Shown here: in pieces, positions 1 through 30,474 of the stretch
Numbering within the stretch: position 1 is the first letter of the stretch
Layout: each line of letters begins with the position of its first letter
NCBI GenBank assembly: GCA_041690355.1
Contig: JAWLHK010000017.1
Span: 62,001 to 92,474 of the forward strand
Direction: 5' to 3'
Source of the DNA: a bacterium
Lineage (GTDB): Bacteria; J088; JAWLBW01
Length of the DNA stretch: 30,474 nt
The notes under the pieces: generated by a model
Told to the model about the DNA's origin: nothing
Databases searched by the model: none
The model's input: only the letters and a program-made list of their open reading frames with translations
Made by a program: the position numbers and the translations under genes

Positions 1-787
1 CGCCGCCGCCGTTGTTGGCGACGACGAGGCTGTCGCCGTTGCCGTGGGCATCCTTGGCGTTCGGGTGGTCGAGCTCCGGCGACTGCTGAAGATACTCCAC
101 CGCGCCCTGGTCATTGACGTCGAGGTAACCGACGCGCGTGCAGGCGGAATAATAGATACGTGTCATACCGGCACCTAAACCACGCGTGCGCACGCCCGAG
201 ACGTATCCGTCGACAGCCACGGCGGTGATTTCGCTGGGCCACCAGGGGTCGCTGAAATCGAAGAGCAGAAGGCCGTCGAATCCGGCGGCGACGGCTACCA
301 GATGGTCCTGCACGGCAACGTCGACGGCGCGGCTCAACGCCGAGGCGTAGTAGCCTTGCCCGACATCCCCCTCCGGAAAGACGATCAGGCCGTTCTCCAT
401 GCCGGCGACGACGATGAAGTCTGCGTTCGCGTCGATGCCGTTGCCGTGACCCAGCCAGGGAACCTCGAGGCGAAAAGGGTGTGTCCGGCCGACATCGGGA
501 TCGGCTTCGTCCTCAGGGAGCGGGCCTGACCAGAGGTGGGCGCCATCCACGAGCCAGAGTCGATCGTTGAACACAGCGCCGTCGCGGAACAGGGCGTTCT
601 GAAAGTAATCGGTGTAGTCGTGATCGGTCAGCCGCCCGCACTCTTCGTCGCTGAAGATGGTACGTCCGAACTCGTCGGTGACTCCCTTGGCCCCGGTGGG
701 TGCGAAGTCGGTGGTCGGTCCGCCTGCGCAGGCTGCCGCGAGCAACAGCGCACCGAAGCCCCACCCTTTCGACAGGACACGTCGCAT
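1..787 (-). CDS. LVIVD-repeat (beta-propeller-like) lipoprotein, 3' end outside the window
   Basis: Not in the ORF track because it runs off the edge. Translated by hand from ATG 787: MRRVLSKGWGFGALLLAAAC (lipobox) ... AVDVAVQDHLVAVAAGFDGLLLFDFSDPWWPSE (LVIVD-type repeat). No stop to position 1. RBS GAAGGAG upstream. Confidence 0.75.
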   Translation of the reverse strand, partial: MRRVLSKGWGFGALLLAAACAGGPTTDFAPTGAKGVTDEFGRTIFSDEECGRLTDHDYTDYFQNALFRDGAVFNDRLWLVDGAHLWSGPLPEDEADPDVGRTHPFRLEVPWLGHGNGIDANADFIVVAGMENGLIVFPEGDVGQGYYASALSRAVDVAVQDHLVAVAAGFDGLLLFDFSDPWWPSEITAVAVDGYVSGVRTRGLGAGMTRIYYSACTRVGYLDVNDQGAVEYLQQSPELDHPNAKDAHGNGDSLVVANNGGG

Positions 788-818
788 GGTTCTCTCCTTC
801 ATGGTTGCCGAGCGGTAT

Positions 819-835
819 AGCAAATCACGTGCCAA
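819..835 (-). promoter_or_regulatory. sigma-54 (-24/-12) promoter of the LVIVD lipoprotein gene
   Basis: Minus strand reads TTGGCACGTGATTTGCT, matching the TGGCACG-N4-TTGCW consensus, about 30 nt upstream of the ATG. Confidence 0.8.
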
Positions 836-948
836 GTCGTCGGTCCGCTCCAGGAAGTCAACGTATTCATGGTGATAGCCCTGTGCCGTGCCTCTCCGGC
901 TTCCACGGGCACGCCCGGATGCGACAGGGGTGTCAGGTGCCCGGGCAC

Positions 949-983
949 AAAAAAACGGCCGGCCTCCTCGGGGAGACCGGCCG
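949..983 (-). terminator. Rho-independent terminator of sodB
   Basis: Minus strand: CGGCCGGTCTCC-CCGA-GGAGGCCGGCCG followed by T7, about 25 nt after the sodB stop. Confidence 0.9.
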
Positions 984-1006
984 CCGACGCGGGCGAAGTG
1001 GTTCGC

Positions 1007-1591
1007 TCAGCCCAGGTTCTTCTCGACGAAGTCCCAGTTGACGAGATTCCAGAAGGCCTCGACGAACTTCGGGCGGGCGTTGCGGTAGTCGATGTAGTAG
1101 GCGTGCTCCCAGACGTCGCAGGTGAGCAGGGCCGTGTTGCCGTCGGTCATCGGGGTGCCGGCGTTCGACGTCGAGACGATGTCGAGCGAGCCGTCGCCCT
1201 TCTTGATGAGCCAGCCCCAGCCCGAGCCGAACTGCGCGACCGAGGTGTCGGCGAACTTCGTCTTGAAGTCCTGGAACGAACCGAAGGCCTTGTTGATGGC
1301 CTCGCCGATGCGGCCCTTGGGCTCACCGCCGCCGTTGGGCGACAGGCAGTTCCAGAAGAACGTGTGGTTCCACACCTGAGCGGCGTTATTGAAAATCTTG
1401 CCGGGGCCGGCCGTCTTGATGAGCTCTTCGAGCGACTTGCCCTGCAGCGAGGCGTCGGCTTCGACGAATTTGTTCAGGTTGTCGACATAGGCCTTGTGGT
1501 GCTTGCCGTAGTGGTACTCGAGGGTTTCCTTCGACATGTGCGGCTGCAGCGCGTCCATCGCGTACGGAAGCGGGGGAAGTTCGAAAGCCAT
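1007..1591 (-). CDS. sodB: Fe superoxide dismutase
   Basis: HYGKHH, FNNAAQVWNH (Fe-type AAQ), FGSGWGW and DVWEHAYY motifs. RBS GAAGGAG. Confidence 0.95.
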   Translation of the reverse strand: MAFELPPLPYAMDALQPHMSKETLEYHYGKHHKAYVDNLNKFVEADASLQGKSLEELIKTAGPGKIFNNAAQVWNHTFFWNCLSPNGGGEPKGRIGEAINKAFGSFQDFKTKFADTSVAQFGSGWGWLIKKGDGSLDIVSTSNAGTPMTDGNTALLTCDVWEHAYYIDYRNARPKFVEAFWNLVNWDFVEKNLG

Positions 1592-1771
1592 GTTTCGCGT
1601 TCTCCTTCAAGAAAAGCGTGGGTTGCGTCTCCCCGGCGCGGGGACGACGGAGGACTGGTTCAAAACCGGCGCCCCGGCGAAAAGTGTCTCGTTTCGGGGC
1701 AATCTCTTTAGCGTACCGCAAAGCAGAGCGCCTTGCAGCATGGGGGGCGGAAAATGGTCGCCCGTTTTCTA

Positions 1772-1822
1772 CCGTTCGTCCCGAGCTGACGGCGCTTAAC
1801 GGAGTGAGCGCGACAGCGAGGG
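1772..1822 (+). repeat. REP-like hairpin element, copy 1 (CCGTTCGTCCCGAGCTGACG...GACAGCGAGGG)
   Basis: Near-identical flanks in copies at 1875 and 25147, with a variable inner loop. Confidence 0.85.
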
Positions 1823-1831
1823 GCCGCAATT

Positions 1832-1871
1832 CAATTGACGCTTGACGATTTTATCGACGATTGACGATTTT
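1832..1871 (+). repeat. heptamer (ATTGACG)n tandem tract
   Basis: attgacg cttgacg atttt atcgacg attgacg att, lying between the two REP-like copies. Confidence 0.8.
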
Positions 1872-1874
1872 ATG

Positions 1875-1928
1875 CCGTTCGTCCCGAGCTGACGGGCCGT
1901 AGCGGGGTGGAGGCCGACAGCGAGGGAC
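1875..1928 (+). repeat. REP-like hairpin element, copy 2
   Basis: Same 20-nt 5' flank and GACAGCGAGGG 3' flank. Inner stem is GGCC/GGCC. An inverted ACGAACGG end lies at 1996-2003. Confidence 0.85.
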
Positions 1929-2010
1929 CGCCCATGGGTGCCCACGGGCATGTCTCGCCGTCGTCTCCGGCTCAGCCAGCGAACCGCGGCTCCACACGAA
2001 CGGTTCCGCG

Positions 2011-2035
2011 CCGACGTCCGACGTCCGGCGTCCGA
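2011..2035 (+). repeat. heptamer (CCGACGT)n tract
   Basis: ccgacgt ccgacgt ccggcgt ccga, just past the stop of the enoyl-CoA hydratase gene. Confidence 0.7.
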
Positions 2036-2039
2036 AGAC

Positions 2040-2807
2040 CTACTGCTTCTTCTTTTCGAAGAAGGCCATGACGGCCTTGATGTTCTCCTCGGAACCGTAG
2101 CAGGTGGCCAGTACCTCCCACTCGCGGTTCAGGGCTTCCTTCAGCGTCGGCGTCTCTTCGCCCTGGCGAATCAGGTCGCGGCACTTGAGCACGGCATTCT
2201 GCGGATTCTCGGCGACGTCGGTGGCGATGGCCAGGACCTCGTCCATGAACCGATCCGCGGGGAATACGCGCGTCAGCAGACCCCAGTCGGCCACGGTGGC
2301 CGCGTCGATCGGCTTGGCGCGCAGGATCATTTCATTGGTCCGCTGGCGGCCGATGATGCGCGGGAGCGTCCACGAGCTGCCATACTCGAGCACGAGGCCG
2401 ATCTTCACGAAGGGGGTCAGAAAGGTCGCCTTGTCCGAGGCGTAGACCATGTCGAAGAAGGGCAGGATGGTGACCCCCATGCCCACGGCCATGCCGTTGA
2501 CGGCGGCGATGAGCGGCTTCGGAAATCCGCTGAACTTCTCGTTGATCGTCGTAATCGTCGAGAGGTCGCCCCCCTGGCCCGACGACATTTCCATGAAGAC
2601 GCTCAGATCGACGCCGGCGCAGAAATGTTCGCCCTCGTGGGTGAACACCGCCGCCTTCACGTTGGCGTCGCCGGCCGCCTCGTCCAGCGCCGCGCCAATC
2701 TCGGTGGCCAGCTCGATGTTGACGGAATTCTTCTTGGCGACCCGGTTCAGCGAAATGATGCGGACGGGGCCCTGATCGCGGACGAGAACGTGCTTGAAAT
2801 CAGCCAT
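2040..2807 (-). CDS. enoyl-CoA hydratase/isomerase (crotonase) family protein
   Basis: FCAGVDL, KPLIAAVNGMAVGMG, PFVKIGLVLEYGSS (ECI2/delta3-delta2 isomerase-like). Confidence 0.9.
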   Translation of the reverse strand: MADFKHVLVRDQGPVRIISLNRVAKKNSVNIELATEIGAALDEAAGDANVKAAVFTHEGEHFCAGVDLSVFMEMSSGQGGDLSTITTINEKFSGFPKPLIAAVNGMAVGMGVTILPFFDMVYASDKATFLTPFVKIGLVLEYGSSWTLPRIIGRQRTNEMILRAKPIDAATVADWGLLTRVFPADRFMDEVLAIATDVAENPQNAVLKCRDLIRQGEETPTLKEALNREWEVLATCYGSEENIKAVMAFFEKKKQ

Positions 2808-2934
2808 CGATAACTCCCGAGGTTGGCGGAAGGATTATGTTACCAGTGCGCTTCTGCCGGCGCACGGTTCCGCCTTGGTGACGCTCTGCGGACATTGTCG
2901 ACCGAAATCTTCGGGCGGGGTATGCTTTGGGGGA

Positions 2935-3657
2935 ATGCACACCTTCTATCACCCCGACCTGCCGGCGGGCGGCGGACCCATCGATCTCGAGGCCGACGAG
3001 CAGCGGCATCTCCAGGTCCGGCGAATCCGCGAAGGCGAATCCTTTCGGGTCGTCGACGGGCGAGGCGGGATCGCCGAGGCACGCCTGGAGGGGAAGCGCC
3101 AGGTGATTGTCGCGCCGCGGGATGAACAGCCGCAGCCTTCGCTGCGACTGATTCTGGCCCAGGCGCTGCTTCCCGCCGATCGGCTCGACTGGGCGCTGCA
3201 GAAGGCCGTCGAGCTCGGGGCCGATCGGATTCTCGTTTACGGAGCCGAGCACGCGAGCCTCAGGGGCGAGCGGGCCAATCGCAAGGAAGATCGCTGGTCG
3301 CGCCTCATCCGTGAGGCGGCGAAGCAATGCGGCCGTGCCCGTTTTCCCACCGCCGGCTATGTCCCGGACGTAACCGCGGCGTTCGAGGCAGAGCCGGAGG
3401 CAAACTGGTGGGTCGCCGATCAGGCCGGTACCGATCCCGGAGGGGAAGCGGGGGTTACGGCGGCCGGCCTCGTCGTGGGCCCCGAGGGGGGATTTTCGGA
3501 GGCCGAGCGCGCCCTGTTCCGCTCGCGGAACCTGCCGGTGCTGCGCCTCAGCCCGTGGACGCTGCGCAGCGAGACGGTTGCCGCTGCCGGGCTCGCTCTG
3601 CTACAGTACGCCTACCGCGAGCCGACCGCGGGAGAACACGGCCTGCACGACCGATGA
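2935..3657 (+). CDS. rsmE: 16S rRNA m3U1498 methyltransferase
   Basis: HLQVRR, QKAVELG, EAAKQCGR, VGPEGGFS and LRSET SPOUT motifs. Start moved from 2794 to ATG 2935. Confidence 0.92.
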   Translation: MHTFYHPDLPAGGGPIDLEADEQRHLQVRRIREGESFRVVDGRGGIAEARLEGKRQVIVAPRDEQPQPSLRLILAQALLPADRLDWALQKAVELGADRILVYGAEHASLRGERANRKEDRWSRLIREAAKQCGRARFPTAGYVPDVTAAFEAEPEANWWVADQAGTDPGGEAGVTAAGLVVGPEGGFSEAERALFRSRNLPVLRLSPWTLRSETVAAAGLALLQYAYREPTAGEHGLHDR

Positions 3658-4556
3658 AGTGCCCCAGTTGCGGATATATCGCCTTTCAGGCGACCGAAGA
3701 CTGCGTCAAGTGCGGTGCGCCGGTGCCCCCGGGCGATCCGGGTGAAGACACCGTGGACGATCGCGACTTCCGGCGCAGCGTGCGGCGCGAGAAGGGGCAG
3801 CTCGGGTTCGGCTTCGAAGCGCCCGATGACCACCCGGCCGAGGACGACGACGGTTCGGTTCCCGAAGGGTTCTCGTTTCGAAACATCGACGACGTGACCC
3901 TCTCGGCCACCGTGGCGGGCGCGACGACCACCGGCTCGCTGACGGGTCCCACGGTAGGCGCGGCGCCCCGCGGCGACGAAAGTTCTTTTTCTTCGGGCAC
4001 CCACTGGGTCGGCGAAGACGAGTCGGCGCAGGACAACACCTGGATCGAGGTCTACCGGCTCGCCAGCGGATTCGGCCGCCGCGCGGGGGCCATGCTCGTC
4101 GACACCCTGTTTTTCGCGGTGCTGTTCGCGCTGCTGATGCTCGTCGTCGCCGGCAGAGAGGGGGCTTCGCTCCCTCTTACGCACCCGAGCTTCGTGCCGG
4201 CCTATCTCTTTCTGCTCGTGCTGCACGCGTTCTACTTCACGTTCTTCCACGCGGCGACGGGGCAGACTCCCGGCAAGCTGCTTTTCCGCATCCGCGTCGT
4301 GTCGGCGCGGGGCGGCTACCTGCTGAACCCGTGGGATGCCTTCATCCGCTGGCTCGGCTACTTCGTCTCGGGCATCCCCGCCGGGCTCGGTTTTCTCTGG
4401 AGCCTGCTCGACCACGATGACCGCGGCTGGCATGATCGTTGGGCCCGCAGCGTGGTGGTGCTGGTCGACTCCATGCGCACCGAGGCGACCGACGGCGGCG
4501 GTTCCGGTCCCGAATCGACGGACGGCACGGCCCCCGCGGCTTCGACGATCGGTTAG
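3654..4556 (+). CDS. RDD family membrane protein with N-terminal zinc ribbon
   Basis: ATGA overlap with the rsmE stop. CPSC..CVKC, acidic linker, then RRAGAMLVD, GQTPGK, R..GY and WHDRWA RDD motifs. Confidence 0.85.
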   Translation: MKCPSCGYIAFQATEDCVKCGAPVPPGDPGEDTVDDRDFRRSVRREKGQLGFGFEAPDDHPAEDDDGSVPEGFSFRNIDDVTLSATVAGATTTGSLTGPTVGAAPRGDESSFSSGTHWVGEDESAQDNTWIEVYRLASGFGRRAGAMLVDTLFFAVLFALLMLVVAGREGASLPLTHPSFVPAYLFLLVLHAFYFTFFHAATGQTPGKLLFRIRVVSARGGYLLNPWDAFIRWLGYFVSGIPAGLGFLWSLLDHDDRGWHDRWARSVVVLVDSMRTEATDGGGSGPESTDGTAPAASTIG

Positions 4557-4580
4557 CGGAACCTGCGGTTCCCGCTTCCC

Positions 4581-5264
4581 CTACAGACCCGACTCGATGG
4601 CCGTGCGCACGGCTTCCATCAGGGCGTCTTTGGTCTCGAGCGTGTAGTCGCGCGTTTCGATGGGCTGATGGATGCGAAGGTGGATCGTCCCCGCGCGGAT
4701 GCTCATGGCCCCCTTGGGGAGCGGAACGATGGAGTCGACGATCGTGACGGGAACGATGGGCACCCCCGACTTGATGGCGAGCACGAAGCCCCCCTTCTTG
4801 AACGGGAGCAGGCGTCCGTCTGTGGTGCGGGTCCCCTCGGGAAAAACCGCAATACTGGTTCCACTCCGGATTTCAGCGGCGGCGTTGTTGAGGGTCGTCG
4901 TCGCCTGCGCATGGTTTGAGCGGTCGACGAACAGATGCCCCATGGCCTTCATCCCCTGGCCAAGCACCGGGACATAGCGGAGCTCGTTCTTGGCGACAAA
5001 GCGAATCTCGTAGGGGAGTCCGAGAAAGAGGACGGGGATGTCGAGCAGGCTCTGGTGATTGGCCATGACGATGACCGGACCGGGAACCAGGTGCTCGCGC
5101 CCCTCGACTTCGAGGCGCACGTCGGCTTCGGCGAGGATGCTGCGGCTCCAGAGTCTGGCCAGGGAGAAAGCTGCTTGGCGGTTCAGAAACGAGAGGCCGA
5201 TGACCGGAAAAGCGAACGACACGGTTGACGCAACCGTGAACGGGAGCGAGAGCAGGCGACGCAT
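4581..5264 (-). CDS. plsC: 1-acyl-sn-glycerol-3-phosphate acyltransferase
   Basis: NHQSLLD, FVAK, FVDR and FPEGTR blocks. Start is 5264 or 5270; the ORF extension to 5672 overlaps the divergent gene. Confidence 0.9.
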   Translation of the reverse strand: MRRLLSLPFTVASTVSFAFPVIGLSFLNRQAAFSLARLWSRSILAEADVRLEVEGREHLVPGPVIVMANHQSLLDIPVLFLGLPYEIRFVAKNELRYVPVLGQGMKAMGHLFVDRSNHAQATTTLNNAAAEIRSGTSIAVFPEGTRTTDGRLLPFKKGGFVLAIKSGVPIVPVTIVDSIVPLPKGAMSIRAGTIHLRIHQPIETRDYTLETKDALMEAVRTAIESGL

Positions 5265-5345
5265 CCCCATATCATCGCACGGCGGCAGGCCGGTTTCAAA
5301 GCAAGGGTGGATCGGTTCGCGGCTTGTTGATACCGTGAGGCGATC

Positions 5346-6224
5346 ATGCCGCACCGCCGATTTTTCCGCGCCGCCTCCATCGCGCTCGTGCTTGCCTTTC
5401 TGCAGGGATCGGCCCCCGCGGAGTCGGCGCGCGCCGAAGTAAGGTCGCCGCTGCCCGCCGCGAAGCCGCTGCGTCTGGTCAGCCTTGTGCCGAGCATGAC
5501 CGAGATTGCTTTTGCGGTCGGCGCGGGAGACCTGTTGACCGCCGTCGACGAACACAGCGATTTTCCCCCCGAGGCGGCCCGGCTGCCGCGGGTCGGGGGG
5601 CTGCGAAGTCTTTCGCTCGAGGCCATCGCCGCCCTTCGGCCGACCCACCTTCTCGTCGTCGACGGCTTTCACGCTCAGGAGTACGCCCGCTTCGAGAAGC
5701 TCGGGGCGCAGACCGTCTCATGCCCCTTCAGCACGGTGGCCGACGTGCGCGCCTGCATTCTGCGCATCGGGGGGCTCACCGGTAACGCGGCGCGGGCCGG
5801 GCAGGTCGCCGCGCATGTGCGGGCCGCCGAAGAGGCCGCCCAGGCGCGGGCGGGGGGCAAGCCGAAGCCGACGGTGCTCATGCTGGTTTCGGCGGACCCG
5901 CTCTTCGGCGTGGGCAACGCCAGCTTCACGGGCGACATCCTGCGGCTCGCGGGGGCCGAGAACGTGCTGGCCGCGACCGGACAGGCCTATCCGCTCATCA
6001 GCGCAGAGTCGATCGTCGCCACCGACCCCGACCTCATTTTCGTCTTCGGCGAAGCCGATCGCCGCCGTTTCCTGGGCAACCGCGTTTTCCGCCACCTGCG
6101 CGCCGTCCGCGAGCACAGAGTCCACGTGCTCGACGAAGATCTCTACGGCCGGCCGGGCCCCCGCGTCGCCGAGGCCCTCGAGCAGCTGGGAAGGCTGCTT
6201 CATGCTCTTCCACGCGACGAGTGA
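5346..6224 (+). CDS. periplasmic binding protein, BtuF/helical-backbone metal receptor family
   Basis: Signal peptide, RLVSLVPSMTE, SDFP, LEAIAALRP, AGAENV and RPGPR motifs. Cobalamin versus iron-chelate ligand not resolvable. Confidence 0.8.
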   Translation: MPHRRFFRAASIALVLAFLQGSAPAESARAEVRSPLPAAKPLRLVSLVPSMTEIAFAVGAGDLLTAVDEHSDFPPEAARLPRVGGLRSLSLEAIAALRPTHLLVVDGFHAQEYARFEKLGAQTVSCPFSTVADVRACILRIGGLTGNAARAGQVAAHVRAAEEAAQARAGGKPKPTVLMLVSADPLFGVGNASFTGDILRLAGAENVLAATGQAYPLISAESIVATDPDLIFVFGEADRRRFLGNRVFRHLRAVREHRVHVLDEDLYGRPGPRVAEALEQLGRLLHALPRDE

Positions 6225-6260
6225 CGAGTCCTGCAATTGACGATCTACGATTGACGATTG
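6216..6260 (+). repeat. composite heptamer tract (GACGAGT)2 + (ATTGACG/ATCTACG)n
   Basis: Homologous to 16617-16673. Supplies the TGA stop of the BtuF-like gene. Confidence 0.8.
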
Positions 6261-6355
6261 TGCGGCAAGGACCTGGGGTACCCGTCCTTGCTTGCTCGGC
6301 CACCGGGCATCGCCATCGGGCATTTTCAAACTGGCAGTTTCGGCCTGTAATTCTG

Positions 6356-6361
6356 TATAAT
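6356..6361 (+). promoter_or_regulatory. putative -10 element (TATAAT) upstream of gyrA
   Basis: Perfect TATAAT in an AT-rich patch about 105 nt before the start. No convincing -35. Confidence 0.5.
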
Positions 6362-6465
6362 AATTGGCTTATGTCAGGGTCCGTGCCTGTGCGCGAAGTC
6401 CTGCCCGGAATCCCCGGGAAGGCGGCGCCGCCGGGCGGGGGATTGATTCAGCCAACGGAGTGCGT

Positions 6466-8931
6466 GTGAAGCCAGAAACCCTTCCGGTCAATATTGAAGA
6501 CGAGATGCGGCAAAGCTACCTCGATTACGCCATGAGCGTGATCGTGGGGCGCGCGCTGCCCGACGTCCGCGACGGGCTCAAGCCCGTACACCGGCGCGTC
6601 CTGTACGCCATGTGGGAGCTGGGTAACACCCACGACAAGCCGTACAAGAAGAGCGCCCGCATCGTCGGCGACGTGATCGGTAAGTATCACCCGCACGGCG
6701 ACTCGGCCGTCTACGACACCATCGTGCGCATGGCCCAGACCTTCTCGCTGCGCTATCCGCTGGTCGACGGGCAGGGCAACTTCGGTTCGGTCGACGGCGA
6801 TCCCGCCGCCGCCATGCGTTACACCGAAGTGCGCATGTCCAAGATTACCAAGGAGATGCTGGCCGACCTCGAGAAGGATACGGTCGACTTCGGGCCGAAC
6901 TACGACGATTCCACCACGGAACCGCTCGTCATGCCCTCGGCCTTCCCGAACCTGCTCGTCAATGGCTCTGGGGGCATCGCCGTCGGCATGGCCACCAACA
7001 TTCCGCCGCACAACCTGGGCGAAATCTGCGACGCTGTCATCGCCGTCATCAAGAAGCCGGGCGTCACGAACGAAGACCTCATCCGGATCGTTCCGGGTCC
7101 CGATTTTCCCACCGCCGGCATCATCAACGGCCGCGAATCGATTCGCGAAGCCTACACGACGGGCCGCGGCGTGCTCCAGATTCGCGCCAAGGTGGAGTTC
7201 GAGCAGGACAAGAAGACCGGCACGAAGCAGAGCATCATCGTCACCGAGCTTCCCTACCAGGTGAACAAGGCGCGGCTCATCGAAAAGATCGCCGAGCTCG
7301 TGCGCGACAAGAAGATCGAAGGAATTTCGGACCTGCGCGACGAGAGCGATCGCCAGGGGATGCGCATCGTCATCGAGCTGAAGCGCGGCGAAATTCCCGA
7401 GTACGTGCTCAACCACCTCTACAAGCAGACGCCGATGCAGAGCAGCTTCGGCATTATCATGCTCGCCCTGGTCGACGGCCAGCCGCGCGTGCTGACGCTC
7501 AAAGAGGTCGTCGAGCAGTTCATTCTGCACCGCAAGGAAATCGTCATCCGGCGCACCCACTTCGACCTGAACAAGGCCGAAGCCAGGGCTCACATTCTCG
7601 AAGGGCTCGTGAAGGCGCTCGATAACCTGGATGAGGTCATCGAGCTCATCCGCAGCGCCAAGGATGCCGCGTCGGCGCGCGAAGGGCTCATGACCCGCTG
7701 GGGCTTCAGCGAGGTTCAGGCGAAGTCGATTCTAGAGATGCAGCTGCAGCGCCTGACCGGGCTCGAGCGCGACAAGATCGTTCAGGAATACAAGGACGTG
7801 CTCGCCCTCATCGAGGAGCTCAGGAGCATTCTCGCCTCCGAAGAGAAGGTGCTCGGCATCATCGTCAAGGAACTGCAGGACATCAAGAAGCAGTACGGCG
7901 ACGAACGCCGCACCGAGATCCAGGATTCGGGCGAGGAGATCTCGATGGAGGATCTCATCAAGCGCGAAGACTGCGTCGTGACGTTCTCGAACGAAGGTTA
8001 CGTCAAGCGCTCGCCGCTGGCCCTCTACCGCGCGCAGCGGCGCGGCGGCAAGGGCAAACAGGGTGCGACATTCAAGGAAGAGGATTTTCTCACGAACCTC
8101 TTCGTGGCGTCGTCGCACGACCACGTCCTGTTCTTCAGCGACCGCGGCAAGGTCTACAGCATCCGCGTCTGGGAAATTCCCGAAGCCGGCCGCCAGAGCC
8201 GCGGCAAGCCGATCATCAACGTGATTCCGCTCGAACCCGGCGAGAAGATCACGGCCATGCACGCGGTCTCCAGCTTCCCCGAAGATCACTATCTGGTCTT
8301 CGCGACGCGGCAGGGCACCATCAAGAAGACCGAGCTCGCCCGCTTCTCGAACGTGCGTTCGAGCGGCATCCGGGCCATTACGCTCGCCGACGGCGACCTG
8401 CTGCGGCGGGTCATCATGACCAACGGCACGCAGGAGGTCTTCCTCGGCAGCTCGAGCGGCAAGGTCATCCGCTTTCCCGAAGAGCAGGCGCGGCCCATGG
8501 GGCGTGACGCGAGCGGCGTGAAGGGGATCGATCTCGACGACAACGAAGAGGTCATCGACGCCCAGCCGGTCATCGCCGGCGCCTCGGTACTCACGGTGAG
8601 CGAGCTCGGCATGGGCAAGCGCACCGACCTCGACGAGTATCGCGGCCAGAAGCGCGGCGGCAAGGGCATCCTGACCATGAAGCAGACCGAAAAGACCGGG
8701 CGCGTCATCGCGGTGCGCCAGGTGGTCGAGGGCGAAGAGCTGCTTCTGGTGACCGACAAGGGACAGATGATTCGCACGCGTACCGACGAGATCCGCATCA
8801 TCGGCCGCAACACGCAGGGGGTGCGCCTCTTCAAGATTGACGATGGCGAGCGCGTCGTCGGCGTCGCGAGCATCCTGGAGAAGGAAGTCGACGGAGACGA
8901 GGGCGACCTCGCCGGCGACGAAGAGGAATAA
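6466..8931 (+). CDS. gyrA: DNA gyrase subunit A
   Basis: [19 protein letters not shown], catalytic AAMRYTE, GyrA-box QRRGGKG and acidic tail. GTG start 6466 after GGAG. Confidence 0.97.
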
Positions 8932-8937
8932 GCGTTC

Positions 8938-9723
8938 ATGGCCCCCTGGCTGCGCGCGACGCTGGTGATTACCTTGCTGGCCGCAGGCGCCTGTTCGGGG
9001 GCGGCGAGCGAGTACGAGAGCGGCGTGCAGGCCTGGAGCGACGGCCGGTACAACGATGCGGTGCAGACGCTGCGCGAGATCACCCGCAGGCACCCGCAGA
9101 GCGAGTATGCGCCCCGCGGCCTGCTGCGGGCGGCCCAGATTCAGGCCCAGGATCTGCGCCAGTACGACGCCGCCGAAGACAACTACCAGCTCTTTCTGAA
9201 GCTCTATCCGCAGAGCGCCTACGCCGAGCAGGCGCTCGAAGAGCTGGTGCTGCTGCTGTTCGAGAAGAAGAGGGATTTCCGCAAATCGGTCGGCGAATGC
9301 CAGCGCTTCATCGAAAGCTTTCCGGCTTCGCCCCGCGCCCCGGCCATGTACCGGCGCATCGTCGAGAGCTACATCGGCCTGCGGGAGTTCGAGCAGGCGC
9401 GCGTCGAGGCCGGAATTTTCCTGCGCAAGTATCCCGGCCATGCGCTGGCCGACGATACCGCCTACGACGTCGTGCGCTCCTGGTTCATCGAGGGGGTGAA
9501 CGAGATGGTCGTCGAGGCGGGCCGGGAGTTCGCGGCGGCCCATACGACGAGCGCGCTGGCGCCGCGGGCGAGATTTCTCGTCGCCGCGGCATACGAAGAG
9601 ATGGACCACATGCAGGACGCCCTGGCCGCCTACCGCGAGGCGCGCGACGGGCATCCTGACCCGGCGGTCGTGGATTCGAAAATCGATGCGCTCCTGGATC
9701 GGCTGGATCGCAAGAACAGGTAG
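8938..9723 (+). CDS. TPR-repeat lipoprotein (BamD/CpoB-like)
   Basis: Lipobox LAAGAC. Repeated 'F...YP.S..A..A' TPR turns. Confidence 0.75.
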
Positions 9724-9734
9724 AGGAGGCCGCC

Positions 9735-10838
9735 ATGGCCGGCAGTTCATTCGGTACGCAGTTCCGCATCACGACTTTCGGCGAGAGCCACGGCCCGGCG
9801 CTCGGCGTCGTCATCGACGGCTGTCCGTCGGGACTCGAGATCACCGAGGCTGAGATCCAGAAGGACCTCGACCGGCGCCGCCCCGGGCAGAGCTCGATGA
9901 CGACGCAGCGCAAGGAGTCGGACACCGTCGAAATCCTTTCGGGAGTCTTCGAGGGAAAAACGACGGGCACGCCCATCGGCCTTCTCATCCGCAACGCCGA
10001 TCAGCGCTCGAAAGACTATGACAAGCTCAAGGACCTGTTTCGTCCCGGGCATGCCGATTACACGTACTGGGCCAAGTTCGGCCACCGCGACTATCGCGGC
10101 GGCGGACGCTCGAGCGCCCGGGAAACGGCGGCGCGCGTGGCGGCGGGGGCGGTGGCGCGCAAGCTGCTGTCGACCCTGGCGGGGATCGAGGTCTATGCCT
10201 ACGTGAAGGAACTCGGCGGCGTCGAAATCGGCAAGGTCGATCGCTCCGTCATCGAAACGAATCCGTTCCGCGTTCCCGACGCCGACATCGTCCCGCGGCT
10301 CGAGCAGCTGCTGCAGGAGTGTAAGAAGTCCGGCGATACGCTGGGCGGATTCGTGGAGTGCGTCGCCGAGAACGTGCCCCCCGGACTGGGCGAGCCGGTC
10401 TTCGAGAAGCTCGACGCCGCGCTGGCCGGCGCCATCATGGGCATCAACGCCGTGAAGGGGGTCGAGATCGGTGACGGCTTTGCCTCGGCGAAGCTTCGCG
10501 GCTCGGAGAACAACGATCCGTTCGTCCCCGGACCCGGCGGTCTGCCGCGCACGACCACGAACCGGGCGGGGGGCATCCTGGGCGGAATTTCGAACGGCAT
10601 GCCCGTCGTGGTGCGCGCCGCCTTCAAGCCGACCGCGAGCATTCACAAGCAGCAGACGACGGTGACCACCGGGGGCGAAGTCGTGCCGCTCGTCGTCGGT
10701 GGGCGCCACGATCCGACGGTGCTGCCGCGCGCGGTGCCGATCGTCGAGGCCATGACGGCGCTCGTGCTGGCCGACTTCCTGCTGCGGCAGCGGGCGGCGC
10801 GCCTGCACGACACCGAGCTGCTGCGCGACCTGCGCTGA
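9735..10838 (+). CDS. aroC: chorismate synthase
   Basis: [29 protein letters not shown] and RHDP signatures. RBS GAGGAGG. Confidence 0.97.
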
Positions 10839-10889
10839 CGGCGTACGCCCGTCTGCACATCTTTCACGGTTCACAGGTAGAATTGGCTC

Positions 10890-12449
10890 ATGAGCATTCT
10901 CTCGACGCAACAGCTGCTGCAGCCGATCGATCTGGATGAGGCGCTGCGGGAACCGCTGCCGCAGAAATTCGTGCGCGGCCTTTCGGCACCCGACTTCTAT
11001 TTCGCGCTTCAGGACGTGCGCGAAGATTCCCGCCGCGAGGCGCTCTCCCTCGCGCTCCCCGAGCAGGTGCAGGGGCTGTTCGATCTCGACGTGTGGACGG
11101 CGTCTGAAACCCTCGATCTGACTCGCGTGCGCGACTGGTTCGCCGGCCTGCTCGAGGCCATGCCCGAGGCGCGCGCCGCGATTCACCTGCGCCACCTCGA
11201 CCCGGAGCTGCTCGTCGCCATCGTCGTGTCGGAGTACACGGTCGTACCCATCGGTCCCGATTACGAGCGCGACGCGCCCGAGGACGAGGCCGACTGGCAG
11301 AGCCCCGACGGCAAGTTCTGGCTCTGGCGGCGCGCAACCCCCATCGGTCCGCAGGCCGAGCCCGCCGCCAAAGTGCTCGAGCTGCTGTACCGGGAGGATC
11401 CCGAGCTGGCCTATCACGTGCTTCTCCAGGCCGCCAACGGCCTCTACAGCGAGATGGAAGAGCTGGCCCGCCAGTTCCGCGAGGCGCGGCTGAACGACAT
11501 GGGCTTTCCCTCGCAGGAGACGGCCATCGATCTGTGGAACCCGCGCCGCCCCCGCCGGTTCGCGACCCCTGACATCGAGCAGCCGCCCGTGTTTGCCGCC
11601 GGAACCGTGCTGCGGCGGATGCGACTGCGGGAGCAGATCGAAGGCCTGCCCGCCGAGCGGCAGGAGTCCATCGCGGCCGAGCTCATTCTGCTCGCGAACG
11701 GCGCGCTCATCGGCGAGCCCGAGGCCATGCGTGACCGCCAGACCGTGGACGAGACGCTCTCGGTCGTGGCCGGATTTCTCGAGCTAGGGCTGGAGCTTCC
11801 CGAAGGGGCCGGGCTGCTCGCCACCGATCTCGTCCCCGTCTTCCAGCTCGGCCTGGGACGGGTGGCGCCGCTCGGACGCCGCGCCCGCGCGCTGATCGCC
11901 ACCGGCGCGTTCGATCGCTGGGGCGAGCGGCTCACGCTGCTTACTTCTGCCGAGGCAGACTTTCTCCGGCGGTTGGCCGCGCCGCGTCCGCGCTTCTGCG
12001 ATCCGGAGAGCGGCGACGTGGAGCCGTTCCGCACGGCCGAACAACTCGAAAAGGCTGAACGCCGGCTGACCGAACTGGAGAGCGCAGCGGTGTTCTTCTT
12101 CGGGCCCGGCGGGCTCGCCGCGGCATCCTCGGCGTGGCTCGATGAAACGGTGCTCCCCCCGCGTGAAGAACGCACGCTCGACACGCTTCTCGGGACGTAC
12201 TTCGCGCGCCTGATCCTGCGCCAGCCGGCCGGCGTCGAGCCGATCGCAGAGAAGGACGTGCGCACGCTGCTGCGCAACCTCGAGAACCTGCGCGGTTTCA
12301 GGGAGGGGCTGCAGAAGCTGGCGGGCGCAGAGACCCCGCTCGGCGCGTGGATGCACCGGCACGCCGATCGCTGGATTGACGATCTGCGCGGCGCCGCCGG
12401 CGACCCGCGCCTGGTCGCCACCGTGCTCTATCGCGCGGAAGGTGCGTGA
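10890..12449 (+). CDS. conserved hypothetical protein, DUF6178-like
   Basis: QVQGLFDLDVW and EMEELARQFREARLNDMGFP recall the deltaproteobacterial DUF6178 family (from memory, not searched). Confidence 0.6.
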   Translation: MSILSTQQLLQPIDLDEALREPLPQKFVRGLSAPDFYFALQDVREDSRREALSLALPEQVQGLFDLDVWTASETLDLTRVRDWFAGLLEAMPEARAAIHLRHLDPELLVAIVVSEYTVVPIGPDYERDAPEDEADWQSPDGKFWLWRRATPIGPQAEPAAKVLELLYREDPELAYHVLLQAANGLYSEMEELARQFREARLNDMGFPSQETAIDLWNPRRPRRFATPDIEQPPVFAAGTVLRRMRLREQIEGLPAERQESIAAELILLANGALIGEPEAMRDRQTVDETLSVVAGFLELGLELPEGAGLLATDLVPVFQLGLGRVAPLGRRARALIATGAFDRWGERLTLLTSAEADFLRRLAAPRPRFCDPESGDVEPFRTAEQLEKAERRLTELESAAVFFFGPGGLAAASSAWLDETVLPPREERTLDTLLGTYFARLILRQPAGVEPIAEKDVRTLLRNLENLRGFREGLQKLAGAETPLGAWMHRHADRWIDDLRGAAGDPRLVATVLYRAEGA

Positions 12450-13789
12450 ACGCGGCCCCGGAGCACAAGACCCTGCCGCTGGAGGTCGCCGCGCGCGACG
12501 GACGGGCGCGGCGGACGGTCGTGCGCATGCTGGCGGAGACGTCGGCCAACTGGGGCGCCGCCGAAAAGGCCGTCAACTTCATCGTGCGCCAGGAGACCGG
12601 GCTGCGCAGCACCGAGCGGCGCTTCGTCACCGAAACCACCTGGCGCATCCTGCGCCGCTGGACGCTGCTGCAGGAGCTTCGCAAGCGATTGCTGCCGGAG
12701 GCGGATCCGCACACGGCCGTCTACTTTCTCTATCTGGTGCTCGAGGCGGAACTTGATCCGGAGCTCGCCGCGGAACGCCTTGCTGAGAGCGGCGTGAGCG
12801 CCGATCCTGCCGCGTGGGCGGAGGCGCGCGACGAACTGCTGGCCGCGCAGGAGGCGTACGTCGCCTTTGCGCTGCGCCACGGCCTCCAGCCGTGGTATGC
12901 GGAAAAAGTGCTGCAGGCCTACGGCGACGAAGCGGGTCCGCTCTTCGCGGCCATGAACGAGCGCGCGCCCGTGACCGTCCGCGTGAACACCGCGCGCGCG
13001 ACCCGCGACGAGATGCTCGCGCGCCTGGCCGAAGAGGGGGCGGCGGCAGAGCCCACGCGCTGGTCGCCCTGGGGGATTCGCATCGCGGGCAACGTGAACG
13101 TGAACGCGCTCCCCAGCTGGCGCGCCGGCCTGCTCGATCTGCAGGACGAGGGGAGCCAGCTGCTCGCGCTGCTCACCGACGTGCGCGCGGGACAGCAGGT
13201 CGCCGACCTGTGTGCCGGGGGCGGGGGAAAACTGGTGGCAATGGCCGCCATGGCGGGGCCCGCGGGGAAGCTCGTCGCCATGGATGCCGATCCGCGACGG
13301 CTCGCGTCGGCGCTGCAGCGCATGGGGCGGCTCGGTTTTCAGCGCCCGGATGACATCCACCTCCCCCGCGATCCCAGGCAGGCCGAGCGCAGGCTCACGC
13401 CGCTTCGCGAGCGCTTCGACCGCGTTCTGGTCGACGCGCCCTGTTCGGGCACGGGGGCCTGGCGCCGGCATCCGGCCGAGCGCTGGCGACTGCGTCCCGA
13501 GCACATCGAAACGAATCTGCGCAAGCAACGCGAGATCCTCAACAACGCGGCCCCTCTCGTGGCACCCGGCGGGCGGCTCGTCTACGCCACCTGCTCCATC
13601 CTGCCCGAAGAGAACGAACGGCAGGCCGAGGCGTTTCTGCAGACGCATCCGCAATTCACGCCGGTCGATGCCGCGGCCTTGCTGCCCCACGGCGATGCGT
13701 TCGGCGTACTGGGCACCCCCTGGTTTCGTGCCCTCCCGCATCGGCACGGCACTGACGGCTTCTTCGCCGCGGTCTTTGCCCGCCGCTGA
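12446..13789 (+). CDS. RsmB/NOP2/Sun family RNA m5C methyltransferase
   Basis: QDEGSQL, DLCAGGGGK, VDAPCSGTG, YATCS and DGFF motifs. GTGA overlap with the upstream stop. Confidence 0.92.
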   Translation: MNAAPEHKTLPLEVAARDGRARRTVVRMLAETSANWGAAEKAVNFIVRQETGLRSTERRFVTETTWRILRRWTLLQELRKRLLPEADPHTAVYFLYLVLEAELDPELAAERLAESGVSADPAAWAEARDELLAAQEAYVAFALRHGLQPWYAEKVLQAYGDEAGPLFAAMNERAPVTVRVNTARATRDEMLARLAEEGAAAEPTRWSPWGIRIAGNVNVNALPSWRAGLLDLQDEGSQLLALLTDVRAGQQVADLCAGGGGKLVAMAAMAGPAGKLVAMDADPRRLASALQRMGRLGFQRPDDIHLPRDPRQAERRLTPLRERFDRVLVDAPCSGTGAWRRHPAERWRLRPEHIETNLRKQREILNNAAPLVAPGGRLVYATCSILPEENERQAEAFLQTHPQFTPVDAAALLPHGDAFGVLGTPWFRALPHRHGTDGFFAAVFARR

Positions 13790-13890
13790 ATACCGCCGGT
13801 TCGCCTGGGCCCGGCCGGGCCGAGCGCTCCGGGGGGCAGGGGGCAGCGGAATGGTCCCTCCGATGACAAAAAGGTAAAATAATCGCCGTC

Positions 13891-14583
13891 ATGGTGTTAC
13901 GGCGTTTGCGTGACGAGGTGCGGGAGAAACGCATGCTCGTCGAGAGTTTTCTCGTGTTTCTCGGAGTGGCCGGGATTCTCGTGCCCATCGAGTTTTCCTA
14001 CTTCGCGCTGCAGGACTACCTCATCGCGGCGGGCGTTCCGGTAAACCACCCCGAGACGTGGCTGGACGCCCACATCCCGTTCATTCCCGAATTCATCTGG
14101 CCCTACTGGGCTTACTTCGGCTTTCTCGGCGTGAGCGTCTGGCTTCCGCGTAACCGCCATGATCTTGCCCGGCTGGCCGGCGGGCTTCTTTTCGTGCACT
14201 TTCTCGGGTTCGCCTCCTACCTGCTCTATCCCACGGCCATGCAGCGCATCGACATTGCCTGCGAATCGCTGTCGTGCGGGATGGTCGGCGCCATGTATCT
14301 GCTTGATCCCGGCTACGGGCTGTTTCCCAGCCTGCACGCTGCGTGCTCGGTCTACGTGATCATGTGCGCCTTTGCCTATCGCAGCGGCATCCGCTGGTTC
14401 GTCGCCGTTTTCGGCATGTCCATCGTCTTCGCGACCGTGCTCGTCAAGCAGCACTATATCGTCGATGTCCCCGCCGGCATCGTTCTGGGGATTGCGGGCG
14501 GACGCGCGGCCTGGGCGATCGTCGATCGCTACTACGAACGTTTTGCAAGGCGCCCCCTTCCAGACGGCGCTCTGCTACAATGA
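13891..14583 (+). CDS. PAP2-superfamily membrane protein (AUR1/IPC-synthase-like)
   Basis: Several TM segments, YLLYPT, FPSLH and KQHYIVD motifs. Alternative start ATG 13933 with GGGAG RBS. Confidence 0.8.
   Translation: MVLRRLRDEVREKRMLVESFLVFLGVAGILVPIEFSYFALQDYLIAAGVPVNHPETWLDAHIPFIPEFIWPYWAYFGFLGVSVWLPRNRHDLARLAGGLLFVHFLGFASYLLYPTAMQRIDIACESLSCGMVGAMYLLDPGYGLFPSLHAACSVYVIMCAFAYRSGIRWFVAVFGMSIVFATVLVKQHYIVDVPAGIVLGIAGGRAAWAIVDRYYERFARRPLPDGALLQ
14573..14581 (+). promoter_or_regulatory. extended -10 promoter (TGcTACAAT) for the leader ORF
   Basis: TG-N-TACAAT ending 6 nt before GTG 14588, which is leaderless geometry. No SD before the GTG. Confidence 0.55.
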
Positions 14584-14587
14584 TGGC

Positions 14588-15010
14588 GTGAACGCGAGCG
14601 CTTTCATGCGTCGATGCGGCGTCTGGGCTCTGCTGACCGTATGGGTCACGGGGCCGGTGTCTACCGCGTTCGCGCTCCTCCAGGCCGCCGCCGTGCCCGC
14701 GGCGCCGGCGCTCGTCTGCCATTGCCCGCACCATGAATCCGCCGGCGAGCACGCGGGACATGCGGCGCACCCCCACGGTGGCGCCGGCGCGGGCGCTGCA
14801 TCCGCCGCCGGCCATCTTCCCGACGGCCCCGTGTGGGCTCCCTGCGATACCGCGGCCGACGGCGCGCCCGCCTGGGCGTCAACGCCGGTTCTGATGCCGC
14901 CGTCCACGCTACCCGTCCTCCCCGGATCAGAGCGGACTTTCCGTTCGATCGCGAAATCACAGTTCGCTTCCCGCGACCTGCTTCCCGACATCCCGCCTCC
15001 GCGCGGCTGA
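14588..15010 (+). CDS. Cys/His-rich exported leader protein with C-terminal PPPR (CutF/DUF2946-like putative arrest peptide)
   Basis: GTG 14588 (or ATG 14606). Hydrophobic N-terminus, CHCPHH, EHAGHAAHPH, a further Cys, and a Pro-rich tail ending PDIPPPRG-stop. Confidence 0.7.
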   Translation: MNASAFMRRCGVWALLTVWVTGPVSTAFALLQAAAVPAAPALVCHCPHHESAGEHAGHAAHPHGGAGAGAASAAGHLPDGPVWAPCDTAADGAPAWASTPVLMPPSTLPVLPGSERTFRSIAKSQFASRDLLPDIPPPRG

Positions 15011-15228
15011 TCACTCCCCGTTCGTCGATCCCATTGTTACCCGGCGCAGCAGTCCCTCACGGGCGTGAAGGGCTGCGCGCACAGGCACCGTGCGTCTGCA
15101 CGCCGGCCGCAGCCTTTCTGCGCGCTGGCGGAGACCGTGCGTCCTGTCTGCGGTCTCTGCATCGTGCGCAAGAAGTCCAGCGTGCCCGCAGGGACCGGTC
15201 TGCGTACCTTTTCGATTCAGGAGTGATC
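15009..15228 (+). promoter_or_regulatory. structured intercistronic RNA with anti-SD/SD pairing
   Basis: GATCACTCC (15009-15017) is the exact reverse complement of GGAGTGATC (15220-15228), the SD region of ATG 15230. GC-rich hairpins lie between them. Confidence 0.65.
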
Positions 15229-15229
15229 C

Positions 15230-15709
15230 ATGAGGACCCGTATTCTTTCTGTCACTTTCGTGCTCGCGCTCAGCGCCTGCGGCTCCGATTTCCCCCTACC
15301 TGCCGACGAAGCCTGCACGGCCACGGCCGGCGAAACCCACATCGCCGAAGCCGATGCTTCCCCTTCGGGCCATTCCGTCATGCTGCACGTCGTCGGCAGC
15401 ACCTGCGTCGTCGCCGGCGACAACGTGCTGCGCCTCGTTCCCCGGAAAGAGGGCATGACCATGCATTCGGAATTCCGCCCGCAGTCCGACACCATGGCGG
15501 CCGAACACCCCATGATTACCGGGATATCGCTCACCATGCCCTCCATGGGGCACGGGCCGGCCGAAGAGCCGGTGATTGATAAGGATGCGCACAATACCTT
15601 CACGGCCGCCTTTCAGATGCCGGGCGCGTGGCGCGCCGAAGTGACCTTCTACTTCCACGACATGACCGATGTCGCGCAGAAGGCGGTCTTCGACTTCACC
15701 GTGCACTGA
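15230..15709 (+). CDS. YtkA/FixH-like lipoprotein, Met/His-rich
   Basis: Lipobox LSAC. MPSMGHG and FQMPGAW motifs typical of YtkA-like Ig-fold proteins. RBS AGGAG. Confidence 0.75.
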   Translation: MRTRILSVTFVLALSACGSDFPLPADEACTATAGETHIAEADASPSGHSVMLHVVGSTCVVAGDNVLRLVPRKEGMTMHSEFRPQSDTMAAEHPMITGISLTMPSMGHGPAEEPVIDKDAHNTFTAAFQMPGAWRAEVTFYFHDMTDVAQKAVFDFTVH

Positions 15710-16617
15710 TGCGCAACGTCGCGGTATTTCTCACGGCGCTCCTCCTTGCGGGGGGCGCCGCACTTCCCCTTCCGGCTGCGGCGGCAAGCTGCTGTGGCGG
15801 CGCGGGGAATACCGATCTGTTCGGCCTGCCGAAGTGGCAGTCGGGCGTGGCCGGTTCGGCCGTGCAGATCGAACACACGACGGGGGTCCGTGATGCCGCA
15901 GGCCGGCAGGTGCAAGGGGGCCCGTGGCAGACGACCGATGTACGGGGCCTCGTGTCAGGGGCCTGGCGCGTGCATGCCGACGGCCAGGCACATCTCACCA
16001 TCCCCTGGGTTGCGCGCTCGGTGGATGCGGGCGCGCAGGCCGCACGGGGCAACGGCCTCGGCGATCTGGGCGCGCAGTACCGATACGAGTTCATGGACGA
16101 AGAGACCTGCTTCGCGCGGCCGGTCGAGAGCATGCGCTGGGACGAGGTGAAGCCGTCGATACACGGCCTCGTGCGCGCCACGGCGCCGACGGGCCGATCG
16201 GCGGCGCTCCGGGGCGACCCCCTCGGGGCGTCGATCACGGGGCGCGGCCTGTGGATTGCCGACGCCGGAATCGAGGCGACCAAGATCTGGGGCCGCTTCG
16301 GCAACAGCCTCGCGCTCACCGGCGGACGCCAGTGGGGCGCTACGTCATCTACCGCAGACGCCTGGCGGTGGGAAGCCGCAACGGGAGTCCTCTACTACTT
16401 CCGCTACCAGGGATCGGCGGGGATCTTTGTCGGCCATCGGCGCGAGATCGGCGACGTGGGGGTCGCCGTGCGCTCGACGACGCTTTCGCTCAACACGACC
16501 CACGTGGTGTGGACCGACTGGTGGCTTCGCGCCACGGCCGGTACGGCAGGCGTTCTCGAAGGCCGCAACACGCCGGTGACGTGGACGGGGGGCGTGGCCT
16601 TGGGGAAACTCTTTTAG
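15709..16617 (+). CDS. outer-membrane beta-barrel, MetA-pathway/'transporter'-like, with N-terminal Cys-Cys
   Basis: TGATG coupling to the upstream gene. Signal peptide then SCCGG, GLGDLGAQYRY and APTG motifs, amphipathic strands and C-terminal Phe. Confidence 0.65.
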   Translation: MRNVAVFLTALLLAGGAALPLPAAAASCCGGAGNTDLFGLPKWQSGVAGSAVQIEHTTGVRDAAGRQVQGGPWQTTDVRGLVSGAWRVHADGQAHLTIPWVARSVDAGAQAARGNGLGDLGAQYRYEFMDEETCFARPVESMRWDEVKPSIHGLVRATAPTGRSAALRGDPLGASITGRGLWIADAGIEATKIWGRFGNSLALTGGRQWGATSSTADAWRWEAATGVLYYFRYQGSAGIFVGHRREIGDVGVAVRSTTLSLNTTHVVWTDWWLRATAGTAGVLEGRNTPVTWTGGVALGKLF

Positions 16618-16730
16618 AGTGACGAGTGACGAGTCAGGGCAATTGACGATTTACAATTGACGATTGACGATTTTCAGGAAAGGGTGCACGTCAGCGCCCG
16701 GACCGATGACTGGCGACTGTTGACTGGCGA
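16617..16730 (+). repeat. composite heptamer tract (GAGTGAC)n + (ATTGACG/ATTTACA)n + (GACTGGC)n
   Basis: gagtgacgagtgacgagtc..caattgacgatttacaattgacgattgacgatt..gactggcgactgttgactggcga, between convergent genes. Confidence 0.85.
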
Positions 16731-16738
16731 AGCCGCCC

Positions 16739-18079
16739 TCAGAGAAACCGGGCGAGGTCGACGTTGCGCACTGCCGGGTCGACGGTGGCTACGATGCGGC
16801 GCGTGATGCCGCGCGCGCGGGCCTGATCGGTCGCCAGGTCGACGAGTTCCGGCTCGGTCAGGTAATTGCCGTGGGCGTCCATGATCACCTTGACCTGCGG
16901 CAGATCCTGGGCCTGCGGGTTGCTGGCGAACACCAGCGCGAGCTCGTTCGTGTTGAGGCGGACGAGAGAGCCGACCGGGTACATGCCGAGCATCTTGATG
17001 AAGACGTCCAGGTATTCGGGATGCAGGGCTTTGGCCTTGAGGCGCTGCATGACGTCGATGGCCTCTTTCGGCTCGAAGCGCTTCTGGTACGGACGTAGCG
17101 TCGTCATCGAATCGTAGCAGTCGCCGACCGACGTAATCTCGGAGTATGGGAGCAGCGCCTTTTCCCACTTCGGATATCCCGTGTGGTCATAGCGCACGTG
17201 ATGCGTCAGGACACTGACGATGATCTCCTCGCGAATCGCCGAACCCATCTGTTTGAGAATGCGCGCGCTCTCGACGGGGTGCGTCTGCATGAGTTTCCAC
17301 TCTTCGTCGGTCAGCTTGCCCGGCTTGTTGATGACGCCGAGCGGAATGCGGCACTTGCCCACGTCATGCAGCAGCCCAGACAGCCCTGCGAGCATGGCGT
17401 CTTCCTGGCTGAATCCGAGCTCGGTCGCGAGTGCGAGCGAGAAGACGCCGACGTTCACCGAGTGGTTGAACGTGTAGTTGTCGTAATCGCTGAGCAGGGT
17501 GAGGCCCATGAGCGCGTCACGGTCTTCGAGGATGATGTCCTGCAGGCCTTTCGTGATCTCGAAGGCCCGCTCACCCTTGGGCATGGCCCCGGTGCGGTCT
17601 TCCTTCATGATGTCGAGGATGAAGTTCTTGGCGTCGCTGTAGACCTTGCGGGCCTTCTCGCGGATGTCTTCGTCTTCGACGGTGATCTCGATGCGCGTGA
17701 CCGACCGGCTCTTGAGAAACTCGCCGATATCCTTCCACGCGGCCATGGCGTCGGTGCCGGCGCTGAGCACCTCGACCAGCACGGTCATCTCTTCTTCGGT
17801 CACCCCCCGGTGGATGACGATTTCGGAGATGCGCCGATCTTCGAGGGCCTCGCGCAGTTCGACGTGTACGGTCGCATCGTCATAAAAGGGCTCGCCCTCG
17901 AAGACGAGAACGTCTTCGACGATCGCCAGCGACAGCCGGCCGCGCTTCGTAAGCAGCGGCTTCAGAAGCTGGTGCGCACGGGTAACGGGCTGGGTTCGCG
18001 AGGGGTGCCGGGGCGGGTAGTAGTTCACCGCCTTGACGGCGCCCAGCAGGTTCATGAAAATCGGCTGTGCTTCTTTCAT
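16739..18079 (-). CDS. HD-GYP cyclic dinucleotide phosphodiesterase
   Basis: HSVNV, HDVGK, HP, HHVRYDHTGYP and D..D.MT..RPY motifs. Uncharacterised N-terminal domain. Confidence 0.9.
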   Translation of the reverse strand: MKEAQPIFMNLLGAVKAVNYYPPRHPSRTQPVTRAHQLLKPLLTKRGRLSLAIVEDVLVFEGEPFYDDATVHVELREALEDRRISEIVIHRGVTEEEMTVLVEVLSAGTDAMAAWKDIGEFLKSRSVTRIEITVEDEDIREKARKVYSDAKNFILDIMKEDRTGAMPKGERAFEITKGLQDIILEDRDALMGLTLLSDYDNYTFNHSVNVGVFSLALATELGFSQEDAMLAGLSGLLHDVGKCRIPLGVINKPGKLTDEEWKLMQTHPVESARILKQMGSAIREEIIVSVLTHHVRYDHTGYPKWEKALLPYSEITSVGDCYDSMTTLRPYQKRFEPKEAIDVMQRLKAKALHPEYLDVFIKMLGMYPVGSLVRLNTNELALVFASNPQAQDLPQVKVIMDAHGNYLTEPELVDLATDQARARGITRRIVATVDPAVRNVDLARFL

Positions 18080-19620
18080 GAGGCCACCCCGTCTCCCGTG
18101 GCAATGCGTTCGAGCGCGATGCGCGCCGTGCCCTGCATCTCGATGTCTTCGTCTTCGAGCGCCTTGCGAAGCAGGGGCTCGGCCAGCTGCCCATAGTTTA
18201 CCAGTGCCCGCAGCGCCGCGCGACGGACGCTCGTCTTTTTCTCCCGGCCCAGCAGGCCGCGCGGTTGAAAGACATTCCGCAGGAGTTCGAAGCTCTCCGG
18301 CGCGGCCAGCTTGCCCAGGGCTTCGCAGGCGGCGGCGCGCACCTCTTCTTCGTCGGCCTTCCTGGCCAGCCGCTCGAGAAATACACGCCCTCCGGGCCAG
18401 CGCAGACCGCCGAAGAGCATCGCGAGCTGAATCTGGAGTTCGGGGCCGAAGCTTTCGCCCCGGGAGCGCAGCGTCTCGAGACCGGGCTCACCGCCGATGC
18501 GGCCGATGGTGCGCACTGCCTCTTTGGTGACGCGCGCGTCTGCGTAATCGAGATACGGGATGAGCTGTTCGAGCAGGGCGGGCTTGCCGATTTCGGCCAG
18601 AATCGCCAGCATGTTCCGTTTGACGAACCAGCGTTCATCCTCCAGCAGCTCCAGCGCAGGCGCGATCGCCTTTTCGCCGAAGGCAACAATCGCTGCGGTC
18701 AGGTTGCGGCGCGCGGCCCGGCCTTCGGCCTGGGTCAACTCGTAGAGCAGGAAGCGGATGGAGATCTTGCCGATGTACTGCAGGAGCAGAATGAGCCGGT
18801 TGCGCTCGTCTTGCGAAGCGGTCTGCAGGTCCCGGATCTTCTCCAAAAGGACTTCCTTGGACGCCAGCGCGCGGATGGCCCGCTCGGCGAACTCGCGGGG
18901 GGTGAGCCCCTTGTGGGAATCCGAGGAGAAGCGGAACAGGTAATCGACCGCAACGCCGACTTCGCGAAACTCGCCCGCCGCCGTCAGCACCTTCGACCGG
19001 TCGACGACCTCTTTGAGCAGCTGCATGAATTCGGCGCCGTCGCTGTCGATCATGTGCTGCAGCATCTCACGGAAGGCGATCTGCTCAGGGGTGAGGTCGA
19101 GGGTGTCTTCGGGGGTCCCTTCGACGATGTCTTCGTCGGCCCCATCCTCTTCTTCGAAGACTTCGTCTTCCAGATCGCGAAGGCGGTTGAAATCGACCTC
19201 GTTGCAGAAAATCGAGCGCACGCCCAGGCGCGCGAGCGCGTCTTCCATTCCCCCCCGGCGGGCAAGCTCGTCCGGTTCGAGGCGGAAGGCTCGCGTGAAG
19301 GCGAGCAGCTCTTCGAGGGTGATGCCGCGCAGGAAAATCAGCTTTTTGACGCGGCGCCGGAAGAACTCGGCCGCCAAGGCCCGCAGCACCTGCTGCTGTC
19401 CGGTGAGAGGGCGGTCGTCCACCGTGATCTGCGTCTTCGTCACCGTGAATTCGAGCGAATCCGTGACGGTCAGCAGATTCTGGAAGTAACGCAGGGTGCG
19501 GGTGCCGCTCTGGGCCAGGGCCGGGTGATCCGGAGTGTAGAAGGAGGCCGCCCGCAGCATTTTGTGCAGTTCGACAAGGCAGGCCTCGTAGACCTTATCC
19601 GGAGTGGCGGAGACAGGCAT
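18076..19620 (-). CDS. HEAT-repeat protein
   Basis: DERWFVKRN, RVTKEAVRTIG, EVRAAACEALG and VRRAALRAL repeats. ATGA overlap with the HD-GYP gene. Start ATG 19620 preferred over GTG 19659. Confidence 0.85.
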   Translation of the reverse strand: MPVSATPDKVYEACLVELHKMLRAASFYTPDHPALAQSGTRTLRYFQNLLTVTDSLEFTVTKTQITVDDRPLTGQQQVLRALAAEFFRRRVKKLIFLRGITLEELLAFTRAFRLEPDELARRGGMEDALARLGVRSIFCNEVDFNRLRDLEDEVFEEEDGADEDIVEGTPEDTLDLTPEQIAFREMLQHMIDSDGAEFMQLLKEVVDRSKVLTAAGEFREVGVAVDYLFRFSSDSHKGLTPREFAERAIRALASKEVLLEKIRDLQTASQDERNRLILLLQYIGKISIRFLLYELTQAEGRAARRNLTAAIVAFGEKAIAPALELLEDERWFVKRNMLAILAEIGKPALLEQLIPYLDYADARVTKEAVRTIGRIGGEPGLETLRSRGESFGPELQIQLAMLFGGLRWPGGRVFLERLARKADEEEVRAAACEALGKLAAPESFELLRNVFQPRGLLGREKKTSVRRAALRALVNYGQLAEPLLRKALEDEDIEMQGTARIALERIATGDGVAS

Positions 19621-19812
19621 CCAGCCTAGATCGTAGCAGATTCGGCCGCCTGTCACCAAAGCGCGCCGCCGCGCCGGACCGCGGTCGGTCGAGGCTCACC
19701 CGGCAGGAATTCTTGTTCCCTACCCCCCACTCTGGCGATTGGACACCGAACGCATGCCATCGTCGCGGCTTCGGGCGGCGCAGACAATGACTCCATCCAC
19801 AAGGAGAGGCAT

Positions 19813-20184
19813 ATGCATGCAAGAATGGTTACGACTTCGATGCCATCGGGAAAGGGCGACGAGGAGGCGCGCATCTATCGCGAGATGGTCGATGGCGCCC
19901 GCGATGTCGAGGGGTTTCTCGGCGCGCTGCTGCTGACCGACGGAGAGGGTGGGAAATCGGTTTCCATCACGCTGTGGGAGAGCGAGCAGGCCATGCTGCA
20001 CACCGAGGAATCGGGCTGGTGGCAGGCGCAGATCGACAAATTCAAGCACGTCATGGAGGGCGCACCGCAACGGGAGCACTTCAAGGTCGAGGTCGCCGGC
20101 TGGCCCGAAGCCGGGCGCGAGAAGTCCACCCAGGGAGATACCTCGGACGTCTCCGGCCTCTCGGATGTTCCGCCACCGCCGTGA
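19813..20184 (+). CDS. antibiotic-biosynthesis monooxygenase (ABM)-like dimeric alpha/beta barrel protein
   Basis: EGFLGALLL and SITLWESEQAM pattern. RBS AAGGAGAGG. Confidence 0.75.
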   Translation: MHARMVTTSMPSGKGDEEARIYREMVDGARDVEGFLGALLLTDGEGGKSVSITLWESEQAMLHTEESGWWQAQIDKFKHVMEGAPQREHFKVEVAGWPEAGREKSTQGDTSDVSGLSDVPPPP

Positions 20185-20230
20185 AGGGCGGCCCCAATCG
20201 GGGGATGCGCGTGGATGGGGGCGATCCTCT

Positions 20231-20359
20231 GGGCCGTGCCCCGTACGCCGGGGCCCTGCCCCGTACCCCAGGGGCGTTGCCCCATTCCCCGGGGCCCTGC
20301 CCCGTACCCCGGGGCCCTGCCCCGGGCTGAAGGCCTCGCGTCCCTTCAGGACGCGGAGG
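20231..20359. repeat. about 20-bp tandem repeat (GGGCCCTGCCCCGTACCCCG)x4.6 plus terminal hairpin
   Basis: Units at 20231, 20251, 20272, 20292 and 20312. Hairpin CGCGTCC-CTTCA-GGACGCG at 20337-20355. Lies between convergent genes. Confidence 0.85.
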
Positions 20360-20400
20360 AACCTTTACGGACCTCTCGCAACCAGGGAGCGGTTCTCGAA

Positions 20401-21300
20401 TCAAACAATCTGCGCGACCACGTTGCGCACGGCTTCGGCGATGGCGTCCGGGGCCTCTTCCTGGAGAAAATGGCCGGCCTCGGTGCGCGTGACCGGCGCC
20501 TGGGGCAAGAGGCGCTCCATGCGGCTGCGGGTGCGGCCGAGAACCGGATCGCGATCGCCCCAGACGATGGCCGCCGGGCCTTTCCACGAGCTGACGAGCG
20601 CCTCGACTTCCTTGAGCGCCGTGCAGGAGGGGTGGTTGAGCGTATCGGGAACCATGCGGGCCAGGGCGAGCGGGGCCGCGTTGTTGGCCAGGCCGCGCAG
20701 CGGTTCCGCATAAGCCCGGGCGACGTTGCCGCGGATGCTCCGCTTGTCGCCCTGGGCGAAGTTCATGCCGCGCTGGGGGAAGCCGAAGCCGCGGAAAAGC
20801 AGGTCGCTGACGAGCGGCATCTGGCTCAGCCGGTGAAACGGCGTGGGCGTGAACCCCGGTCGCGGCGGCCCGGCCACGGTATTCATGAGCACCATGCCGG
20901 CGAGCCGATCGCGCCGGGGCACGAGGGCGTGCAGCCCGATGGGGCCGCCCCAGTCCTGCCCCACGAAGACCATCCCCCTGAGATCCATGCGATCGATCAG
21001 GTCGCCGATCCACGTACTGTGGTTGCGGATCGTGTGCATCGAGAGGTCACGCGGCTTGTCGGACCAGCCGAGGCCGATCAGGTCGGGCATGATGACGCGC
21101 AGGGGCTCGCCTTTGAGCGCGAGGGCGACCTTGCGGTAGAGAAACCCCCAGGTCGGGTTGCCGTGCAGCATGAACACCGGGCGCCCCTCGCCCTGCTCCA
21201 TGACGTGCATCTTCCAGCCGCCGATGTCGACGACGTAACGCTCGAAGGGGACCATCGCCGCGAGCCAGTCGGGCAGCGGCGGAGGGGGCAGGCGTTGCAT
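20401..21300 (-). CDS. haloalkane dehalogenase/OleB-like alpha/beta hydrolase
   Basis: HGNPTW, PDLIGLG.SDKP, Asp nucleophile QDWGG, WGDRDP and GHFLQE motifs. Confidence 0.85.
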   Translation of the reverse strand: MQRLPPPPLPDWLAAMVPFERYVVDIGGWKMHVMEQGEGRPVFMLHGNPTWGFLYRKVALALKGEPLRVIMPDLIGLGWSDKPRDLSMHTIRNHSTWIGDLIDRMDLRGMVFVGQDWGGPIGLHALVPRRDRLAGMVLMNTVAGPPRPGFTPTPFHRLSQMPLVSDLLFRGFGFPQRGMNFAQGDKRSIRGNVARAYAEPLRGLANNAAPLALARMVPDTLNHPSCTALKEVEALVSSWKGPAAIVWGDRDPVLGRTRSRMERLLPQAPVTRTEAGHFLQEEAPDAIAEAVRNVVAQIV

Positions 21301-21301
21301 G

Positions 21302-22303
21302 TCAGCGCTCCCAGCGGCGAAGAATTCCTTCGAGCCCGGGCAGCTCGCCGCGCTGCACGGTGCGCACTTTACCCTTGGCGTCGAGAATCATCCAGTAGGG
21401 GACGCCCGGGATCGCATAACGGTGCCCGACGCGGCCGTCGTCGATGAGGACGGGAAACTCAATACCGTGCTCCTTGACGAAGCGCTCGGTCGCCACGCGG
21501 TCTTCGGGGTTCAGCAGCCGCACGAGGCTCAGAATCTCGAACGGCTCCCCGCGCTTGTTCTGCCAGGCCTGGATGCGCGGGAGCTCGTGGCGGCAGTGCG
21601 GGCAGTGCGGGCTCCAGAAGAGGACCATGGTCGGTTTTTTCCCGAGCCGGTCCTGCAGGCGCACCGGATGGCCGCGCAGATCGGGGAGCGTGAAGTCGGG
21701 TGCGATGTCGCCGACGGCAAGCTCCTGCGGCCGGCGGGGAGCGACGGCGGGCACGTCGCGGGCATCCGACAAAGCGCTGCGCAGCGCCCCCCCCGCCTGC
21801 GTGGGGTCATCGAGCGAAGAAAACCCGAGCAGGCGCTCACGCCCGGCTTTGTCGACGCCGTAATAAGCGGGGAGAAACGGCACCGGCATGCGGCGCCCGA
21901 GTTCGAGCTGCGTGTCGAGCAGCACCGGAAGTTCGATCTTCCGGTCTGCCAGGACCCGTTCGGCGGCCTGGCGCTCATGATCGTCGAGGGCGCGCACCGC
22001 CGCGAACCAGAGCATATCGGTCTTCGGGCGTCCGGCGACGAAGGCCTGGTAGCGTACGAGTTCCTCCACCGAGGCGGCGGCCGTCGGGTTCCAGTAAAGG
22101 ATGACGACGGGCCGCTTGCCGACCAGATCGGTGAACCGAACCGTTTGCTCGGTAAAGCCGGTTTCTTCGGGCGCGGCCGGCGCCCCGGCGGTACGGCTGA
22201 TGGCGTCGAGCACCAGATCGCCGAGGCCTGCCGCACGGGCATCGCCGGCGGGCGCCGCCGCGAGAAGGAGAGCGAGCACCAAGGTTCGTATCGACCGCGC
22301 CAT
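21302..22303 (-). CDS. exported two-domain TlpA/redoxin-family protein
   Basis: Signal peptide from ATG 22303 (RBS AAGGGAG). Two thioredoxin-fold repeats; only the second has WSPHCPHC. Confidence 0.8.
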   Translation of the reverse strand: MARSIRTLVLALLLAAAPAGDARAAGLGDLVLDAISRTAGAPAAPEETGFTEQTVRFTDLVGKRPVVILYWNPTAAASVEELVRYQAFVAGRPKTDMLWFAAVRALDDHERQAAERVLADRKIELPVLLDTQLELGRRMPVPFLPAYYGVDKAGRERLLGFSSLDDPTQAGGALRSALSDARDVPAVAPRRPQELAVGDIAPDFTLPDLRGHPVRLQDRLGKKPTMVLFWSPHCPHCRHELPRIQAWQNKRGEPFEILSLVRLLNPEDRVATERFVKEHGIEFPVLIDDGRVGHRYAIPGVPYWMILDAKGKVRTVQRGELPGLEGILRRWER

Positions 22304-22328
22304 TCGCACTCCCTTCGCGGGTGAGGGC

Positions 22329-23591
22329 TCAGCTTTCGAAATCGAACTCGCTGAACGAGCCGCCGCCGCCGGCTGGCGTGCCGGCAGCCGGAGCGCCCGG
22401 TTGCGGGCCATCCTTGTCGAATTCGCCCCACGAGTCGCCGTCGCTCGTGCCGGCGACACCGGAGAGGCGCAGCTTGAAGTCGTCGGGATTCGAGCTCTGC
22501 TGCAGGGCCTCGTCCATCGTGATGAGCCCCTTCTTGTAGAGGGACATGATCGCCTGGTCGAAGGTCTGCATGCCGTAGGTCGTGTGCCCGCGTGCGATGG
22601 CGTCCGGAATTTCGCGGGTGCGGTCCTTGTCGATGATGAGTTCGCGGATGCGCGCCGTGCAGCGCAGGATCTCGAGCGCCGGCACGCGCCCCTTGCCGTC
22701 GGCGCGGGGGATCAGGCGCTGGCTGATGATGGCGCGCAGAATACTCGAGAGCTGCAGGCGCACCTGCTTCTGCTGGAAGGGCGGAAAGATGGAGACGATG
22801 CGGTTGATCGTTTCCGTCGCATCCAGGGTGTGCAGCGTGCTCATGACCAGGTGGCCTGTTTCGGCCGCCGTGATGGCCGTCTCGATGGTTTCGAAGTCGC
22901 GCATTTCGCCGACGAGGATGACGTCGGGGTCTTCACGCAGCGCCGACTTGAGCGCGTTGGCGAACGAGAGCGTATCCGCGCCGACCTCGCGCTGGTTCAC
23001 GATCGAGCGCTTGTCGCGGATGAGGAATTCGATTGGATCCTCAATCGTAATGATGTGGCGCGTGCGCTTCGAATTGATGTAGTCGATCATGGCCGCGAGC
23101 GTCGTCGACTTGCCCGAACCGGTCGTGCCGGTCACGAGGATCATGCCGCGCTGCTCGTTGGCGATCGTCTCGAGAACGGTGGGAAGGTTCAGCTGCTCGA
23201 ACGACTGGATGCCGAAGGGGATGACGCGGAGCACGATGCCAATCGTGCCGCGCTGCTGAAAGATGTTCACGCGGAAACGGCCGAGCCCGGGAACGCCGTA
23301 GGCCAGGTCGATTTCATGCGTACGCTTGAACTCTTCCTTCTGCACGGGGTTCATGATGCTCAGCGCCATCTTGTTCAGATCTTCGGGAACAAGGCGTTTG
23401 GCGTCTTTGAGCGGCACCAGGTCGCCGTCGATGCGGAACATCGGGGGCAGGCCGGCCTTCAGGTGAATGTCGCTGGCGCCCCCCTTCAGGGCGATCTTGA
23501 GGATGTCGTTCAGCTCCAGGGCGGCACCGACGCTGGGACGAGCGCCGCCGGCGGGGGGCGGAGTTCCGGGTCGAGTGGGCGTTGCGTCCAT
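22329..23591 (-). CDS. type IV pilus retraction-type ATPase, PilT/PilU family paralogue
   Basis: ASDIHL, GTTGSGKST, TIEDPIE, LREDPDVILVGEMRD, TGHLV.STLH and GMQTFD motifs. The AIRNLIRE helix reads RIRELII. Confidence 0.92.
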   Translation of the reverse strand: MDATPTRPGTPPPAGGARPSVGAALELNDILKIALKGGASDIHLKAGLPPMFRIDGDLVPLKDAKRLVPEDLNKMALSIMNPVQKEEFKRTHEIDLAYGVPGLGRFRVNIFQQRGTIGIVLRVIPFGIQSFEQLNLPTVLETIANEQRGMILVTGTTGSGKSTTLAAMIDYINSKRTRHIITIEDPIEFLIRDKRSIVNQREVGADTLSFANALKSALREDPDVILVGEMRDFETIETAITAAETGHLVMSTLHTLDATETINRIVSIFPPFQQKQVRLQLSSILRAIISQRLIPRADGKGRVPALEILRCTARIRELIIDKDRTREIPDAIARGHTTYGMQTFDQAIMSLYKKGLITMDEALQQSSNPDDFKLRLSGVAGTSDGDSWGEFDKDGPQPGAPAAGTPAGGGGSFSEFDFES

Positions 23592-23631
23592 GGTGTCTCC
23601 TTACTGACGGATGGTACGGAAAGGTCCCATT

Positions 23632-23661
23632 ATCCTACCGTTCTGCGCAGGAAAAAGTCAA
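23632..23661 (-). promoter_or_regulatory. putative sigma-70 promoter of the PilT-paralogue operon
   Basis: TTGACT-N18-TAGGAT on the minus strand, about 40 nt upstream of the ATG. Confidence 0.5.
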
Positions 23662-23722
23662 CGAAACAGGGGAGTTACATTGACGCGTCGCGGCACGGGA
23701 GGCGTGGGGGAGGCAGCCTCGC

Positions 23723-25027
23723 TCATGATTGCGGACGGGGTCCCACGGGCGGCTCGGGCGGGGCGGCGCGGGTGAGTTCAACCTGGGCCACGCGCCGCTG
23801 ATCCATTTTACGCACCGTAAAGCGATAGCCGTACAGGGTAAAGGTGTCGCCCACCTGGGGGAGCCTGCCGAGCGCCTCGAGCACGAATCCCCCGAGCGTC
23901 GTGTAGAAGACCGTGTCTTCCAGGGGCAGGGCCAGCTGTTCGCGCAGGACCAGGAGGGGAACGTCGCCGCGCACCAGCCAGCCGTCGGGGACGGTCTTGA
24001 TGCCCGGATGCGTTCCCTCGGGGAGGGCGAAGTGGAGGATCTGCCGCTGCAGGATCGTCGTCAGCGGCAGCAGCCCCTCGAATTCTCCATACTCGTTCAC
24101 GACGACCGCGGCCATGACGCGCGCCGTCTGCAGCTGTTCGATCGCTTTGGGCAGCGGCGCCGACTCGGGAACGTAGATGACCCGCTGGGAATAGGGGAGA
24201 GCGGGTTCCTCGGCGCCTGCCCGGTGGATGTCGCGCCAGTCGAGCAGGCCGTGCACGGTGTCGCTGCGCCGGTCATAGAGCACGACGTAGGGGACGGCCG
24301 AATTCACGACCAACTCGCGCAGTTCGCCGAGCCGCGCATCGGGGCGGGCCGTCGTCACTTCGTGCCGCGGAATCGTGGCTTCCTTGACGGTGCGGTTGAT
24401 CAGCTCGATGGCGCTCGAGAGCAGGGCGCGCTCGGTTGCGCTGTAGATTCCCTGGCGGTGCCCCTCCATGATGATGCTGCGCAGCTCGTCGCGCGAGACA
24501 CGGTCGAACTCTGTCGCCTTGCCGCCGAAGGGGGCGAGCACTGCCGACGTCGAGAGATCGAGTATGCGCACGAGGGGCAGAAACACCTTCTCGAGCAGGC
24601 TCATCGGCCAGGCGAGCAGCAGCGCGTAGCGTTCGGAGAAGCGCAGCGCGAGGTTCTTGGGCGCCAGCTCGCCGATCACGAGCGTCAGGTACGAGATGGC
24701 CCCCACGACCAGAAACAGGGCGACGGCCTCGCCCGCGCGCGGCCCCAGGTGCGGCGTCAGATTCGGCGCAAGCATGCCCACGAGGGTCATGCCGCCGATG
24801 GCCGACGAGGCAGAGCCGACGAGGGTGATGCCGATCTGAACGGTGGGAAGAAAGCGGTCCGGAGAATCCTTGAGGCGGAGGGCCATCTGGGCCCTTCGGC
24901 TCCCGGCCTTGCTGCGCTCCTGCAGGCGCCCGCGTCCGGCCGAGATGATGGCGAGCTCGGCGCCCGCAAAAAATCCGTTCAGGAGGATGAAGACGGGGAT
25001 CAGGAGTACTTCCAGCGCTTGGCCCAC
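23723..25027 (-). CDS. HlyC/CorC (CNNM, DUF21-CBS-CorC) family transporter
   Basis: NGFFAGAELA, TVQIGIT, IGELAPK, VVNEYG and TTLGGFV motifs. Start GTG 25027; the longer ORF reads through repeats. Confidence 0.9.
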   Translation of the reverse strand: MGQALEVLLIPVFILLNGFFAGAELAIISAGRGRLQERSKAGSRRAQMALRLKDSPDRFLPTVQIGITLVGSASSAIGGMTLVGMLAPNLTPHLGPRAGEAVALFLVVGAISYLTLVIGELAPKNLALRFSERYALLLAWPMSLLEKVFLPLVRILDLSTSAVLAPFGGKATEFDRVSRDELRSIIMEGHRQGIYSATERALLSSAIELINRTVKEATIPRHEVTTARPDARLGELRELVVNSAVPYVVLYDRRSDTVHGLLDWRDIHRAGAEEPALPYSQRVIYVPESAPLPKAIEQLQTARVMAAVVVNEYGEFEGLLPLTTILQRQILHFALPEGTHPGIKTVPDGWLVRGDVPLLVLREQLALPLEDTVFYTTLGGFVLEALGRLPQVGDTFTLYGYRFTVRKMDQRRVAQVELTRAAPPEPPVGPRPQS

Positions 25028-25050
25028 GATACCGGTGAGTATACCAGCCG

Positions 25051-25284
25051 GAGTGACGAGTGACGAGTTACAAGTGACGAGTTCCGAGTGGACGGCAAGA
25101 ACGTGCCAGCGCCCAGCACCCAGTGCCCAGTGCCCAGTGCCCCCGACCGTTCGTCCCGAGCTGACGGCGCGCAGCAGCGTGAGCGCGACAGCGAGGGAGC
25201 ACACTGGAACAAATGACGATTTACGATTGACGATTTACGATTCGGCTTCAAGAACGTGCCAGCGCCCAGCACCCAGCGCCCGAC
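25051..25284 (+). repeat. mosaic intergenic repeat: heptamer tracts, 28-bp direct repeat and REP-like copy 3
   Basis: (GAGTGAC)n 25051-25083. CAAGAACGTGCCAGCGCCCAGCACCCAG at 25096 and 25249. (CCCAGTG)n. REP-like 25147-25198. (ATTTACG/ATTGACG)n 25212-25242. Confidence 0.9.
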
Positions 25285-25285
25285 T

Positions 25286-27700
25286 CTAGTGGGCCCAGGG
25301 GGAGGCGGCGGCGGTGGCCTGGCGAACGGCAACGGCGGGCTCGCGCAGGGGGAGCATGACCGTGAACGTCGAGCCTTGTCCCGGCCGGCTGGCGACCTCG
25401 ATTCGGCCGCCGTGTGCGTCGACGATCTGGCGCACGATATAGAGGCCCAGGCCGAGACCGCTCACGCTGCGGCCGGTACTGGCCCGCTCGAAACGCTGAA
25501 AGATTCGGCTCTGTTCTGCCAGCGGGATGCCGACGCCGCGATCGCGCACTTTGAGGATGGCGAGGTCGCCGTCGCTGCCGGCTTCAATGTCGATGGGTGC
25601 GCCGGCGCCGTATTTGAGTGCGTTGCTCACCAGGTTGGTCACGATCTGATCGATGCGCAACCGATCCCACTCCCCTTCGATCGGCGTCGGGGGAGCCGTG
25701 ATGGAAAAGGTGTTCGGCGGCGCGTCGCCGCGAAAACGGTCGACGACCGCGTCGACGAGCGGGGCGAGGTCGACGGGCTCGCGATGGAGCTGCAGGCGCC
25801 CGCCGCGGATGCGGGAGATGTCGAGCAGCTCGTCGACCAGACTGGCGAGCCGGTCAATCTGCTCGTCGGCGCGCGCGAGCATGCGGCAGAAGATGTCGCG
25901 CGTCGTCGCGGGCATCACATGTTCACACTGCGTCTGCAGAATCTCGATCTGCAGTTTCAAAGGGGTGAGAGGGGTCTTCAATTCGTGCGAGGCGATGGAG
26001 AGAAAATCATCGCGAACCTGTATGGCGGCGCGAGCGCGTTCATAGAGTTTTGCGTTATCCAGGGCCACGCCGAAGCGGGCGGCCAGGTCCTCAGCAACCC
26101 GCAGGTCCTCGTCGGTGAACAGGCGGGCCGTATCTCTGGTGCGCGCCAGTGCGAGGACACCCAGGTTGTGCCGTCGCGCCCGCAGTGGCACCACGAGCAG
26201 AGAAATGACACCGAGACCCTGGACGGCAGCGCGGGCGCCGGGGTTTTCGATACGCTGAAGGGTGTCAGAGCTGGTGAAGTCGCGTATGAAATATGGCCGT
26301 CCGCTGCGGCGTACCTCTTCGGCCATGCGTTGGGGATGGTCGGGATGGTCGCCGTGCCCGGCCGCCCGCCAGAAATCGGCGAGAATCCGCCGCAGCGTAT
26401 CGTTGCTGGCCACCTCGATGCGGCGCAGCTCTTTGGGCTCGGCAGGGTTGCCGAACTCGAGCATCGCCAGATCGGCCAGCGCCGGCACGGCGACCCGCAG
26501 CGTTTTCTCCATGGCCAGGCCCGGCTCTTCCTGCCCCAGCAGAGCGCCCGCCTGAGCGAGCAGTTCGAGATGATCTTCGCGCAGGCGGCGGGCCGTCGCG
26601 TCGCGGGTGATGACCGAAAAGCCGCGAATCATTCCGTCGGGGTCGCGCACGCAACGCACCGATTCCTCGGCCCAGAATTGCGAGCCGTCGCGGCGCAGGC
26701 GCCAGCCGCGCGCGTGGGCCACCGGATGCTCGCTCGCTTCGGTGAGCCATACGCGCGCCTGGGTGCGTTCGAGCAGGTCAGGGGGAAAGAGGTCTTCGAA
26801 GCGCCGTCCCTCGATTTCTTCGGCCCGGTAGCCGTAGACCCGGATTGCCCCCGGCGCCCAGTGCCGGATGCGCCCCTCGGCATCGAGGCCGAAGATGGCA
26901 TGGTCTTCGATGCTGTCGAACAGCTCCCGATAGCGGTGCTCCGTCGTCTCCAGCGCCTCGCGTGTCTGGAGCGTTCTGCGGAAGGAGAGGGCGAGCACGC
27001 CCGCGAGCAGAAAGGTGACGACACCCAGGGTGATCAGAAGGCGGATGCCGAGCGTTTCCCGCTCCGAAGCCGCGCGCAAGCGTGACTCCGCCACCGTCAG
27101 GTTCCACTCGGCGACCTGATCGAGCGCATTATGGACGGCGGCTCGCGATGGGTCGAGCCTCTGGACGAGCAGGTTCGCAATCTCCTGCGCACTCGATCCG
27201 TCACTCCGCTCCTGGATCACCGCGTCCTGATTACGACTGTGCACCGCCAGGGCCCGTTCCAGATCGGCGAGCAGCGGTTGCCCCGTTGCGTCCGGGCGCA
27301 TGATGAGCGCCAGATGTTCGAGCACCGTGTCGATTTCCGAGCGGATCGCGGGGAGCGTTCGCAAGCGGGCTTCGTCGCCGGTGACGAGATACATGCGCAC
27401 GTGGAAGGCGCCTTCTTCGGAGAGTGAACTCAGATGCCCCGTGGTCACGACGGCGCTGGTGGCCGGCACGACCTCACGTGTGCGGGCGCGCTGCGCCGAC
27501 TGGACAATCAGCAGCCCCCAGACGGCGGCCGCGGCCGCGACCAGGAGCAGCAGCGTGGCGCCGAACGTGAATTTCGTGCGTAAGGTCAAAGCGGAATTTT
27601 CCGGTTCGGCGTCCGACACCGAGCGGGGAGATCGAACGGCCTGTTCCCCGCTTCGTGCAGAGAATCCCGGGCGGCGATCGCACCTCGCGGCTGCAGACAC
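25286..27700 (-). CDS. membrane sensor histidine kinase (periplasmic helical domain, PAS, GAF, HisKA, HATPase)
   Basis: Two TM helices, PAS (RRDGSQFW), GAF (FTDEDL), ASHELKTPL, NLVSNALKY, DRGVG and GLGLGL motifs. GTG with GAAGGAG RBS. Confidence 0.92.
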   Translation of the reverse strand: MSAAARCDRRPGFSARSGEQAVRSPRSVSDAEPENSALTLRTKFTFGATLLLLVAAAAAVWGLLIVQSAQRARTREVVPATSAVVTTGHLSSLSEEGAFHVRMYLVTGDEARLRTLPAIRSEIDTVLEHLALIMRPDATGQPLLADLERALAVHSRNQDAVIQERSDGSSAQEIANLLVQRLDPSRAAVHNALDQVAEWNLTVAESRLRAASERETLGIRLLITLGVVTFLLAGVLALSFRRTLQTREALETTEHRYRELFDSIEDHAIFGLDAEGRIRHWAPGAIRVYGYRAEEIEGRRFEDLFPPDLLERTQARVWLTEASEHPVAHARGWRLRRDGSQFWAEESVRCVRDPDGMIRGFSVITRDATARRLREDHLELLAQAGALLGQEEPGLAMEKTLRVAVPALADLAMLEFGNPAEPKELRRIEVASNDTLRRILADFWRAAGHGDHPDHPQRMAEEVRRSGRPYFIRDFTSSDTLQRIENPGARAAVQGLGVISLLVVPLRARRHNLGVLALARTRDTARLFTDEDLRVAEDLAARFGVALDNAKLYERARAAIQVRDDFLSIASHELKTPLTPLKLQIEILQTQCEHVMPATTRDIFCRMLARADEQIDRLASLVDELLDISRIRGGRLQLHREPVDLAPLVDAVVDRFRGDAPPNTFSITAPPTPIEGEWDRLRIDQIVTNLVSNALKYGAGAPIDIEAGSDGDLAILKVRDRGVGIPLAEQSRIFQRFERASTGRSVSGLGLGLYIVRQIVDAHGGRIEVASRPGQGSTFTVMLPLREPAVAVRQATAAASPWAH

Positions 27701-27766
27701 GTGGTCTCCTTCAGCCTAACCCCGCACCACGACGCCGGCGCAGGACGGGGGGCCGGGGGGCGGGGG

Positions 27767-28537
27767 TCAGCGCAGGCGGAACTTGACGGGAATGGCGACG
27801 CGCACGGCAACGGGGGTACTGCCGGCCTTGGCGGGATTGTATTTCGTGCGCCGGATGGCGTCGAGCGCCGACCCGTCGAACGCATTGCCCATGCCGCGCT
27901 TGATGCGCACGTCGACGACGTCACCGCTGTCGGAAATATCGGCCTCGACGATGACCGTCCCCTCGACGCCGGCCTCCCGCAGATCAGGCGGGTAGTCCGG
28001 CGAGACCTGGTTGCGCACGGTGGGAAACGAGGTCACCTCGACGATGTTCGCCGGCACGAAGGGGGCCTTCTCGGGCTGATAGTATGGCTTCACGAGCGCG
28101 GGATCGGTGGGCCGCGTCTCGGGATCCTTCATGAGCGTGTTGCCGACCGGCGCCTCGAATTCCGCACCGTCGGCGACGGTCGATTCCTCGGTCAGCCCGA
28201 AAACCGGCTTCGGCGGGTCTTTCGGGGGATCGTCGACGGGGGTCGAGCGATTCGACGCGGGGAGCGGCGGCGGCGGCTTTTCAATCGGTTTCTGCACGAG
28301 TTCGGGCTTGCGAAACACCTGGGGTTTCGGCGGCTCGGGCTCCGGCGCGGGCGGCGGGGGCGGCTCGGGCTTGACGACTTCGAACTCGATGCGCTCGGCC
28401 GGCGCCTTGCGATCGGCCATGTGGCCGAGGCCCTGCAGAAAGAGCGCGTGACTGATCAGCGACCCGACGATGGCGGCGGGGAGAATCCACCGGGTACGGG
28501 AGGGCTCTTCTTCAGGGATCTCGAACGCCGCACGCAC
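27767..28537 (-). CDS. tonB: energy transducer TonB
   Basis: TM with SxxxH, Pro-rich spacer and C-terminal YP..REAGVEG.V domain. Confidence 0.88.
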   Translation of the reverse strand: MRAAFEIPEEEPSRTRWILPAAIVGSLISHALFLQGLGHMADRKAPAERIEFEVVKPEPPPPPAPEPEPPKPQVFRKPELVQKPIEKPPPPLPASNRSTPVDDPPKDPPKPVFGLTEESTVADGAEFEAPVGNTLMKDPETRPTDPALVKPYYQPEKAPFVPANIVEVTSFPTVRNQVSPDYPPDLREAGVEGTVIVEADISDSGDVVDVRIKRGMGNAFDGSALDAIRRTKYNPAKAGSTPVAVRVAIPVKFRLR

Positions 28538-28551
28538 CGCCGCCGCCCGCC

Positions 28552-28933
<382 letters not shown>

Positions 28934-28953
<20 letters not shown>

Positions 28954-29584
28954 CGCGGTCCTCTTTGCTCTTGAGGTGAACGAGCACGATGCGGCTGTAC
29001 GTGTCCATGTTCGCCTGGATGCGCTTGACGCGGCGCATGAAGTAGTTGAAGGCGATGACGGCCGGGATGGCCACGAACAGGCCGACGGCCGTGGCGATCA
29101 GGGCTTCGGAGATGCCGCGCATGACGACCGAGGGGCCGCCGGTGCCCGATTCGGCGAGGCTGTTGAAAGCGACGATGATGCCGAGGCAGGTGCCGAAGAG
29201 GCCGATGAAGGGCGCATTGTTCCCCAGCGTGCCCAGCACGGCGAGGTTGCGCTCGAGGCGGAACCGCTCCTGCAGCTGCACGCCGATCATCGCTTCCTCA
29301 GCGGCGGCGGCGCCGGCGTCGGCCTGGTCGAGCCCGGCGCGCACGACGACGGCCTCGGCGCTCTTCTGTTCGCGCAGCCACTCGCGGGCGCCCTTGACGT
29401 CGTTCTTGCCGAGGTAGTCGTTCAGCGCGTTCGCGAACGGGCCCGGCTTCACCTCATGGGCGCGGAAGAAGAAGAAGCGCTCGATCATGATGGCGACCGA
29501 AACGACGCTGGCCAGCAACAGCAGATAAAGGACCCACTCCCCGCCCGATAGGGTGATCTTCAGCAAAAAATCAACAATATCCAT
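28934..29584 (-). CDS. exbB: ExbB/TolQ/MotA family proton channel
   Basis: APFIGLFGT and [19 protein letters not shown] motifs. Start ATG 29584 (MDIVDF). Confidence 0.9.
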
Positions 29585-29613
29585 ACCCTGCGCATCCCTC
29601 ACATGAAAAAGGC

Positions 29614-29666
29614 ATTGTAACTGGTTTCTCCCACGGCTGTCACCATGGGACGGCGATAATTGTCGC
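29614..29666 (-). promoter_or_regulatory. putative exbB promoter with upstream palindrome
   Basis: GTGACA-N18-TACAAT (29643-29614). Imperfect palindrome GCGATAATTGTCGC at 29653-29666. Confidence 0.5.
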
Positions 29667-29829
29667 ACCCCGGCCTGCGGACGTGCGCCGGCCCGATCCC
29701 GTGACTGTGCCTGAGTCGGTTATCGCCACGCAAGGTATCGGCGGCCTTCGGGTGGGCGTTTGGTTTACCAGGCGGCGATTGTGATTTCGGGTGTACGCAT
29801 GCGGAGGGGGGGAGTGGGAGAGTGGGGGA

Positions 29830-30012
29830 GGGGGGGACGAAGCAAGGGCAAACGTGCTTCCGCGGGGTTCTCGTTGCCGGAGGCGCGCGGGTCACGCGAG
29901 AACACTGTCCCCCCGAGCGGCAGCGAGGGGGCTATCGTGGTGCACAGGAGCACGAAACGCCAGAATTGGCTCCCCGGGCGCCCAAGCGTTCACGTGATCG
30001 CCGCGCGCCGTG
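29830..30012. repeat. 183-bp direct repeat, copy 1
   Basis: Matches 30292-30474 with 3 substitutions; period 462 bp. Confidence 0.95.
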
Positions 30013-30291
30013 AAGGACGAGGGTGCGCAGGCGGCGTCTCCCCGGACCAGACCCCGCAAGCTTCTCGCGGTGAGCCGACGGAGCGCAGTGGAACCTCTCC
30101 GTTTGTCGGGGTAACCTCCGCTCGACGTGGGAACGCGAGCGTGCGTTCTCGATGTGCACGGAGCAGCGCGGTGAGCACGGGTTTTCTCCGGCGCTCACGG
30201 GACCCCCGGCGCCCTCACGCTGTCGGCGCTTCCGGCTGGTCGCGCCCGGCATCTCGGACGGGACTGGGGGGCATGGGGAGCAGGGGGGACT

Positions 30292-30474
30292 GGGGGGGAC
30301 GAAGCAAGGGCAAACGTGCTTCCGCGGGGTTCTCGCTGCCGGAGGCGCGCGGGTCACGCGAGAGCACTGTCCCCCCGAGCGGCAGCGAGGGGGCTATCGT
30401 GGTGCACAGGAGCACGGAACGCCAGAATTGGCTCCCCGGGCGCCCAAGCGTTCACGTGATCGCCGCGCGCCGTG
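30292..30474. repeat. 183-bp direct repeat, copy 2 (runs to the window edge)
   Basis: Matches 29830-30012; may extend beyond the window. Confidence 0.95.

Follow-up and report, generated by a model that had tools for sequence, protein, structure and literature searches.

The leader and the genes downstream

Three genes follow one another on the forward strand of the window (the whole stretch of 30,474 nt that was analysed): a short leader, a lipoprotein gene and a gene for an outer-membrane barrel-like protein, with a structured spacer between the first two (Table 1). An earlier note on this DNA had described the leader as a reading frame of about 140 aa. The frame and the stop codon (TGA, 15008-15010) stand, and the start does not: GTG 14588 is an alternative in-frame start that would give 140 aa, and the relatives support ATG 14606 (134 aa). 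A search for a clear SD ahead of the leader's own start found none. The leader protein is absent from the protein collections searched, and has therefore apparently never been called as a gene.

Table 1. Positions in the window of the three genes, the leader motifs and the predicted RNA elements
Feature	Position	Strand	Basis
Leader ORF, 134 aa, ends PPPRG	14606..15010 with stop	+	Four relatives align from ATG 14606
Candidate signal peptide or membrane anchor, residues 1-29	14606..14692	+	MRR then hydrophobic stretch
CHCPHH motif, residues 38-43	14717..14734	+	CPHH invariant in 5/5 leaders
LPDGPVWAPCD with last Cys (C80), 52 residues ahead of last Pro	14816..14848	+	
C-terminal PPPRG, candidate ribosome pause/arrest motif	14993..15007	+	PP invariant, PPP in 4/5 leaders
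Anti-SD arm GAUCACUCC, overlapping leader stop 15008-15010	15009..15017	+	Folds and complement search
Second closing helix, 5' arm GUCGA	15024..15028	+	Pairs with 15212-15216, MFE and centroid
GC-rich structured intergenic core with local hairpin 15044-15080, predicted to join both ends	15029..15211	+	z -2.90
Second closing helix, 3' arm UCGAU	15212..15216	+	MFE and centroid
SD arm GGAGUGAUC of lipoprotein gene	15220..15228	+	Folds
Lipoprotein gene, 159 aa, lipobox LSAC, invariant MPSMGHG, CrdA/YtkA-like beta-sandwich	15230..15709	+	AF2 pLDDT 76.5
Outer-membrane barrel-like gene, invariant N-terminal ASCCGGA	15709..16617	+	ESM Atlas

The other protein features read earlier from the translation were found as described, namely the hydrophobic N-terminus (Kyte-Doolittle up to 1.54 in 19-residue windows), VCHCPHH and eight His, and the tail PPPRG-stop, in which the PPP codons CCG CCT CCG occupy 14993-15001. 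The only confident element of the AF2 model of the leader is a helix at residues 2-29 (pLDDT 79-87). Residues 43-126 have pLDDT below 50, and the protein is predicted to be unstructured after the N-terminal helix, unlike the lipoprotein, which folds well in AF2 from an equally shallow alignment. From the sequence we infer that the leader is an exported, Cys/His-rich protein.

The best structural match of the lipoprotein is CrdA (9ll4_A, Z 10.3, rmsd 3.0 over 101 of 106 residues), with other matches to FetP/P19/FtrA (Z 7-8.8) and PcoC/CopC (Z 5.7-5.9); the best Foldseek E-value is 1.3e-3. As modelled, the lipoprotein shares its fold with copper-binding periplasmic proteins, a likeness which alone is no proof of metal binding. 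It has no match in Pfam at E<=1, YtkA (PF13115) included, and its profile aligns to a PF13115-positive relative at the locus L037 (hhalign 96.8%, E 3e-10). Some 29 close relatives of the lipoprotein are known from searches. The ATG of the barrel gene overlaps the lipoprotein stop (TGATG), and in the ESM Atlas the barrel lies at 0.97 to clusters partly carrying Phenol_MetA_deg.

Conservation of the leader

Five leaders are available, that of the window and four relatives, all of which come from kin of the same deep-branching lineage. The order leader, lipoprotein, barrel is also found in two other genomes (G001 and G004), CPHH and PP are invariant across the five leaders, and indels are multiples of three, which together argue that the leader is a real gene. 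The export-type N-terminus, the Cys/His motifs and the C-terminal proline run claimed for the window are thus features of a conserved gene, seen across the relatives. The five tails read IPPPRG, SPPPRTA, PPPPRQT, APPPLV and APPISF; in every one the proline run ends 2-3 residues ahead of the stop and PP lies inside the last 15 residues. Three of the five leaders are shorter than 150 aa, the others having 188 aa (G001) and 151 aa (P0004). P0004 lies on a Logan contig of 1502 nt, and a further relative, P0003, on an ENA contig of 681 nt.

The distance from the last Cys to the last Pro stays at 51-55 residues (52, 51, 54, 51 and 55) although the intervening sequence is poorly conserved, a constancy which could also reflect shared descent among only five related sequences. 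From CPHH to the proline run the distance is variable, at 92 to 145 residues.

A word-indexed search with the single leader protein returned no homologues, and the same kind of search with a profile of the five sequences returned only three leaders already known. Five matches were obtained when the leader profile was searched against 1.84 billion representatives; two of these (1711 and 3442 aa) are long repetitive proteins that match in many short stretches, and were set aside as low-complexity. A metagenome scan with the barrel alignment gave no matches, and a scan of genome contigs brought back only the three genomes already known. In Pfam, none of the five leaders matches any family at E<=10.

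Among distant YtkA-like relatives of the lipoprotein, 14 loci were considered, of which four could not be assessed. A small Cys-rich, PP-tailed ORF with a hydrophobic N-terminus lies upstream in seven of the ten assessable loci and is missing from three. Alignment of the leader profile with the leader-like ORF of L037 gave an hhalign probability of 0.3%, which lends no support to homology of these distant ORFs with the leaders.

A predicted helix between the leader stop and the next SD

As the earlier note had it, GATCACTCC at 15009-15017, which overlaps the last two bases of the leader stop, is complementary base for base to the SD of the lipoprotein gene (GGAGTGATC, 15220-15228, two bases ahead of ATG 15230), and GTCGA 15024-15028 can pair with TCGAT 15212-15216. 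Folding of 14980-15245 (-115.2 kcal/mol, z -1.87) places both helices in the MFE and the centroid, and so does folding of 15005-15235 (-109.1 kcal/mol, z -2.90, 1/200 shuffles as good). In the ensemble, the SD arm region and the stop region are expected to share about 9.3 base pairs. The proposed hairpin at 15044-15078 holds in part: alone it is strong (15044-15080, -25.5 kcal/mol, z -3.55, 0/200 shuffles as good), but the global MFE has it paired with 15190-15210.

Chance seldom yields a perfect Watson-Crick helix of 9 bp or longer. Such helices occurred in 68 of 20000 same-geometry pairs of segments drawn at random from the genome (0.0034; a 28-nt window at the stop against a 26-nt window at the start) and in 18 of the 5000 shuffled versions of the locus (dinucleotide shuffling; 0.0036). 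Within 14000-15700, the site at 15009 is the sole complement of at least 7 nt to the initiation region. In Rfam, 14300-15500 has no family match: at E<=10 there were only four chance matches, all below threshold. The spacer was also considered as a repeat or mobile element, a candidate that was rejected when BLAST of its 219 nt against the whole genome found only itself.

A helix of the same architecture and different sequence was found in a sister genus. Across loci, the longest Watson-Crick helix between the leader end (stop-45..+17) and the initiation region (start-20..+5) was compared with 2000 shuffles. It measures 9 bp (+1 GU) in G001 (5/2000), 8 bp in G004 (45/2000) and 10 bp in L037 (2/2000). 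The helix thus recurs in three of the eight loci other than the window, each time with a different sequence (shuffle p 0.001-0.02), and a significant exact helix is missing from five of the nine loci tested. It was expected that homologous loci would conserve both the PP tail and the helix; the first was borne out (5/5), whereas recurrence of the second is confined to those three of eight, with differing sequences. The placement of the helix also varies. In G001 it includes both the stop of the leader and the first ATG of the gene that follows. The anti-SD of L037 is formed by the Pro-Pro-Glu codons themselves, and that of G004 by LLP codons 29-35 nt ahead of the stop, beyond the footprint of a ribosome on PPP.

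Ensemble pairing between leader end and initiation region was matched by shuffles of the leader 3' segment in 9/60 cases for the window, 3/60 for G001, 16/60 for G004 and 8/60 for L037. This control is weak because the ends of folded fragments tend to pair anyway; the measure discriminates poorly, and the exact-helix tests were therefore relied upon.

Counted from the first base of the final Pro codon, the helix starts at +11 in the window and at +10 in G001. If a ribosome paused when its P site held the second or third proline, it would abut the helix and not cover it. The notion that a ribosome paused on PPP covers the anti-SD has to be amended accordingly: with the last Pro in the P site it only abuts, and complete invasion of the helix has to await the last two codons or termination. 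Opening energies were at first computed with all upstream bases forced single-stranded, which was superseded by a realistic 28-nt footprint. With this footprint at the last Pro or the stop, opening of the initiation region is predicted to cost 9.1 in place of 12.8 kcal/mol in the window and 3.5 in place of 6.0 kcal/mol in G001, with no gain in G004 (10.1 to 10.3 kcal/mol); the equilibrium gain is thus 2.5-3.7 kcal/mol in two loci and none in the third. The gain is modest because, once the anti-SD is covered, the SD of the window is predicted to re-pair with 15250-15257 of the lipoprotein coding region. The idea that pausing frees the SD is in this respect upheld for a partial release of the initiation region only.

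Comparison with known leader systems

CutF is encoded in the cutFOG operon of Rhodobacter capsulatus (Ozturk et al., 2023, PMC9973294). Its PPP is reported to be needed for regulation, and the CutF protein to be undetectable in vivo (PMC9973294; 10.1101/2025.02.05.636593). The likeness drawn earlier between the two leaders is apt: the CutF tail reads GPPPRL, that of the window leader IPPPRG. Like CutF, the window leader is a small first gene with a Cys metal motif and putative export, PPPR is followed by one residue and the stop, an RNA structure with an anti-SD is predicted to shield the SD of the next gene, and the cargo is putatively one of metal homeostasis. The filters used for CutF-like proteins are likewise fitted by its length (<150 aa), by PP in the last 15 residues, by the hydrophobic N-terminus and by a neighbour on the same strand within 1000 nt (219 nt to ATG 15230). 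An SD-shielding mRNA structure that can be melted from the 3' end of the leader, a further mark of CutF-like cases, is present here as a prediction. CutF-like proteins are marked as well by stalling that depends on metal, export and EF-P, and they were collected by iterative sequence searches that started from CutF and its clusters.

The differences from CutF are also plain. The window leader has no detectable sequence relation to DUF2946, carries CxCPHH and a lone Cys in place of CxxxC, and precedes a CrdA/YtkA-like lipoprotein and a barrel instead of a multicopper oxidase. Where CutF has a compact local stem-loop, the helix of the window is long-range, reaching across 202 nt and anchored on the stop codon. 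Stall-driven unfolding has been expected only with short spacers, most cases having less than 100 nt (Ozturk et al., 2023, PMC9973294); the stop-to-start spacers here are 219 nt (window), 129 nt (G001) and 154 nt (G004). The novelty claimed earlier for sensor and cargo was overstated, as CutF-like proteins whose motifs consist of Cys, of His or of both, and whose metal-related neighbours differ from case to case, are already known (Ozturk et al., 2023, PMC9973294), and the cargo is a structural look-alike of copper proteins. YtkA has 0 occurrences in the main text of that paper, the supplements of which, like those of the CruR study, may hold YtkA neighbours or related Bacteroidota clusters (PMC9973294).

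Membership of DUF2946 (PF11162), taken as a match above the Pfam gathering score, does not extend to the leaders. The HMM search called for earlier matched none of the five at E<=10, whereas a true DUF2946 protein of G004, the positive control, scored 30 bits. A six-frame search of the window's genome gave no DUF2946 match at the leader and none above the cut-off anywhere, and hhalign of the leader alignment against the G004 protein gave a probability of 3.7%. CXXC occurs in none of the five leaders, which have C-x-C-P-H-H or D-C-P-H-H and a later single Cys or C-R-C; RAPP is absent from all five tails, although the position of the prolines is similar.

The DUF2946 protein CruR (Bp2923) of Bordetella pertussis has CXXC and RAPP at a conserved 45-residue spacing (Roy et al., 2022, PMC9426467). 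It is described as acting via Rho-dependent termination, copper relieving its arrest, and long intergenic regions as generally following DUF2946 genes (PMC9426467). Shared with CruR are the first position in a copper-related operon (putative here), an export signal (a candidate here), a Cys motif, a proline motif few residues from the C-terminus, the long intergenic region and a conserved Cys-to-Pro distance (51-55 residues in the leaders, 45 in CruR). Unlike CruR, the leaders have PPP(R/L), no HMM match and a predicted SD-sequestering helix.

SecM monitors secretion activity, and its arrest sequence is different from the leader's PPPR. Control of secA by SecM offers a precedent for an arrest peptide modulated by export force (10.1101/2025.02.05.636593); in the window the cargo is putatively metal-related and the helix long-range, unlike SecM-secA. 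Coupling by RNA unfolding over tens of nt is established for rpmI-rplT, at +52 nt, and for MS2 coat-lysis (PMC12548453). As proposed here, ribosomes that translate the last part of the upstream gene would in the same way disrupt pairs that silence a distant downstream initiation region. Those cases are without an exported sensor leader or a proline arrest motif, and the 219 nt of the window lie far above the +52 nt of rpmI-rplT.

How the leader may act

What the analysis shows is that the gene is conserved, which motifs it has and how they are spaced, that a helix is predicted and found again at other loci, and what kind of cargo lies downstream. The reading that we favour, the chances of which seem to us about even, is a CutF-type cis-acting leader in which translation, pausing or termination at the 3' end melts a long-range, SD-sequestering helix. 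The leader, the CrdA/YtkA-like lipoprotein and the outer-membrane barrel would form a three-gene operon. In free mRNA the SD of the lipoprotein would be locked in the helix, the 5' arm of which overlaps the leader stop, and the structured 200-nt spacer would keep the two arms together. A ribosome at the last codons of the leader would have to melt the helix, so that the lipoprotein would be initiated only while the leader 3' end is occupied, and the barrel would be translated next via the overlapping TGATG. PPPR, two residues ahead of the stop, may slow the ribosome exactly there. At the pause the nascent leader would be under export, and its last Cys would trail the stall site by a constant 51-55 residues. 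Purely by conjecture, binding of a metal (most likely copper) or a disulfide at the Cys/His motifs may set the dwell time of the ribosome. That the ribosome pauses, that the leader is exported, that metal matters and in which direction regulation runs is what we infer.

Much of this would also follow if translation were coupled through RNA unfolding alone, without any sensing. The leader would then be an ordinary secreted, largely disordered, His/Cys-rich metal buffer or chaperone of the periplasm with a structural or incidental proline tail, and the helix would do no more than make lipoprotein and barrel output depend on leader synthesis. Any terminating ribosome would open the helix by its geometry, paused or not, unfolding over tens of nt is known from rpmI-rplT and MS2 coat-lysis (PMC12548453), TGATG already couples the lipoprotein and barrel genes, and the length of the His-rich segment varies (92-145 residues, CPHH to Pro) as it does in metal-buffering tails. 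Such coupling does not account for the fact that the proline run of all five leaders lies 2-3 residues from the stop, for a Cys-to-Pro distance that is constant despite poor sequence conservation, for the recurrence of unrelated PP-tailed, Cys-rich ORFs upstream of distant lipoprotein homologues, or for a tail near-identical to the experimentally required PPPRL of CutF, and we hold it to be rather unlikely. That there is no regulatory link at all is distinctly unlikely. The 9-bp complement would then be a coincidence of GC-rich DNA, the lipoprotein promoter would lie in the spacer and the leader would be an independent secreted protein. The weak ensemble-pairing control, the five of nine loci without a significant helix and the resemblance of the anti-SD to the 3' end of 16S rRNA, which any SD complement must share, agree with it. 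However, both null models make the exact helix a rare event, three of eight independent loci have such a helix again in another sequence, the adjacency of leader and lipoprotein is maintained across phyla, and a scan of 13700-16800 found 0 sigma-70-like promoters (a crude scan, perhaps ill suited to this lineage).

CruR-like attenuation, in which arrest at the C-terminus shields the spacer from Rho or an intrinsic terminator, release ends transcription and the SD helix is secondary, is very unlikely. It has the precedent of CruR and of the long intergenic regions that generally follow DUF2946 genes (PMC9426467). The spacers of 219, 129 and 154 nt fit with this, as do a C content of 35% slightly above a G content of 31% in the window spacer, the site 15187-15204, where TACCTTTTCG comes after a weak terminator-like hairpin, and a true DUF2946/RAPP upstream ORF in the same phylum. 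Strong RNA structure disfavours Rho loading, and the spacer is strongly structured (z -2.9); terminator-like sites are no more frequent than in shuffles (2 found, shuffle mean 2.0), the G004 spacer has 39% G against 27% C, and the leader motif is PPPR, as in CutF, not RAPP.

Beyond the favoured CutF-type reading, metal sensors that work across the membrane by stalling the ribosome may on several occasions have originated or drifted too far apart to be recognised, which we regard as possible, if doubtful. The leaders would then be a separate, non-DUF2946 lineage with a 51-55-residue ruler, a termination-gated 200-nt helix and an undescribed copper-handling lipoprotein-barrel pair. The ruler would put the sensing Cys outside the membrane while PPPR is at the peptidyl-transferase centre, and in L037, where the Pro codons are the anti-SD, one CCUCCU stretch would encode both the stall site and the RNA switch.

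Implications

To our knowledge, only CutF and CruR have been studied as exported proteins which, while still nascent, inform the ribosome about copper in the periplasm; DUF2946 is the family assigned to both. If the CutF-type reading is true, the design would extend beyond DUF2946 and into a deep-branching uncultured lineage related to Candidatus Dadabacteria. A 200-nt spacer would be tolerated, contrary to the expected need for short spacers in stall-driven unfolding, because a long-range helix replaces the local stem-loop. The constant Cys-to-proline distance would be a shared design rule of such sensors, and the small PP-tailed, Cys-rich ORFs upstream of YtkA-like lipoproteins, which have no Pfam match, would be an under-annotated set. 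The lipoprotein-barrel pair would be a candidate envelope copper system.

The leader gene

On the sequence evidence, the leader ORF is a real, conserved and unannotated gene. The coordinates that the earlier note gave for the leader's end and the next gene's start were right on re-reading the window sequence, and the last codons are CCG CCT CCG CGC GGC (PPPRG). A length of about 140 aa had been proposed, which holds from an in-frame GTG, but the relatives all align from a later ATG, giving 134 aa. The N-terminus is MRR and then a hydrophobic stretch, followed by VCHCPHH, eight His and a final Cys within LPDGPVWAPCD. The window leader was not found in the protein collections searched, and so has apparently never been called as a gene.

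Features of the window and of related loci
Feature	Position	Strand
DUF6178 gene	10890-12449	
In-frame GTG of leader	14588	+
Leader start (ATG)	14606	+
PPP codons	14993-15001	+
Leader stop (TGA)	15008-15010	+
Anti-SD arm, GATCACTCC	15009-15017	
GTCGA	15024-28	
Spacer hairpin	15044-15080	
Terminator-like hairpin	15187-15213	
TCGAT	15212-16	
SD arm, GGAGTGATC	15220-15228	
Lipoprotein gene start (ATG)	15230	+
Predicted partner of freed SD	15250-15257	
Barrel gene	15709-16617	+
HD-GYP-like gene	16739-18079	-
G001 response regulator	L006:22-729	
G004 response regulator	L008:2672-3043	
G004 DUF2946 gene	L023:1483-1866	-
L037 leader tail	L037:2051-2073	
L037 SD region, UUCAGGAGG	L037:2381-2389	

Only 1 of the 60 other genomes searched was from the window's family and 3 were from its phylum; the organism is isolated among them, and one kin record bears the label Candidatus Dadabacteria. 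The three-gene cluster (leader, lipoprotein, barrel) also occurs in the relatives G001 (same family) and G004. In a further relative, G002, the contig begins 14 nt ahead of the lipoprotein ATG, so a leader is not visible there. Searching 1.84 billion representatives with a profile added two leaders on short contigs, P0003 and P0004. Common to all five leaders are a hydrophobic N-terminus, an invariant CPHH, a later Cys motif and a proline run ending 2-3 residues ahead of the stop (PPPRG, PPPRTA, PPPPRQT, PPPLV and PPISF). The last Cys and last Pro are 52, 51, 54, 51 and 55 residues apart, and the CPHH-to-Pro distance ranges from 92 to 145 with poorly conserved intervening sequence. AlphaFold (5-sequence alignment) predicted an N-terminal helix as the leader's sole element, the remainder having pLDDT <50.

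A response-regulator gene lies beside the cluster in G001 (OmpR-type by eye, same strand, 48 nt upstream) and in G004 (single-domain receiver, divergent). In the window, RsmB and a PAP2 phosphatase take the upstream place instead, with a DUF6178 protein (E 1.5e-69) directly upstream of the RsmB-like methyltransferase. The convergent gene downstream of the window cluster has an HDVGK...GYP-type sequence, HD-GYP-like by eye.

The downstream genes

Neither the lipoprotein nor the barrel protein matches Pfam or NCBIfam. The lipoprotein carries the lipobox LSAC and an invariant MPSMGHG motif, and a confident beta-sandwich is predicted (4-sequence alignment). Its closest structural match is H. pylori CrdA (Z 10.3, rmsd 3.0 over 101/106 residues), followed by the copper-binding FetP/P19/FtrA and then CopC/PcoC, and its profile aligned with a YtkA-positive (PF13115) relative at 96.8% probability. 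The barrel gene starts within TGATG. After the signal sequence its product has ASCCGGA, invariant in all 4 homologues (A1 alignment); this paired Cys at the mature N-terminus might serve metal binding, lipidation or modification. D-E-E/D-T-C and K-P-S/T motifs are also kept in 4/4 homologues. In the ESM Atlas the barrel adjoins outer-membrane clusters, some with Phenol_MetA_deg (score 0.97, 15% of members), which is a lead only. On these features the two proteins are plausibly an envelope copper-handling pair with putative metal binding.

A predicted long-range helix and its recurrence

The anti-SD arm shares bases with the leader stop codon and, as had been claimed, is the exact reverse complement of the SD arm, which ends two bases ahead of the next gene's ATG; the second proposed pairing, GTCGA with TCGAT, was also borne out. 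Both helices were present in the MFE and centroid when 14980-15245 was folded, and likewise for 15005-15235 (-109.1 kcal/mol, z -2.90, 1/200 shuffles as good). The spacer hairpin, one of those proposed to bring the ends together, is strong when folded alone (0/200 shuffles equal), but is rearranged in the global fold. A narrow test set 28 nt at the leader stop against 26 nt at the next start: perfect helices of at least 9 bp occurred in 68 of 20000 random same-geometry segment pairs of the genome (65.6% GC) and in 18/5000 dinucleotide shuffles of the window locus. No further complement of at least 7 nt to the initiation region was found elsewhere within 14000-15700, and the spacer has no repeat copies and no Rfam family match. 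Inside the spacer, a weak terminator-like hairpin, CGCAGGGACCGGTCTGCG, then TACCTTTTCG, sits immediately ahead of the closing helices' 3' arms.

In the G001 MFE, GCAUAACCGU, spanning the leader stop UAA, pairs with ACGGUUAUGU, spanning the lipoprotein gene's first AUG. This helix (9 Watson-Crick pairs and 1 GU) is wholly unlike the window's in sequence and was reached by 3/5000 shuffles. G004 fails the narrow test, with 3 bp; there, UCCUUCC within the LLP codons, 29-35 nt ahead of the stop, is the partner of the SD GGAAGGA, and this pairing forms the outer end of a long helix. Nine loci, six of them from the second metagenome scan (below), were compared in a uniform test.

Uniform test of stop-45..+17 against start-20..+5: longest Watson-Crick helix per locus, with 2000 dinucleotide shuffles each
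Locus	Longest helix	Shuffles with as long a helix
Window	9 bp	14/2000
G001	9 bp	5/2000
G004	8 bp	45/2000
L037	10 bp	2/2000
L031, L026, L032, L033, L027	5-6 bp	452 to 1883 of 2000

Weighing the readings

Overall, the observation of the earlier note is confirmed and its interpretation supported only in part. We give roughly an even chance to a CutF-type leader that controls the lipoprotein and barrel genes through the predicted long-range SD-sequestering helix. That the helix is coincidental or the genes independent seems to us quite improbable; besides the discovery locus, a rare helix of different sequence was found in 3 of 8 loci by the uniform test and none in the other 5. An ensemble control weakens the CutF-type model: the number of pairs expected between the end of the leader and the initiation region was equalled by many shuffles of the leader 3' segment, namely 9/60 (window), 3/60 (G001), 16/60 (G004), 8/60 (L037) and 2/60 (L031). 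This measure is a poor test, since the two termini of a folded piece of RNA are prone to pair. Transcription attenuation of the CruR kind is judged very unlikely; the region has as many terminator-like sites as shuffling predicts. The CruR-type family does occur in the window's phylum alongside the new leader family, in G004. Plain translational coupling, with no sensing, is judged unlikely.

Further results weaken the CutF-type model. With a 28-nt footprint on the last Pro or the stop, opening the initiation region becomes cheaper in the window (12.8 to 9.1 kcal/mol) and in G001 (6.0 to 3.5 kcal/mol), with no change in G004 (10.1 to 10.3 kcal/mol); the freed window SD is predicted to pair weakly just downstream. 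Counted from the last Pro codon's first base, the 5' arm of the helix starts at +11 in the window and +10 in G001; in the usual picture, reportedly that of Takyar et al., the ribosome's helicase site sits near +11. On that picture a ribosome stalled at PPP, which had been proposed to cover the anti-SD, would abut the helix and would not open most of it until the last two codons and termination. Since the paused ribosome would abut the helix, pausing may prolong SD exposure or delay it.

Relation to CutF and CruR

CutF is described as exported, with CxxxC and the ending P109-EPEGPPPRL-118, and Cu-dependent cutO translation as needing its PPP, signal peptide and anti-SD stem-loop (PMC9973294; 10.1101/2025.02.05.636593). 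The CutF-like set comprises 5,334 proteins from four filters (<150 aa; PP among the final 15 residues; signal peptide; same-strand neighbour at <=1000 nt), and already holds Cys, His and mixed motifs (PMC9973294). Most of its spacers are <100 nt; in the authors' argument, stalling-driven unfolding is likely limited to short spacers (PMC9973294). CruR belongs to DUF2946, has a 45-residue spacing from CXXC to RAPP and acts via Rho (PMC9426467), and the copper responses of the two are said to run in opposite directions (PMC9973294).

The window leader passes the CutF-like filters of length, PP position and same-strand neighbour, has a hydrophobic N-terminus that may be a signal peptide, and shares the PPPR tail. 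It fails every DUF2946 sequence test: 0/5 leaders match the HMM at E<=10, and hhalign against the true DUF2946/RAPP protein of G004 gave a probability of 3.7%. It is thus filed as working like CutF, outside shown DUF2946 membership. The window's own genome has no DUF2946 match above cut-off. The G004 protein (30 bits; CIQC, tail SRAPPLYATI) is encoded 6 nt upstream of a 428-aa ORF without a Pfam match. New here are the family of sequences, a long-range helix anchored on the stop, the cargo of CrdA/YtkA-like lipoprotein and barrel, and the lineage; the main text of the CutF paper makes no mention of YtkA, and its supplements may list such neighbours (PMC9973294).

Distant proline-tailed ORFs

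The lipoprotein alignment, used as query in a second metagenome scan, gave 14 distant loci, ten of them assessable and four with too little upstream DNA. In 7 of the 10 the gene directly upstream is a small ORF that has a Cys-rich motif, starts with a hydrophobic N-terminus and carries PP among its final ten residues; the other 3 lack one. Six are complete (L026, L027, L031, L032, L033, L037), and L024 is cut by the contig end. They are about 120-135 aa long, on the same strand as the lipoprotein gene, with Cys motifs such as C-x-N-K...C-x-G-K-C, or HHGSCHCGC in L037, and their downstream partners are tandem-domain YtkA-like lipoproteins with the motif TMPSMGHGSPNN. A Pfam search of these ORFs gave no family, and that of L037, the one compared, showed no homology to the window leader. 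The L037 tail, PEPPEKPPELA, uses the Pro-Pro-Glu codons CCUCCUGAA twice, each copy being the exact complement of the SD region 317 nt further downstream, so that the proline codons of the tail would themselves act as the anti-SD. The distant proline-tailed ORFs may make up a large set of CutF-like leaders that has escaped annotation.
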